From: an uncultured virus (IMG/VR IMGVR_UViG_3300027892_000017) | Lineage: Duplodnaviria > Heunggongvirae > Uroviricota > Caudoviricetes | Length of the DNA stretch: 64,000 nt | Virus record (IMG/VR): IMGVR_UViG_3300027892_000017 | Location: 1 to 64,000 of that record | Direction: 5' to 3' (one strand) | Translations under genes and position numbers: made by a program | Shown here: positions 1-64,000 of the stretch, one piece after another | Position numbering within the stretch: the stretch's first letter is position 1 | How the letters are laid out: each line of letters begins with the position of its first letter | The notes under the pieces: model-generated | The model's input: only the letters and a program-made list of their open reading frames with translations | Database searches by the model: none | What the model was told of the DNA's origin: nothing

Positions 1-965
1 TTTGGTGCTGTCGATGGTGCTGGTGCCGCTGTAGTTGCTGCTGGTGCCGCACCAGAAGCTTGATTCTGTGCTGTTCTTAATGTTGCTGCATTAGTGGCAG
101 GTGCCGCTGGAGTACCACCAGTTGCAGGTGCCGCTGGAGTACCACCAGTTGCAGGTGCCGCTGGAGTAATTCCAGCTAACTGTTGTAATCGTTCTTTACC
201 GCCAAATGCTTGAATATCTCTTTCACTACCATTCGCTAATGCCGCACGAGCTTGATCAGGTGTTATGGTTGCTTTAGATGTGGCACCCCCCGGGTTGGCA
301 GGATTAACTGGAGTTGTGGGAATGGCTGTTGTCACTCTAGCATTCAGACTTGTTTGACCAGGGTCAGTTGTTGTTGAACTGCGGGCGGCTGCGTTTGCTG
401 CACCTTTGGCTGCTCCAGTTTGTACTTGGTCTGCTGTTGCTCCAGTTCCAAATTGTGGCTGTCCGGCATCAGCTTGATTTGCTATTGGTGCTGGCGTTGC
501 CGGAGCAGGTGTTGCCGCTTGTTCTGGAGGCATCTTATCGTGTGCTGCTTTTGTGGCTGGACCATATGCACCGTCTGCTGACACTCCCAATTTTTTCTGT
601 AGTGCTTGTACTGCGGCAATAGTTGCTGCATCATATGTACCAGTATCTGCAATACCCAATTTCTTTTGTAATGCACTTACTTCGGGGCCTTTCATACCTT
701 TACCCAACACACCCTTGTTCCAAGTTTTAGGAGCTGCGGCTGCTGGTGCTGCGGCTGCTGGAGCAGGTGTTGCTGCCTGTCCTGGAGCTGGTGCTGCTGA
801 ATCTGGACTCTTACCAGCTTGTACGGCTTGTGATCTTGCAATCATGGCTTTACCTTCAGCACTGTTTGGGTCTACATTAGTAATTGATCCGCCGCCAGGT
901 ACTACTGTGTCTGGAGCTTCATGTAGTTGTGTTATTAAATCAATATAGTCGCGTAGTGTTTTCAT
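1..965 (-). CDS. Pro/Ala-rich protein with a peptidoglycan-binding (PG_binding_1-like) domain; runs off the left edge, missing from ORF track
   Basis: Manual translation from ATG at 965: MKTLRDYIDLITQLHEA...VLGKGMKGPEVSALQKKLGIADTGTYDAATIAAVQALQKKLGVSADGAYGPAT, matching the PG-binding helix pattern (G..V..LQ..L...G.Y...T..AV...Q...G...DG.yGP.T). Same frame reads Pro/Ala-rich at base 3. Confidence 0.8.
   Translation of the reverse strand, partial: MKTLRDYIDLITQLHEAPDTVVPGGGSITNVDPNSAEGKAMIARSQAVQAGKSPDSAAPAPGQAATPAPAAAAPAAAAPKTWNKGVLGKGMKGPEVSALQKKLGIADTGTYDAATIAAVQALQKKLGVSADGAYGPATKAAHDKMPPEQAATPAPATPAPIANQADAGQPQFGTGATADQVQTGAAKGAANAAARSSTTTDPGQTSLNARVTTAIPTTPVNPANPGGATSKATITPDQARAALANGSERDIQAFGGKERLQQLAGITPAAPATGGTPAAPATGGTPAAPATNAATLRTAQNQASGAAPAATTAAPAPSTAP
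97..168. repeat. 27-bp coding tandem repeat (TPAAPATGG, ~2.7 copies)
   Basis: gcaggtgccgctggagtaccaccagtt at 97-123, 124-150 and partial 151-168. Confidence 0.95.
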
Positions 966-966
966 A

Positions 967-3171
967 TTATCTTAATCCGGCAATTTTTAACATCGCAGAT
1001 AATTCTGCATTTTCTTCTACTTGTTGGTTGTTACGTTGTGCTACTCGAGCTTTGATAGCCTCAGTAGCATTGTGAACAGGCTTGCTACCAGCAAGTTCCA
1101 TCATACGATCGTGCTGTTGTTTAGCCGCATTGTGTGCTTTGTATTTTTCCATAACACTGTGGCAAGCACGTTCAACCATGCCATCAAACTTATCTGCTTT
1201 TGAGCTTCCTGGTTCTATGTTATACTTTTCTTTAAGTTCTTTGCACATTTTAGTAACAAAGCCCTCTTCACCAATTGTCATAGTTCCTTCGTTGCTATTA
1301 AAGAATCCGCTTACACGTTCCTTAATATCACCAAACAATTTTTCTGCAACATTTGATTTATTACGTGGCTGACTATCTACATAATCTTCTGAGGTCTCAG
1401 CAACCGGTGCTGCTGGTGCTGGAGGTACAGCTGCCGGGTCTACTGGTGCTGCTGCTGGATCTACTGGTGCTGCTGCTGGATCTACTGGTGCTGCTGCTGG
1501 ATCTACTGGTGCTGCTGCTGGATCCGCTGGTGCTGCTGCCGGATCCGCCGGAGGAGCGCCTTCAGCATCAAATCCCAACGTGGTTGCCAAGTCTGTTTCA
1601 TTTTCTGAATCATAAGATTTTAAAAATGCTGAAATAATTGGACGAGCATCCAATTCATCTAACCCCAAATCAGCAAGCAATTCAAATGCTTTGTCTAATT
1701 TGTTGTTATCGATGGTGCCACGCAAGCTACTAGTTACGTTGTTACCGTTCGTTCCAATTGGTAGTTCTTGTTTGAATAAATCTTTTAAAGTCTGCATGGC
1801 TTGTTCGCCAACTTCATCTTCTTTGTACAAGTCATCATCTTCACGTACAATACTGTCAAGTACGTTTTCAAATTGAGTTGCTAATGAGTTTGGATTGTAG
1901 CTATCGCTTATTGGAGTGGGATCTTGACTAGTTCCACCTTGGCCGTACATGTCGTTTTTAACAAGGTAATTTTTACCTTTAAATGTGAATACTGTTTTGC
2001 CTTGTTGATCAGCTTGTATCAAGGCATCGTTAAATGCGTCTGCTTCTGCAGATTGATCTTGATACTGACTTGGGTCTTCCAATCCATGTGCTGCCAACCA
2101 CTCAGGGTCTTGCATTTGTTCAGGGGTGGGATCTATACCACCTTGTGATAAAGATTTCTCTATTTCTTGATCTGTTACTTCACCCAGTAAATCATCTGCT
2201 GATAAATTCCTAACTGGCAAATTGGTTTCACCTACTAGGTTATAAATGAATGGGAATACAGATTTCATTTCTTCATTGAACGTACGGATTGTCAAACGAT
2301 CAATCCAATCATTCATAATTTCTTCTGGAATGCTTTGTGCTGTACGAGCTTGAAAGTTTTCTGCAAAGTGTGAATAATATGCAGGACGCTGTAGGCTATG
2401 AATTTCACGTTTAACTTCTTCAATACGTTCCATTACTTTACTAGTAATGTCTCCCATTGCTTCACCCAAGGCTGCATTGCGACCAACGTAACCTTTAAAT
2501 TTACGTAGACCAGCCAATTCTTCTGACAAGCCAGTAATGTGTGAGCCAATTGCATCATACGGTGTTCCACCGTTTTTAATATGTTCTGCAAGAGCACGAG
2601 CACCATTCAAATGTTTGTATGGATACTTAAATCTTTCTCCAGCAGCGTTTTCAATAAAGATGCTGTCAATGTGTTGTGTCCTACCGTTAGGCGCATTATA
2701 GTTAACTGGTGAGCTATGTCTAACAATGATCTTAGCTTCTCCAATGTCTTGGTAACTAGTTTTACTTGTACCAGAAAGTCTTGATTCTGTCATTCTTCCT
2801 TCTCCGATAGGATCTCTTTTATCTAAATTACTTTGGGATGGATTTTGTAAATCAAAATCTAATCCGTGTGTTTGTGCAAAATCGCTCAATTCATCTAAGA
2901 AGTCCATCCACGATTCATCACGTGGATTCTTACTCCATAGAACGCTCATTGCTGGCTTTTCATCTGCATCTGATAAACTTATAGAAACGTTTGTTAGTTT
3001 TTCACCGTTACGATCATCAGTATAATCAAAGCTAAGTTTGCGGGTATCTTGATCCCTAAAGTTTCTACCATCGATAGGTTTAGAGTCAATCGTTTCCTTT
3101 CTCATACTAGGAAATCTAGTTGATAGTTGGGTAACTAGGTCTTTTGCGATTCTTTCAAAATTTGCATTCAT
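967..3171 (-). CDS. Large acidic virion/head-associated protein of unknown function
   Basis: ORF 967..3258; likely start is MNANFERIAK at 3171, just after an ATAAATA box and clear of the terminase overlap. C-terminus MLKIAGLR. Confidence 0.7.
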   Translation of the reverse strand: MNANFERIAKDLVTQLSTRFPSMRKETIDSKPIDGRNFRDQDTRKLSFDYTDDRNGEKLTNVSISLSDADEKPAMSVLWSKNPRDESWMDFLDELSDFAQTHGLDFDLQNPSQSNLDKRDPIGEGRMTESRLSGTSKTSYQDIGEAKIIVRHSSPVNYNAPNGRTQHIDSIFIENAAGERFKYPYKHLNGARALAEHIKNGGTPYDAIGSHITGLSEELAGLRKFKGYVGRNAALGEAMGDITSKVMERIEEVKREIHSLQRPAYYSHFAENFQARTAQSIPEEIMNDWIDRLTIRTFNEEMKSVFPFIYNLVGETNLPVRNLSADDLLGEVTDQEIEKSLSQGGIDPTPEQMQDPEWLAAHGLEDPSQYQDQSAEADAFNDALIQADQQGKTVFTFKGKNYLVKNDMYGQGGTSQDPTPISDSYNPNSLATQFENVLDSIVREDDDLYKEDEVGEQAMQTLKDLFKQELPIGTNGNNVTSSLRGTIDNNKLDKAFELLADLGLDELDARPIISAFLKSYDSENETDLATTLGFDAEGAPPADPAAAPADPAAAPVDPAAAPVDPAAAPVDPAAAPVDPAAVPPAPAAPVAETSEDYVDSQPRNKSNVAEKLFGDIKERVSGFFNSNEGTMTIGEEGFVTKMCKELKEKYNIEPGSSKADKFDGMVERACHSVMEKYKAHNAAKQQHDRMMELAGSKPVHNATEAIKARVAQRNNQQVEENAELSAMLKIAGLR
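1435..1550. repeat. 21-bp coding tandem repeat (PAAAP[V/A]D, ~5-6 copies)
   Basis: ggatctactggtgctgctgct units repeated. Confidence 0.95.
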
Positions 3172-3184
3172 AGTAATATTTATG

Positions 3185-4765
3185 TTAATTGCTGGAAACA
3201 AAAATGGGTAAAGGCGCCTCGTAATCGTCCTCGGTATGCACTCCAGACAATGTTTCAAACACTCTAGGGTCCCAATCTGCTACTAGTTGGCTCATACGCA
3301 CGATTAATAGCAATGCACTAACAAGATCGTCGTGGTCTCCGCTTTTGGCTTTGAAGCTGAACCCGGAAGCAATAAAACTCTTCAATTCTGATATCAAACT
3401 CTTAGAATTCAACTGCATTTGACTACTTTCAATAATATGCTTTAATCTAGCACAGGCAGCAATTTTACTTCCGTGAGTAGTGTTAAACCCTTTGCGGAAT
3501 TTACGGACGTGTCCTTTACGCATTGGCTCAGATATCATAAGTCCAGAAAATTGTTCTTCCCCCTGATCTTTAATACATACCAGTCCGGCTTCTCCAACAG
3601 TATTGTTTTCAATACTCCAATATATGTTATTTGCAGTCCCTTCCATTTGGTCTTCTAGATATTTTAAAATGTCTTTGAGAATTTTAATTTGACCTTGAAT
3701 TGGGGTTAGGTTGTGATGCCATTCTGCAACTTGTTTAAAACTAGGCAGTTCAAACACTTCAATTGCAGCGAAGTCGCCGCCAGTGCCCAAACTTGGATCC
3801 AAGCTAACAAGGTATATGTTATCAGGAGTTGGTTTAGTGTACCAGCGAGTCTGGCCCATCTTAAACACTGGTTCTCGTCCTTCCATCTCACTTAACTTGA
3901 TACTGTTGATAAGTGTTTCATCGTAAATTAAGAACTCGCATCCATACTCACGACGGAATCGTTCTTCACCAATACGACCTTGTTCTTGTTTGGCCCAAGC
4001 ATCGTCTCGATCAGGATGTTCTTCCCACTTGCAAGTATAGGGAAAGAATCCATTAATACCCAAGTCTTGTTCGTTGCCGTATTCGTCAAATTTATTATTT
4101 GCTTCTTTCCAAATAGTGGCAAACGTGTCTTCGTCACTGTTGGGTGTTGAAGTAATAATTGCACGACCACCAGTTGCTAGTGTTGGTGATATAGATGTCC
4201 AAAACTCTTCTGCAATGTTAGGTTGCACAAATGCAAACTCATCACAGTATAGTAAGGATATAGACATACCACGACCAGTGTTACCGGTAGTAGTTGCTGA
4301 TACAATTCTTGAACCGTTGTCAAATTCAATACTCCCTTTGTTATAGTTTGTTACCCCACTGCGTATATGATCTGGACATAACTCGTATGCATAACGTATA
4401 CGTTGCATAATTTCTTGTGAGCCAGTATACTTGTGTGCTGCGATTAGAATAGTTTGATCAGGATGGAACATTGCATACCATAACAAGTATGCAGCTGCCG
4501 TTGTAGTTTTACCCATCTGTCTAGGCAACATATTAACAGTAAATCTGTGATTGTGGTATGCGTGTAATAATCGTTTTTGATATTCAAACGGTGCTAACAA
4601 CAATTTACCTTTCGTTGGATGCTGAATATAAAAAAAGTGTTCTGTGAAGTATGTATAACCGTTTTTAGGATCCGCACAGGCTAAAAGTTCAGAAACTTGT
4701 GCTTCTGAAAACTTATCTTTTTTGTGGGCCTTTTTTGTAAGTACCCCGTCTAAACTTTTGCTCAT
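3185..4765 (-). CDS. gp17: Terminase large subunit (T4 gp17-like)
   Basis: Walker A PRQMGKTT, Walker B LLYCDEFAF, motif III ITSTPN, RNase H-like LDPS.G.GGD and HDDLV. Confidence 0.97.
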   Translation of the reverse strand: MSKSLDGVLTKKAHKKDKFSEAQVSELLACADPKNGYTYFTEHFFYIQHPTKGKLLLAPFEYQKRLLHAYHNHRFTVNMLPRQMGKTTTAAAYLLWYAMFHPDQTILIAAHKYTGSQEIMQRIRYAYELCPDHIRSGVTNYNKGSIEFDNGSRIVSATTTGNTGRGMSISLLYCDEFAFVQPNIAEEFWTSISPTLATGGRAIITSTPNSDEDTFATIWKEANNKFDEYGNEQDLGINGFFPYTCKWEEHPDRDDAWAKQEQGRIGEERFRREYGCEFLIYDETLINSIKLSEMEGREPVFKMGQTRWYTKPTPDNIYLVSLDPSLGTGGDFAAIEVFELPSFKQVAEWHHNLTPIQGQIKILKDILKYLEDQMEGTANNIYWSIENNTVGEAGLVCIKDQGEEQFSGLMISEPMRKGHVRKFRKGFNTTHGSKIAACARLKHIIESSQMQLNSKSLISELKSFIASGFSFKAKSGDHDDLVSALLLIVRMSQLVADWDPRVFETLSGVHTEDDYEAPLPIFVSSN

Positions 4766-4779
4766 GTGTTTATTTACAT

Positions 4780-4807
4780 AAAAAAAGCGGCCACTAGTGC
4801 CGCTTTT
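4780..4807 (-). terminator. Intrinsic terminator (possibly bidirectional)
   Basis: aaaaaaaGCGGC cactagt GCCGCtttt. Confidence 0.85.
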
Positions 4808-4827
4808 GAGTAGACATATTGTCTGTG

Positions 4828-5409
4828 TTATCTGTTTTTAACTTCAGTATACAGATTTTGTAATTGTGCCATTAAGCCTTCTGATACTTGATTGTAAGGA
4901 TTTCCGCCACCATTAACTTTCTCAGCCTCATTACCACCTTTACTGTTTAAGTCGTTGCCTTTTGCAGTAACGTCAGCAACTGTGCCATATTGCTCATCTG
5001 GAGAATTTGCATGATCAACTATTTCATCAACTTCAATTTCTAAATCTCCAGCTGCGCGATCCATACGACCGTCATTGCCACTAATACTTATCATGCCCAT
5101 TGGTCCAGAAACTGCGTCACCTTCTTCGCCGTCTACACCTTTTAATAAGTCCATCAAATCTCGAATGTTTTCAGTTCCACTAGCGTTAATGCTAACATTC
5201 ATTGTTACAGGAGGTGGAGAACTCATGCCGCCCATTGATCCCATTGGGCCCATTCCGCATTCAGCTACCTCACTTTCACTAAGACCTGACAGTTTCTTAA
5301 CTGCGTTAAGATCCATATCGTTAGAGAATTTAAATTCAGCTTGCTCTTTTAGTTGTGTTACTGGTGCATCTAACGCACCAATCTTTGATATTAAATTTTG
5401 AAAATTCAT
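4828..5409 (-). CDS. Acidic Gly/Met-rich hypothetical protein, probable internal head protein
   Basis: 193-aa ORF in late cluster; KKLSGL motif; several x-x-E putative protease sites. Confidence 0.6.
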   Translation of the reverse strand: MNFQNLISKIGALDAPVTQLKEQAEFKFSNDMDLNAVKKLSGLSESEVAECGMGPMGSMGGMSSPPPVTMNVSINASGTENIRDLMDLLKGVDGEEGDAVSGPMGMISISGNDGRMDRAAGDLEIEVDEIVDHANSPDEQYGTVADVTAKGNDLNSKGGNEAEKVNGGGNPYNQVSEGLMAQLQNLYTEVKNR

Positions 5410-6020
5410 TTCTTTTGTCCTTTAAATGGATCAACAAATTTCATGGCTAATGAGCCAATAGGACTTGTTGTTCCAAGGTTGTCGTCCTTTTGTGGTTGGT
5501 TGCCATCAGGTGCTGATTTTGCTAACAATACATCGTTAACACCTTTGTATTGCTCGCCCTTATGACTAACTTTTCCTAGATCTTTTAAAAATGACAGCTG
5601 ATTATCTTGCTTCTCACCATCTTCATAAGGCTTGTTTAATAGTGCTTCGCCTTTAGTTCCAATTCTAGCAAATGCTTCTGCGTTTGCTTCAAAGTTTAAA
5701 TCTTCTTGCATTGTGCGAACAACAATGCAGCCTTTATTAATTTTACATGTATCAGATAAAAGTTCTGTAATAACCTGTGGAGTTGCTGGGTAGCGACAAA
5801 CCACATCAAATATAGTAACTTCTGAGTTCTTTAATGCTGGAAAGTCCAATGGACTTTCTTGAATGGGCAATCTGTTTCCTTTGCTTACACTTGCGCAATC
5901 GTATTTTGACAGTGCTTCTTTAATAGATTTTGCAAATCCACTATCTAGCTTCCCGGCAATTTTAATTTTAAACTCGTAAGTTTTAACGGTTTCTACAAGG
6001 TAATCGATAAATGTTGACAT
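5406..6020 (-). CDS. Hypothetical virion protein
   Basis: 204-aa ORF; late box ATAAATA at 6044-6050; N-terminus MSTFIDYLVE. Confidence 0.65.
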   Translation of the reverse strand: MSTFIDYLVETVKTYEFKIKIAGKLDSGFAKSIKEALSKYDCASVSKGNRLPIQESPLDFPALKNSEVTIFDVVCRYPATPQVITELLSDTCKINKGCIVVRTMQEDLNFEANAEAFARIGTKGEALLNKPYEDGEKQDNQLSFLKDLGKVSHKGEQYKGVNDVLLAKSAPDGNQPQKDDNLGTTSPIGSLAMKFVDPFKGQKK

Positions 6021-6046
6021 TTGTTATGCTTCCAGTAATAGTATAT

Positions 6047-6523
6047 TTATTTCATATTCTTTAATTTTTCCAGCAAGCTATTGCGGTCTGTGATAATAAA
6101 ACCGTTTCCTGGAATATCAATAGATCCCTCTCCATCTGGATTAGCATCTTGATCTAATTTTTGTTTCTTAAGCTGAAGTTCAATCATTTTCAACTTCTTA
6201 TCAATCTTTGCTGATTTGGCGTCAATGGCGTTCTTAAGCATGCCACCAGCTACTTCAAAGATTCTACTGCTGTAACGTGCTTCTACATTCATGCCCAAGT
6301 CCATTAGGTCATCATATGCATCTGTAGCACGTTGAGCTAGAGCATCAAATTCGCTATCAGCTAAATCTCCCAAACCTTTTACTTGCGGCAAACTGGCAGA
6401 AATTTTGTCAAATTCTTCCATACTTCTTAAGAAAGGCTCAGCAGATGGTTTAGCTGGCTTGACTTCATTGGCTATTTTCTTGTTTTCGGGCAAGTTTAGA
6501 ATTTCTTCAAGTTTCTTTGTCAT
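6047..6523 (-). CDS. Putative terminase small subunit (gp16-like)
   Basis: 158-aa helical/coiled-coil protein ending in 'IITDRNSLLEKLK', near TerL and gp4; call from size, pattern and synteny. Confidence 0.55.
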   Translation of the reverse strand: MTKKLEEILNLPENKKIANEVKPAKPSAEPFLRSMEEFDKISASLPQVKGLGDLADSEFDALAQRATDAYDDLMDLGMNVEARYSSRIFEVAGGMLKNAIDAKSAKIDKKLKMIELQLKKQKLDQDANPDGEGSIDIPGNGFIITDRNSLLEKLKNMK

Positions 6524-6530
6524 AACTTAC

Positions 6531-6968
6531 TTATTTAACTCCGCCTTGGTGGAATAGATCTTTTTCGCTTAGTACACGAAACTTGATACCCTGTCGTTTA
6601 CACCAAATCTGGGCTGCTTGCCATTTGGCTTGATTCTTAACAAATTGGGCTTGATTGTATTTGCCTTTGCCAACACTTTCTAAAGTGGCTTGATTTGAAG
6701 GTTTAACCTCAATAAGCTCAACAAACATCTTCCCAGTCTTATCTACATATTGTATGAAAAAATCTGGAATGTAAATGGTCTGTTTATTTGTCAACGGATC
6801 GCGATACGGAATACTGATGGCTTCACTGGCCCAACGTTGAATTGATGGGTGTGTATCGCAAGTGTTCATGAAACTCCATTCCCAGCTACTTCTGTATGTG
6901 GGGGTTTTATTTCCTATATATTTTTCAGGGTGTTTGGGTACAAACTTTCCGTGGGCAAATCGGCTCAT
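6531..6968 (-). CDS. gp4: Head completion nuclease (T4 gp4-like, TnsA-N fold)
   Basis: PEKYIG...YRSSWE...WASE...IPY...YIPDF...IEVKP...NQAKWQAA motifs. Confidence 0.92.
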   Translation of the reverse strand: MSRFAHGKFVPKHPEKYIGNKTPTYRSSWEWSFMNTCDTHPSIQRWASEAISIPYRDPLTNKQTIYIPDFFIQYVDKTGKMFVELIEVKPSNQATLESVGKGKYNQAQFVKNQAKWQAAQIWCKRQGIKFRVLSEKDLFHQGGVK

Positions 6969-7333
6969 ACAACAATGTTACGGCTTTCGTAAGTATCAAC
7001 AATAGACACTACGTTATAGCCAAGTGTGCTTGTTTGTTCTCTATATGAATTTAAAACTTCTGCAACTACTTTTGCTAACTGCACATCGGTTAAACCCTTT
7101 AATGTGTCAATTAATTCAAATACACTAATGTTATCAAGTCTAGCTTGATTTAATAGTACAATGCCTGTACTACGTGCAGCCTCTTCATCAAATCCACGTT
7201 TTAAAAAGAAACCCAGTACTGCGTCAATTTGATTACTAGGATACGTTATTTGGTGAAGAAAAAATTTATCAAAAAAATCTCTTACTTCACGTGAATCAGA
7301 TCCAGTTTCTGTAATAGGTAAATTACTAGCCAT
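6965..7333 (-). CDS. Hypothetical protein
   Basis: 122-aa ORF translationally coupled between neighbours. Confidence 0.6.
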   Translation of the reverse strand: MASNLPITETGSDSREVRDFFDKFFLHQITYPSNQIDAVLGFFLKRGFDEEAARSTGIVLLNQARLDNISVFELIDTLKGLTDVQLAKVVAEVLNSYREQTSTLGYNVVSIVDTYESRNIVV

Positions 7334-7336
7334 ATT

Positions 7337-8407
7337 TTAAAAATCCACTTGATTTGCTTGGGTAGTACCACCATTGCCCGTTCTAGATGGGAATACTACA
7401 TTTTTTAATCCGCTCAATCCTGCAGCAGCAACAGCTATAGTTCCGCCAATAAGTAAGTTTCTTCCTTCTTGTCTAACACCTGCATTAGTTAAGCCTTTCG
7501 TGTTCTGATATGTATTAACTGCGGTTATGGCAGTTGATAAAAAGTTAGCTGGGCTCTCAAAAGCTTCACCACTAGCCAAACTATCCAACACATCAGCTGC
7601 ACCGTCTATAACGCCGCCTGGGCCAAATATACTTGATGTGCCACCACCAGCTGCGGATAGTGGGCTCGGTGATTTATCATAATGATCAACTGCAAAACCT
7701 TTCACTTTACCGCCTCTAATAGACCCAATATCATATGCCACTGCTTCATAAGCAACAGTCATGTTGTTTTCGGCGCCTGCTGATCCTTGATCGCTGCTTT
7801 GTACTTGATCGTGAGTAAATGAAGTGATTAATGGATTGATAAGAGTATAGCTCACATACTCTCGTTTGTTCAGTTGATACAAAACAATTTTATTAAAAAA
7901 GGGAATTGAACTTCCGTTATCAAAGCCGTACGTTGTTCTAATGTAGTTAGAACTTTTCATTGCAGTGCGACTGTATGCTCCAGGCGTTTTAGCTGCACTT
8001 GGATCCGCGTAATAGTATGCATAATAATTTTGCCACATGGTATTAATAATATGAGCGCGGTCATCATGAAATTTAATATTAATTGGCATCAGCTCATGAT
8101 CCATTTGTACAACTTTTTTTCTATTGTACTGATTAAGGGTAGTTGTTTTTAATGTGAATTTTGGAAGATCAGCACCCTTGACCAACAAACCAATTTCATT
8201 TTGATGTTGATATTTCAAGTTCAGTGACTTTAGAGCACTTGTATTGATGTCAAAGAATACGTGATATAGGAACTTACTCTTAGGAGCTAGCCTAAAATAG
8301 TCGTCTTGGAACGTCCTGGATGCGTGTTGCCACGATCCAAGATTACCCTTGGGGTTAGTTATGCCATTTACTAGCTGATCTAAGAAGCCGTTGTTTTTAC
8401 TTGCCAT
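7337..8407 (-). CDS. Tail-tube-fold protein (second gp19 paralog or gp54/gp48-like tube initiator)
   Basis: PKSKFLYHVFF...LPKF...NQYNRK...PINIKFHDD parallels PKLKYRFRVMF...P...YNSK...IVLRDD of the adjacent tube protein. Confidence 0.7.
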   Translation of the reverse strand: MASKNNGFLDQLVNGITNPKGNLGSWQHASRTFQDDYFRLAPKSKFLYHVFFDINTSALKSLNLKYQHQNEIGLLVKGADLPKFTLKTTTLNQYNRKKVVQMDHELMPINIKFHDDRAHIINTMWQNYYAYYYADPSAAKTPGAYSRTAMKSSNYIRTTYGFDNGSSIPFFNKIVLYQLNKREYVSYTLINPLITSFTHDQVQSSDQGSAGAENNMTVAYEAVAYDIGSIRGGKVKGFAVDHYDKSPSPLSAAGGGTSSIFGPGGVIDGAADVLDSLASGEAFESPANFLSTAITAVNTYQNTKGLTNAGVRQEGRNLLIGGTIAVAAAGLSGLKNVVFPSRTGNGGTTQANQVDF

Positions 8408-8456
8408 ACATATATTTATTGATTACAATTAACTGCGTATATAACTTTTAATCAAT

Positions 8457-8481
8457 AAAAAAGGCTGTTGCCAGCCTTTTT
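8457..8481 (-). terminator. Intrinsic terminator after the tail tube gene
   Basis: aaaaaaGGCTG ttgc CAGCCttttt; GCAA loop on the minus strand. Confidence 0.88.
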
Positions 8482-8482
8482 A

Positions 8483-9109
8483 TTAACGTCCTGCGCCAGT
8501 TGTTAAAGTATTTACAGTACGACCAATTGCTGTACCAACACCAGTGCCTTGTGGGCTTTGGATACAGTTATCTGGTTGAATTGTAATGTCAATAGTTGAC
8601 GGACCTTGTTCACCGTATGCTAAGTTTTGATAGTTAGCTGCGGTTAGGTAACAACCATAACATTCCCAAGTTTCTAATACTGTTGGTGTGCTGGCTCCGT
8701 TACCGCCGTCTAACATTTCAATACGTAGTGTGAACTTATAATCTACGCCTGAAGCTGCTGATGCTTGTTCAAAGAAGTCAAATTGTTTTTGTAGCTGTTC
8801 GCCAACTAATTTGCTTACTGAACCAGTTACGTCATCACGTAAAACAATTGCAACGGTACCCCATACTGGCTTACCTGCAAAGTTAATTTTACTGTTATAG
8901 ATTTCAATAGTCTGATTAGCAAAGGTTACTGTTGGGCGAGCAGCACTTTGTACTTGCTTAGTAAGTTCTGTTGTTGGTGTACTGACACCAAAGTTTTCAA
9001 ACATCACTCTAAAGCGATATTTGAGCTTTGGCATCAACAAGCCTTGTGCTGATGCGCTAGCATCTGATGCTAGCGGCACTGTGAATTTTGATAATGTTGC
9101 GATTGCCAT
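8483..9109 (-). CDS. gp19: Tail tube protein (gp19-like)
   Basis: 208 aa, directly downstream of the sheath; tube-type motifs (YRFRV.F, P.V, W.....LRDD, LETW...GC). Confidence 0.88.
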   Translation of the reverse strand: MAIATLSKFTVPLASDASASAQGLLMPKLKYRFRVMFENFGVSTPTTELTKQVQSAARPTVTFANQTIEIYNSKINFAGKPVWGTVAIVLRDDVTGSVSKLVGEQLQKQFDFFEQASAASGVDYKFTLRIEMLDGGNGASTPTVLETWECYGCYLTAANYQNLAYGEQGPSTIDITIQPDNCIQSPQGTGVGTAIGRTVNTLTTGAGR

Positions 9110-9142
9110 AATTAATATGCTCCGTTATTGATATTTATCATC

Positions 9143-12100
9143 TTATAGACCAGCTATTTCGCCAGTGTTCTTTAGGCGTAATGGAATGTAGATGAATTCA
9201 ACTGCTTTGACCGGTTCAATGGCCACATCAACATACAATTCGTTTCTGTCAATTCTACTTGGTGTATTGTTACTTTCGTCACAAACAACAATGTAGTCAT
9301 ATAGTGCTCGTTGACCTAATAGTTCTAGCATCAAACTTTCCACAGCACCCTTGATTTCATCACGAGTAATTTTATCGTTTGGTTCAAAAATGTATGGCTT
9401 AGCTAGAACACTTAGCTGTCTACGTAAGTAAATTACTAAACGTGCCACGTTGATTCTATCTAATGCGCTAGCATTTCTAGCACGAGTCTTCTGACCGTAA
9501 TTTACAAGACCCACACCTGTTAAGAATGTAATTGGATTAACTTTAACATCATACAGTGTATCACGTTGACCGTTATTTAAAGCAACTGCTGTAAACTCGC
9601 CTTCGTCATTAATATAACCAACTGCTGATGCGTTAGTAATACCGCCACGACGTGTGCCTGCTGGCGCAAACCATGGGTATGAAACGTTATCGCTTAGTGC
9701 AATAGTACGTAACATCATGTGACTTGGTGGCACAACCACGTTATTACCAAAGTTGTCACTTGTAAAGCCCCATGGATAGAACATAGCCATGTATTCGTCA
9801 AAACTTGCTGCGCCTAGATCATTGTCTTCCAATGCTAGTGCTGCGTTATTACCCCAGTTAACTAGACTTGTTGCATCGCTTGTTAAACGAGCTGGTGTGT
9901 CACCAACAACAAACGCTGTTAATCCGCGGTCATAGTTTAGTGTAATCATTTCACCAATCAACTCAGGATATCCTGGGCAAGCAATCAAGTTAAACACTCT
10001 TTGCTCTTCTTCACGGATCTCTTGGTTGCTGTTAACCAGTGCCTGTAATGATTGTACCACAACTTTACGTTGTGCTTTACGTCCAAATGTACCAGCACCA
10101 TTTTCTTGATTGCCAGCTTCACTAACCCAACGATTTGGATAATAACCAGCTTGTGTTTCACCTACTGCTCCGTTAACACGAGTGTTTATTGCAGTTACGT
10201 CAACATAATTACGTGCATAACGCTTAACGTTAAATCCTGAGCGGCGTAAGTTCCATAACAACATACCTTGTGGATATAGTGCTGGATCTGGAGCATCAAA
10301 GTCTAAGAAATTGCTTTCTAACATGTCAGCAATTAAACCAGGTTCATCGCTATTTGCGCCAGCTGTATTGTAACGAGCGTCAGCAAATAAAATACCATTT
10401 TCAGTACTTTGATCGGAACTGTCAACCAATTCCCATTTTAACGATACGCCGTTAAACTTATAAACTTGTGGATAATTTTCTGTATCGCTTGTGTCAATCC
10501 ATAAATCACCATTAGCAAGAGCTGTTTCGCCATCGCTTTGTGTTGTTGGCTCAGTAGCCGCAACAATTGGACCATTAACGTCGGTAGCCTTAACACCTGC
10601 GCCCAAATCAACTACTAATGGGTTTGAAGCATCTTTATAACCAACCCAAGTTGTTCCGTTGTGGATCATAATATCCACTTCGTCAACAATACTGTTGTAC
10701 CATAATGTACCGTCTGCTGTTAGTGAAGTTGGTGCTGTACCGCTTGCTGTAAAACGCAATGGTTCCCATAGCGTAGCAACGTAATCTGATGTAACATCGC
10801 CAGTTGGTGATGCATATAAATTAGTTGTTGCCGCAGTGCCTGTTACTGAAAATACTTTACTTAAAGGAGTTGCAGTGCCGTCAGTTAAGCGGAACTCGCC
10901 ACCTTTAGTGTGACTAATAACAATGCGATTCAAGCTATCTACTTCAGCAACAATATTAGCAAATCCTGCTGAGTTAATTGCTCCAGCAACCTTGTCTGCA
11001 TCAGACAAACTGCCAGTTAGCGCATTTCCAGTAGCAGAAGAACAAGTTACAGTGATTGCAGGTGCTAGTGTAGCACTACCAACAATACTTTCTGCAATTG
11101 AAAATGTGTTAGTTCCAGCAGTAAATTGCGCTGCAATTTTTGCTGATTTAATAATTGTTGTACCAACTGCTGAACGTCTAAAAATTCTAAAGTCAGCTAC
11201 ACGTGGTGAATCATCGGCACCGCTGTCTTCTTGTTCGTTTGTTTTAACAAACAATGATCCAACTGCTAAATTAGACCCGCCGCCTGTACGATCTAGGCCA
11301 TAAATTGCTGCTGTGCCGTCTGCATAAATTGGAGCTGGAACTGCTGCAAATGCATCTGTTGCTGAATTGTAACGCTTAACAGAGATCTTAGCGCCGCTGT
11401 TTGGTTCAGTTGTCTTGATCCATACAGAACCTGTTGGACGTGGAGCAGTGTTTGATGTCTTGAAGTTTGGAATGCTTGTGTGTGGCTGGATTGCCAATCT
11501 TGGAGCATAAAAAGTGCCAGGTGTAATACCTAATACTGTTGATACATTCATTGTGCCGCTAGCAATTACAACAGCATTTGAAGCTGTGCTATCTTCACTG
11601 TTTGCACCGCTTGCACCATTGGAATAAATTTCTAATCTACCAGCTGCACTAACGCCTGCGGTAATACCTTGCTGTGATAAAAGTGAAGCTGTTGGACCAG
11701 TATTGATTCTATCTGCCAATCCAGCTACAGTTGTTGCATTTGCTGTAACAGTAATACCGTTGATTGTAAATGCTTGACCGCTAGTAATTGCTGGGCTTGC
11801 AACAGTACCTTGCACTGTTGGCCATGAACTTGTCCAGTCATTGCTACCAACTTGTACCCACTGACCAGCACGATTTTTATAATAAACCTTGTCTGGGGCA
11901 GAGTAATCTGTAGTTAAGTCAGATAAACAAACAACTGCATAATCACCAATTGCGCCAATACTTGTCTTAGGAGCATAGTCGCTACCTGCGTAATCCACAA
12001 CCTTTGTTGTGTCAGTAATTACAAGTGGATTCTTCTTAGTAAATGTCTGGCCACTTAAATTTGTTGCAGTCTTAGTAGTACCGTTCCATTCAAAAATACC

Positions 12101-12535
12101 AAACGATGTAGTATTTGTGTCTAACCAGTATGTACCGTTTGAGGGGTCAGCTGCTGGCGGATTTGCCAATGCGTTAATTGACGCTAGGTCAATTCCAGCA
12201 CGTACAACGTATGCCCTGTTGCTTACGCCTAATAAGCTATAAGCCGCTTGCAAACCGTATTCATTTTGCTCGCCAGCATGGATTGGGTTGTTTGATGCGT
12301 CCGTTTTAAATACTGGGTCACCAAAAGTATCTACAAGATCCTTCTGGCTAGTAATTAAATATGTCTTTCCAACGTTAGTTGCCAGTGTACCTGGAGCAAT
12401 TCCTGTTCCCGCCCCGTTTTGCTTATTCGCTGCCGTTGCTACAATAATTAGAGGTACTGTACCTGGAGCGGCTGGGGTATAAAAGCTCTCATCGATAACT
12501 GTTACGCTTACGCCTGGTGATGATAGTGTTGCCAT
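9143..12535 (-). CDS. gp18: Tail sheath protein (gp18-like) with a large central insertion
   Basis: N-term LSSPGVSVTVIDES; C-term PWFAPAGTRRG, VNPI, GQKT, LDRINVARL, FEPND..TR, VVCDESNNTP..ID, IEPVKAVEFIYI. Confidence 0.97.
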   Translation of the reverse strand: MATLSSPGVSVTVIDESFYTPAAPGTVPLIIVATAANKQNGAGTGIAPGTLATNVGKTYLITSQKDLVDTFGDPVFKTDASNNPIHAGEQNEYGLQAAYSLLGVSNRAYVVRAGIDLASINALANPPAADPSNGTYWLDTNTTSFGIFEWNGTTKTATNLSGQTFTKKNPLVITDTTKVVDYAGSDYAPKTSIGAIGDYAVVCLSDLTTDYSAPDKVYYKNRAGQWVQVGSNDWTSSWPTVQGTVASPAITSGQAFTINGITVTANATTVAGLADRINTGPTASLLSQQGITAGVSAAGRLEIYSNGASGANSEDSTASNAVVIASGTMNVSTVLGITPGTFYAPRLAIQPHTSIPNFKTSNTAPRPTGSVWIKTTEPNSGAKISVKRYNSATDAFAAVPAPIYADGTAAIYGLDRTGGGSNLAVGSLFVKTNEQEDSGADDSPRVADFRIFRRSAVGTTIIKSAKIAAQFTAGTNTFSIAESIVGSATLAPAITVTCSSATGNALTGSLSDADKVAGAINSAGFANIVAEVDSLNRIVISHTKGGEFRLTDGTATPLSKVFSVTGTAATTNLYASPTGDVTSDYVATLWEPLRFTASGTAPTSLTADGTLWYNSIVDEVDIMIHNGTTWVGYKDASNPLVVDLGAGVKATDVNGPIVAATEPTTQSDGETALANGDLWIDTSDTENYPQVYKFNGVSLKWELVDSSDQSTENGILFADARYNTAGANSDEPGLIADMLESNFLDFDAPDPALYPQGMLLWNLRRSGFNVKRYARNYVDVTAINTRVNGAVGETQAGYYPNRWVSEAGNQENGAGTFGRKAQRKVVVQSLQALVNSNQEIREEEQRVFNLIACPGYPELIGEMITLNYDRGLTAFVVGDTPARLTSDATSLVNWGNNAALALEDNDLGAASFDEYMAMFYPWGFTSDNFGNNVVVPPSHMMLRTIALSDNVSYPWFAPAGTRRGGITNASAVGYINDEGEFTAVALNNGQRDTLYDVKVNPITFLTGVGLVNYGQKTRARNASALDRINVARLVIYLRRQLSVLAKPYIFEPNDKITRDEIKGAVESLMLELLGQRALYDYIVVCDESNNTPSRIDRNELYVDVAIEPVKAVEFIYIPLRLKNTGEIAGL

Positions 12536-12645
12536 TGTATGGTCTCTCCTAAGATTCTTCTTCTAAAGTATTTAGTGTTTGTTGGAGAAAACATAACGCA
12601 AACAAGCCCAGAAAAGGGACCAAAAAGGTGCGGAATAAATACTTT

Positions 12646-12987
12646 ATGGCAAGACCAATGTGTTTATGCGGGTTTAGACCGGCCGCAATCAACTATAAAA
12701 AAGATGGCCGCACTTATTATAGAAGTAAGTGTGAGGCATGCCTACGTCACGGCGGGGTAGCACACGGATTTCCCAAATGGTATCTAGATGGATACCGTCA
12801 AAAAGATACTTGTGAGAAATGCGGCTTTAAGAGCAAACACAAAGAGCAATTCAATGTGTTTCACATAGATGGCAATTTAACTAACAGTCGCCCCAGTAAT
12901 CTTAAGACGATATGTGCAAATTGTCAGAGAGTCCTACATAAAGAGGGCGTTCAGTGGCGACAGGGAGATCTTGTTCCGGACTTGTAA
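12646..12987 (+). CDS. Small Zn-finger/HNH-family protein
   Basis: CLCG...CEAC, then CEKCG...FHIDGNLTNSRPSNLKTICANCQ; start MARPMCLC 4 nt after ATAAATA (12635-12641). Confidence 0.8.
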   Translation: MARPMCLCGFRPAAINYKKDGRTYYRSKCEACLRHGGVAHGFPKWYLDGYRQKDTCEKCGFKSKHKEQFNVFHIDGNLTNSRPSNLKTICANCQRVLHKEGVQWRQGDLVPDL

Positions 12988-13594
12988 TTACTTGTTTTAC
13001 TTGCTGGTATAGACTGTCAATTGTCCCGTTATTATCTAAAATAATATCAAAATCAGTACCAATCCAAGCGGTTTCGCTTGCATGAATCTTCTTCATTTTG
13101 AGATCATTCATAGCAACATTTGATCCGGCGTTTGCATCCAATGCTGTTTGATACCAGTCTGGGAGTTCTCCTCGCTGTACCCAAGCAATAATGCCGCCAG
13201 CATCTTTAATTGATTTAATTTCGTTAGGAAATCTACAGTCGCTGATGACTACGTGGTCGCGACTAGTTCTAAGTTTGTTCTCTAAACTAGCAATCCAAAT
13301 ATCATCATGGAACGCTTTGCGACAAACTTCTGTACCCCAATACTGTAGAACCCATCTAGGAGTAAGGCTAGGCATATCTAATCTATTTGCCCACCACGGA
13401 TCTACTTGTTCACGCCATTCTCGGGCTTCTTTAGTGCGCCCTTCTAACATAGTGCGGTCCCAACCAAATACATGTGCCACTGCATCTTTAAGGGTGCTAG
13501 CAAATGATTCTCGTCTAAATTCGTGGAAGTTTGTTAGATAGTCCGCAACAGTGTCTTTGCCCGAACCAATAAAGCCGCATATACCAATAATCAT
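12902..13594 (-). CDS. Deoxynucleoside monophosphate kinase (T4 gp1-like)
   Basis: MIIGICGFIGSGKDT P-loop, SFA..LKD, TPR.VLQ.WGTEVCR, ISDCRFPNE, HASE. Confidence 0.95.
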   Translation of the reverse strand: MIIGICGFIGSGKDTVADYLTNFHEFRRESFASTLKDAVAHVFGWDRTMLEGRTKEAREWREQVDPWWANRLDMPSLTPRWVLQYWGTEVCRKAFHDDIWIASLENKLRTSRDHVVISDCRFPNEIKSIKDAGGIIAWVQRGELPDWYQTALDANAGSNVAMNDLKMKKIHASETAWIGTDFDIILDNNGTIDSLYQQVKQVITSPEQDLPVATERPLYVGLSDNLHISS

Positions 13595-13617
13595 TGTACT
13601 CTCCTAAAGATAATACA

Positions 13618-13646
13618 ATTTTATATGAATATTAATGCAGTGTCAA
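13618..13646 (-). promoter_or_regulatory. Sigma70-type promoter for the dNMP kinase
   Basis: TTGACA (13646-13641), 17-nt spacer, TAAAAT (13623-13618); AGGAG SD follows. Confidence 0.8.
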
Positions 13647-13650
13647 GAGT

Positions 13651-14034
13651 TTATACGCCGTATTTGTTCTTTTTGCGAGCTGGAACTGGACTAACTTTAT
13701 TGGTATCGTCCAATTCTTTACTTGTCATATCGCCATGGTTTAAATCTTGATAATTCGCACCAACTGCCTTGTATGCTTGCTTGAGCATTTCTTGTTCTTC
13801 TTTAGTATATGGATGAGTGGACTTCCTCTTACCAATCCAACTTTTTGCCTTCATTTCTGTTGGTAGTGGGTCTTTGCCGTTAGCGCCGGCAACAGCCATT
13901 CCCAGTCTATAAGAAGTATAGTCGCCACTAACACGCTCTGAATCGTTATAGGTGTTTAGACCGGCAGTTGCTTGAGCCTGTCTTTTAGAGATTGCCTTTT
14001 GACTTGATTCAGAAATGATATCTAAAATTTTCAT
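13651..14034 (-). CDS. Hypothetical protein, possible internal head protein
   Basis: ORF 13651..14043; likely start MKILDIISE at 14034, just after the gp13 stop. Confidence 0.65.
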   Translation of the reverse strand: MKILDIISESSQKAISKRQAQATAGLNTYNDSERVSGDYTSYRLGMAVAGANGKDPLPTEMKAKSWIGKRKSTHPYTKEEQEMLKQAYKAVGANYQDLNHGDMTSKELDDTNKVSPVPARKKNKYGV

Positions 14035-14035
14035 A

Positions 14036-14806
14036 TTATCCAATTACCAATGTATAACCAGTACCGCCAGCAATGTAAAGCTCTATTTCTTTATCTAATT
14101 TTTCAAGTTCTTCTTTACCAGCAGATTTTAGATCTGCCCCGTTTAGTCCGCCTGCCCCGCCAGGTCCAGCAATCTGACTAAATTTGCCACGAGCTTCGCC
14201 TAGCATAATTTTGCAAGTTGCTAGTGTATAGTCATACAGCCAGCTCTTGGCATATAAATCTTGTAACAGTATATAGTCTGGTCTGTAGTTGTAGCCACGA
14301 ATCATTACTTGTTCGCCTTCACTGAAAGGACGCTGTAAAATTCTCAATGTGTGGGTAGTGGGAATCCATTGGAATTCAATATATGCTCCAAACATACGAC
14401 CCACCATTTCTTGATATTGAGCAAACATATCGTATGTTGCGATACCTCCCAACATTGTACTGTTTAACAAGTAGGTATTTGTGTAGGCTAAATTGAACGG
14501 TTCAAACTGTGTACCGCCGCTGCCGCCCGCTGTTCTACTGCCGATTGTTCTACGGAAAATACTACGAACTTCTATAATCTCGTCAGGTAATCTGTAATCA
14601 TTAACATCTTGCGCTAGCTCTAAGAAATAATAAGATTCTTCTACGGCACCGCTACTTCGCTGACGATATCGTGCTAGAGCACGATTTAAAGAGGTTTCGT
14701 AGTGCTTGGGATCAAGCTCAACGTCAACCATTCCGTCGCCCAACATGGTACGGACGTAGTCATAAACTTTTTCTCTTTCAGCTAAAATTGTACTTGTATT
14801 TGACAT
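14036..14806 (-). CDS. gp13: Neck protein (gp13-like head-tail adaptor)
   Basis: LG...VDVEL, WLYDYTLA.CK..LG..RGKF..I.GPGG...LNG..L...G.EE.EKL. Confidence 0.9.
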   Translation of the reverse strand: MSNTSTILAEREKVYDYVRTMLGDGMVDVELDPKHYETSLNRALARYRQRSSGAVEESYYFLELAQDVNDYRLPDEIIEVRSIFRRTIGSRTAGGSGGTQFEPFNLAYTNTYLLNSTMLGGIATYDMFAQYQEMVGRMFGAYIEFQWIPTTHTLRILQRPFSEGEQVMIRGYNYRPDYILLQDLYAKSWLYDYTLATCKIMLGEARGKFSQIAGPGGAGGLNGADLKSAGKEELEKLDKEIELYIAGGTGYTLVIG

Positions 14807-14823
14807 TATTAGATCTCCGTGTA

Positions 14824-14843
14824 TATTTAGCTGCCGATAAATA
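14824..14843. promoter_or_regulatory. Back-to-back late promoter boxes for the divergent gp13 and gp14 genes
   Basis: TAAATA on minus (14824-14829) and ATAAATA on plus (14837-14843). Confidence 0.7.
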
Positions 14844-14850
14844 TACTACT

Positions 14851-16035
14851 ATGCCAAGACTAAGTTTATATAAACCAGAGAAAGGGAACGATTATAAGTT
14901 CATAGATCGCCAAATTGGGGAGATGTTCCAAATTGGTGGTACGGATTTATATCTCCACAAATACATAGGTGTCAACACCAGCGAAGAAAACGCTACTGCT
15001 GCTGAGCCACATTACGATGCACTAAAAGAGACCAATATTCAGGATCTTTTATTACTGGAAAATAGGGATAGAAAATATGACCCTAGCATTTATAAAGTTC
15101 GAGGCATTTATAATGTACAGAATTTAGATTTTAATTTAAGCCAGTTTGGATTGTTTATAGACAACGATACAGTTTTTATGACTGTTCATATCAATGACTG
15201 GATTTCAACTGTGGGTCGTAAACCAATCAGTGGTGATGTGTTGGAATTACCGCACTTGCGTGATGATTTTGCACTTAATGATTATACACTTTCTCTACCT
15301 CGCTACTTTGTCATTGAAGATGTAAGTCGCGCTAGTGAAGGATTTAGTATTACTTGGTACCCGCATTTGTACAGAGTTAAACTTAAAAAGATAGTGGATG
15401 CTCAACAATTTGCTGACATATTAGATAAGCCAGCAACAGACGCAAACGGAGATCCATCTTCTCAAACATTGAGAGATATTTTAAGTACCAATGCTAAAGA
15501 AATTGAAATTAATAATGCATTGTTAGCACAAGCTGAAGCAGATGCTCCGTTAAGTGGTTATCAAACACAACAATTCTTTACTCTTGCTGTTGATCCAAAT
15601 ACTGGTAAGCCAGTGCTACAAACTGCGGATCAAACGGCAATTGATGCAAGTTTTATTGGCAACGCAGATGGCGGGACAGATGCTAGTGCTGTACACGGAC
15701 GTGCTGTACGTAGTGGATATGTTGGATACTTGTTAGGCGACGGTGTTCCTCCTAACGGTGTTGATTTTGGTCATGGGATAAATTTCCCAGCAAGCGCACA
15801 TTTAAATGATTATTACTTGCGTACTGACTTCATGCCTAATAGATTGTTTAGGTATGATGGAACACGTTGGGTAAAAACTGAAGATGCAGTACGTATGACC
15901 ATGTCAAACACTGATACTAAACAAACACTTAAAACTAGTTTCATCAATAATACTGCTAGTGCAGAAATTGGTGGCGAAGTTATTGTGGAGCGTCAAGCAT
16001 TGAGTAAAGCTCTAAAACCTAAGGCAGATTTATAA
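14851..16035 (+). CDS. gp14: Neck/head-closure protein (gp14-like) with extension
   Basis: Start MPRLSLYK at 14851; LSQFGLFI..D, GRKP..GDVLELPH motifs; precedes gp15-like gene. Confidence 0.75.
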   Translation: MPRLSLYKPEKGNDYKFIDRQIGEMFQIGGTDLYLHKYIGVNTSEENATAAEPHYDALKETNIQDLLLLENRDRKYDPSIYKVRGIYNVQNLDFNLSQFGLFIDNDTVFMTVHINDWISTVGRKPISGDVLELPHLRDDFALNDYTLSLPRYFVIEDVSRASEGFSITWYPHLYRVKLKKIVDAQQFADILDKPATDANGDPSSQTLRDILSTNAKEIEINNALLAQAEADAPLSGYQTQQFFTLAVDPNTGKPVLQTADQTAIDASFIGNADGGTDASAVHGRAVRSGYVGYLLGDGVPPNGVDFGHGINFPASAHLNDYYLRTDFMPNRLFRYDGTRWVKTEDAVRMTMSNTDTKQTLKTSFINNTASAEIGGEVIVERQALSKALKPKADL

Positions 16036-17666
16036 TGCAATTTTTCTATGATGGTCAGATAAGACGTTATTTGTTACAAACAATTCGTTTGTTAAGCAAC
16101 TTTGTAGTAAAATATGGTGACGGCACACTTAAACAAGTGCCCGTTATGTACGGTGATAGCGATAGACAAGTTGCCAACATTAATCGTCAAAACAGTGAAA
16201 ATAAGATTAACAGTGCTCCGCGTATTGCTGTTTATATTACTGATTTACAAATGGACCGAGAAAGATTGGCAGATGCTACTCACGTGGGCAAAGTACACAT
16301 TCGCGAAAGAGACGTTGAAGACGGTGCGTATACTAGCACACAGGGTAAAAACTATACTGTAGAACGTTTGATGCCGACGCCATATAAACTAACAGTTAAA
16401 GCAGATATTTGGAGTACAAGTACTGAACAAAAGTTGCAGATATTAGAACAAATTATGATGTTGTTTAATCCTAGTTTGGAAATACAAACAACTGACAATT
16501 ACTTAGACTGGACCAGTTTAAGCGTGGTCAATTTGACTAATATGACATTTAGCAGTAGACAAGTACCAGTTGGTGCAGAAAGTAATATTGATGTTGCTTC
16601 ATTAACATTTGACATGCCAATATGGATCAGTCCACCAAGTAAAGTTAAAACACTTGGCGTTGTTACCAATATTGTAATGGGTGTTTATAAAGGCGGAATT
16701 TCTGCCGGTAATGGTTATATTGATGGTTTGGGTGTAGATACTGTTGAGGCAGGTCCAAACTTTAGCGACATATTAGACAAAGCAAAAACCAGTATTGAAA
16801 ACTTTGGCATAACTGTACACGGCGGTAATGCTAGGATTTTAGATCCAAGCGAGAATGTTACTCATGCTAATAATAATTCGCTGTATGTTAGTGTTAAAAT
16901 GGGTAACAGTATAAACTGGAGAACTATTTTAGATCCATATCCTGGACAATTTAGACCAGGAGTAAGTAGATTGTTCTTAATACAAGAAAACGCCACTGAA
17001 GTTAGCGGCACTACTGCGCTTAATCCGCTTGATGAAACTATATTAACTGTTAGTTGGGATCCAGACACTTTTCCAACCAACACTGATATCGCGTCAACTA
17101 GTAGGCCTAACAGTCCAGGAACATTTGATGCGATTGTTGATCCAGAAAAGAGTGGTCCAGGTGCTGGATTAGATGCACCTTCAGTTGGTACACGATACTT
17201 GATTATTAACAACATTGGCGGCGGAATCAGAGAAACATTGATTGCTGAAAATCGCAGTAATAGATTGGACACTAACACAGAGTATGATAAAATTACTGAT
17301 TTCAAAGTATTTGTAAATGGGTTAGAAGTCAGTGCAACTGGATCTAATATTGCTGACATGTTAGTATTACGTTTGGACACAACTGTTGCAATCGATGATG
17401 TAATCACATACGAACTATACTTGAATGAAGACGGACCTGATGCTTGGAAGAATGCTGACGGCAGCGATTTTATTGCCAACACTAATGACATCATTGAGTG
17501 GGATGGCAACAAGTGGAGCGTAGTAATGGATGCTGGTGCCACAAATGACCAGATCATATACCTAACTAACATATATACTAACGTTCAATACAAATGGAAC
17601 GGAGTCCAATGGGGCAAGAGCTTTGAAGGCGAATATGCGAGGGGTACATGGAGACTAGAACTATAA
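16035..17666 (+). CDS. gp15: Tail sheath stabiliser/terminator (gp15-like) with a C-terminal extension
   Basis: FFYD.QIRRY, VPVMYG, PRIA, MPTPY.L, QILEQI...FNPSL. Confidence 0.88.
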   Translation: MQFFYDGQIRRYLLQTIRLLSNFVVKYGDGTLKQVPVMYGDSDRQVANINRQNSENKINSAPRIAVYITDLQMDRERLADATHVGKVHIRERDVEDGAYTSTQGKNYTVERLMPTPYKLTVKADIWSTSTEQKLQILEQIMMLFNPSLEIQTTDNYLDWTSLSVVNLTNMTFSSRQVPVGAESNIDVASLTFDMPIWISPPSKVKTLGVVTNIVMGVYKGGISAGNGYIDGLGVDTVEAGPNFSDILDKAKTSIENFGITVHGGNARILDPSENVTHANNNSLYVSVKMGNSINWRTILDPYPGQFRPGVSRLFLIQENATEVSGTTALNPLDETILTVSWDPDTFPTNTDIASTSRPNSPGTFDAIVDPEKSGPGAGLDAPSVGTRYLIINNIGGGIRETLIAENRSNRLDTNTEYDKITDFKVFVNGLEVSATGSNIADMLVLRLDTTVAIDDVITYELYLNEDGPDAWKNADGSDFIANTNDIIEWDGNKWSVVMDAGATNDQIIYLTNIYTNVQYKWNGVQWGKSFEGEYARGTWRLEL

Positions 17667-18097
17667 AAGATAAAATTGTCTGTAGCGGGGCAGTATTTTA
17701 TGCCAAACAAACAGGTAGAATTTTATTACTACAAAAATCTCATGGAAAACATGCAGGCACATGGGGCTTGGTTGGTGGGACAAACGACCAAGGTGAAAGT
17801 GCTTGGCAAGGTCTCCAACGTGAAATCCAAGAAGAAATTGGCGAGCCTCCCTCTATAATTAAAACAATGCCGTTAGAAACATTTGTTAGCAACGACAGTG
17901 TCTTTAATTTTCACACGTATCTGTGCGTAGTAGAAGAAGAATTCATACCAACATTAAGTGATGAACACGAAGGGTGGTGTTGGAGTTCCATTGATGGATC
18001 TCCCAAACCCTTACACCAAGCATTGCGTAGTAGTTTTGGCAACAAAACCATGCGTACCAAACTACAAACTGTTTTTGATGTAATTGATTTAATGTAA
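17648..18097 (+). CDS. NUDIX hydrolase
   Basis: Nudix box WGLVGG...GES...GLQREIQEEIG. Confidence 0.93.
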   Translation: METRTIKDKIVCSGAVFYAKQTGRILLLQKSHGKHAGTWGLVGGTNDQGESAWQGLQREIQEEIGEPPSIIKTMPLETFVSNDSVFNFHTYLCVVEEEFIPTLSDEHEGWCWSSIDGSPKPLHQALRSSFGNKTMRTKLQTVFDVIDLM

Positions 18098-18109
18098 ATT
18101 TCAGTCATT

Positions 18110-18138
18110 AAAAAACGCTGCCTAAGCAGCGTTTTTTT
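18110..18138. terminator. Bidirectional intrinsic terminator between convergent genes
   Basis: aaaaaaCGCTGC ctaa GCAGCGttttttt. Confidence 0.92.
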
Positions 18139-18149
18139 GTGGTTGCGTA

Positions 18150-21100
18150 TTACGCCTGAGCTTCTGACCAACGCAACACAATTGAAACTTCTTGCTGATT
18201 ACCACCAGTCAAGTAACAGTTAATGGCCAATACGTCTGGACCATTGGGATATACACCTCTACCACCAATAGCAGTATTGGTAATTTCTTTCAACTGTCCC
18301 AAGCTCAACGCTGTTTGATTGTTTGGCAATCCAACGAAAGAGAAAATAGTTTCTCCAGGAGCAGCATACTCAGCAATTGAACTGAAAGAGAATGATGAGC
18401 TAACTGGTATGTTTCCAGTAAAGTTCTTGTTAAAATAAATTGTTACATAGTTTGTACCGCTTCTATTAAATAGGCCGCTGATGTAAGAAACTGTTGTACC
18501 GCCTGGAATAACTGCTTGAACCCCAGCAGTCGGAGATGTTACTACCATACCAACTCGTACGTTAGCAACCTCTGTTGCAAGGAATTCTGCATAGTAGAAT
18601 CCGTTACCAACACCATATGTCCTTGTTGTGGCATCAAATGACACAGTAAACAAGTTATTCCATGTTACAGAAGTTCCCAAAGCCACTTGTGCAAACGATG
18701 GTTGACCTCCAGCTGACGGATTTTGTAAAGAGCGCCAGTCAATTAGTGTTGGATTAACTGGATAGTTGCTTGGGTTTAGTACCCCCTCAAGAACGATACC
18801 AGAAGCACTACCTGTGCCCGCAGTAACTTCAATACCTTGTAGTAGCAACTGCGCTCTGTTAATTAGTTCTCTATCACCCAAGTCTCCAACAATAGCGTTA
18901 GACACACTGGGAGCCAATCTAATTAAGAATGCTGTTTTACGTGCTGTGGTTGCAATAAAAGAAGTAGCTTGATAGTTGAACAAATAACCACGGTCAGTGT
19001 CAAATCCACCGTCTGTTAAGTAAGCACTACCCCAGTGACTAATAACTGGACTTGTTTTATTGCTTATGAATATAACACCAGTTCTAATTGAGTGGGCGGC
19101 AGCATCGCCAGCTGTGTAAGTTCTGGTAGCTCCTGCTGAGAAATTACTTAGCGGGGCTGACCGAGTTAGACCCCCTAATGACGTAGCTGTCTTAGATGTA
19201 TACGATATCATTTCATTATCAATATACACAGTTCCAGTATCGGGGAAGTCGTCTGTATCATCTAAAGGAATTGATGTTGATGTTGTAGTCATATCAGCTG
19301 TCAACATTGCCAATGCACCGTCGTTAACAACTTCGTAACGCACTGGTAAGTTGGCAGATCTCATAAATGCTTCTGTGTTAACGTTGTTGTTACGTACTCG
19401 ATGTACGAATAAGAAATTGCCTTCACGTCCACGTAGCATGTAATCAATAAAACCAGCACCATACCAAGTGTATTGAATACCAATCATCTGCATCTTTGTG
19501 ATGTCAATGTGGTATCCGCTTGGTCCTGTTCCGTCTGCTGAATCTCTATTCCAGTCTTCTTGATAAAAGAATCTATCTTGTACACGACATAATTTTATTT
19601 TAGTACCAACGTTTGCACCACGATAGTCAGGATTCATAAACAATGATGTTTGACTTGGCACACTGGTTACTGTGTGTGTCATGCCTTTAATAACAATCTT
19701 GTCACCAGCTTTTAACTGATCTCTAAATCTAGTGTTAATGCCAATTAATGCATTGCTGTTTGGTGTTGCTGTCACGCTGCCAGCAACTTGGAACGTTGAT
19801 GATCTCACAGTAACAGCCAATCTTTGTCCGTTGTATTGCCAGAACATGCCGTTTTGATCGTCAAAACATCCAGCACGTACAGTTGCGCCATTCCATCTAT
19901 ACAATGAAATTTGTGCTTGACTTGTCAGCGTTGCTGTAGTTGCACCTAGTTGTTGAGTTGCAACAACTGTAAATATACGTTCGCTTATAATGGAAGATAC
20001 AACATACTCGTTATTATATCCGCTAGTTTCAACACCAATAATTTTAACATCGGCACCAACTTGTAATCCGTGATCGACGTCGTCAGTTGTGAATGTAATG
20101 ATGCTTCCAACATTCAATCCTGTTGAAGTTGCTAATAATAGGTCATAACTAGGAGCAAATAATGCGCCAGTAGTATACATTAGTCCCTTACCTGACTGGT
20201 AACGAATATAGTTCTTACTCATACGTATTGCTTGAGCACCGTGTTGCGGTCCTCCTGTTCCTAATTGAACGCCACCGTCATACGGTCTATGAGAAAAGAA
20301 TGTGTCTGTTCGTGTATATATAATACCAGTGAGGCCGCCAACGTTGATATTTCCTTCAGCTCTTGCAGTATATCTAATAACAGTTGGGGTTGGTACTTGC
20401 TCAACGAAGAACGGTCCAGCAGCCAAATTTTGATTCAAAGCTGCTGAGGTAATATTAACTAAAATACCAGCTCCAGGAACTAGACCGTGATTAGAAAGAA
20501 ACGTAACTTGAATTACCGCAATAGCTGCAAATGTTACAGGTGTTATTGTGTTCAACACTGCTATTGTTGGTTCTGAAATAATAACTGTTGAATAGAAATC
20601 TATTGCTTGTCCGCCTGCGCTTGTACCAGTGACTGTAGCATCAACTACTGATCCACTTGTGTCAATTTCTGTAACTGTTAATATTAAATCGTGCGTTACA
20701 ATAGCGCCAGCTAAAACATTTCCTAATACTTTTAATCTATTTCCAACAACATAGTTGTCACCGCCACTTCCTACTGAATTAAATGTATAAGATCCGCTTG
20801 CTTTACCAATAGTTACTGTTAAACCAGATCCCTTTGTTACTGTGTTAGTTGGTACTAATGAGCTGTATGATGCTGAACTTGCGCTTGCTGTCCCTGATAA
20901 TACAGTAAAAATACCAACAGCGCCGGTGCCGTCGACAGTTACAATTTGTACTGTTACGTCATTCGCTGGCGCAGTGCCGCCAAGTAATGTTCCTACAACT
21001 TTAACTTTATCGCCAGCAACATACCCAGATCCAATAGCGCCTGTTGTTACGTTTGAATAAACAGTTCCTGAAGTACTTACATTAAGAGTTAAGCCACTTC

Positions 21101-24100
21101 CGTTTCCAGTCAATAGTGTTCCAGCCAATGTAGTATAAATGTCGTCATCTAGTGCAGTGCCAGCGCCAGAAATAGTGGCTATTTTCTTATCAGCAGTTAC
21201 CGTTAGAACAGTAATTGTTAAATCATTAGCTGGGGTTGCGCCGCCTAATTCAGTTCCACGAATAACAAATTGGTTACCTGAAGAATAACCACCAATATCA
21301 TCAGTAAATACTGCTGATCCAGTTGATTCATTAAAATGTAATAGTGCAGTGGTATTTGAATCATTTGTATATGGTGATGTTGCTACAGTAAATCCTGCTG
21401 TATGTCTTGCAATGCCTTTAGATATTCTAAATTCATCAATGAATCCAAGAAATCCGTCTCCAGCACCTAGGTAGTCTGCACCAATAATCGCTGGTCGAAG
21501 AGCATAAGTAGTGCTGTCAGTCCAAGTACCTTGACTTTGTCCGTCTAAGAATAGTTCAGTAAAGCCGCTTGACCTTGATAGTTCTAAGTGATGCCATGTT
21601 TCTGCAGCCACGCTGTCTGTACCAGTGATTCTAGTTGTCCCGTTAACAAATAGATATACATTATTTGACGAGTTAAATCCTAAAACTACTGCACTGTCAG
21701 ATGAAGTATTTCTCATATCAACCAGCGTTTGATTAGTGCCAATTGAGTCTGTTCTGAACCAAAAATCAATAGTAAAATCTCCAGTGCCAAATTCTAAGCC
21801 CGTGTTGCTTGTAATAGTTGCGTAAGAAGTAGCAGTTGCCGGTGACACTGAGTTTGGAATACGCAAACTACCTGATCCAAATCTTGTTTGTGTTGCCGTT
21901 GTTTGTGCGCTGCCAGTTCCTGTAATAATTCTAGCAGTTCTTGTTGCGTCACCACTATTTAAAATAGACGGTGTATAAACAGTTCCAGCCGACGTTACTG
22001 AAAAAGTTGCGCCGGTGCCAACTAGTGCTGGGAAAGCTGTTGGGTCAGTTGCTGGAGTAGCATATGTTGCTGTTCCAGGATCTGCTATACCTGAAAATGT
22101 TACTGAAGTAATTCCGCCAGATCCGTTGACTGCGTCTACCGTTAACGACAAATCGTTAGCTGGTGTAGTGCCGCCTAGATCAGTGCCTAGAATTTCAAAT
22201 AAGTCACCAACAACATATCCTGATCCAGCTGTAGTTGGGGTGACTGCTGTATAACTAACCCCCACCCTTGTTACTGAAAATACTGCACTGGTTCCTAAAC
22301 CAGTAACACGAGTTGTTGCTCTGCTTGAGTAAAGTTGTTGATCAGCGCCAATGCCTGAACTAGTTATACCCGTAACTGTTCCACCAACACCAATAGTTGT
22401 AACTGTGATAATTAGGTCATTTACTAATACTAGCCCACCGAGTGCTGTTCCAGCTATAGTTAATGTATCCCCTACCAAGTAACCAGTTCCTAGTTGACCT
22501 GATGTTACTGTTGGTGAATACAGTGTCCCAGTTCTTGTGACATCAAACCTAACTCCGGTGCCAGTTCCAATAATGCTTGTTGGTGCAATGTTGCTAAATT
22601 CTGCGGCATCGCCTATTAATGCCGATGTCAAAGGATTTGACAACGTTACTGTAGTACCTTCAATGTTAGTGACAGCAGTGCTTGTGCCATCTCCACGATC
22701 AATTGCTAGACCTACTTGAATTCCTGTTGTATCAGTAAATTCTAAAACAGAGGATCCAACTGGTGATGTATCTGAAAGAGTTTGTGTAACAGCAACTCCT
22801 GAGGCAATACCATCTCCAGAAGAAGTTACTGTTAGAATTTCGCCAGCAGTGTCTACTGTGGCAACCGTAATCAAACAATCATTGCTAGGACTTGTTCCAT
22901 CTAAATCTGTACCAGGAATACTGATTTGATCGTTAATTGCATATCCTGTTCCAGCAGTTGTTACTGTGACAGCATATACTGCTGCGGTTCGAGTAACTGT
23001 AAATACAGCATCAACTCCAAGACCTGAAACGTTAATTCCTGATAATGCAGTATAAACAGTTGATCCTGACGATCCTGTTCCAATTACTGAGGTAATCACT
23101 GAGCCAGTTAATATAGCGCCTGAAGAGGAAACTGGAGCGTTATTGGTTGGTATTGACCCAGTATACGGAATTATTGTTGAACCAGTAGCTACGTTTAATG
23201 CTGGGAAAAATGTTCCTGAACTACCTTGGCTAAAAACAGAAAATGTAGGTGTACCAACGTCAGCACCAGTGTATAATCCACCTCTGCGCAATAATGTATA
23301 TGACTCTTGCAACTCGGTTGCAGGAAGAGTACCTACTTTTGCTTTGGCAAAATACGTAAATTGTGTAGAACTTGGTGTTGAGTTGACTAAAAACACACCT
23401 TCTGCTCTTGAAAAACCAGTGACTGCTGTGGACAATGCTCTAATAATAAAAGGAGCGCCGTTTTGCAATCCGTGTGCGCCGCTTGTTGTTACTGTGATCA
23501 AAGATTGACCAGTACCGCCTGTGCCGCTTGAAGCATCAGTTGTTACCAATGTTACAGTAGTATCAGTGCCTGGGATCTCAAACACACTAGGATATGACCT
23601 TGCCAATGATAACGCTTGCCACTTAGTAGGCTGTAGGCCGTATTCAAAGTCAGCGTCAAGCATGGATTGTGCTTGAGACATTCTGTTACGTTCAATGGCG
23701 TCTGTGCCAAAGTCGTATGGTCTGGTTCTTAATTCTTGAAAGTCTTCAACGAAAATTTGTAATGAATCATTCGCTGACATAGTTTGAGTGTCAACACTCA
23801 ATGTGATACGAGTCGTACCATATTCAATTTCTGTATCTTCGTCTGGATCAGTTGGAGCACGCTCAGTTAGCGTTACACCCGCAGTTGGGTCTGCAAAGTT
23901 GTAAAGGATTATATTATCTGTAACGTTTGTGATCAATAGTAACTGGTCACGAGTCCATTTTCCGCCAATGTTAATTGTTCCAACACCATTTACCAATGCT
24001 GGGCCTGCGGATGGACCATCTAAAATTATTGTGGTAATTGCATCAAATAATGCACCAAGAGCGGTATCTGCACCAGTTTCAAATACTAATGCAGAATTGA

Positions 24101-25019
24101 TAGTTTGTGTGGTAACAATTGGAGTTTGCAAACTTGCATATGGCAAGTTTCTAATAATATAATTATTAGTTATATTCTTAATAAAATTATATATGGCAAC
24201 TTCAGGAGTTCTATTACCGTTAATTTGCGGAATTCCGTTAAGCCAAAAATGGAACTCTGCTGCTTCTTTACTATTTCTATTGCCTGTGTAACGCAAATCC
24301 CATAAAACTGAAGGAATTAAAACATCAATGTCTCTTCGAATAAATGTTTCGTTATATACATAGTTGGCAAATGTTGTGCCATAACTGATTGCAGGCACAC
24401 TAGATAACCCGTTTTGTATCACTGATGTTACAATGGTTGATAATGTTGTAATTCTAGCAGCGGCGCCAGCTTCACCAGCAGTTCCTGATGTTACTTGAGT
24501 CGCAATTGCCTGTGCTGTAGGATATACTGTTTTTGTAAAAACATAATCTTTAATTATAAGTGCTAGCTTTGCATGGCCGTAAATTTCTGCTAAACGGTCT
24601 CCATCAATTTGTGGAGTTGATCCAACCCAATAAACAGATGCTACTGCTCGAGTTCGTTCGTTTCCGCCGTAACGTAAATCGTAAATATAGCTGTCAATTA
24701 CATATCCAACATCACGTTTACATTTTGCGGAATCGTAGATATATCCTGCAAATCCTGGCTGATTCGTTGCAACTTGCTCGGCAATCCAAGCAACTAGTTC
24801 TTCTTTTAAGAATTCTTTATTTGCTGTTAATAGTGCAACTGCGTTTGGGAGTAAATTTACTGCGGTGTCTGTAATAACCTGTGCGTTTATAAACTCTATT
24901 GTTTCATCAATGATAAAATCAGTATTAGAGTTAATTAACGAGTATGCATTTGGAAACGCATTACTTAACCCAGATACCCCTGGGGTAAAAACGTAATTTT
25001 GTATTCTTTTCTTTGCCAT
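18150..25019 (-). CDS. Giant (2289 aa) fibre-like virion protein with repeated beta-rich modules and a LamG/ConA-like domain
   Basis: ~6 repeats of G.GY..GD...I.GT.LGG..P.ND...V; LamG-like FGTGDFTIDFW...WHHLEL.R...LFLDG...GFIDEFRISKG; Thr/Gly/Ser-rich. Confidence 0.8.
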   Translation of the reverse strand: MAKKRIQNYVFTPGVSGLSNAFPNAYSLINSNTDFIIDETIEFINAQVITDTAVNLLPNAVALLTANKEFLKEELVAWIAEQVATNQPGFAGYIYDSAKCKRDVGYVIDSYIYDLRYGGNERTRAVASVYWVGSTPQIDGDRLAEIYGHAKLALIIKDYVFTKTVYPTAQAIATQVTSGTAGEAGAAARITTLSTIVTSVIQNGLSSVPAISYGTTFANYVYNETFIRRDIDVLIPSVLWDLRYTGNRNSKEAAEFHFWLNGIPQINGNRTPEVAIYNFIKNITNNYIIRNLPYASLQTPIVTTQTINSALVFETGADTALGALFDAITTIILDGPSAGPALVNGVGTINIGGKWTRDQLLLITNVTDNIILYNFADPTAGVTLTERAPTDPDEDTEIEYGTTRITLSVDTQTMSANDSLQIFVEDFQELRTRPYDFGTDAIERNRMSQAQSMLDADFEYGLQPTKWQALSLARSYPSVFEIPGTDTTVTLVTTDASSGTGGTGQSLITVTTSGAHGLQNGAPFIIRALSTAVTGFSRAEGVFLVNSTPSSTQFTYFAKAKVGTLPATELQESYTLLRRGGLYTGADVGTPTFSVFSQGSSGTFFPALNVATGSTIIPYTGSIPTNNAPVSSSGAILTGSVITSVIGTGSSGSTVYTALSGINVSGLGVDAVFTVTRTAAVYAVTVTTAGTGYAINDQISIPGTDLDGTSPSNDCLITVATVDTAGEILTVTSSGDGIASGVAVTQTLSDTSPVGSSVLEFTDTTGIQVGLAIDRGDGTSTAVTNIEGTTVTLSNPLTSALIGDAAEFSNIAPTSIIGTGTGVRFDVTRTGTLYSPTVTSGQLGTGYLVGDTLTIAGTALGGLVLVNDLIITVTTIGVGGTVTGITSSGIGADQQLYSSRATTRVTGLGTSAVFSVTRVGVSYTAVTPTTAGSGYVVGDLFEILGTDLGGTTPANDLSLTVDAVNGSGGITSVTFSGIADPGTATYATPATDPTAFPALVGTGATFSVTSAGTVYTPSILNSGDATRTARIITGTGSAQTTATQTRFGSGSLRIPNSVSPATATSYATITSNTGLEFGTGDFTIDFWFRTDSIGTNQTLVDMRNTSSDSAVVLGFNSSNNVYLFVNGTTRITGTDSVAAETWHHLELSRSSGFTELFLDGQSQGTWTDSTTYALRPAIIGADYLGAGDGFLGFIDEFRISKGIARHTAGFTVATSPYTNDSNTTALLHFNESTGSAVFTDDIGGYSSGNQFVIRGTELGGATPANDLTITVLTVTADKKIATISGAGTALDDDIYTTLAGTLLTGNGSGLTLNVSTSGTVYSNVTTGAIGSGYVAGDKVKVVGTLLGGTAPANDVTVQIVTVDGTGAVGIFTVLSGTASASSASYSSLVPTNTVTKGSGLTVTIGKASGSYTFNSVGSGGDNYVVGNRLKVLGNVLAGAIVTHDLILTVTEIDTSGSVVDATVTGTSAGGQAIDFYSTVIISEPTIAVLNTITPVTFAAIAVIQVTFLSNHGLVPGAGILVNITSAALNQNLAAGPFFVEQVPTPTVIRYTARAEGNINVGGLTGIIYTRTDTFFSHRPYDGGVQLGTGGPQHGAQAIRMSKNYIRYQSGKGLMYTTGALFAPSYDLLLATSTGLNVGSIITFTTDDVDHGLQVGADVKIIGVETSGYNNEYVVSSIISERIFTVVATQQLGATTATLTSQAQISLYRWNGATVRAGCFDDQNGMFWQYNGQRLAVTVRSSTFQVAGSVTATPNSNALIGINTRFRDQLKAGDKIVIKGMTHTVTSVPSQTSLFMNPDYRGANVGTKIKLCRVQDRFFYQEDWNRDSADGTGPSGYHIDITKMQMIGIQYTWYGAGFIDYMLRGREGNFLFVHRVRNNNVNTEAFMRSANLPVRYEVVNDGALAMLTADMTTTSTSIPLDDTDDFPDTGTVYIDNEMISYTSKTATSLGGLTRSAPLSNFSAGATRTYTAGDAAAHSIRTGVIFISNKTSPVISHWGSAYLTDGGFDTDRGYLFNYQATSFIATTARKTAFLIRLAPSVSNAIVGDLGDRELINRAQLLLQGIEVTAGTGSASGIVLEGVLNPSNYPVNPTLIDWRSLQNPSAGGQPSFAQVALGTSVTWNNLFTVSFDATTRTYGVGNGFYYAEFLATEVANVRVGMVVTSPTAGVQAVIPGGTTVSYISGLFNRSGTNYVTIYFNKNFTGNIPVSSSFSFSSIAEYAAPGETIFSFVGLPNNQTALSLGQLKEITNTAIGGRGVYPNGPDVLAINCYLTGGNQQEVSIVLRWSEAQA

Positions 25020-25031
25020 TATTATTCCTGT

Positions 25032-25763
25032 TTATAGTCCAAATGCTACTGCGAATGCTAAACTTACTGTAGCTTTTTTATCAACATAAAATTTTGTTGA
25101 TAAATGCGAGTTTACAGTTGGCTCAGCCGCGGTCACTGTTTCACTAACTGTTAACGCTCCACCAATATTTACATTTTTTGCAATGCCTACACCACCAGAA
25201 ACGACTAGTGCTCCAGACGTTGTGCTGTTGCTTTCTAAGACAGAAAGTGCTGAGATTGCATTATCGGCTTGTAAAAATGTAAACTGACCAGTATTTTTAG
25301 TGGTAGCTCCAATTGAGCCAGTTATGCCAGTTGTTGAGATTAGGCTGGTAAATCTACCAGCTGATGCTGTTGTTTGTCCGACTGGTACTGCGTTTATTGA
25401 TCCGCCAGTTATTTGTACGTTTGTGAATGCGCTTGCGCCAATACTTATGATATTACCAGTAACATTGCCGGTCACATTTCCAGTCAAGGTACCAGTTACA
25501 TTTCCAAGAACGTTACCTGTTAACGTGCCAACAATTGAAAATGCATTTACTGTGTTGACCGCTAGTTTATCTATTACAACTGAGCCTGTGCCAGTTGTTA
25601 CGAGATTAATATTACCGCTGGCATTTGTTGCTGTGATAGAATTAGCATTAATTCTAATGTTATCCACGTCAAGTTGAGTGGCTGTAATAGCCCCAAAATT
25701 ACTTTCTGGGCCTGTTATAAAACCACTTTCTGACTTGAATTGTTTAAGTATAGCTACGGTCAT
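25032..25763 (-). CDS. Virion structural/fibre protein
   Basis: GNVTG repeats, SGALVVSGGVGIAKNVNIGG, TKFYVD fibre motifs. Confidence 0.7.
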   Translation of the reverse strand: MTVAILKQFKSESGFITGPESNFGAITATQLDVDNIRINANSITATNASGNINLVTTGTGSVVIDKLAVNTVNAFSIVGTLTGNVLGNVTGTLTGNVTGNVTGNIISIGASAFTNVQITGGSINAVPVGQTTASAGRFTSLISTTGITGSIGATTKNTGQFTFLQADNAISALSVLESNSTTSGALVVSGGVGIAKNVNIGGALTVSETVTAAEPTVNSHLSTKFYVDKKATVSLAFAVAFGL

Positions 25764-25814
25764 GACGTTATTTTCTCATTATTACTTATTTACCACTTTT
25801 TAAAAGTAGCATAA

Positions 25815-28800
25815 TTAGTAGCCTACAACGTCGCCAATTGCTATCCAAGATGCTCCCGTTCTAAACAATGTGAATGTTGCAACGTCAACACTATTCAATG
25901 CGCCGTATGTTGGAACTGTGTTGTCCTTCCAACGTAAGGTCTGCGCATTTCCATTAATTTGAATTGCTGTAATTCCGTACGGTGATGCTCCTTGAAGCAA
26001 GGATATTGTGATTGTAGTGATTCGGTCACCTGTTGTTGGAACGTTGGTAAAGTTAGCTGTAAAATTAGACAACATGCCACTATGATAAAACTCGTTACCC
26101 GTTGCAAAGTCGTGTACAACTACGGGAGCATTACTTATAGATATCGTACCAACCATGCCACTATGATATTGGCAAATATAGTACAAGGTACTTGGTGCAT
26201 CTAGAGGCACTGCAAAAGTAATGGTACCAACATCATCTCCATTGTTGGTCACGCCTGTTGAATAAGCACTACTAGTACCGGTAACTTGCGCAGTTTTGAT
26301 CCAGAAAGGATGATTAGCAGCATTAACGTTAAAGGTATAAGTAACTCCTCTTACTAAATTCAGTGTGGGATTACTATCGCCGTTTATTAAATATGCGGAT
26401 GAACCAGAATTTGTCACAGTAAAAGTACTAACTCCAGCACTGCCAGTTTTATTATTTAATACCCTAGTTGATTGTTGTAGTGTTGTTGTGCCAGTTAATA
26501 CTACATTGGCATAAGAAACAGTAGCATCAATTCTGTTAGCAGCATCTTGTGTTGAACTGTAAGTGAATGAAATTCCAGAGTGTGTTCCACTTGTAAGTGC
26601 CGCGCCCACTGCATCTACAGCACTTTCATCAGTGTATGCTGCTGGTAATGATACACTGGCATCAATTCTATTGCTGGCATCATTATAGTTAAAGCTAATA
26701 TTTGAGTGTGTGCCGGCTGTGAATAATGCAGCAGCTTGATCTTGAATATATTCTGATGATACAGTTGCATTGATAACGTTACTAGCATCAGCATACGCAT
26801 AAGAAATACCAGTATGCGATCCGCTAACAAACATTGGGGCCACTGCATCTTGTGCGTTTTCGTCACTGTACATTGTTGGGTATGTAACTGTGGCACTTAG
26901 TGTGTTAGCCAAATCGTTATATGTAAACGAAATACCAGAATGTGTTCCAGTAGTTAATATTAATGCCGCAGCATCTTGTGCTTGTTCATCGGTGTATATA
27001 CCAGCTTGTGCATTAACTGTTGCATTGATTGTGTTATTATTGTCGTTGTAACTAAAAGTAATACCAGTATGTGTTCCGCCGGTAAACATTGATGCTGAAG
27101 CATCTTGGGCATCTTCTGTAGTAATGCCACCACCACCACCACCACCGCTTGATGCAAACGTAATTGTGTCATTGGTAGCGTTGGTTGTGATGGTCATGCC
27201 AACACCAGCAATAAATGTAATAGTATCTGATGTAGTATCTGCTACTACGTTATCTTGTCCATCAATTTGTATGGTTCCAAATGCGTTTGCACTTGTGGGA
27301 ATATCTGCAAAGTTTGCTAATCGATTCCAAACACCAGAATGAGCATAATACAATTTGCCTGTGTCTTGAGCATATGCCACCATGCCGCGCCATGTGTTGG
27401 CCGGGGCTTCAATATTCAAATCGTTAAGTGATGCCCAATTGGCACGGAGATAACTTTTTGCTCCAGTGGCATATAGTGTGCCTAATATTTGTAAAAACTC
27501 ACCGTTCCAAGAAAGTCCAGCACCAGTATCCGCAACGACTGATCCAGTAGTTGGATAATATGCTAGTCTATTGCCTACACCAGCACTTACACCACTGGCA
27601 CCACCGCCTCCGCTACTGCTGGCACTGATTGTAATTGCATCGCCGCTAGCATTAGTTGATAAAGTAATATTTGGACCAGCTACCAGCGTTAGCGTGTCAG
27701 CTGAAGAGTCAGCAACAACTGCGCTTTGGCCAGCAATTTCAATAGTGCTAAAACTGTTGCCACTTGTGCCGCCACCAGTGCCTGACTCATCAGCACCGTT
27801 GTACCAGTTGACTCCATTGTATTTTAATACTTGACCATTAGTGGGCGATGTAATAGTTACATCTGTTAAATCAGCAAGTGCGCTTGCACCCCCGCTGCCG
27901 CCGCCACCAGTACCAATTACTGTTCCGTTAACTGTTGATCCAGCTGGTAAATTAACTGCTGAACCAGTTGCCGTAATTACAGCATCACCTAAAATAAGTG
28001 AGTTGCCACTTAAATATAAGTCCTTCCATCTTTTACTTGCACTGCCCAAATCAATACTACTGGTAACACCAGGTAGTAATGAAGCATTAATTGCAGTTGG
28101 TTCTAAGTTACTTAAATCCGTTGCTGCTCCACTGGTTGTTCCACCGCCACCGCCAGTTCCACCGCTGCCAGAACCACCAGTGCTTCCAGCGTCGCTCAAT
28201 GTTGTTACTACAATTGCGTTACCCAGTCCAGCAGTTACTGAACTAAAATAATACAATGCTGCTGGATAAGTATCAGCAACTGAAATTTCTATGTATCTAC
28301 TGGTTGCTGCTAAAAATAATGCTGGATTAATATAGTCTGCTCTGGCTACTTTTTTGTTATCCAAATAGTAACTTATTCCAGGAACATAAATGCTGTTTAC
28401 ATCATCAGCAGTTGTGCCAATGACTAACGGATGTAAATCATTAGTTCCGTATGATTGATCAAATCTATAAGTTAGTCCTTTGTAAAAAGTCAGTGCTGGT
28501 TTAACATCGTCTGAGGAATAAGGACCTGTATTGATCGTAAATGCAGGAGTTCCGTTTACTTTTGTAAAATAATAAACAGTTGCTTTGGATGATGAATCAA
28601 CAATTACTTCAGCCAGTGTTGCAAATGCAGTTACTTTGATATCTTGCAAGCCAACAACTGCTGGTGTTGCGTACAATACCAATATGCTATCTGTAATATC
28701 AGCCTGTACATCTATCAAGTTAACTCCGGTATTAATTCTACCGTATACTGTTATAGAAGCTTTGCCTAATTTTGCAACAACTGAAACATTTAATGTCTCA

Positions 28801-29006
28801 CGCTGATCACTTCCACATTCCGCATGTATTACATAGTGTGCTGAACCAAAAGTATCAGTGTTAAATTCATGTAGCGCATTCGTAACGGGGCCGTCTACTA
28901 TTAATGTTTCAATTCCTGTAAACGCAAGATTAGTACCATTAAGAAACTTAACTGATCCTTCATCTTGCGTTATTAGTCCAGGTAACCATGATAGATTAGT
29001 TGCCAT
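25815..29006 (-). CDS. Tail-fibre-like protein with ~40-aa repeats and cupredoxin-like modules
   Basis: DLGSASKRWKDLYL, LADLTDV.I.SP.NGQVL.Y, five E.AQDA...GTH.GI.F.Y.D repeats, HPF...CQYHSGM. Confidence 0.75.
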   Translation of the reverse strand: MATNLSWLPGLITQDEGSVKFLNGTNLAFTGIETLIVDGPVTNALHEFNTDTFGSAHYVIHAECGSDQRETLNVSVVAKLGKASITVYGRINTGVNLIDVQADITDSILVLYATPAVVGLQDIKVTAFATLAEVIVDSSSKATVYYFTKVNGTPAFTINTGPYSSDDVKPALTFYKGLTYRFDQSYGTNDLHPLVIGTTADDVNSIYVPGISYYLDNKKVARADYINPALFLAATSRYIEISVADTYPAALYYFSSVTAGLGNAIVVTTLSDAGSTGGSGSGGTGGGGGTTSGAATDLSNLEPTAINASLLPGVTSSIDLGSASKRWKDLYLSGNSLILGDAVITATGSAVNLPAGSTVNGTVIGTGGGGSGGASALADLTDVTITSPTNGQVLKYNGVNWYNGADESGTGGGTSGNSFSTIEIAGQSAVVADSSADTLTLVAGPNITLSTNASGDAITISASSSGGGGASGVSAGVGNRLAYYPTTGSVVADTGAGLSWNGEFLQILGTLYATGAKSYLRANWASLNDLNIEAPANTWRGMVAYAQDTGKLYYAHSGVWNRLANFADIPTSANAFGTIQIDGQDNVVADTTSDTITFIAGVGMTITTNATNDTITFASSGGGGGGGITTEDAQDASASMFTGGTHTGITFSYNDNNNTINATVNAQAGIYTDEQAQDAAALILTTGTHSGISFTYNDLANTLSATVTYPTMYSDENAQDAVAPMFVSGSHTGISYAYADASNVINATVSSEYIQDQAAALFTAGTHSNISFNYNDASNRIDASVSLPAAYTDESAVDAVGAALTSGTHSGISFTYSSTQDAANRIDATVSYANVVLTGTTTLQQSTRVLNNKTGSAGVSTFTVTNSGSSAYLINGDSNPTLNLVRGVTYTFNVNAANHPFWIKTAQVTGTSSAYSTGVTNNGDDVGTITFAVPLDAPSTLYYICQYHSGMVGTISISNAPVVVHDFATGNEFYHSGMLSNFTANFTNVPTTGDRITTITISLLQGASPYGITAIQINGNAQTLRWKDNTVPTYGALNSVDVATFTLFRTGASWIAIGDVVGY

Positions 29007-29020
29007 TTTGACCTTTTAAA

Positions 29021-31171
29021 TTAACCTGGGTAACTGTGCATTGTGTACCAATGATTGGCTCCACTGTTACCAGCGGTGTCTCTATATGCAGTCGTATTAA
29101 TGTGCCCTTGAATTGAGTGATAGCCATCAGTACCGTCAAACCCTGCTAGCATATACCCACCAGTGTCAGTTATAAACATTGAACCGTCATAGCCAGAGTG
29201 ACCGAAACCGTATACACCACTAATTGTTGTGCCTGGTGGTAGCAATGCTCTGCGCCAGTAGTTATTAGATCCGTTGTCTTCTGTTTCAGTGTTCCACGGA
29301 CTATCATCGCCGGCACTTCCCCACGCTAAACTGCCATAGCCATTATCTCCCATGCCCCAAACTTCACCGTCATCAGTTACAACTAAAAATGTGGTTGCTC
29401 CAGTGTTGCCGCAGTGTGTTGGCGTTGCATCTTTAACATAACGAACTCCACGAACTGCTGTTGGCATCATTGTATACCCTGAGCCGCTATAACGATGATT
29501 TGCTGAACTTCCTAAATGACCAAACTCGTTGGCGCCCCAAATGTAGGTTAATCCAGTGCCTTTTTCTCTAATGATAATGTTCCAGTCATCAGATCCAACA
29601 ACCCAGAAGTTTTCAATACTGTGCTCGCTATACCAGTTTTTATCCATACGGGTAAATTTAGCACTACGTTCACTGGTGGTATAGTTGGACATGTTGTACA
29701 GTCTGTTTTGTCCGTTGTTAACGTACTCGCCTGAAGTCCACAAGTAGCCGTTACCGTCTAAGATAAATGCCCACTGATATGTACCAGCTTGTTGTCCGCC
29801 CATGAGAATTTTCTTAATACCGCCGTGCTTGCTCCAATCAATGCCAATACGCACTGGAGTGTACTGTCTATTCAAAGCACTGGCCACTACGCTGGCATGA
29901 CGATCTGCAAGTCCTAATGCGCCGCGCATATCAACTCCCCACCCCCATAAATAACCGTCTTCGTCTACTGCAAAGTTCCAAGCATAGTTTCCGCCGCGTG
30001 AATATATGTCAACAATTTTCTTATGATCAAAGAAACTTTGTGGAATACGTTGTGGTTGTGTTTGGTTAGTTTCTCCAGTACCAATACTGTTGGTTGCTGC
30101 TTGGTTAGGACCTAATCCTAATTGTCCATATGCATTATAACCCCATGCCCAAAGACTTCCGTCATCGCCCAATGCAAAGCATGAGTTAGCATCAGTATCA
30201 TACAAACCTTGACTTGACTGTGCAGCTTTAATAATTTTTGTATCATTAAAACTTTTAGGAATTGTATTCCCCCACCAATCAGTTAAAGATGAGTTAGTAA
30301 CACGAACTGGCCAGTTGCGAGTTGTTGTGTCGCTGGTTGCAACACCCAATTGTCCTTGAGCATTATATCCAGAAGAATATAACTCTCCGTTGTTCATAAC
30401 CCACAAACTATTACCGTAGTTGTTGGTGCTGGAGCCATTGTGGACCCATTGGATAACTCTTGGACCAAGGCCGTCAGGTGTAGTAAATGTGCCGCTGCCG
30501 CCGTTATCTGTACTCAACAACCAGTCAACAAAACTAAAACACGGTGTTTTCCAACCTGAATGACCATATGTATTGACCATATTTTGACCAGTACCAGTGC
30601 CTTGCTGTAGATAACCGCCAATATAGCAGTTGCCTTGGTGGGATATAAATCCGTGGCACCAGCCAGCATTGCCACCTTGAAAGCCTACATCACCCATATT
30701 GCGTGTCCAACCCAATGGTTGTTGATTCATGAAATCTGCTGTTGTGTAGCGTTGGTCACGGTCAGCGCCTTCAAAAATCTTTGTCCAATACCTAGTGTCT
30801 AAGACGTAAGTATTTCTAATTCCGCCTAAGATACAAATATATAAATCTCCACCAAGCTCAACAATATCACCAGTGGTGTATGTGGTTCTTGGAGCCCATG
30901 TACGTCTAAATGACATACCAGGAGCCATATCTACCCAATAAGTTGTATCCGTAGGATCTATAGATCTAAACGTCAGTGTTGGTGGGATAGACTGATACAT
31001 GTTTGTGCTAACGCCAGTGTCTGCAACAATGATCTGTTCTGCTGGAAGATCTCTGATACAAACGTAACTAGATCCTCTCCACTGAACTACATCATTAGTC
31101 ACGTATTGAGTGCTTGGGCTCCAAATGCCCAACCATCTATTTCGTAATTTTGTAATATCTATAGAACTCAT
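29021..31171 (-). CDS. RCC1/BLIP-II beta-propeller virion protein (putative receptor-binding protein) 1
   Basis: Repeats DGSLWAWGYNAYGQLGLG, GELYSSGYNAQGQLG, GEVWGMGDNGYGSL; N-terminal W....Y...DVV...G..Y.C modules. Confidence 0.85.
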   Translation of the reverse strand: MSSIDITKLRNRWLGIWSPSTQYVTNDVVQWRGSSYVCIRDLPAEQIIVADTGVSTNMYQSIPPTLTFRSIDPTDTTYWVDMAPGMSFRRTWAPRTTYTTGDIVELGGDLYICILGGIRNTYVLDTRYWTKIFEGADRDQRYTTADFMNQQPLGWTRNMGDVGFQGGNAGWCHGFISHQGNCYIGGYLQQGTGTGQNMVNTYGHSGWKTPCFSFVDWLLSTDNGGSGTFTTPDGLGPRVIQWVHNGSSTNNYGNSLWVMNNGELYSSGYNAQGQLGVATSDTTTRNWPVRVTNSSLTDWWGNTIPKSFNDTKIIKAAQSSQGLYDTDANSCFALGDDGSLWAWGYNAYGQLGLGPNQAATNSIGTGETNQTQPQRIPQSFFDHKKIVDIYSRGGNYAWNFAVDEDGYLWGWGVDMRGALGLADRHASVVASALNRQYTPVRIGIDWSKHGGIKKILMGGQQAGTYQWAFILDGNGYLWTSGEYVNNGQNRLYNMSNYTTSERSAKFTRMDKNWYSEHSIENFWVVGSDDWNIIIREKGTGLTYIWGANEFGHLGSSANHRYSGSGYTMMPTAVRGVRYVKDATPTHCGNTGATTFLVVTDDGEVWGMGDNGYGSLAWGSAGDDSPWNTETEDNGSNNYWRRALLPPGTTISGVYGFGHSGYDGSMFITDTGGYMLAGFDGTDGYHSIQGHINTTAYRDTAGNSGANHWYTMHSYPG

Positions 31172-31184
31172 TTTATTGTCCTTA

Positions 31185-31613
31185 TTATGCTAAAATGCTT
31201 GTGCCAGGCAGACCTAATCCTTGTAGCATTGCGTCTTTCTCAGCTTCTGCTGCTGCCAATGTTGCAACAAATTCTGCATTTTCATTAGCTAATGCCAACG
31301 CAACGCTATACAATGTGTGGTTTGAAATTGCTTTCTTTTCAATCGCATCTATTTTGTTTGTCACTGTGATCAATTTGTTAACAACTGATTTAATTGCTGC
31401 AACATCTGCTTCTTTACTAAAATCATATGTCTTTGCTTCTGATGAGGGATCTGCATCAATTGTGACGTTTGACGTGTCAATACTAAAGTAATGTGTAACT
31501 CCGTCGGGTGTTCCCAATTGTACAACGTCATCAAGACGTGTGTTATCTTCTTTTACAAACTCGGGGTTTGTTACTTCTGCTTTTTCTACGAAACTAAAAA
31601 TTTTATATGTCAT
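31185..31613 (-). CDS. Small hypothetical protein within the RBP cluster (possible assembly chaperone)
   Basis: 142-aa ORF with SD (AGGAG) between RCC1 genes; function inferred from position only. Confidence 0.6.
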   Translation of the reverse strand: MTYKIFSFVEKAEVTNPEFVKEDNTRLDDVVQLGTPDGVTHYFSIDTSNVTIDADPSSEAKTYDFSKEADVAAIKSVVNKLITVTNKIDAIEKKAISNHTLYSVALALANENAEFVATLAAAEAEKDAMLQGLGLPGTSILA

Positions 31614-31630
31614 GTTAGACTCCTGTTAAA

Positions 31631-34033
31631 TTAATTTGAATATCCACGGGATATTTGCATTGGATATAGTATGTTACCTGGACTTTGCCAAGTATTTCTT
31701 TGATTACCCATCAAGAAACTGTTTTGCTCTTGATATACTCCAGCAAATCCGTTTCCATAAATTGTACCGTTATCACACAACCAATAGTTATTGGTTCCGT
31801 AATAGTTAGTAGTTGAATCTGCGTCGTGAATTATTGCGTCAATTACCTTTGTACCAGCTGGGATTGCCATTCTAAACCAATAGTAATTGGTACCGTCTTG
31901 TTGTGTCGAATTACTACCGTACTCGTTGCCATGTCTACTATAGTTACTGTAACCATTACACCATAGTTCACCTCTATCAGATATTGCAAAAGCTGTGATT
32001 CGATTGCTGTGCGAAGCTCGCAAAAATACCTTTTTCAAATTGGTAGCATTAGGAACTAGTACTGGGCTTGTTTGTGGGCTTGTTTGATTGCCAATACCTG
32101 AGAAATAATAAGCTGCGTTATAACCTGCAAAATATGTATTACCGTTAGTAGTGCGCATATAAATCATATTGTAATTATCACTTGATCCCGGAGAATCTGC
32201 CCAAAAGTTAACTGTAGTGCCAGCAGTTGGGGCCGTAACACTTCTTGCCAATGTAGTATTATTGGTTGTACTGGCATTTAATGCAGTCCCGTGTGCGTTA
32301 TAGCCGGCATGCCACATATATCCATTACCATCTAATACGTGGAACGACAGTGTACTTTGTCCGCTAGCAGCAAACTTCAATACGCCGCCAGCTGTCACTG
32401 GATTGAATGCTAAAATCTTTGTTGGTTTATAACGATCAGTAGAGTCGCCAATACCTAATTGACCGTACCCATTGTAACCCCATGAATAAAAGTTGTTGCT
32501 TTTTGTTCTAACGTAGCTAGAACCGTATTGCATACCAGTTGCTAGTATGTCAATAATTTCTTCACCACCAAAATATTCTCTTGGTATTCTACGTGGGCTG
32601 TAACCGTTGGTGGTTGTACCACGTCCCAATTGTCCGTAACCGTTATAACCCCAAGTCCATACATCACCTTCACTATCCAAAGCCATACAATGATGTGTTG
32701 AATTTTCCTTGCCTTTTGACATGGAGACTTTGATAATTTTTCGATCGTTCAAGTTCATAACACGTTGTGGTCTTGTACTACCCGATGTAAATCCGTTACC
32801 TCTGTTACCTTGGCCGTTGTAACCAATGCCCCATAATTCTCCGTTGTCAAACAAGAAAAATGTAGAGTCATGATTTTGTTCAATTTGAATACACTTTGGC
32901 GGTTCTCCTGAACGGTTGTACAGTCTATTATATCCGTTTGCTGGATTAAAGTCTGCTTCCATACGTGGTCCTGTACCGCCGTCGCTGTTGACTGCGTCCA
33001 GTGACTTGTACCAGTCATACCACTGAAAGTTCACTTCTGTGAAGTAGCTGATGAAGCCGCCTTGACTTGTATAATATCCGTTGTTGTTACTGGTTCCCAT
33101 GCCTAAGCCGTATACTCTTCCTGTTGAAGAAATATAAAATGTTTTTCTATATGCAGTTGCGGACAAGTCATCATTATGCAAATAAGGCCAGTTAATTGGT
33201 CCTTGATTTGGTAACCACATGGCGTTGTCTGATCTACGTTTAACTTGATTACCAGCTAGTAATCTCCATACGTGATTGTTACGTTGTGTACTTTGTTGTC
33301 CAGTCCAATCAATAAATGCTGCTCGATTGTTTTGTACTGTATCAGGAATTTCTCCACTGCTGTCAGCATCTGCAATGTACATTGATCCGTCCCATACAAC
33401 TACATCGTTTCTGTAATATTGTGTGGAGTTAGACCATACACCAGCAAATTTCATGCCGCTGCTGATTTCTTCCCAATATTGCCAACCTTGCCAAATAGGA
33501 GAGATTGTAATGGTAGCAGTATCAGCTATGCCTGCTGTGCCATCTTGTTTATAGTATAGTGTGTTTGGAGCATCAATTGGCACTGTAATTTCAACGTATG
33601 CACCGTTTTGTCCAGGTGTTCCACTAGTTGTTACTCCAGTGGTATAAGTTGTGCCGTCAAGACTAGTTGCAAATCTAAAGTTAACACTGGCCATTGTTGT
33701 TGCACTAACATAAAATCGATATTTATGACCTTTTTGTAGTGCAATGCTAGGATTTAATCTGCCATTTAAAAAGAACTTACCACCCGACTTTATCACATGA
33801 TAAATTACTGTTGGCTGTTGCGGATCAAAAATTGCTCCGTAAGCACTTTGTCTAAGTCTTTTTGCTGGTGCTAGACGATTAAGTCCTTCACCTGAAATTG
33901 ACGCTGCATGTGTTTGCTTGCAAATCCATACAGACCCGTTACTATAAACAACGTCGTCCCTTTCATATGCTGTGCCAGAAGCCCAAGCTCCGCGCCACAA
34001 CAGTTTAATTTTTCCAAGATCTAATATTGCCAT
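31631..34033 (-). CDS. RCC1/BLIP-II beta-propeller virion protein 2
   Basis: GDVWTWGYNGYGQLGRG, FYSWGYNGYGQLGIG; N-terminal WRGAW...Y...DVV modules. Confidence 0.85.
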   Translation of the reverse strand: MAILDLGKIKLLWRGAWASGTAYERDDVVYSNGSVWICKQTHAASISGEGLNRLAPAKRLRQSAYGAIFDPQQPTVIYHVIKSGGKFFLNGRLNPSIALQKGHKYRFYVSATTMASVNFRFATSLDGTTYTTGVTTSGTPGQNGAYVEITVPIDAPNTLYYKQDGTAGIADTATITISPIWQGWQYWEEISSGMKFAGVWSNSTQYYRNDVVVWDGSMYIADADSSGEIPDTVQNNRAAFIDWTGQQSTQRNNHVWRLLAGNQVKRRSDNAMWLPNQGPINWPYLHNDDLSATAYRKTFYISSTGRVYGLGMGTSNNNGYYTSQGGFISYFTEVNFQWYDWYKSLDAVNSDGGTGPRMEADFNPANGYNRLYNRSGEPPKCIQIEQNHDSTFFLFDNGELWGIGYNGQGNRGNGFTSGSTRPQRVMNLNDRKIIKVSMSKGKENSTHHCMALDSEGDVWTWGYNGYGQLGRGTTTNGYSPRRIPREYFGGEEIIDILATGMQYGSSYVRTKSNNFYSWGYNGYGQLGIGDSTDRYKPTKILAFNPVTAGGVLKFAASGQSTLSFHVLDGNGYMWHAGYNAHGTALNASTTNNTTLARSVTAPTAGTTVNFWADSPGSSDNYNMIYMRTTNGNTYFAGYNAAYYFSGIGNQTSPQTSPVLVPNATNLKKVFLRASHSNRITAFAISDRGELWCNGYSNYSRHGNEYGSNSTQQDGTNYYWFRMAIPAGTKVIDAIIHDADSTTNYYGTNNYWLCDNGTIYGNGFAGVYQEQNSFLMGNQRNTWQSPGNILYPMQISRGYSN

Positions 34034-34045
34034 TTTATTTTCCTT

Positions 34046-36151
34046 TTAACTTGTGATGACCGGGTGCATCAAATTGTGGTGGTGACCATACACGTTACCA
34101 GTTATGCTTAGTGAACTGTTATAACCAGACTGATAAACACGACCACTTCTATCTATCCAAGTGCCTCGAGTGTACGTAGTTGATGATCCATCACTGTAAC
34201 CCTGTAATTGTACGTCTGCTACTTGACCCATTAATGCAGGTGGCATCTTAACCATTTGGAACGCTCTTGATCCCATACCTTCTCTACCATTTCCGTCAAG
34301 TGTTGAATAGTGATATGTGCCTGACCAACCTAAACTTAGTACACCATGACTATTTTTTCCAGCTGCAAAACTTAGACCATTTTCAGTTACTACAATAACG
34401 TTTGTGTTAACGCCAGTATTTTGACTACCCATTGCTGTTAATTTTATAACGCCTGTTAATGCCGAATCAACGCCGCCAATATTTTTAAAACACTCTTGTG
34501 CTGTACTATATTGTGTCACGCTGGTTGACAACGTGCCCATTTGGCTAGCATTGTTTGCTCCAGCTGCCCATAATTTTTTACTTGCAATGTCTGTAACATA
34601 CATTGTAGGATATTGGCCTGAAACTAACCACACATCATTAGCAGTTCCACTTGATCCTGGTCCAGATGTTACTTGTGTAAACGAGTTCTGTTGGCTCGTG
34701 TTGTTCAACATAAATGCACCGCTTGCATTATAACCCGCTACGTAAATATTTCCCTTGCTGGTTAAAATTGCTGTGCTACTAAACGGAGTGCTTGAGTATG
34801 TGTCACAAGTCACAAGTTTTCTAATTGTGCCTACTCCAGCTTCTGTCCAAACCTGTGTGGTAACTTCAGCTGGAATACTTCGATTAGTGGTATTACCTAA
34901 ACCCAATGATCCGTAGCCGTTATATCCCCAAGCAAAAAATGTATTTTGATCCGTTAGTGCAAAACAATATCCATACTCACCGCCAGCAGCCCAAATAGCT
35001 GTAACTTTTTGCGGGCTTACTAGACCAAAGAACGCTCTACTAATTAGTGTAGGAATATTACGGTTGGTTGTCGAGTTATCACCTAACTGTCCATAACCAT
35101 TATAGCCCCAAGTCCATACTTGGCCGTCTTCATCCAATGCCATGCAATGATGTGTCGTTGCGCCTCGTTCGCCGCCAGAGCAGCTAATTCTCTTAATACG
35201 AACGTTTCTAAACAAGTGTGTAGATGTGTTTAATGCTACTGCTGTTTCAGTGTATGTGCCACCAACTCGGGCAACGTTTCTATTACTGTTGCTTCGATCA
35301 CCTGATTCACCAGAAGTGCCTTGGCCTCCATGATAAACTTCACCATTGTTGAACAATATGCACCACCAATCCCATCCTGTTTCAACTTGAACTATGCGAG
35401 GGATTTTATTATCTGGTGTAGAGTGTACACCAGCGCCGCCATTACTTGTAGAACGGAACCAGTCATTAAAGTAAAAACTAAATGTTTCAGAATGTGGGCC
35501 AACATTCAAATTGTTTGGTTGGCAGCTGTTAGTATTCAGTCCCCATGTACGCCACTGACCGTTTTGTGTGATAAACCCACTGCGATCATACATCATTCCT
35601 TGGCATTTGTTATTACCTTTTGCGTAAGGAGTTTCTGTTTCACCTATACGACCATAGTTGGCAAATGCAATGCCCTTGTCTGTACTTTGGCCTTGTACAC
35701 CCCAAGATTCAGTGATGTTGTTGTTAACTAAGCTAACAGTACCGTCATTGTAAGAGTTTAAACTTACTGCAACCCAATATGTAGCAGCAATTGGTAAGAA
35801 TGTAGATGTACTATTACTAGTGTGCGCCAAAATACATCTGTAAACGTGAGTTGCGGTTCTAGTAAACGTACCAGCGTTTGTTGTACCAGTAGTAAATGAA
35901 GTTGTGTATTTTACAATATCACCAACTGCGTATGCTGTAGCGGCGTTGTTGTGAGTGCCTCTCCAGTTGAATGCTGCTTGCCATTCTGTAAATTTGGTCA
36001 CATCTGTTGGCAGTGTTCCCGCAGTTGTAGTTGCTGTACACAGGTACCATTTACCGTTGTACAACACCACATCGTCTGCATAGTATACAGCACTTATGCT
36101 GTATACACCTTGTTTAACGAATCTTGTTGTTCCTAAAGCTGTTGTTGTCAT
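34046..36151 (-). CDS. RCC1/BLIP-II beta-propeller virion protein 3
   Basis: GQVWTWGYNGYGQLGD, FFAWGYNGYGSLGLG. Confidence 0.85.
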   Translation of the reverse strand: MTTTALGTTRFVKQGVYSISAVYYADDVVLYNGKWYLCTATTTAGTLPTDVTKFTEWQAAFNWRGTHNNAATAYAVGDIVKYTTSFTTGTTNAGTFTRTATHVYRCILAHTSNSTSTFLPIAATYWVAVSLNSYNDGTVSLVNNNITESWGVQGQSTDKGIAFANYGRIGETETPYAKGNNKCQGMMYDRSGFITQNGQWRTWGLNTNSCQPNNLNVGPHSETFSFYFNDWFRSTSNGGAGVHSTPDNKIPRIVQVETGWDWWCILFNNGEVYHGGQGTSGESGDRSNSNRNVARVGGTYTETAVALNTSTHLFRNVRIKRISCSGGERGATTHHCMALDEDGQVWTWGYNGYGQLGDNSTTNRNIPTLISRAFFGLVSPQKVTAIWAAGGEYGYCFALTDQNTFFAWGYNGYGSLGLGNTTNRSIPAEVTTQVWTEAGVGTIRKLVTCDTYSSTPFSSTAILTSKGNIYVAGYNASGAFMLNNTSQQNSFTQVTSGPGSSGTANDVWLVSGQYPTMYVTDIASKKLWAAGANNASQMGTLSTSVTQYSTAQECFKNIGGVDSALTGVIKLTAMGSQNTGVNTNVIVVTENGLSFAAGKNSHGVLSLGWSGTYHYSTLDGNGREGMGSRAFQMVKMPPALMGQVADVQLQGYSDGSSTTYTRGTWIDRSGRVYQSGYNSSLSITGNVYGHHHNLMHPVITS

Positions 36152-36167
36152 ATCGAGTCCTTAATTC

Positions 36168-39100
36168 TTACATTGTAATTATCAAATGCCCTGAAGCATT
36201 GATAGAAAAACTGGATCTTACTTGACCAATATACGCTTGATCTCTAATAGTGTTAGAATCAATAGTGTGTGTCACAGTATTTGCTGAGTCTGCGTGTTCT
36301 TCATCATAAGAAATTCTACCAGTTCTTACTGTAAAATTCAGATTTTGAATTGTTGGAGCGTATGTATAATCAGTGTAAGTCTTGTTTGTTAAGTGTGTAC
36401 CAAGTGTTGGTGCAATACTTGTTCTTGGAATTCTGTTAAACAATATTCCAGCTGTTGGATCAATAGTTGTTAGGATTAGATCTAACGCACCAGTGGCAGT
36501 AATTACATTACTGTCTAAAGTCATACCACCAACAGTAATTGAGTTAGCAACCAAGTTTGATCCGCCAGCTCCAATAATATTTTCAACGAATGTTTTAACA
36601 GCTCGTTGAGTTGGAACAATTGCATCACTTGCTGCGGTCATTAGTGTGTCTGCACTAAATTCTCTAATGCTTACGCCGCTGCCGCCTAAGGCCACCGAAC
36701 CCAATTGCAATTCGTTCAAACCACTCAAGTTGAACGCATCAGCGTTCAATGTAGCAATACCAGTTGCTTGTTCTACTCGGAACAGCTCACCAACTCTAAA
36801 GTTGCCATCTTGGTCAGTACTGGTATAGAACACACGCCCACCGCCATATTCAACAACTTCGTTTGCTTGATTTGGTAATTGACTTGGGGTATCTGGATAG
36901 TTGGTTGTTGTAAGTCCGCCAGTACCGATGTTCAAGAAGTCATGTCCAGTTAAACGAACGTTTGAATAACGTTCTGTAAATGTAACAACTGCCCCTTGAG
37001 CTGGCGCTGTACTAATAAACGGACTAATACGAATTGTACCAGAAATATTAGGTGTTGTGCCGCTTTGGTCTTGGAATGCCACAATTCTAAATGTAGTAGT
37101 TTGACCGGCAATTGTAAGGTTACTACCTGCTTTAGGTGCTGCTACTAATCCATTTACTTTTAAGAATCCGCCAGTTTGTAAAATGTCTGCATAACCATCA
37201 CCAGTTATTGTTGCGCTGGCAGTAGTGTATGAAGTTCCTCTGTTAGTATATGTAAATCTTGTAATTGCACCGTTTTTAACTACAACAGTTGCAACTGCTA
37301 GTACACTAGCATTTGGATCTGTAATAACAATTGCTGGTAAGTTACTTGCATTATAACCTGAACCGCCGTCTAAAATGTGGATAGCTGTGATACTTCCAGC
37401 TTCAACAACTGCACGTAATTTAGCTTCAACTGCTGGAGCAGTTCCGCCTGATAAACGTACACGTGGTTCAATTCTGTAGCGTGTTGTTTCATTTAACACT
37501 GTTTCAATTGCAGTACCAGAGATCAAGTGATCCCAACCAGATGATCCAGTTTCAGTAGTAACAGTTGCAACTTTGGTACCGCCGTTGAATGCGCTAATAA
37601 TACCGGTTTGTCCAACACCAGTGCCGTCAATAAGAGTAATTCTCATGCCGTTATATGCGTTAGTTGCAGTTTGGTCTGTTAAACCTAGTGTAATACTTGT
37701 AGTTGTACCAGTTTGTGCATTGTTTAATGCAAACTTATGGTCTAAACCTTGATTGCTTATATCAATTCTTGAAACTGCTCCACTAGCATACTGCGCTGTA
37801 ATATTTGCTCCAGCGCCGTTGCCAGCAATAACAACTGATGAACTTGTATACGCTTCACCGCCGTTTAGTATTTCAAGTTGAATAACTTGACTGCCGCCAG
37901 CTAGTACTGCGCCTACTAGTGCTTCATTGTTTTGATTGTTGACAGTTCCTGTTGCTGGAGTTTCTGTTGGATCTCCGTCTTCAGAAACAGCACCGTATGT
38001 ACCGTATGAGTTATTACCGTTAACACCGCGAATTGTTCCGCCGTTTGTTGTCAAATAACCCATGTAGCAGAAATATGTAAACACTGAAACAAGTTCTGCT
38101 TTGGCCTTACCATTTAACCATACGCCAATACCAAGATCAATAATCTGCGTAAAGTCGTTTGCTACCATGGATTTGTTACCGCCGTTGTGTAACGTTCCAT
38201 CAATTTTTAATCCGCATACTCCTGTACCAAATGTTGAACAGTTTTGGATATATGGAGACTTAGAAGTAATCCAAACATTAGTATCGCTTGGGCCTGTTCC
38301 AGGATCTAAACTAACAAATGAACTTTGTGTGCGTTGTGTTCCGCTTGCACCAGCCGCTGCTAATGTGTTAACCAAGCCACTCATTGTAATGTTGCGTAAG
38401 TTAGAGCCGTTTCTCATGTAGAACATGTTTTTGGCTGCATCACCACTTTGTGGTGTAACAATTACTGTACGTAATTCATCACCAACTAATGAAACGTTAG
38501 CTGGAACTACAATTGGAAGTGCTTCGGCATAAGTGCCAGTTTTAACACTAATAGTTGCTGTACCTGTTACGTTAGCACAAGCATATGCAATAGTTGCCCA
38601 AGGACGATCAATTGTTGTACCAAATCCAGCGGCATCAGTACCGCCTGGTGCTACATAATAAACCTTTGTTCTTGCACCAAATGTGGCCCATACTGGATCT
38701 GTTCCGTCTGAACGTAATACTTGTCCCGCTGTTCCAACTGGAAGATTGTAATTTGCACTTGCGCCGCGAGCAATTAAATCGCCACGGTTTAGTGTTACGG
38801 CGGCGCTGTCGCCTTCTGATAACAAGCCGTAGTTTGTTCCGCCAATGTCCAAGTCTGGACGTAATGCACCAGTGTTGCCTGAAGTGTGTGATACTTTAAC
38901 ACGATAGCTGCTGCTGCCGTAATTAACAACATCACCAATTCTATATGATTGAGCCGTTGCCCAGTTACCAATAAAGTTTAGACCTTGTACAATTAGTCTC
39001 CAAAAGCCAGTATTGGTTGCCACTGTGTTGCTGTTATCAACAATTGCTTCGTAAGTATTTCCACCAAACTGTATTACATCACCAACTTTATAACTAGTTA

Positions 39101-39758
39101 CTGAGTTCCAAGTGCCTTGGTTTCTGTACCCAGTTGTCAATAATTCCCAGTATGCTGTTGCTGTAGAAGGAGTTTGGCCACTGTGATTCTGTTGTGACAC
39201 ATAAGCGTAACCACCATATGTTACAATATCACCAGTTTGATATGTAGTAGAATTACTCCATGCGTCTTCAAACTCAAGACCTGGTACAAATAAACTAAAC
39301 TTGGTGGCATCAAACGATGCTGAACTTGTGTGGCTAGTGGTACATAAGTAAACGTTTGCGCCATATTTGACCAAGTCGTTTAACTTGTAAAGTACGCTAC
39401 TGCCGCTCCAAACACCTTTATAATCAAAACCTTGTACTATTACTGAAAACTTAGCTGGTTCAAATGTTGATATACTAGTATGCGCTGTTGTAACAATATA
39501 CGCAATACCACCGTATACAACAATGTCGTTGTTTTCATAAATTGTTGCTGGAGCCCATGCTGCTCTGTAAAGAATACCTTCTTGCATTCTTTCCCAATTT
39601 GCGGCGTCAGTGCTGAAAGCGCCGCTGGATTGATGCCCAGTAACGCAAACATACGAACTACCGCCTACACGTACAACGTCGTCTTTGACATAGTCGTAAC
39701 CAATTGTCCAGACACCGCGCCATACAAATCTTAATCTACCAATTTTAAATTCAGCCAT
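36168..39758 (-). CDS. Large virion protein with ~6 CBM5/12-like W...Y..GD.V.YGG repeats and a beta-helix-like region
   Basis: Repeats W.....Y...D.V.YG...Y; YYVAP.GTD...G....PWATI..A; SLVGDELR; SPYIQNCS; RLTGHDFLNIGTG. Confidence 0.8.
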   Translation of the reverse strand: MAEFKIGRLRFVWRGVWTIGYDYVKDDVVRVGGSSYVCVTGHQSSGAFSTDAANWERMQEGILYRAAWAPATIYENNDIVVYGGIAYIVTTAHTSISTFEPAKFSVIVQGFDYKGVWSGSSVLYKLNDLVKYGANVYLCTTSHTSSASFDATKFSLFVPGLEFEDAWSNSTTYQTGDIVTYGGYAYVSQQNHSGQTPSTATAYWELLTTGYRNQGTWNSVTSYKVGDVIQFGGNTYEAIVDNSNTVATNTGFWRLIVQGLNFIGNWATAQSYRIGDVVNYGSSSYRVKVSHTSGNTGALRPDLDIGGTNYGLLSEGDSAAVTLNRGDLIARGASANYNLPVGTAGQVLRSDGTDPVWATFGARTKVYYVAPGGTDAAGFGTTIDRPWATIAYACANVTGTATISVKTGTYAEALPIVVPANVSLVGDELRTVIVTPQSGDAAKNMFYMRNGSNLRNITMSGLVNTLAAAGASGTQRTQSSFVSLDPGTGPSDTNVWITSKSPYIQNCSTFGTGVCGLKIDGTLHNGGNKSMVANDFTQIIDLGIGVWLNGKAKAELVSVFTYFCYMGYLTTNGGTIRGVNGNNSYGTYGAVSEDGDPTETPATGTVNNQNNEALVGAVLAGGSQVIQLEILNGGEAYTSSSVVIAGNGAGANITAQYASGAVSRIDISNQGLDHKFALNNAQTGTTTSITLGLTDQTATNAYNGMRITLIDGTGVGQTGIISAFNGGTKVATVTTETGSSGWDHLISGTAIETVLNETTRYRIEPRVRLSGGTAPAVEAKLRAVVEAGSITAIHILDGGSGYNASNLPAIVITDPNASVLAVATVVVKNGAITRFTYTNRGTSYTTASATITGDGYADILQTGGFLKVNGLVAAPKAGSNLTIAGQTTTFRIVAFQDQSGTTPNISGTIRISPFISTAPAQGAVVTFTERYSNVRLTGHDFLNIGTGGLTTTNYPDTPSQLPNQANEVVEYGGGRVFYTSTDQDGNFRVGELFRVEQATGIATLNADAFNLSGLNELQLGSVALGGSGVSIREFSADTLMTAASDAIVPTQRAVKTFVENIIGAGGSNLVANSITVGGMTLDSNVITATGALDLILTTIDPTAGILFNRIPRTSIAPTLGTHLTNKTYTDYTYAPTIQNLNFTVRTGRISYDEEHADSANTVTHTIDSNTIRDQAYIGQVRSSFSINASGHLIITM

Positions 39759-39791
39759 TTTTGAATTTCCTCTACTATTTTTTATTTATCT

Positions 39792-40142
39792 TTATACATC
39801 AGCTGGGTATATGCGATCCTCGCCTACCAGCACTGCTAAATTACCATCTTCGTCAATGTAATAACTTAAAAGTCTATCATCCCAGCGATACTGTTCGTAT
39901 TTGAGATTTGCATACACTAATTCGTGATTAACTGCACGTCCATTTAAAAAATCCAAACCCACTGCAAACTTTTCGTAACTTTCGTTCGAGTCACCTGGGT
40001 TATTAATTACAACTGCTTCTCCATTTAATTGATCGATGCGATCAATATAAACATCGCCAGCATCACTTCTACGTAGTCCGTAAAAGTATCTTGGTTTACC
40101 TTGTAGTAGGTCTGCTGCACTATTACCTAAAAAATATGTCAT
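39792..40142 (-). CDS. Hypothetical virion protein
   Basis: 116-aa ORF in late structural cluster. Confidence 0.65.
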   Translation of the reverse strand: MTYFLGNSAADLLQGKPRYFYGLRRSDAGDVYIDRIDQLNGEAVVINNPGDSNESYEKFAVGLDFLNGRAVNHELVYANLKYEQYRWDDRLLSYYIDEDGNLAVLVGEDRIYPADV

Positions 40143-40153
40143 AATCTAGTACC

Positions 40154-40483
40154 TTAATAAATTTCAACGAAACTTACAATAGCATCAATACTATTGGGCT
40201 GAGTTGCACGAACTAGCAACTGATTTTCTGTGGCCATAATAAGTTTTTCGCCTTGGTTTACAACTCTTAAACTACTACCTGGAGGGATAATAACGCCCTT
40301 CACATAATAGCCTTGTGTGCTTGTGTCATCTTCAACTAGTACATCTACAATGGTATTACTTCCAGTGATATTAGTTAAACTTAAACCAATAACTGTGCAT
40401 CTTGTTAAGTTGGTTGTTTGTACTAGCGTTGCTAAATTAGTCCCAACACCTTTTACTACTACGTTTTTAAATGTCGTTGCCAT
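40154..40483 (-). CDS. Small beta-rich virion protein (paralog of 43587..43910)
   Basis: IGLSLTN...IPPGSSL...EKLIM resembles TLFFCN...IPAGETF...EKIVL. Confidence 0.7.
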   Translation of the reverse strand: MATTFKNVVVKGVGTNLATLVQTTNLTRCTVIGLSLTNITGSNTIVDVLVEDDTSTQGYYVKGVIIPPGSSLRVVNQGEKLIMATENQLLVRATQPNSIDAIVSFVEIY

Positions 40484-40490
40484 GTTCTTA

Positions 40491-41546
40491 TTATCCTAAT
40501 GATATTGCAAAAGAGATTGCTGTATCTTCAGCAACTTGAGCTGAAACTGCACCAGCAGAACCTGATGGACTAGACCAACCTACACCGTCAAATACTTCTA
40601 ATGCTTTTGATACAATATTGTATCGTGTCATGCCCAGCACAGAATTGGATGGGGAAGGACGTTGCAATTCAGTTCCTCTTGGGGGTACAAAACCGTTTGT
40701 ACCTACAATTTTAAAGTAGCCAGTTCCTGATTGTGCAATTTCTGTAATTGCGTTATTGGCAATATTAGTAATTGTATTACCAAGAATTTTGATATTATCT
40801 AATATTACACCACCAGTTCCAGCACCTCTTAGATATAAATCTTGTCCTGTAGTAGTATTGATTTCATTACCATTAAAAATTAACTGTCCAATAGATAGTG
40901 AAACTAAGTTTGCAGTATCTGCAAACACATTACTAACATACAAGTTATTCCACTGTAAATCAGGAGAACCAATGTCGTAGGTGTTGGTGGTTGTTGGTAC
41001 TAGGTCGCTGGTAATGCTAGCATTAACTGTGATAGTATCTGTAGTTGAATCACCAATTGTGATATTTCCGCCAACTACAATATTTCCAGTAGCTGTTACA
41101 TCTCCTGTAACATCTAAATTTCCAGTAACATTAGTGTTTGCTACTAGGTTAATTACTCCAGATCCGTTTGCACTGATATCTAAATTTCTATCAGTTACTG
41201 TTGTAGAAATCGTGTTGGTAGTAAATTGCAAGTCATCCACTTGCAATTTAGCATGGTATATTGTTGGGTTTGTTGCTGCTGGACTAAATGTAATTGTTGA
41301 CAAATCACTGCTTATTGTATTGTCAGTAATGTGCAAATTGCCTACATCTAGTTGATCATTTATGGTTAAGTTAGTAGTGCGGGTTGTACCGTTAACATCC
41401 AAATCTGTCGTCGGACTGGCAGTGTTCACCCCTATACGAGAGTTATTAACATCAAGAAATAATAAGTCGGTCTCAAAGGCTAAGTTGACCCCGTCACGGA
41501 TCAAGTTTGACTTTAAGAGCGGACCTGAAATGCGACCAATAGCCAT
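40491..41546 (-). CDS. Fibre-like virion structural protein (paralog of 41665..42810)
   Basis: MAIGRISGPLLKSNLIRDGVNLAF, RIGVNT.SP...LDVNG, YDIGS....W, P.GT..QRP. Confidence 0.75.
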   Translation of the reverse strand: MAIGRISGPLLKSNLIRDGVNLAFETDLLFLDVNNSRIGVNTASPTTDLDVNGTTRTTNLTINDQLDVGNLHITDNTISSDLSTITFSPAATNPTIYHAKLQVDDLQFTTNTISTTVTDRNLDISANGSGVINLVANTNVTGNLDVTGDVTATGNIVVGGNITIGDSTTDTITVNASITSDLVPTTTNTYDIGSPDLQWNNLYVSNVFADTANLVSLSIGQLIFNGNEINTTTGQDLYLRGAGTGGVILDNIKILGNTITNIANNAITEIAQSGTGYFKIVGTNGFVPPRGTELQRPSPSNSVLGMTRYNIVSKALEVFDGVGWSSPSGSAGAVSAQVAEDTAISFAISLG

Positions 41547-41651
41547 AGCTCTCCTTAACCCCGTGTTTCACGGTTAACCACCTTACATTGCGGGTTTACC
41601 ACAGTTGAATATCGCAAAAACATGGTCTGTCTTTACAGTAAAAGTATTTAT
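41547..41651 (-). promoter_or_regulatory. Late promoter followed by a ~95-nt structured 5' leader
   Basis: ATAAATA at 41645-41651; stems CCGTG/CACGG (41561-41573), TTGCG/CGCAA (41588-41617), ACCAU/GUGGU; SD AAGGAG at 41551-41556. Confidence 0.6.
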
Positions 41652-41664
41652 CGGATTGGTTAAA

Positions 41665-42810
41665 TTAGCCCAGGATAATGCTGTAAACGTTACCAAGTTC
41701 TTGCATGTCTTCTGGAGTTAAAAATTCTCCAGGGCCCGTAGCAACATAGTATACTGAGCCATCAAAGCATTCCATATATCCTACTTCAGTATTCCATCGT
41801 GTCTCGCCAACTTCAGTAAAACCGCGTTGAGAATTGTCTCCAACTGGAATAATAAATGCATTTGTGTCAGTAAATTGAAGGTATCCTGTACCAGTAGAAG
41901 TAAAGGTTACTGGGGTATTAAGTTGATTTGTGATTATATTATTTTCTATTTTAAAATCTTCTAAATAGATAACTCTTGTATCTGGGTTGATATAAATTGG
42001 ATCATTACCTTGCGTGGCAGCGATGTCATTTGCACTGTTGGCAATGTATAATTTATTGTCTACAAGGATAGAATTTTGACTTAAACTTCCAATTTCAGCG
42101 TTGGCTACTCGCAACAATGCCCATGCCTTGCCTGGTGCGCCCAAGTTATAATAATTGTCAACTCCTGGCAAAAGAGCTTTGTCAAATTCGCCATTAAAGT
42201 CTAGTGCGTCTCCTGCGGCATCACCCAGTATTAAGCTACCACCATAGGATAAATTCCCTTGGATGTTGATATTTCCAGTAACATCAATTCCACCAGTATT
42301 AACCACATTGCTTTGTAAATTGATTGCGCCGCTGCCGTTGGGGTCAAATATTACGTTACCATCAGTAACATTTGCACTAATAAAGTTATCGTTGATTTGT
42401 AATAAACTTGTTGTAAGTCTATCATGTGAAATTGTAGGTGTAGTCCCTAGTGGACTAATATTCAATGCACCAGTAACTGTGCTAAAAGATCCATCTGCAT
42501 TGATTTTAACATTGCCAATTGTGGCAGTTGTTGTAATGCTTAGTATGTTAGTATCTAAAAGACCATTAACATCTAAATCGTAAAGAGGATTGTCAGTGTT
42601 AAATCCCAGCTTGTTGCCAGTTACGTCAAAGTAAACTAAATCAGGATCTGTTGGACCGTTTCTAAAAGTGAGGTCAACACCATCACGGATCAAGTTGGCG
42701 CTTAGAAGCTTTCCACTGATACGACCAAGACTACCATTACCAGTGTAGCTTACTGGAGCTGGATTATATAATGGTCCGCTTGGAGGTCCGCCGCCGCCTG
42801 ATACTGGCAT
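41665..42810 (-). CDS. Fibre-like virion structural protein
   Basis: GRISGKLLSANLIRDGVDLTF, LGFNTD.P.YDLDVNG, IPVGDNSQR...GETRWN. Confidence 0.75.
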   Translation of the reverse strand: MPVSGGGGPPSGPLYNPAPVSYTGNGSLGRISGKLLSANLIRDGVDLTFRNGPTDPDLVYFDVTGNKLGFNTDNPLYDLDVNGLLDTNILSITTTATIGNVKINADGSFSTVTGALNISPLGTTPTISHDRLTTSLLQINDNFISANVTDGNVIFDPNGSGAINLQSNVVNTGGIDVTGNINIQGNLSYGGSLILGDAAGDALDFNGEFDKALLPGVDNYYNLGAPGKAWALLRVANAEIGSLSQNSILVDNKLYIANSANDIAATQGNDPIYINPDTRVIYLEDFKIENNIITNQLNTPVTFTSTGTGYLQFTDTNAFIIPVGDNSQRGFTEVGETRWNTEVGYMECFDGSVYYVATGPGEFLTPEDMQELGNVYSIILG

Positions 42811-42820
42811 ATTTTACTCC

Positions 42821-43585
42821 TTACTGGTCAAAACCGTGTAATACGGTGACTGGTTTTAAACTTGGAACTGCTTCACCAAACACACAATAATAACCTGTTG
42901 TGTATGGTGTCAAATCATCACTTGCTAGACCAACAATAGAAACTGCTGCTCCGGCTGCTTCGCTATTAACAGTTTCTGCAACTGTTAATATATCTTCTAG
43001 CACGTTGGTAATAGTAAATGTAGCATTGTTGTTTGCAGATCCAGTCACAACAATCTTTTGATCAATTCTAAATCCCTTGTCAATAAAATTTACTACCGCA
43101 GTACTACTGCTAATAATAAATTTTGACGCACTATTGAAAGAAATAACGGACGCTGTTACATTGGCTGGGTTTTGAACAATGGTGTAGTTTGTGTTAAACA
43201 ACTGAATCACATTTTCAACAATGACCAATAAGTTTGCTCCAGTCCAAGTTGTTCCGCTTGCTGCGGTTGTGGGTGGAGCTGGACTCAATGGCCCAAATGT
43301 TGTCTCAACATAGTCACCTGTACCCAATGTTTGTTGTGTGATGCCGCCTGACTCTTTATATCTAAATTGTCTCCATGCACCACCTTGACGTGCTTCTAAT
43401 TCACCCGCAGTTTCATTGTAACGTATGTGTCCTTCAATTGGAGTTGCGGGACGTGAGCCGTTAGGACCACTTGGTATCAACAAGCTATTTGTTGACTCCA
43501 TAATAATTTGTCTGTTATGGTCAATAGCAACACCGTTGTCCTTGACATTATACGGACTAAGTTGAGATTTTTTTAGAAATCTCAT
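42821..43585 (-). CDS. Virion structural protein
   Basis: LLIPSG....RP.....G.IRYN fibre-type motif. Confidence 0.65.
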   Translation of the reverse strand: MRFLKKSQLSPYNVKDNGVAIDHNRQIIMESTNSLLIPSGPNGSRPATPIEGHIRYNETAGELEARQGGAWRQFRYKESGGITQQTLGTGDYVETTFGPLSPAPPTTAASGTTWTGANLLVIVENVIQLFNTNYTIVQNPANVTASVISFNSASKFIISSSTAVVNFIDKGFRIDQKIVVTGSANNNATFTITNVLEDILTVAETVNSEAAGAAVSIVGLASDDLTPYTTGYYCVFGEAVPSLKPVTVLHGFDQ

Positions 43586-43586
43586 A

Positions 43587-43910
43587 TTACGCTACCCTCA
43601 ATGATGAAACTGTAACGCTTAATCGTGTATTTGTATCTGCAATAGCTTCTACTTTATCTCCTGCCTCTAATACAATTTTTTCTGCATCAAACGTGAATGT
43701 TTCACCTGCTGGGATTGTTAAATTATGAATAATTTTATTTGTATTAGTAGCGGATGCTGTTGATTTTACAAGATTAACTGACTGTAAAACTACGTCAGAC
43801 ACGCTATAGTTGCAAAAGAATAGAGTAGTAATAGCATGTTCTTGTCCAGATGCTACTGGACCATAAATTGCTGCCGATGATGTTGTTACTAATGCGCTTT
43901 GGATTGCCAT
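43587..43910 (-). CDS. Small beta-rich virion protein
   Basis: 107-aa ORF; similar to 40154..40483. Confidence 0.7.
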   Translation of the reverse strand: MAIQSALVTTSSAAIYGPVASGQEHAITTLFFCNYSVSDVVLQSVNLVKSTASATNTNKIIHNLTIPAGETFTFDAEKIVLEAGDKVEAIADTNTRLSVTVSSLRVA

Positions 43911-43919
43911 GTCTATTCC

Positions 43920-44891
43920 TTAAAATATCATACTAAACACTAACGATCTACGTCTGCTTACCAACTCATCAGCAGTTGTTGTGTTTGAGAAAAATAATCC
44001 TGTTGCTCCAGGACCTTGTGTTGCTCTACTGTATACTTTGTTTTTGCCAGCATCACTACTTGGTGCTGAAGACTGATCTGATAAACTTAAAACTGAGTCA
44101 ATGTCCACCAAATTTGTATTTGATTTAATAGTTAGCGGAAAACCTGTTGTAGTATTGATTTCGTAACCACTTGATCCACCTAATTGAATTTTATTTACTA
44201 AAAGACCAGAAGTATTAACTGTAGCTTCAACGGTTCCGTCAATAGTGAATACTATCTTGCTTTCAGGATCTCCAGCACCAGTATCAAATGCTATTCCTGA
44301 AGTATCCAACGGTGTTAGTCCATTATATTTTCTAAAACCTGCAATAGGAGCTTCAGCAATCAAATCCAATACATATGTTTGCACATACCCTTTATTTGGG
44401 ATTGCGTTTGGACCAGCTAGAGCTACGTTTGCAGAATAATTATTTGACGAATTAACTGAAATGACCCCAGTGCCTGTGTTAATTTCTAAGTTGCTGCCGC
44501 CGGTAAACAAACTATTTGTTTGTAAACCTAATAGTGTGCCAACAGAATTTCTAAATGTAAATGCACCATTTATAATTGTACCTGTTGGTGTTGTAAACGA
44601 AAGAGTTTCGTCAAACACAAAGCTGGCGTCTTGAAGCAACCCACGTTCAATAGTAAGTCCTGAAAAATCAGTTCCTCCACCAACGCCTGCTAGTGTTTCA
44701 CCTACGTTTAAATATAAAACCCTATCTGAAATCTCCAAAGTTTCTGAAGTAATAGTCGTTGTATTACCTTGTACTAATAAATCACCAGTAACGGTTGTTA
44801 AGCCAACACCTGGACCCGTGTTTAGTACGATGTTTCCACCGAGCTGTGTGACTACTTGATAGTCACCTTGAACTTTGACGACTTTAGACAT
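43920..44891 (-). CDS. Virion structural protein
   Basis: GDLLVQG.TTTI.S..L.I.D..L.LN.GE...G....G..IERG; IPNKGYV. Confidence 0.7.
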   Translation of the reverse strand: MSKVVKVQGDYQVVTQLGGNIVLNTGPGVGLTTVTGDLLVQGNTTTITSETLEISDRVLYLNVGETLAGVGGGTDFSGLTIERGLLQDASFVFDETLSFTTPTGTIINGAFTFRNSVGTLLGLQTNSLFTGGSNLEINTGTGVISVNSSNNYSANVALAGPNAIPNKGYVQTYVLDLIAEAPIAGFRKYNGLTPLDTSGIAFDTGAGDPESKIVFTIDGTVEATVNTSGLLVNKIQLGGSSGYEINTTTGFPLTIKSNTNLVDIDSVLSLSDQSSAPSSDAGKNKVYSRATQGPGATGLFFSNTTTADELVSRRRSLVFSMIF

Positions 44892-44898
44892 GTTTATA

Positions 44899-45273
44899 TT
44901 AGATAGCTGTTAATTGAATGTAATCTTCTGATGAATCGTTTACCAAATACCAAGTGTAACGATTGCCACTGAAGTCAATAGCTGTACGCTTGTTTAACTT
45001 TCTAATAGCAACAGAAATGTCAGCACCCGGGTTTGTGTAACCTAGCATTACTACTTGACCTTCGTCTGTGATTGAGCTTACTAACAAGCATTTGCCTGTA
45101 CCATCAGCGTTGGTAACTCTGTAATTACGTGAGCCTACTTGTTTTTCAATGTAACCTGCTTTAGCTGTTCCAAAGCCAGGAATACGTGCAGATACTTTAA
45201 TACCTGCAGATGTTGTGGCGTAATCGCCGAATACCAATGTACCAAGTACATCATCTTTTACTGGACGTCCCAT
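44899..45273 (-). CDS. Small virion protein directly downstream of the capsid gene (possible decoration protein)
   Basis: 124-aa ORF with strong SD and its own late box; GYIEKQVGSRNY.V; role inferred from position. Confidence 0.6.
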   Translation of the reverse strand: MGRPVKDDVLGTLVFGDYATTSAGIKVSARIPGFGTAKAGYIEKQVGSRNYRVTNADGTGKCLLVSSITDEGQVVMLGYTNPGADISVAIRKLNKRTAIDFSGNRYTWYLVNDSSEDYIQLTAI

Positions 45274-45350
45274 TTGTTTTCTCCTTGAGTTAATGGCGTT
45301 CTAGGCCTACGCGGCGGGTACCGCATAAATCTTCTAGACAAAGTATTTAT
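45274..45350 (-). promoter_or_regulatory. Late promoter followed by a structured leader
   Basis: ATAAATA at 45344-45350; UCUAG/CUAGA outer stem; UAUGCGG/CCGCGUA inner hairpin; SD AAGGAG. Confidence 0.6.
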
Positions 45351-45376
45351 CGATTGTTAAAGAGTTACAAGTCAAC

Positions 45377-45401
45377 AAAAAAGGACTCCGAAGAGTCCTT
45401 T
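45377..45401 (-). terminator. Capsid gene terminator with a cUUCGg loop
   Basis: Minus strand GGACTC TTCG GAGTCC TTTTTT. Confidence 0.95.
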
Positions 45402-45423
45402 CTGTATTACACTTAATGCAATA

Positions 45424-46599
45424 TTACTGGAATGAAACACCAGTAATTGAAACGCTACCTAAGTAGTCTGCTGCGTTACCTAGAGATGACGCAGTATTTG
45501 ACAACTCAACATAACCGTAACGTGTCATAAATGATACGACTGGCTCAAATGTTGATGGGTCAAGAACAACACCACTGCTCATCAATGGAATGTATGGGCA
45601 ATAGAATGCTGCTGCATCTGACTCTGAAGAACCTTTGTAACCAACTAATACAGCTGAGTTATCAGCAGCGTAGCTGTTTACATATACCTTCATAGCACCG
45701 TTCAATGTACCAACAAACTTAGTGTTTGTAGGTGCTTCAAATGTACCTTCTGTTGTACGAGCAAATGCGCTTGTAGTAGCAGATTGTAGAATTGTCAATG
45801 CTTGTGGTGAAACAACAGCCCAGTTACCAGCACCGCGACGTGTACGTTGAGCGATGATGTTAGCAGCACGGTTGATTAGAACAGCTAAAGCAGCGTGTTC
45901 GTCACCAACGAATGTAGCAGTACCTGATACAGTTGCTTGGTTGTATGCTTGAACGTTACCGTTAGAAGCAGCTAAAGTAGCCAAGCTACCGATAACTTCT
46001 TGGTCGATTTCAGCAGTAATTTCTTGTGCCAAAGCAGCCATGATTTCTGCTTCGATGTCAATACCTTGTTGGGCTTGTGCATCTTGAGCAGCTTCAAATG
46101 TCCAGCGAGCTGACAATTTACGTGTCTTCGCTTCAACAGTTTGCTTCAAGATCTGAATGCTTAAACGCTTACCAGCTGCACCTTCTAGAGCTGCTGTTGA
46201 AGCTGCTTTAGTTTGTGAACCGTCGTTAGCAGAATAGCCTTCTGCAATCTTGAATGGGCTTAGAGCCTCTTCACCAGCAGTAGCGCCATATGTGCCACTT
46301 AGTGTATCGCTGTAGCGAACACGTAGTGTATGGATCTGACCAACTGGACCAGTCATTGGTTGTACACCAACTAACTCGTTAGCAATAACGGTTGGCATAA
46401 CGCGACGGATCACTGGAAGGATCACGCGATTTAGTGTTGCGACGTTGCCGGCAGAAGTAGCACCAGTGCTAGCACTTTCAGCCAAATACTTGCGAGTATT
46501 TTCTAAAGTTGCTGACATTACTGATTTCTTTGTACCTTGAAGGCCTTCTAATAGGGCCTCTTTGGTTTCCGACCAACGGCTGTTTAGTAGTTCTGACAT
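45424..46599 (-). CDS. gp23: Major capsid protein (T4 gp23 family)
   Basis: LPVIRRVMP..IANELVGVQPMTGPVGQI, EAKTRKLSARWTFE.AQD, FYCPYIPL, FMTRYG. Confidence 0.98.
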   Translation of the reverse strand: MSELLNSRWSETKEALLEGLQGTKKSVMSATLENTRKYLAESASTGATSAGNVATLNRVILPVIRRVMPTVIANELVGVQPMTGPVGQIHTLRVRYSDTLSGTYGATAGEEALSPFKIAEGYSANDGSQTKAASTAALEGAAGKRLSIQILKQTVEAKTRKLSARWTFEAAQDAQAQQGIDIEAEIMAALAQEITAEIDQEVIGSLATLAASNGNVQAYNQATVSGTATFVGDEHAALAVLINRAANIIAQRTRRGAGNWAVVSPQALTILQSATTSAFARTTEGTFEAPTNTKFVGTLNGAMKVYVNSYAADNSAVLVGYKGSSESDAAAFYCPYIPLMSSGVVLDPSTFEPVVSFMTRYGYVELSNTASSLGNAADYLGSVSITGVSFQ

Positions 46600-46611
46600 T
46601 TAAATTTCTCC

Positions 46612-47706
46612 TTAAATTTTTAGTCCAGCTAGGCGACGAATATCGACGATGTTGCCATCGCTTTCGCTGCTACGGTTGCTGTTGGAAATTTTATTTCCTG
46701 TAATTTCTTTTGCCTCAGTAAGTGCCTGTTTCTTCTGCGGAGCATTGCCCTCGATTACCGCTGGCAAATACTTATTAAAACTATCGTGTAACTTTACAGT
46801 TTGAACACTTTCTAATAGTTCGCTCATGATTTCTTTTTGGTCAGCCGCTAACGGTGCCAATAATTCACTCATGACTGCTTTTCTTTCCATGCTTTCATTT
46901 AATGCACGGATAGTTGCTTCTTTGCTTTCAATGATTCTCTGTGCTGTAACTGCAATGGTTTGCGCTTCAGCAATTTGTGAATCCTTCTTGTCTATGACCT
47001 TGAGCAATTGAGCTGCTTCTGACTTCTCATTGATGTAACTTGTTTGAAATTCGTTGCTGAAAGCTTCGAAAATCTTACGACCAAAGTCTGCTTTACGAGC
47101 TGCGTCAATGTCTTCACGTAATTGTGTAAGTTCAGTTTTTAAGCTGGACTCAACAACACCTTCCACCATTGTTGCTGCACGTTGAACAAATTGTGTTTTG
47201 ATCTTAGCAAGTGCATCTTTACCTTCACGGATAAGGCGTACCTTAGTTTCCGCTAGGTCTTGTTTATCTTTGTAAAATTCTGCAATTTCATTGGCTAAAG
47301 CTTCAACCACAAATTCTTCTAGTTTGAAAAACTTGCTTGCCATGACTTTTTGGTCTTCATGTAATTCAGATACTTCTGATGCTAGTTGACGTGTAATGAA
47401 TTCCTTCATTATTGCCGCATCTTTCTTCATCTTAACTGCATACTTGGCTTTGGCTTCTGCTAGTTGAGCGCGGTCTTCAACAAACTCGGCAATTTCAGGT
47501 GCTAGTTGCTCACCGACCATACGGTCAATAGCTTCTACCATAACTGCTCTGTCGTGTTCATAACGCTGACTGAACTCTTCTCTAAGCTGTTGAGTGATTT
47601 GAGTACGGTTCTCGTTTACACGAGCTTCCCATGCTTCTTCAATCTGAGCTTTGATATCCTCAGAAATCACATTATTTTCAAATAATTGTTTAATTGCATC
47701 CAACAT
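46612..47706 (-). CDS. gp22: Prohead core scaffold protein (gp22-like)
   Basis: Glu-rich coiled coil between protease and capsid; FGRKIFEAF. Confidence 0.88.
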   Translation of the reverse strand: MLDAIKQLFENNVISEDIKAQIEEAWEARVNENRTQITQQLREEFSQRYEHDRAVMVEAIDRMVGEQLAPEIAEFVEDRAQLAEAKAKYAVKMKKDAAIMKEFITRQLASEVSELHEDQKVMASKFFKLEEFVVEALANEIAEFYKDKQDLAETKVRLIREGKDALAKIKTQFVQRAATMVEGVVESSLKTELTQLREDIDAARKADFGRKIFEAFSNEFQTSYINEKSEAAQLLKVIDKKDSQIAEAQTIAVTAQRIIESKEATIRALNESMERKAVMSELLAPLAADQKEIMSELLESVQTVKLHDSFNKYLPAVIEGNAPQKKQALTEAKEITGNKISNSNRSSESDGNIVDIRRLAGLKI

Positions 47707-47718
47707 GTGATTCTCCTT

Positions 47719-48354
47719 TTATTGGAGTTTGTTTATTATTGATAATAAACTCTCTTTAAGATAACGTTGTGCTTTAGGATCGCCCTTCACCTCTTCCGCT
47801 ATACGTAAGGCATTTAGACCACCACGACTATTCATCAAGTGTTCATAAATTGGTGTAGGATATGCTCCTGGTGCACTGGGTTGAGCTACCACATCTACGG
47901 TGATAATCTCAAAATCGCTGACTCTTCCAGTTCCGTCACCGCTGACGTTACCTGAGCCTCGACTGGAAACTCCCAACTTAACTCCGGACTCAAGCATAGT
48001 GCGAACTAGTTGACCCATTGGGGTTGGTAGAATCTTGAACTTTCCATAACCATTTGGACCGTCCATCCACATTTCAGTAATCATGTGTGACACACGGTCC
48101 AGGTTAATTTTTAAGTCATCTGGGTGATCAACTTCACCTAATACAGAGTATCCGCCAGAAATTTGATCGTTCAAAGTTTTGACAGCTCGCTCAATCTCGT
48201 CCACAGGGTACACACGTTGGTTAGCATTTTTAATGCCACCTTGTATACAGATACCCTTCATGTAAAGGTTTTTCCCGTCGCTTCCATCTGACTCGATCAC
48301 CATGCGGGCTTGATCAAAGCTCAAATTTTCACGAAGGTAGTTGATTTTGCTCAT
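47719..48354 (-). CDS. gp21: Prohead protease (gp21-like)
   Basis: GICIQ...N.NQRVYP, LGEVDHP, RVSH.I, TPMG, LGVSSRGSG, DVVAQPSAPGAY. Confidence 0.97.
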   Translation of the reverse strand: MSKINYLRENLSFDQARMVIESDGSDGKNLYMKGICIQGGIKNANQRVYPVDEIERAVKTLNDQISGGYSVLGEVDHPDDLKINLDRVSHMITEMWMDGPNGYGKFKILPTPMGQLVRTMLESGVKLGVSSRGSGNVSGDGTGRVSDFEIITVDVVAQPSAPGAYPTPIYEHLMNSRGGLNALRIAEEVKGDPKAQRYLKESLLSIINKLQ

Positions 48355-48355
48355 A

Positions 48356-49210
48356 TTACTTGCCTAGTAAGCTCTTTTCGCTATCTGGCTTGCTTCCTTT
48401 TTTCTCTGCTCCATGACCTGCTGGAACATTCTTCAAGTGCTTAACACCTGCTTTACCACCTGGAACGTTAACGTTACCTGATGCTAAATCTTTTGTTGCT
48501 GGGTTTAGTAAACCACCTTGTGTACCGCCTTTGCCGCCGTCGCCGCCTTTAGCGATATTTGCAGTTGTGCCGCCCATATCATTCTTGTTAGCTACTGTTG
48601 ACTTAGTGAAAGCACCATTGTCACCCATTTTAGCTGTTACTTTTTCTACGTATTCACGGATGAAAGCTTCGTCTTGATTTTCATCGTCGCCATACATGCT
48701 CATTTCGTCTTCGCCTTCAAATTCTGGTGCGCCATAAATTTCAGACATTTCTTCTTCTTCGTCACCCATTGCTGGCTCTTCAGGACCCATTTCGCCGTCT
48801 TCTTCTCCACCCATCAATGACTCAAATTCGTCACGTAGTGAATCAAGAGCGTCTTCTAAGTCTACTACACGGTCTTGTAAATCTGTTACTTCATCGCCTG
48901 ACAATGTTACGTCGTCGCCGTCCATTTCATCGTCACCTTCAATATCGCCCATCATGTCGTCGGTCTCGTCATCGCTTGAGAACTCGTCGCCCATGCCTTC
49001 TTCAGCTGGCATTTCGCCTTCTGCGCCCGGAGCCATTAATTCACCTTCTGCACCTGGCATTTCGTTTTCATTAAAATCTTCTGCAAGCAATGATTCATAA
49101 ATCTCACGTGATTTTTCAACCACGATGTCATGAAATAATTCCTTGGCTTTGTCTGTTTCTTCATTAATTAGAAGTTCAAGCATTTGCTCGAATTTTGAAC
49201 GGTCAGTCAT
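48356..49210 (-). CDS. Highly acidic prohead core protein (gp67/gp68-like position)
   Basis: Asp/Glu-rich; between portal and protease; SD and late box at 49244-49249. Confidence 0.7.
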   Translation of the reverse strand: MTDRSKFEQMLELLINEETDKAKELFHDIVVEKSREIYESLLAEDFNENEMPGAEGELMAPGAEGEMPAEEGMGDEFSSDDETDDMMGDIEGDDEMDGDDVTLSGDEVTDLQDRVVDLEDALDSLRDEFESLMGGEEDGEMGPEEPAMGDEEEEMSEIYGAPEFEGEDEMSMYGDDENQDEAFIREYVEKVTAKMGDNGAFTKSTVANKNDMGGTTANIAKGGDGGKGGTQGGLLNPATKDLASGNVNVPGGKAGVKHLKNVPAGHGAEKKGSKPDSEKSLLGK

Positions 49211-49286
49211 GTTTAAATCTCCTTAGATTGTGAGCTGTCGATATATTTACACGTAATGTAAAAAATAGTGCTATAATGGTGTGAAA

Positions 49287-49871
49287 TTAGGCTGTTTTAC
49301 TCCAACTTGCCATATTCTCACGTAACACCTCGTAAGATATAGTTTTGAAGTTGGGAAACTGCCACTGCGGATCGTAAAAGTTTCGATCAGTTACTCTAAA
49401 ATATTTAGTATTAATGTTGGTTTTTACAATGTGTTCTGTTTGTCTTTGCCAGTTTCCATAATATGTTGCTGGATCAGTGCTTTTTCTATAGTTGTTACTG
49501 TCAGCGTACACATTATTCAACAATCCGTTATCTCCAGCAAAGTCAAAACCTAATATATACACTTCTTTTGCTTTGTGATCTGTTGCTAATTGTAATGCTG
49601 TAGGGCCTGAACTCCATCCTAGACTGGGTTTAAAATAATTAAATCCTTGAAAGTCCTTAAACTTTATATGCGGGTTAGTCCACACTTGATGTTGTAATTG
49701 ATAACCTGTTTGATTAATTTCTATAATCATTTTAGGATCAACTGCAATCAAGTAGTCAGGTGAAAACTCCCTGTAAACTGCATTACAAGCATATATTTTA
49801 CCGTGGGGTTGTAATTCTTTGTAAGTGATTTGCAAACGACTTTTGCCGTTGCCTAATACAAAACTTCGCAT
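49287..49871 (-). CDS. DUF115/MptE/Maf-like or sialyltransferase-like (GT29/GT42) Rossmann-type protein
   Basis: FVLGNGKS, IYACNAVYR...PDYLIAVD, SSGPTALQLA....KEVYILGFD. Confidence 0.6.
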   Translation of the reverse strand: MRSFVLGNGKSRLQITYKELQPHGKIYACNAVYREFSPDYLIAVDPKMIIEINQTGYQLQHQVWTNPHIKFKDFQGFNYFKPSLGWSSGPTALQLATDHKAKEVYILGFDFAGDNGLLNNVYADSNNYRKSTDPATYYGNWQRQTEHIVKTNINTKYFRVTDRNFYDPQWQFPNFKTISYEVLRENMASWSKTA

Positions 49872-49908
49872 ACGTTGTCTCCTAAAAGTGTTTATCTTTT
49901 AGGATTTA

Positions 49909-50148
49909 TTATGCCGCTGGAGCTGGAGCAATGCCGTACATATCGTGAACAGATTTTAATTCTTCTTCCTGTTCAAGTATGTGTGCTTCACTGCTTTTAC
50001 GTAGTTCGTTAATTTGCTTAAGAGTTAATCTAGTTTTTCTAGTGTCGCTGCGTTGTAACTCTTCAATATCTCGTGCAGCATCAAAGCGAAAGTCATTGCT
50101 GATGCGCTGTGTTTCAGGATCAAGATAAAATAATTCGCGTAATATCAT
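49909..50148 (-). CDS. Small hypothetical protein downstream of portal
   Basis: 79-aa ORF, MILRELF...RKTRLTLKQINELRK; late box at 50154-50160. Confidence 0.7.
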   Translation of the reverse strand: MILRELFYLDPETQRISNDFRFDAARDIEELQRSDTRKTRLTLKQINELRKSSEAHILEQEEELKSVHDMYGIAPAPAA

Positions 50149-50159
50149 ATGTTTATTTA

Positions 50160-51887
50160 TCAGGCAGCTGGCGGTGCAGCAGGTGCAGCCGCTGTTGCTC
50201 CAGCACCCATGTCAGCGCCTGGAGGAGCAGCACCATCTGGTGGTGCTATATCATCTGGAGCACTTGTGTCGCCTAATTCTAAGTCGCTGTCAATGCCAGC
50301 AGCACTTATCCCAACACTACGCAACTCACCACTTGCATCAGTACCAGTAATGCTAGCAGTACCTTTTTCTTCCTTCCAAAGACGTTCATTCTCTGCCATC
50401 TCTTCATCTGTAATTCCCAAGAATCGTTTCATAGCAAAGCGTTTACTAATGTAAGGCACTGCTTGAATTGTATTAAATGTATTAATTCGTTGTCCATCTA
50501 CTTCTGCTTGTCTGTATGCTGCAAAGTTCTGCGGAGGTTGGAACTTGATTTCAAACAAACTTGAGTCAACATTTACACCGCGTTTGTATAGATAACGTTT
50601 AAATTCTTGGTCAAATACCCCAGTAATTAAACTTTGCAAACGCATACAGTAGTTGTTAAAGCGTAATTCTTGAATATATGCTGTACCTACACGACCGTCA
50701 TTGTATTGTGCTTGTGAATCATCTGCACCAGTCGGCAAATAACTACTTGGAATGCGTAACGCACGGAATAACTTGTTGGTAAAATACTTTAAGTCGTCAA
50801 TTTCGCCTAAGTTAGTGCCGCCAGGTAGCGTATCTACTTTACTTCCACGTCCGCCTTCTGTTTGTGGGAAGAAATAATCTTCATTAATTGACAATGGATT
50901 GTATGCCGAGTCAATGACGTTGGCTCCTCCGCCAGTTTGTGAAGGAATTCTACGTTGATGAATCTCATTCTTTACACGTTCCACAAAACTCATGGCCATG
51001 TGGCTTGGCATATTGCCCACATCAATGTAAAAAATACGTCTTTCTGGAGCACGTTGTATACGATAGATTAGAATAGCGTCTTCTAATAATTCTTTTTGTT
51101 TGTATACTTTGAATACTTGTTCTAATAAACTGTTACCAAATGGATAATTGTTGTCCAAGCCTTCTGACAAACTTAAATGAACCACGTGAGCAGCATCAAC
51201 TGCTAGTTCATTTTCACCAATGCTGAATCTATCGCCAAACTGTTGCGGAAACGCACCAGTAGCACCTTTACCAATTGCACCACCGCCAGACCAATTAGTT
51301 CCGCGATTGTTTGTTTGCATACTGTTGGGTGTGATCTGTGTCATGACCAAATTTTGAAAGTTTGGTGCTAGGTCTTTGATAACATACTGTTCAGGCTTTT
51401 TGCCTTCGCTTTCGTTAACAATAATTTTTACAACTTTGCTGGGATCCACATAAAACCACTTTTGTGTTTCTGGATCACGTACAAAGAATGCATCACCATA
51501 CTTAAATGTATTACGAATAATACGGAAAAAACGTGTGTCAAATATGTTTAACTTGCTCCATTGTTGCAAGTATTCTCTTAAAACACGGATTTCAGTACTA
51601 GTTGCCTTGCTTTTAAATGCAAGACTGAAACTTGTTGAGTTTTCTTTGTTCTTTTGTGTGCAAAACTCTGCTAGAATATCTAAAGCAGCGTTGATTTCTG
51701 GATCCATGTCCATCGTGTCGTATTGCATATAGCGTTCAACACGATTTGGACTACCAGTGTACACATCTGGCAAGTAACTTGAATAATTCGTACGTGCTGG
51801 TCCAGCTTTTGTCGCATTAGACAAAGGACTAATGTTACTTGAGTTACTATTAACTGGGACGGGAGTAAAGTACTTTTTCCAACTCAT
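50160..51887 (-). CDS. gp20: Portal protein (T4 gp20 family)
   Basis: LLEDAILIYRIQRAPERRIFYIDVGNMP, EDYFFP...GRGSKVDTLPGG.NLGEIDDL.YF. Confidence 0.98.
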   Translation of the reverse strand: MSWKKYFTPVPVNSNSSNISPLSNATKAGPARTNYSSYLPDVYTGSPNRVERYMQYDTMDMDPEINAALDILAEFCTQKNKENSTSFSLAFKSKATSTEIRVLREYLQQWSKLNIFDTRFFRIIRNTFKYGDAFFVRDPETQKWFYVDPSKVVKIIVNESEGKKPEQYVIKDLAPNFQNLVMTQITPNSMQTNNRGTNWSGGGAIGKGATGAFPQQFGDRFSIGENELAVDAAHVVHLSLSEGLDNNYPFGNSLLEQVFKVYKQKELLEDAILIYRIQRAPERRIFYIDVGNMPSHMAMSFVERVKNEIHQRRIPSQTGGGANVIDSAYNPLSINEDYFFPQTEGGRGSKVDTLPGGTNLGEIDDLKYFTNKLFRALRIPSSYLPTGADDSQAQYNDGRVGTAYIQELRFNNYCMRLQSLITGVFDQEFKRYLYKRGVNVDSSLFEIKFQPPQNFAAYRQAEVDGQRINTFNTIQAVPYISKRFAMKRFLGITDEEMAENERLWKEEKGTASITGTDASGELRSVGISAAGIDSDLELGDTSAPDDIAPPDGAAPPGADMGAGATAAAPAAPPAA

Positions 51888-51889
51888 AA

Positions 51890-54343
51890 TTATGTTTTAT
51901 CATGAACGTTGCCGCTCATAGCCTTGGTTGCTCTAACTTGGTTAGCTACTAATCGATTTGTTTCCATCGCAGACTCACTTACCTTGCTCATAGTAGTATT
52001 TAAGCTAGATAATAATTTAGCCACGTCGTCTAGAGTAGCAACTTTTTGTCCTGTCGTTGTTGGCGGTGGTGTTGTGTCTGCTGGTTTTTCTTCAGGTGTG
52101 CCAGCTGCAACTCCTCGTTTAGCATCTTCATTTTGCTGATTGGTAGTCCGTCTATCTACTGCGGCTGGAACCGTTTGCGCTTGAGGTTTAGCTGTAATTT
52201 TTGGCATACCATCAGCACCAATAGATATTTGATCAAACGATGGCATTTTAAATCCGGCTCGATCAAATGCGGCACTTGGACTAACAGGCATTTTTGGTGC
52301 TGTTGGTGCTCCTGATGTTCCAGGTGTTTTACCCAATGCTCTGTCAAAATCAGCATTTAACTTGTCAATCGCACGAAGATTTCCTTGGGCTGCGAATTGT
52401 TGTGCGTATTCACGCTCGCCTGGTCTGTGTGCTTTACCGCCGTCATTGATATTTGGATCAAATCCACCTGGATATGTTGTCTTTCCAGTGCCACTGCCAG
52501 GCATTCCAGGCATTCCTGGTATTCCAGATGGTATTAAATTCTTCACCATGCCCATCATGTCTGCTGGGTTAGGCATTGCAGATGTATCAATTTTGATATT
52601 TTTTGCCATTGCAGACAAATCTAAGTTAGGCATTCCTTTCTGGCCTGGCATTGATTTAGTCATTTGTTGTACAGCGTCGGCTACACCCTGTTGTTGCATA
52701 CCTGAAGCAATTTTCTTTAACTGCTCTTCAGTTATTACACCTTCTTTTCCGTGGAGCATGGCCAATGTGCCTTTACCAAAATCTTCTATTAAACTTCCAG
52801 TAGTTCCCAACGATCCTGTTGATTTGGGTTTAGCTTCTACTGCGGGCGATGTATTCATCTGGTAAACTTTGATAGCATCACCTACAAAATTGGCGGCAGA
52901 AACAGCCATAGAGGTTAATCCTCCCACTGCTCCTCCAGCCATCTTGTCAATGGCTTGCACAGCAGTATTACCGCCAATTGCTCCAAAGTTATATTCAGTG
53001 TCAGCTCGAGTACCTGCTGCTGCTTGACGGCCAGCAAGTCCTTCGGCAGTTGCTGCTTGTCTATATTGGGCAGTTGTTTGTGCAATAGTATCTCTTGCCC
53101 CAACACCTTGACTCGTGTTACCGTAAATATCCAAGCCAGCTTGATTTAATTGTCCGGTATTCAGTGGTTTGCCAATTACGTTTGCACCAGCTGCTCTGAT
53201 GTCGTCTATTCTAGCTTTAGCACTAATTAACGCTGCTGTTGCACCATGTCGAGCTTGTTGTTCATCTTCAATTGCTTTCTTTTGCCCGCCTAAAACCTTT
53301 GTAACGTCACTCATTGCAGTGCCCATAGCTTGGGCAGTTTTTACTGCGCCGTGATATGCTGCATCGTTTGACTCGATATTCTTTTTCATTACTTCAGCTG
53401 CTGGACCTACGCCAGATGCTGTGATATTAAGTAATGCTTCGTTCTTCTGATTGGCCATATTACCAATTTTGGCAGTTTCCATAGATGCTTGACTAGCTTC
53501 TATGTTACCTTTACTCAATGCTTTGGCTGATTCTGCTGTACCACGTGCCGCATCACCAAGTAGGCCCATTTGCATGGCTGCTTCTTGACTGCGTACTGTG
53601 CCAGTAGCAAACATTTCTTTGAACACTTGTCCAGTGCCCATTGCTTCTGCTTGTGCTAGTTGTTTGGCAAATCCTTCTCGAGCAATTTTCTCAGCTTCAG
53701 CGCCTTGTTGTAAACCAATTAATCGCATCTTGGCTTCAATTTGACCGTCAGCTTTGGCTTTTTCTAAACTTGCTTCTTGTTCTTTACGTGTCTTACCAGT
53801 TTGTTTGGCAATCAAGTCCATTTCAGTTGCTAGTTCAGCAGCTGCCTGACTTGTTCTTATTTGTCCAGCTACACTGGTATCAGTTGTAGACTTTTGAAAT
53901 CCAATCTGAGTTGCAAGGACTTCATTCAAGTCCTTGCTAGTATAACCCATTTGGCGTAGATTTTCAGTAAGTCCACTATCAAAGAATGTTTTACTGAACT
54001 CTGTAAAGGCCATTCCGCCTTTGGCCACATTGCCACCTAATCCAGCAAAGTCCTTTGCACTCTTGGATTGTACTGCGGCAAATTCTTCAAAGCTCATGCG
54101 ACTGTTTGCAGCCGCAATACGCATTCCTACAATGTCATTGTTAAACGCATTACCAGTATTACTTAAATTTTGAAATACTTTTTCGCCGCCTTGAACCCAA
54201 TCATATAAAGCGCCAAGTTGTTTGCCTAGTTTGTCGGCAGGCCCGCCAAGAGATGCTAATGGATCTTTGCCAGTCGATGGATTAGCTTGAGCATACTTTG
54301 CGTTAGCTGCTGCCATTTTTTCATAGTCAATTTCTGCTGCCAT
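51890..54343 (-). CDS. Putative tape-measure/baseplate hub protein (gp29-like)
   Basis: Long Ala/Gln helical protein; FGKGTLAMLHGKEGVIT; divergent from gp26-like gene. Confidence 0.65.
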   Translation of the reverse strand: MAAEIDYEKMAAANAKYAQANPSTGKDPLASLGGPADKLGKQLGALYDWVQGGEKVFQNLSNTGNAFNNDIVGMRIAAANSRMSFEEFAAVQSKSAKDFAGLGGNVAKGGMAFTEFSKTFFDSGLTENLRQMGYTSKDLNEVLATQIGFQKSTTDTSVAGQIRTSQAAAELATEMDLIAKQTGKTRKEQEASLEKAKADGQIEAKMRLIGLQQGAEAEKIAREGFAKQLAQAEAMGTGQVFKEMFATGTVRSQEAAMQMGLLGDAARGTAESAKALSKGNIEASQASMETAKIGNMANQKNEALLNITASGVGPAAEVMKKNIESNDAAYHGAVKTAQAMGTAMSDVTKVLGGQKKAIEDEQQARHGATAALISAKARIDDIRAAGANVIGKPLNTGQLNQAGLDIYGNTSQGVGARDTIAQTTAQYRQAATAEGLAGRQAAAGTRADTEYNFGAIGGNTAVQAIDKMAGGAVGGLTSMAVSAANFVGDAIKVYQMNTSPAVEAKPKSTGSLGTTGSLIEDFGKGTLAMLHGKEGVITEEQLKKIASGMQQQGVADAVQQMTKSMPGQKGMPNLDLSAMAKNIKIDTSAMPNPADMMGMVKNLIPSGIPGMPGMPGSGTGKTTYPGGFDPNINDGGKAHRPGEREYAQQFAAQGNLRAIDKLNADFDRALGKTPGTSGAPTAPKMPVSPSAAFDRAGFKMPSFDQISIGADGMPKITAKPQAQTVPAAVDRRTTNQQNEDAKRGVAAGTPEEKPADTTPPPTTTGQKVATLDDVAKLLSSLNTTMSKVSESAMETNRLVANQVRATKAMSGNVHDKT

Positions 54344-54367
54344 TATTTTTTCCTAGAAAACTGCGTA

Positions 54368-54389
54368 TATAAATACTCATTATATTTAT
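54368..54389. promoter_or_regulatory. Overlapping divergent late promoters
   Basis: Perfect TATAAATA on plus (54368-54375) and ATAAATA on minus (54383-54389). Confidence 0.75.
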
Positions 54390-54400
54390 CGGAGTATCAA

Positions 54401-55240
54401 ATGACAGCTAATAACCCTTTACAAAAGTATTTTAGACAACCTAAAATTTACATGGCACTGCCCAGCAAGGGACTGTTCTATCCACCAGGTTCACTTTTAG
54501 GAGATTATAATAATGTTCCAATCTTTGGAATGACTGGCATGGATGAGATCATAATGAAAACTCCCGATGCCCTGTTCAACGGAGAGGCAACTACCAAAGT
54601 TATTGAAAGTTGCTGTCCTTACATTCCTGATGCTACTGTAATTCCCAGTACAGATGTAGATGCACTGTTAGTGGGTATTAGGATTGCAACTTACGGTGGA
54701 GAAATGGAATTAACACATAATTGTCCAGCTTGTAAAGCTGAGAATGAATTTGTAGTTGACTTACAACGAATACTTGACTACTATAGTAGTGTTAATTTTG
54801 ATGGTAAGATTCAAATTGATGATTTAACTATTACTATTAGACCGTTATCTTATGCAGAAGTTACAACGTTTAATATGGAAAACTTTAAATTACAAAAAAT
54901 GCTGTATCAATTGAGTAAGGCAGAAGCTGCTGAAGATGAAGCTAAAACACAAGAAGTAAACGATTCTATATACAAACGTATTAGCGAAATGCAAGTAGAA
55001 TTATTTTTAATCAGTATTGATAATATACAAGTTGGTGGTGAAACTGTCACTGAGGGTGATACTATTGCTGAATGGTTGCAAAACAGTGACCGTAAATTCT
55101 TCAAAGCAATCAAAGAAAAACTTGAGAGAAACAAGGAAATGTGGAATATGCCCAAGCAACATGTAACATGTTCTGCTTGTAGTCACGAAACTGACGTTGA
55201 AGTAACATTGGATCAAGCAAATTTTTTCGCCAGAAGCTAA
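54401..55240 (+). CDS. gp26: Baseplate hub assembly protein (gp26-like), 279 aa
   Basis: Start MTANNPL at 54401 after GGAG; LPSKG.FY, MT..DEI, D.DALL..IRIATYG, CPAC, CSAC, terminal NFF. Confidence 0.8.
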   Translation: MTANNPLQKYFRQPKIYMALPSKGLFYPPGSLLGDYNNVPIFGMTGMDEIIMKTPDALFNGEATTKVIESCCPYIPDATVIPSTDVDALLVGIRIATYGGEMELTHNCPACKAENEFVVDLQRILDYYSSVNFDGKIQIDDLTITIRPLSYAEVTTFNMENFKLQKMLYQLSKAEAAEDEAKTQEVNDSIYKRISEMQVELFLISIDNIQVGGETVTEGDTIAEWLQNSDRKFFKAIKEKLERNKEMWNMPKQHVTCSACSHETDVEVTLDQANFFARS

Positions 55241-55461
55241 TTTATATCCCGGACTCTGAGCTAGAAGATTTTCTCAAGAGTCATGATAGATATGTCCATG
55301 ATATAAAGGACGAAATTTATCGAATTAGCTGGTTTATGCGTGGCGGGGTTTCAGTAAGTGAAATGTTATATAGTCTTACTCGAGAAGATCGTTTGATTAT
55401 GAACGAAATTATCAAAGAAAATATTGAATTGACCAAGAACAGCGGATTGCCGTTAATGTAA
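55225..55461 (+). CDS. -1 frame extension of the gp26-like gene (gp51-like/GT-like segment); not in ORF track
   Basis: Frame open 55201-55461: FRQKLIYIPDSELEDFLKSHDRYVHDIKDEIYRISWFMRGGVSVSEMLYSLTREDRLIMNEIIKENIELTKNSGLPLM*. No ATG/GTG/TTG before 55336; slippery T TTT TTC at 55222-55228. Confidence 0.7.
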   Translation, partial: FRQKLIYIPDSELEDFLKSHDRYVHDIKDEIYRISWFMRGGVSVSEMLYSLTREDRLIMNEIIKENIELTKNSGLPLM

Positions 55462-56283
55462 TCACTTGCCGCCTCGGCCAGTACCTTTGAATGGGTCTAC
55501 TCTTCCACCTGACGAATCAGCTGCTTTTTGTAATATACTAAATGGATCAGTTGGGTCTACTCCAGATAAATCTGTTTTTTCAACATCTTTAGGGACGTTG
55601 CCCGTTGCCACTTGTGTTACTGCTGTACCAACATTGACCAACCATGGAGCTAGTTCTGGTATCGTACCAATTCCAGTAATCATAACACCAAATGTATCAA
55701 CTAACCATTTTTTGCCAGCTTCTGTACTAAACCCAACTAGTAAAGCTGTTTCAAGACCTTTTGAACCAACTTGTTTTACAATGGCAGCTAATTCAGCTGA
55801 ACGGTTTCCAGGGAACTGTTTAATAATCCAAGGAACAGACGATGCAATTTTGCCTAACAGTAATTTATTTGCAGCCCACATGGTAACTTTAGGTGCAATA
55901 ATCGCGGTAATAAATTTACCACGCAGTGTACGAAGTTGTTCTTCATAGTCTGGCGCACTCTTATCTAATTTGCCAGCTTGATAATTGTAATTGATAACTT
56001 CTTTGGCAATATCCAATGCATAAAATAATTTCATTGTTTGACTGCCGTAATGCTGGGCTGCTATTTCAGCGGCCCTTGCATACTGTGCTTTGGTAGCAAC
56101 CGATGTCGCATTACCAGTTACTTTTTCCACTCCCCTAGCAACCCATGAAGTTGCGTCGTCAGCAGTGTCCTTAGCAACACTAGCAGCTTTAGGAACAGCA
56201 GATCTAGCACCCTTAAAGGCATTATAACCAGTCTTTAATGCTGATAAAAATCCAACTTCAGAAACAATTTGATAAACTTTCAT
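55462..56283 (-). CDS. Hypothetical late protein with amphipathic/hydrophobic helices
   Basis: Likely start MKVYQIVSE at 56283, 7 nt after ATAAATA (56291-56297). Confidence 0.7.
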   Translation of the reverse strand: MKVYQIVSEVGFLSALKTGYNAFKGARSAVPKAASVAKDTADDATSWVARGVEKVTGNATSVATKAQYARAAEIAAQHYGSQTMKLFYALDIAKEVINYNYQAGKLDKSAPDYEEQLRTLRGKFITAIIAPKVTMWAANKLLLGKIASSVPWIIKQFPGNRSAELAAIVKQVGSKGLETALLVGFSTEAGKKWLVDTFGVMITGIGTIPELAPWLVNVGTAVTQVATGNVPKDVEKTDLSGVDPTDPFSILQKAADSSGGRVDPFKGTGRGGK

Positions 56284-56316
56284 AGTATTGTATTTATTAT
56301 TCCAGTGGTATGTTCT

Positions 56317-56798
56317 TTGTGAGCTCACGCTCACAAGTGTTTTATGCTTCGCTTTGCTACGCATAAACACCTTTTCTTTAACTAAAGTATTTAATAGAAT
56401 TAACTGCGAAGCAGTTTAAATATTATCTAGATTGTTTAGTCACACTTGGCCCTGGCGGGCCAAAGTTTTGAACATTATCTGAGTTGCATAGTTCACTTAG
56501 CGTTGTGGCGATTGCAGAGGCGGTCATCCTGTACCTCGAGCCACGTCTTTATATGACGGCGGTTTGTGTGGTATACGCTAACATACACACAAACGTAGGG
56601 AATACTATCCCTTCATTTAGCCTTGTAAATTTGTTTTAAACAGCAAAATCAGTTTATGGAAGGCATATCCGATCATCGTCCTGTTAAGGATAGTTGCTGA
56701 GTACTCTTGGCGGCTAGAGTTTTCCGTCCGGGCGTAATTAAACCCCTTGTCATGGGCACAGGATTTTAGCTAGTGCTTGCTTAATACCGCTTGTGAGC
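56317..56798 (-). ncRNA. Candidate large structured ncRNA downstream of the GIY-YIG gene
   Basis: No credible ORF in an otherwise gene-dense genome; at least 10 stems, a 6-bp loop pseudoknot and 9-bp complementary ends; G-U pair and GNRA loop favour the minus strand. Confidence 0.7.
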
Positions 56799-57224
56799 CT
56801 AAGATTTTAATATATGTGAGCCGTGTACACGCACAGAAATCTGTCCGTTATACCACTCGTCTGATTCTAACACTTTATTGAGGAATTGTTCTCTGGCCTC
56901 GATATAAGAGCATTGCGCCTTTGATGTACAGTAGTATAAAATTTCACGTTTGAAATTTTCTTTGCCTAAGAGTTCTATATCTTTAGATAAGTTAGGGCTG
57001 CTACCATAGTAGTCACGCCAATCACTATCAATTTTGCTTCTGATTTTCTTCTTTTTCTTGGAGCCATTCTTTAACTTAACAACTTTGTAAGTTGTTTTAG
57101 CGAATTTTGCAAGTTTTTTGCCTATGTACTTTTTGCCAGAGATTGTATTGGTTATCAAATATACGAAGCCTACGCAGTCTTCAGGTAGTTCTTCTATTTG
57201 TGTATCTTGATAAGTCCAATGCAT
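56799..57224 (-). CDS. Small GIY-YIG-family nuclease (Seg-like catalytic domain only)
   Basis: GFVYLITN..SGKKYIGKK, YYGSS, GKENFKREIL, conserved E (YIEAREQ), WYNG; Lys-rich insert. Confidence 0.88.
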   Translation of the reverse strand: MHWTYQDTQIEELPEDCVGFVYLITNTISGKKYIGKKLAKFAKTTYKVVKLKNGSKKKKKIRSKIDSDWRDYYGSSPNLSKDIELLGKENFKREILYYCTSKAQCSYIEAREQFLNKVLESDEWYNGQISVRVHGSHILKS

Positions 57225-57227
57225 CCA

Positions 57228-57482
57228 TTATGTATCGGATGCTGGTGGCGTGCCTTGTTGTTTTTGGATTTGTTTCTTTTCTGCTTTAATTTGATCCAGT
57301 TCATGACGCCATTCTTGTATATGAATGCGTCTCAAACTGCATATTCGCCTAATTTCGCTGAGCCAGTATCTAGTTGCAATACCGCTACGCCGCGTGCCTT
57401 TAGAAATCCATTTCTGGTTTTCTCTAAAATAATTGTTGAAAGCGGTCATGAGCTGACTATGCAACTCTTCATCACGTTTCAC
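57228..57482 (-). CDS. Small basic protein, histone H1-like Hc1-family-like
   Basis: F..Y..EN.K...KG.R.SG...R..LSEI...C..RR..IQE resembles the Hc1 helical hairpin. Confidence 0.5.
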   Translation of the reverse strand: MKRDEELHSQLMTAFNNYFRENQKWISKGTRRSGIATRYWLSEIRRICSLRRIHIQEWRHELDQIKAEKKQIQKQQGTPPASDT

Positions 57483-57670
57483 TTTTTAGCCTTTTTAATA
57501 ATGTCTATTGTTACATCATTGATTTTTGAATCTTGAATAGACCTAATATGCAAGCGTTCTGCACAGTTTCTGATATCGTCATACAATGCTAAATCGCCTG
57601 TTTCTTCCAAGGTTAACTTTGCAACTTCGTGCAAGACAATAACAGCATCTATAAGCGCCATGTTTCTCAT
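57479..57670 (-). CDS. Hypothetical protein
   Basis: 63-aa ORF with ATGA overlaps on both sides. Confidence 0.6.
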   Translation of the reverse strand: MRNMALIDAVIVLHEVAKLTLEETGDLALYDDIRNCAERLHIRSIQDSKINDVTIDIIKKAKK

Positions 57671-59445
57671 TCAGTTACCTCTAAGTCATTAGCATAACTG
57701 GTGTATCCATTTTCTTTAATGACTCTTAGCACATTGTTAACTCGCCCAATTAGTTCGTCTTTGTGGCTAATCAAATAAATGTTTTTATTGCGTTCTCTGG
57801 CCATCTTTTTCAGCACTGCCAGCGCACCTTCAACACCCGATGCATCTAGTCCGTTGTCAATCAACTCGTCGATAAACAACAAGTTGATCTGTTGATACAA
57901 ACTTTCCCATACATCACGGAATGCCCACGACAACGACAAGATTAAACGATTACGCTCACCGCGCGATAAGTTGTCAAAGTCTAAATCTTGACCAAGTTGT
58001 GTAATTTCTACAGATAGGTCATTTTGAAATAGCACAGTATGCGGCAATCCCATCTTATCAAGATAGTAAGTGAGTCTATTATTCAAATATGCCAAATTTT
58101 GATCAATAATTTTCTTACGTATAAAGCTATCCTTGCTGGTTAACAATTTTAACAGGAAATCTTGATGATCTCTAATACTTGAGAGCTCGTTTACATGATC
58201 CCAACTTACTTCTTGTATAGCAGTATTTTTTAATTCGTCAATTTGTTCTTGGTAAGGGTCAATTTCGTCAGCCCGTTTAACTAGCTGATCTTCTAATGTA
58301 GTTAGGTTGTTCTGATGTTTAAGTGCTTGCTCAACCGAATCGTAATATGTATTAGGTCGTCCGTTGATTTCGCCAATGACAGCTAACTCGTCTTTAACTT
58401 TATTACAATCTGCTGTTACTTTATCAAGATACTTTTGAGCTTCTGTTATATTTTTAGTAGCAGTTGTAGTAAGTTCTTCGTGCTTATGATCGTGCAATGC
58501 TTGTTCGCAAGCATGACATGTTTTATTTGCTAGACTTTCTAGTTCTCTTGTATACTTTGCTACACTTTTTTCTGCTTGACCAATTGCAGACTCTAATGTT
58601 GCTTTTTCTTTGGTTAAACTTTTTACTTTTTGTGAAACTTCTTCATATACTTTTAATTTTGCATGTTGTTCTAACTCTTTTTCAATATCAACACTTAAAA
58701 GTTCTTGAATTGCCTTACTGATTTTATCCAAATCAGTAGTTTGTTGTGCATACCAAGCAGTCTGTCTAGTAATTAAACTGTCAATGCTAAACTGAATTTT
58801 TTCATTGGATTTTTTTGTAGCTTCTATCTCAGCACTTTCTTGTATAATTTGATCTTTAGTAATTTTTGACAATTCTTTAAGAGCTTCAGCTTTTTCACTG
58901 AGAATAGTAATGCCCAATAGCTGCTCAATAATCATGCGTTGTTCATTTGCCCGCATACTTAAGAACGGCTCTGTGTAAGTGTTTAACGCAACAATATGTT
59001 TGAACATGTCGTGACTCATGCCCAACAAATCATCTAAGTCTTTCTGAGTTTCACGCATGTCGCCTTGTGCGTCATCGCTTTCTTCGGTATCTTGTTCTTG
59101 ACCGTTAACATAAAACTTGAGAATATTGGGACGACGACCACGCTCAACACGGTATTCAATACCATCTTTTTCAAAATGTAGTGTTACTAACATATTTTTA
59201 GCATTGATTTTATTAATCAAGTTGTCTTTTTTAATGTTAGTAAGTGCATTTCCGTATAAGGCAAAGCTCAGTGCATTAACAATGGTAGTTTTGCCAGTAC
59301 CGTTGCGACTTCCGTTGTCGTCACCGCCTTGATCTAAGTTTTCACCTAAAACTAGTGTAAGATGCTCCTTGCCAAAATCTACGGCTTGGGTTTGATTGCC
59401 CACGCTCATGAAGTTTTTTACTGTTAAATCTTTTATCTTGATCAT
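57667..59445 (-). CDS. gp46: Recombination ATPase (gp46, SbcC/Rad50-like)
   Basis: KNFMSVG, Walker A NGTGKTT, zinc hook CHAC, signature LSRGE, Walker B FIDELID, ISH. Confidence 0.97.
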   Translation of the reverse strand: MIKIKDLTVKNFMSVGNQTQAVDFGKEHLTLVLGENLDQGGDDNGSRNGTGKTTIVNALSFALYGNALTNIKKDNLINKINAKNMLVTLHFEKDGIEYRVERGRRPNILKFYVNGQEQDTEESDDAQGDMRETQKDLDDLLGMSHDMFKHIVALNTYTEPFLSMRANEQRMIIEQLLGITILSEKAEALKELSKITKDQIIQESAEIEATKKSNEKIQFSIDSLITRQTAWYAQQTTDLDKISKAIQELLSVDIEKELEQHAKLKVYEEVSQKVKSLTKEKATLESAIGQAEKSVAKYTRELESLANKTCHACEQALHDHKHEELTTTATKNITEAQKYLDKVTADCNKVKDELAVIGEINGRPNTYYDSVEQALKHQNNLTTLEDQLVKRADEIDPYQEQIDELKNTAIQEVSWDHVNELSSIRDHQDFLLKLLTSKDSFIRKKIIDQNLAYLNNRLTYYLDKMGLPHTVLFQNDLSVEITQLGQDLDFDNLSRGERNRLILSLSWAFRDVWESLYQQINLLFIDELIDNGLDASGVEGALAVLKKMARERNKNIYLISHKDELIGRVNNVLRVIKENGYTSYANDLEVTE

Positions 59446-60455
59446 AGGCTATTATAAATGGCCAATAAAGTCTTGGCGCTGTAAGTGTCGCTTTCAATAC
59501 TGACAAGCTGATTGCTGACAATCGTGTCAACACTCTCAAATGCTTTAATATCAATATCTGTATTAATTTCTACATCCTTTTTCTCGGCAATTAAAGTTAA
59601 TTCTCTAATGTCATAATCGCCTAAGAATTTTTCTTTGATAAAACTAGCTTCTTCATAGCTAATGTCAATGTCTAGTGTAACACGAAGATGCTGTTTGGGC
59701 AAGATCAATGTGCTCGCTTCGTCGATTAATCGACTCAATGTAACTGTCCTAAATGTGGGTTGTCCTGGCCAGTTGTAATATTCCGGCTGCTTGCCCCATT
59801 CCATAATCATCATGCCACGGTCATCATCCCATGCATCTGCATAATTGTGCGGAAATGCATTACCAATATAGTGCATATTTTTACGTACTTGACGTTTATG
59901 GAAGTGTCCGCTGAATCCCAATTCGTAATTTGCAAATTGATCCAACTGTAATTCACCATGGTCTGGCATCTGTACCATTGCGTTCATAAAGAAACTGGGC
60001 AACTCAAAGTGACCAAATATATACTTGCCACCTTTTTTGCCTATCTTTTTCCATTCTTCGCCCACGAGCCACGGGCATAAAGTAACGTCGCCGATAGTAG
60101 TAGGTTCATGAACAACAGTAATACCAGGAATATATTTTCCAAACTCAACTGAGTGAATATCCCGCTTGTCTTTGTAATACAAATCATGATTACCAGGGAA
60201 AAAGTAAAATGTATCGAACGCCGCACCCAACTTTTCCAAGGCCCGCAAACTATAGTCCATAGTAGTGATGTTGAGGCTATTCCGATTGTGATGCCAATCA
60301 CCCATAAAAATTCCAGTATCACAACCTTCCTCCTTTGCTTTAGCAATGTACCAGTCTACAAAATCTTCACAATCCTTATTGTGAACACTGCTATTTGACT
60401 TTAATCCAAAATGAATATCTGTAAAGCAGGCAACTTTTTTAAATAAATTACTCAC
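59442..60455 (-). CDS. gp47: Recombination nuclease (gp47, SbcD/Mre11-like)
   Basis: DIHFG, GDWHH, PGNHD, FGHFE, SGHFH; likely GTG start at 60455 overlapping the gp55 stop. Confidence 0.95.
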   Translation of the reverse strand: MSNLFKKVACFTDIHFGLKSNSSVHNKDCEDFVDWYIAKAKEEGCDTGIFMGDWHHNRNSLNITTMDYSLRALEKLGAAFDTFYFFPGNHDLYYKDKRDIHSVEFGKYIPGITVVHEPTTIGDVTLCPWLVGEEWKKIGKKGGKYIFGHFELPSFFMNAMVQMPDHGELQLDQFANYELGFSGHFHKRQVRKNMHYIGNAFPHNYADAWDDDRGMMIMEWGKQPEYYNWPGQPTFRTVTLSRLIDEASTLILPKQHLRVTLDIDISYEEASFIKEKFLGDYDIRELTLIAEKKDVEINTDIDIKAFESVDTIVSNQLVSIESDTYSAKTLLAIYNSL

Positions 60456-61293
60456 TAGGCGTTCCTTCATTAAATCGTTTTTGTGCGGCAGCATGTTCAC
60501 CAGCGCCAGTTCTACTGTAACTAGGATTCATTCCATTCATTTCCAACATGTCATCTCTAATATTTTGATTGCGTTTTTCAATGTTGATAATGCGTACAAA
60601 GCTATTAGTCACCGCCGCAGTAAAATAAGCAAACGGGTTATTACTTTTTGCTTCGTTAAACTGCAATCCAATTTGAGTTAACTGTAATATTGCCTGTGCT
60701 CGCATCTCGTCATTATATGTGTAACCACGTACATTGCCGCGGGTAGCATATCGTTCACATAGTTTAATGTACATGCGAGCTAATGTATTGGTAATTTGCC
60801 CGTGATCTTTGTCAAATTTACCTTTAACTAAATCACCCTTCCAATGACTTTTACCCACACATATTAGTTCGTCTTTGTCATCAAATTTCCAGTGTTGGAA
60901 AGGTGGAAAGTTAACTTTATCTCTGTGATCTGCTAGGCTTTTGGGATTCTTTTTGCGAGTACCGTTAAGGGGAACATGATCAAACGTCATAATCCTAAAG
61001 ATCAAATCCGTTTTAGCAATCTTCTTATAGTCCACTTCGCAGTCGGCTTGTTTGACTTTTTCACCAGCACGTTTGCGAGTTTGATAATCCAAATCACCTA
61101 TTCTTTTGGCTTGATTTCTTTTAGCTTCGGCAACCGTGCGTATGTTTATTTTGTCCAAACTAGGCAAAATAATATCGTATTGGTGATATTCAGGCTTTGC
61201 ATAGCTTGAATATGTATTTTTGGACTTGTGTATTTCTTCTAGTAAGTCTTTGTTGTTTAAGTAATTTACTTTCGGTGGTGTTATTATTGTCAT
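60448..61293 (-). CDS. gp55: Late transcription sigma factor (gp55-like)
   Basis: NYLNNKDLL, GYTYNDEM..QAI, FNEAKSNNPFAYFT....NSFVR.I..EK; T4 gene order 55-47-46. Confidence 0.9.
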   Translation of the reverse strand: MTIITPPKVNYLNNKDLLEEIHKSKNTYSSYAKPEYHQYDIILPSLDKINIRTVAEAKRNQAKRIGDLDYQTRKRAGEKVKQADCEVDYKKIAKTDLIFRIMTFDHVPLNGTRKKNPKSLADHRDKVNFPPFQHWKFDDKDELICVGKSHWKGDLVKGKFDKDHGQITNTLARMYIKLCERYATRGNVRGYTYNDEMRAQAILQLTQIGLQFNEAKSNNPFAYFTAAVTNSFVRIINIEKRNQNIRDDMLEMNGMNPSYSRTGAGEHAAAQKRFNEGTPSE

Positions 61294-61315
61294 TAAATGG
61301 GTCCTATATAATAGT

Positions 61316-61344
61316 ATTATAAACTACGCACATTAAAAAGTCAA
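61316..61344 (-). promoter_or_regulatory. Sigma70-type promoter of the gp55-47-46 operon
   Basis: TTGACT (61344-61339), 17-nt spacer, TATAAT (61321-61316). Confidence 0.88.
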
Positions 61345-61345
61345 C

Positions 61346-61351
61346 TAAATA
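61346..61351 (+). promoter_or_regulatory. Late box for the baseplate operon
   Basis: TAAATA 19 nt upstream of ATG 61371, GAGGG SD between. Confidence 0.6.
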
Positions 61352-61370
61352 TTAGCCAGAGGGAACAATT

Positions 61371-62366
61371 ATGGCATTCGATTTAGCAAGTGGGTTATCA
61401 AGCGTTTCAAGTGTAGCGCAGACGGCAAATTCTGTGTTGCAGACAGGCGCGGGCGTGTTGAGAACAGCGGCCAATTTAGGTTCGGCATTAAATAATTTAT
61501 CAAATCCGAACCAGTTGCTCAGTGCAATTCGAAGTATAAATCTTCCATTGGGCGGCGAAGCAATTGGATCAATAGTCAACGCAGCCGCTGCATTTGGTGG
61601 AACAGATGCTACTAATGATTGGCGAGCAAGACTTAGTATGCCTAGAGGTAGCTTTTTTGATACAAGCCCAATTTTACAACCACTAACTGCTGCCGGCGGA
61701 TTAATTTTTCCGTATACTCCCACAATCACTATCAGTCACGCAGCAACATATAACGAAGTTTCAGTCACGCATCAAAATTATCAGTACATGGCTTATCAAA
61801 GCAGTAGAGCAAACGCTATTCAGATAACTGGAGAATTCAATGTTGAAGATTCTGTACAAGCCAAATATTGGATTGCAGCAGTTCACTTTTTACGTTCAGT
61901 GACAAAAATGTTTACTGGCGAAGGAGCATTTGCTGGTAACCCCCCTCCAATTTTAAATTTTAGTGCTTACGGTGACCATGTGTTTAGAAATGTTCCTTGT
62001 GTGGTCACAAGTTTTAGCATGTCACTGCCAAAGGATGTGCAGTATATCAGTACAACAGTTGCAGCTGGAAGTAGTTTGGGTGAAGTATCTGCACTAGCAT
62101 CAACTTTGGCTGGTGCTAATTTAGGATCAGTTAGCGCAGCCGCAAGCGTAGTAGCTAAGGCAGGGTCTGCCTTAAATGTTATTTCAAATGTTAAAGATGC
62201 TCTTGGTGGCGGTGCTGGCGGTATGGGAGTTCCAAGAGACAGTCATGTGCCAGTTAAGAGTGACTTAACAATTACCCTACAGCCAGTCTATAGTAAAGAA
62301 GCAGTAAGACAATTTAGTTTGCGTAACTTTGTTAATGGCGCTTATGTAAGCAAAGGATACATTTAA
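61371..62366 (+). CDS. Baseplate tube initiator/cap-like protein (gp48/gp54-like)
   Basis: LIFPYTPTI, AAVHFLRSVTKM, GNPPPIL.F.AYG..VF.NVPCVVTSF...LP.DV. Confidence 0.7.
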   Translation: MAFDLASGLSSVSSVAQTANSVLQTGAGVLRTAANLGSALNNLSNPNQLLSAIRSINLPLGGEAIGSIVNAAAAFGGTDATNDWRARLSMPRGSFFDTSPILQPLTAAGGLIFPYTPTITISHAATYNEVSVTHQNYQYMAYQSSRANAIQITGEFNVEDSVQAKYWIAAVHFLRSVTKMFTGEGAFAGNPPPILNFSAYGDHVFRNVPCVVTSFSMSLPKDVQYISTTVAAGSSLGEVSALASTLAGANLGSVSAAASVVAKAGSALNVISNVKDALGGGAGGMGVPRDSHVPVKSDLTITLQPVYSKEAVRQFSLRNFVNGAYVSKGYI

Positions 62367-62665
62367 TGGCACAATATACAAATTTAAGTCCTTGGTTTAG
62401 GACAACAATTTCAAGAAATACATTAGACGTATTGACAATTAGACCAGTTAGTTCTGAGGCGGATGATTTTCTTTATACGATTGAGCCGCAATACACATAT
62501 AGGCCAGATTTATTAGCACATGACTTATATGGCGAATCAGCACTATGGTGGGTTTTTATTCAACGCAATTTAGACATATTACAAGATCCTATATTTGATT
62601 TTATTCCAGGAACTCAAATTTTTATTCCAAAGAATTCAAGTCTTAGAGAAGTTTTAGGAAACTAA
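62366..62665 (+). CDS. gp53: Baseplate wedge LysM-like protein (gp53-like)
   Basis: YRPDLLAHDLYG...LWWVF..RN...DPIFDF.PG..I.IP. Confidence 0.85.
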   Translation: MAQYTNLSPWFRTTISRNTLDVLTIRPVSSEADDFLYTIEPQYTYRPDLLAHDLYGESALWWVFIQRNLDILQDPIFDFIPGTQIFIPKNSSLREVLGN

Positions 62666-62666
62666 T

Positions 62667-64000
62667 ATGGCGTTTGATATACAATCAGCGGCGACCAACG
62701 CAACGAGTACTGTAAAAAAAGCATTGGATGGCTCGGGAGTTGTTGCTGGGTTACAAAGTGCAGGCAATGCAATTAACGGTGTAAAAAACGCCCTATCTAG
62801 TGGCGCAACGAATATTGCTGGTGCTCTAACAAATGCTATTCCTGGACAAGTAAAATCTTTAATAGAAGCAGTTCCTAAGATTGCAGATTTAAACATTGAG
62901 TCTTTATTGAACGCAGCCAAAACTGTTGTTAATATTCCTGGCAAACCTCCCTTTCCAAACGTGCTGCATAATTTTGCTAGTTACAACTATGTTTGGACGT
63001 TGTCGGTACTAAGCCCGCAAGATTTGAATTTCCCAGATGAAAGCTATCGAAAAGGAAAATTGGGACCGATCATCCTTAAAAGCGGCAGCGGCAGTCCTAA
63101 TGATAGAATATCTACAACTTACAGATCATTTAGTAATCCCACTGGCAAGTTTGACTTCAACATTGAAGATGTTAGAATTAGCGGAATGATGGGCTTTGAT
63201 AAAACTACTGGCAATACCAACGCCACTGGAATTACATTCAATATCATTGAACCGTACAGCATGGGAATCTTTTTTGAATCGTTACAGATTGCTGCCTTAG
63301 AAGCCAAGTATATTAATTATTTAGAATGTCCTCTTTTACTTCGTTTGGAATTTAAAGGACACGTTGATGCTCAAAGACAAAACGTAATAATTCCAGGAAC
63401 TACAAAATATTTTCCATTAAAAATTAGAAATATCACAATGCGTGTTAGTGGTCAGGGTAGCGTGTATACGTGCGAAGCAATTCCTTGGAATGAAAAAGCA
63501 CATAATACAACATACAGTCAAGTTAAAACAGAAGTAAATGCTGCTGGTTCTACAGTCCAAGAAATGATTCAGACAGGTGCAAAGAGTGTACAAAAAGTTA
63601 TCAACGATAGATATCAAGAAGCAGTAAAGCGTAAAGACGTTACAGTGCCTGATCAAATTTTAATTTTATTCCCTAGTGATTTAAAAACTAGTGATTCTGC
63701 TAACGTAGATTCTGATAGTCAAGCTGCACCAACAGCAACAGTTGATCCTAAGAAAGAAGCTGGTGCAAACGGAAATGTGTTGACTAGATTAGGTGTTGTT
63801 AGAGGAACTGATGGATTTAATTTAGTACAAAACTCAAACATAAATCCCATTGGTATGGCCAGTATGGGATTCAACGAATATAGAAAGGGAGATGCAGCGT
63901 TTGGCAAAGATAATGAAGCTTATGATGCAGCTACTGGAACTTATAAACGCGGAAATATCAGTATAAGCAAAACATCTAGTGAAGCTAGATTTGCACAAGG
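62667..64000 (+). CDS. Large baseplate hub-like protein (gp27-like position); runs off the right edge, not in ORF track
   Basis: ATG at 62667 after AGGA; reads MAFDIQSAA...PNVLHNFASYNY.WTL...FNIIEPYSMG...LLLRLEFKG; follows gp53-like gene. Confidence 0.7.
   Translation, partial: MAFDIQSAATNATSTVKKALDGSGVVAGLQSAGNAINGVKNALSSGATNIAGALTNAIPGQVKSLIEAVPKIADLNIESLLNAAKTVVNIPGKPPFPNVLHNFASYNYVWTLSVLSPQDLNFPDESYRKGKLGPIILKSGSGSPNDRISTTYRSFSNPTGKFDFNIEDVRISGMMGFDKTTGNTNATGITFNIIEPYSMGIFFESLQIAALEAKYINYLECPLLLRLEFKGHVDAQRQNVIIPGTTKYFPLKIRNITMRVSGQGSVYTCEAIPWNEKAHNTTYSQVKTEVNAAGSTVQEMIQTGAKSVQKVINDRYQEAVKRKDVTVPDQILILFPSDLKTSDSANVDSDSQAAPTATVDPKKEAGANGNVLTRLGVVRGTDGFNLVQNSNINPIGMASMGFNEYRKGDAAFGKDNEAYDAATGTYKRGNISISKTSSEARFAQ

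Follow-up and report, generated by a model that had tools for sequence, protein, structure and literature searches.

A conserved structured RNA of about 475 nt that extends the Polynucleobacter-1 motif and adjoins a GIY-YIG nuclease gene in uncultured freshwater T4-like phages

The locus described here belongs to an uncultured virus of the Caudoviricetes (IMG/VR record IMGVR_UViG_3300027892_000017; 132,440 nt, estimated completeness 38%). The first 64 kb of this record (64,000 nt) is the stretch of DNA that was analysed and is referred to below as the window. Profile searches of the window open reading frames (ORFs) placed the finding among T4-type genes (Table 1). On the minus strand, genes for a late sigma factor and for the proteins at the gp47 and gp46 positions are followed by two small ORFs, a GIY-YIG gene with a TAG stop codon at 56801-56799, a long gap, and a gene for a 273-aa protein, after which plus-strand baseplate genes are found. 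An earlier reading of this DNA (the sequence-only reading) had pointed to the gap as free of genes, and 515 nt indeed separate the GIY-YIG stop codon from the next same-strand start codon at 56283. That reading also saw no hallmarks of a tRNA, a tmRNA or a group I intron, in agreement with a tRNA/tmRNA scan, which detected none in the gap or anywhere in the window, and with the Rfam search, in which no intron family was matched up to E = 10; the flanking ORFs are separate genes. A promoter/terminator scan of this region gave counts no better than chance.

Table 1. Genes and RNA features of the locus, in coordinates of the window
Feature	Position	Strand	Evidence
Late sigma factor	60448-61293	-	phrog_12791
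Metallophos protein, gp47 position	59442-60500	-	Pfam
AAA_23/SMC_N protein, gp46 position	57667-59445	-	Pfam
Two small ORFs between the gp46-position gene and the GIY-YIG gene		-	
GIY-YIG gene, 141 aa, syntenic neighbour	56799-57224	-	PF19835 1.2e-33; phrog_447 5.2e-38
Whole structured RNA, ~474 nt (about 475)	56317-56790	-	Alignment A2, 67 homologues
Helix H0: GCGGU with GCCGC	56786-56790 with 56710-56714	-	83.8% paired; 3/5 pairs two-sided
5′ domain, RF01718 match, 144 nt	56638-56781	-	86.1 bits
Long hairpin	56564-56592	-	87-91% paired; 9/10 pairs two-sided
Pseudoknot 1: loop UUAGCG with CGCUAA	56576-56581 with 56497-56502	-	91.8% paired; 6/6 pairs two-sided
Pseudoknot 2: GUCAU with AUGAC	56553-56557 with 56523-56527	-	97.3% paired
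Helices UGGC/GCCA and GAGGU/GCCUC around the invariant core	56506-56543	-	87.9% and 100% paired
Module 1: hairpin, ACUC + 7-mer X1 (AGAUAAU, 56474-56480)	56470-56494	-	Per-sequence folds
Hairpin CUUUGGCC/GGCCAAG between the modules	56445-56465	-	85.4% paired
Module 2: CUA/UAG mini-helix, AUCU + 7-mer X2 (AGAUAAU, 56422-56428)	56422-56439	-	88.6% paired
Hairpin AACUGC/GCAGUU	56402-56416	-	Inner three pairs 87% paired
Two terminal hairpins, probable 3′ end	56337-56370 and 56317-56336	-	
Downstream gene, 273 aa, without family, outside the RNA	55462-56283	-	Fast-evolving

An Rfam scan revealed that RF01718 (Polynucleobacter-1 RNA) matches the gap on the minus strand only, over the full length of the model (1-141 of 141) and with 86.1 bits against a gathering score of 37 bits. 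No other Rfam family exceeded 19 bits in 56100-57300 at permissive thresholds (E up to 10), and the 3′ ~320 nt of the RNA match no Rfam family. As the 5′ 144 nt belong to the existing family RF01718, the RNA is only partly new; the RNA call of the sequence-only reading stands. The motif was defined by Weinberg et al. 2010 (PMC2864571), whose motif table rates it a likely RNA, with 'y' for cis-regulatory and '?' for switch, in Burkholderiales from fresh water and estuary; a supplementary table of that survey gives 16 representatives. In the literature searched, the Polynucleobacter-1 motif is named only in this defining survey, and neither Polynucleobacter nor GIY-YIG appears in the main text of PMC10690425, in which structured RNAs of viruses were surveyed in 2023.

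Homologues of the RNA were collected in two ways. Among 80 examined records that fitted a loose pattern built on the RF01718 core, 17 had a true RF01718 match and 63 were chance matches. In 17 viral records other than that of the window, the matching region scores 55.6-118.2 bits against RF01718. When the RF01718-positive records were aligned, conserved blocks and compensatory changes were seen far past the Rfam match. A pattern restricted to the 3′ part (GGTACNGNNNNACCGCC, a gap, and AARTRTG) matched at least 120 viral stretches; 80 of these were examined, and 78 proved to be the RNA while two were chance matches in coding sequence. The contigs that bear the RNA reach 354,680 nt. After removal of near-duplicates, 67 distinct sequences remained (alignment A2), which share 46-73% identity with the window over 640 nt. 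The RNA thus occurs in many phages of fresh water that are uncultured, and also in some islands of bacteria.

Helices were derived from mutual information combined with stacked complementary columns, and the structure counted in alignment A2 comprises 104 pairs in 27 helices. Standard pairs fill 85.0% of the cells at these pairs, compared with 71.0% in shuffled alignments and 34-42% when the partners are slid by 1-3 columns. The slid controls outweigh the shuffles, because kinship lets related sequences beat shuffles without any structure. Two-sided change occurs at 84 pairs (65 in shuffles) and in 973 cells (301 in shuffles), the covariation score is 0.403 (0.171 in shuffles), and none of 500 shuffles reaches any of these measures. 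At the level of comparative sequence analysis, it is confirmed that the gap encodes a conserved structured non-coding RNA of ~474 nt with several pseudoknots.

The fold begins 8 nt past the GIY-YIG stop codon with helix H0, whose 3′ strand is the loop of the CUCU/AGAG hairpin and which carries the fold past the upstream end of the Rfam match. Within the match, the helices of the RF01718 model hold: those at columns 197-223, 305-383 and 342-377 of the alignment reach 92-97% pairing and show two-sided changes. Nearly all of the stems that had been proposed from the letters of the window found covariation support, namely CAGCAA/TTGCTG (56641-56699), the long hairpin, GTGGC/GCCAC enclosing GAGG/CCTC, TTGGCCC/GGGCCAA (56445-56465), AACTGC/GCAGTT (56402-56416) and the last hairpin (56317-56336), which is 93.6% paired with two-sided change at 7/7 pairs. 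The pseudoknot predicted between UUAGCG and CGCUAA also covaries at every one of its six pairs (91.8% of cells paired; one pair occurs as CG:47, UA:12 and AU:3). For AGGGA/TCCCT (56597-56612) single covarying pairs were retained, but as aligned the stem is only 38.3% paired. CGTC/GACG (56544-56558), on the other hand, was unsupported: 56553-56557 pairs instead with 56523-56527 (97.3%), forming pseudoknot 2, in which the middle pairs alternate as UA:34/CG:33 and GC:40/AU:23. Pseudoknot 2 sits in the loop GGUAC..ACCGCC, both ends of which (GGTAC and ACCGCC) show no variation in 67/67 sequences, a count that is partly circular because the collecting pattern contained those letters. Three further candidates did not hold. 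A GGC/GCC closing helix is 37.8% paired as drawn, the outer part of hairpin 56337-56370 is 56.7% paired as drawn, and, for a pseudoknot that would join the 56647-56674 hairpin loop to the junction AAGGCUAAA, the mean longest complementary run was 3.89 both with each sequence's own junction and with a permuted one.

With regard to the strand, the proposal that the RNA is sense to the nuclease gene is borne out by the minus-only Rfam match and by the wobble pairs, since G-U/U-G combinations occupy 651 cells and their opposite-strand counterparts A-C/C-A occupy 283. The thermodynamic fold fails to separate the two strands (z of -3.61 for minus and -3.06 for plus).

The 3′ part of the RNA contains two similar modules 52 nt apart, of which module 1 reads AAGUG(A)AC..CAACUC-AGAUAAU and module 2 reads AAGUGUGAC..CAAUCU-AGAUAAU. 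Per-sequence folds place the variable word of module 1 in or beside the loop of its hairpin, and a 3-bp helix of module 2 takes in the two leading letters of the word. The variable positions of the modules change together to the same letters and not to complementary ones. X1 equals X2 in 60/67 phage sequences, compared with a mean of 13.3 and a maximum of 24 in 1000 permutations; shared ancestry inflates these counts, and independent changes are fewer than rows. Nine concordant types occur among the phage sequences, and four of the seven exceptions are, by our reading, alignment shifts. In the chromosomal copies described below, a variable tetranucleotide is the same in both modules in 9/11, with six types and invariant flanks, and the words vary strongly even where the chromosomal copies are otherwise nearly identical. 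Module 1 and the inter-module hairpin are missing from one viral copy (L127), a pattern expected from recombination between repeats.

The variable segments are 4-7 nt long and duplicated, and a check for guide function found no target in the loci or in the 132-kb record. A search for complements that track each sequence's own word gave no own-specific peak in the RNA loci, and within the 132 kb of this phage the complement of the word, allowing 0-1 mismatch, was found only at the locus itself and in a few near-matches. In the bacterial copies, a conserved upstream box does not, by eye, follow the variable word. It is conceivable, if unlikely, that the modules are programmable specificity elements, so that it would represent a new kind of recognition RNA with two sites, its short words setting the partner that it binds. 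Large freshwater phages and small integrative islands of their Polynucleobacter hosts, as opponents in a conflict, would then both make use of it.

The protein encoded upstream of the RNA is a member of the SegE-type GIY-YIG family PF19835 (116.3 bits against a curated cut-off of 25 bits, E 1.2e-33), with residues 3-129 aligned to positions 1-123 of the 123-position profile. Its description as a bare GIY-YIG domain is correct, as the 141-aa protein has no second Pfam family and no DNA-binding tail. The Lys-rich stretch that had been singled out is present as well, but it is a feature of the family and also occurs in two homologues from RF01718-free phages. The gene is single-copy in the 132-kb record, and 48 positions are near-invariant among 60 distinct proteins. 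Of the 80 loci examined, two were chance matches and seven are cut off upstream, which leaves 71 testable loci. A GIY-YIG homologue 41-84% identical to the window protein lies upstream of the RNA in 67/71, with the stop codon mostly 218-397 nt from the RNA core and another gene intervening in three loci. At L168 and L177 (= L119), the GIY-YIG slot is filled by a PF24608 PD-(D/E)XK endonuclease of 173-176 aa, and two further loci have unrelated genes where the GIY-YIG gene is expected. PF19835 was absent from these four viral records, which are fragments, in a search whose positive control found the window gene.

Conversely, a tblastn search detected the GIY-YIG family, always at less than 60% identity, in 450 phage records of GenBank, including cyanomyoviruses, Methylophilales phage Melnitz and Acidovorax phage ACP17. 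In the two of these records that were examined, the gene stands in other contexts and is not followed by a long gap, and a scan of both genomes gave no RF01718 match, even at E = 1. A blastn search of the RNA against 50,697 GenBank phage records returned nothing, even at E = 1. The sequence-only reading had regarded nuclease and RNA as a candidate functional pair, and this proposal finds no support in either direction: 4/71 viral loci and nine Polynucleobacter loci have the RNA but no GIY-YIG gene, and the protein family occurs in 450 GenBank records in which blastn did not find the RNA. What holds of the linkage is the synteny in 67/71 loci; dependence does not. In an RNA-guided nuclease system of the IscB/TnpB type, RNA and protein would be expected always together, whereas here the RNA also occurs alone and the protein family is widespread in GenBank phages in which blastn found no RNA. 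Since the two are also found apart, the GIY-YIG protein is read as a conserved small nuclease of the phage lineage. The adjacency in 67/71 loci may nevertheless reflect a clade-specific functional tie, and the replacement of the GIY-YIG gene by a PD-(D/E)XK gene suggests that the two nucleases share a DNA-processing role beside gp46/gp47.

These observations bear on two alternatives that involve the nuclease. In the first, the RNA and the GIY-YIG protein would form a ribonucleoprotein, with the RNA supplying the specificity of a tail-less nuclease. The adjacency in 67/71 loci, a fold that starts 8 nt past the stop codon, the lack of a DNA-binding domain in the protein and the short variable segments of the RNA would all suit such a particle. 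However, the evidence argues against it and makes it highly improbable, considering that the RNA lacks a PF19835 neighbour in four viral loci and in the examined Polynucleobacter chromosome and MAG loci, that the RNA was not found alongside the family in the 450 GenBank records (blastn, and the RF01718 scan of two), that the basic stretch is shared with the two homologues from RF01718-free phages, and that duplicated variable segments of 4-7 nt are unlike known guides.

The second alternative is a homing slot, in which a selfish free-standing endonuclease sits beside a conserved RNA gene and targets that gene in rival phages, so that the linkage would be parasitic. Conserved RNA genes are classic homing targets, and T4 segB is located in a tRNA cluster; at the present locus, two unrelated nuclease families use the same position directly upstream of the RNA, and PHROG relatives of the GIY-YIG protein are labelled as homing endonucleases. 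A free-standing homing endonuclease would be expected to be sporadic among close relatives and to carry a joined DNA-binding domain, whereas this gene is near-fixed (67/71 loci, besides its presence in 450 GenBank records), its 60 distinct proteins share 48 near-invariant positions, and the Pfam match covers residues 3-129 only of a protein without a DNA-binding tail. It is present in one copy per genome in the 450 GenBank phages, in other contexts in the two that were examined. Between the window and the relative L133, moreover, identity drops at the downstream gene and leaves the nuclease unaffected. We give the homing slot low odds.

On the downstream side, the 273-aa protein is only 35% identical in a relative whose upstream DNA is 99% identical. 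In this relative the entire non-coding stretch is 99% identical, but the gp46 region is identical too, so the pair alone is weak evidence for non-coding conservation. The relation of the RNA to the gene that follows it was examined across the 71 loci. A same-strand gene follows in 49/71, and these genes are fast-evolving and without family; in the other orientation, found in 21/71, the next gene is convergent, the 273-aa-type gene is missing and the non-coding length is kept. Because of these convergent loci, the RNA is not a 5′ leader. A further ~355 nt of conserved structure separates the RF01718 motif from the next start codon. The late-promoter motif TATAAATA follows the RNA in only 2/71 loci, and WATAAATA in 12/71. 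A reading as a riboswitch or cis-regulatory leader for the gene that follows accords with the class given in the table of PMC2864571 and with the same-strand arrangement in 49/71 loci, but an element placed in the 5′-UTR of its target does not agree with the convergent genes in 21/71 loci, the 355 nt of structure before the start codon, or downstream genes that evolve fast and belong to no family. This reading is extremely unlikely on the evidence, which argues against it.

In bacteria, RF01718 is present in 13/121 Polynucleobacter genomes, several times on large contigs or whole chromosomes. The 3′ pattern gave seven matches in the bacterial genome collection, all on small MAG contigs and one of them probably due to chance. 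Ten loci from Polynucleobacter genomes were examined; nine are chromosome or MAG loci without GIY-YIG, and the tenth is a phage-like MAG contig. In the nine loci, a conserved 145-aa gene lies beside the RNA and points away from it; DUF6641 was matched in both loci tested against Pfam. Two 20-kb regions were annotated, and in these a 188-aa tyrosine recombinase, an AAA ATPase and family-less genes follow, with a tRNA-Phe gene 7-9 kb away. The bacterial copies have a homologous 3′ domain of ~350 nt, and the whole version is ~500 nt long. Pseudoknot 1 persists in them in quite different letters, and their core reads GGAGA..ACCGCC. In one bacterial copy, a promoter-like site lies ~80 nt upstream, and the last hairpin resembles a terminator.

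The sharing of an element between phages and small islands with an integrase and an AAA ATPase would also be expected if the RNA belonged to a replication origin, as a structured primer or R-loop transcript with iteron-like repeats that the islands copy for the phage replication machinery. ColE1 RNA II and the T4 origins are analogues of such an RNA, and iterons are repeats that change together within a replicon. We consider an origin RNA very unlikely, as an initiator gene was not identified and the repeats lie inside covarying RNA helices.

Parts of 55900-57500 are represented in 19 RNA-library runs from 18 studies, which are metatranscriptomes of lake, river, freshwater and estuary samples. 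In the four runs that were compared, contigs cover the RNA together with flanking genes and could be carried-over DNA. Such contigs give no ends, strand or level, and stretches that they leave uncovered carry no weight. A 999-nt contig from a related strain spans 56360-57359, from the RNA through the GIY-YIG gene into the next gene upstream, and contains a pair of compensatory changes at 56544 and 56505. Given the nature of these contigs and the possibility of DNA in the libraries, they amount to a weak hint of transcription.

The fold of the RNA, its strand and extent, its wide distribution and its independence from both the GIY-YIG gene and the downstream gene are shown by these comparisons. 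On this basis, the locus probably encodes a stand-alone, full-length Polynucleobacter-1 RNA that acts in trans, the two modules being equivalent recognition sites and the GIY-YIG gene a mere neighbour; we favour this explanation with some reservation. Its carriers are large uncultured freshwater T4-like phages, with a homologous version residing in small integrase-bearing islands of Polynucleobacter chromosomes. In the phages, the RNA might arise from the gp46/GIY-YIG transcript, through either read-through or processing, and in the bacteria it might be made from its own promoter. The RNA would then act in trans, with its modules offering two equivalent sites to one sequence-specific partner, which could be either a protein dimer or a nucleic acid present twice. 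This reading of the modules rests on their variable 7-mer, which is shared by the two within a genome and differs between genomes. The GIY-YIG protein would be a conserved small nuclease of the phage lineage that only adjoins the RNA.

Several consequences follow for the motif defined in 2010. The 141-nt candidate cis-regulator is the front third of a ~0.5 kb RNA with several pseudoknots, which joins the few very large RNAs of bacteria and phages and which, with at least 120 viral contigs and 13/121 Polynucleobacter genomes, is common. A tempting but unsupported reading, that of an RNA-guided GIY-YIG nuclease, is removed. The paired variable words provide a concrete experimental handle, and since chromosomal copies occur in Polynucleobacter, a genus with cultured strains, the transcript, its partners and its phenotype should be directly testable.

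Compared with RF01718 as previously described, the window RNA agrees in taxa and habitat (lake and river metatranscriptomes and Polynucleobacter genomes). The RF01718 model, however, covers only the 5′ third, to which the window RNA adds ~10 nt upstream (helix H0) and ~320 nt downstream; the part beyond the model is conserved and covarying, with two pseudoknots and two repeated modules, and the cis-regulatory label in the PMC2864571 table does not fit it. GOLLD, ROOL, OLE and HEARO (described in part after 10.1101/2024.12.08.627333) resemble the window RNA in their length of hundreds of nt, in their many helices and pseudoknots, and in their association with phages or mobile islands, but the window RNA matches none of them at E up to 10. 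With IscB and its omega RNA (HEARO), the locus shares a nuclease gene that adjoins a large structured RNA; here, in contrast, neither needs the other, there is no long variable guide, and the RNA lies 3′ of the gene. The T4 Seg proteins (SegE family, PF19835) have the same N-terminal catalytic domain (1.2e-33), from which the window protein differs in being a 141-aa, tail-less product of a near-fixed single-copy gene.

Upstream of the structured RNA, gp46 and the gene for the GIY-YIG protein (PF19835) flank a small gene whose product matches no family, and comparison by eye of the ORF lists revealed similar small ORFs at this position in many related loci (Table). The exact position of the GIY-YIG gene is taken in two phage lineages (viral loci L119, at 970-1491, and L168) by a PD-(D/E)XK endonuclease of family PF24608, which also matches phrog_244, labelled as RusA-like resolvase. 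In many GenBank phage records, and likewise in phrog_447, homologues of the small GIY-YIG protein are annotated as "NAD synthetase", a label that appears incorrect for a GIY-YIG domain of family PF19835.

Table. Coordinates of additional features in the window.
Feature	Position	Strand
84-aa protein, no family	57228-57482	-
273-aa gene 3′ of the RNA	55462-56283	-
RF02980 freshwater-2 RNA, Rfam match	45271-45345	-

On the 3′ side of the RNA, the interval occupied by the 273-aa gene is a hypervariable slot that separates the replication/recombination genes from the baseplate genes. The gene is missing from 21 of 71 related viral loci, and its product shares only 35% identity between the window phage and a related phage (L005/L006), the 1.5 kb upstream being ~99% identical.

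A single viral copy of the RNA (L127, ~1760-1800) is devoid of module 1, the first of its two look-alike repeats, and of the next hairpin, with ~90 nt missing, as if a deletion had occurred through recombination between both modules. Another Rfam RNA, RF02980, was matched in the scan of the window at 53.6 bits (cut-off 49.9).

The RNA is also present in Polynucleobacter chromosomes, within a small island (L292, ~9100-14400; L293, ~7200-10900) that contains a DUF6641 gene as well as genes for a 188-aa tyrosine recombinase and an AAA ATPase; a tRNA-Phe is located 7-9 kb away in both regions. This island may be an integrative element with ties to the biology of the phages.
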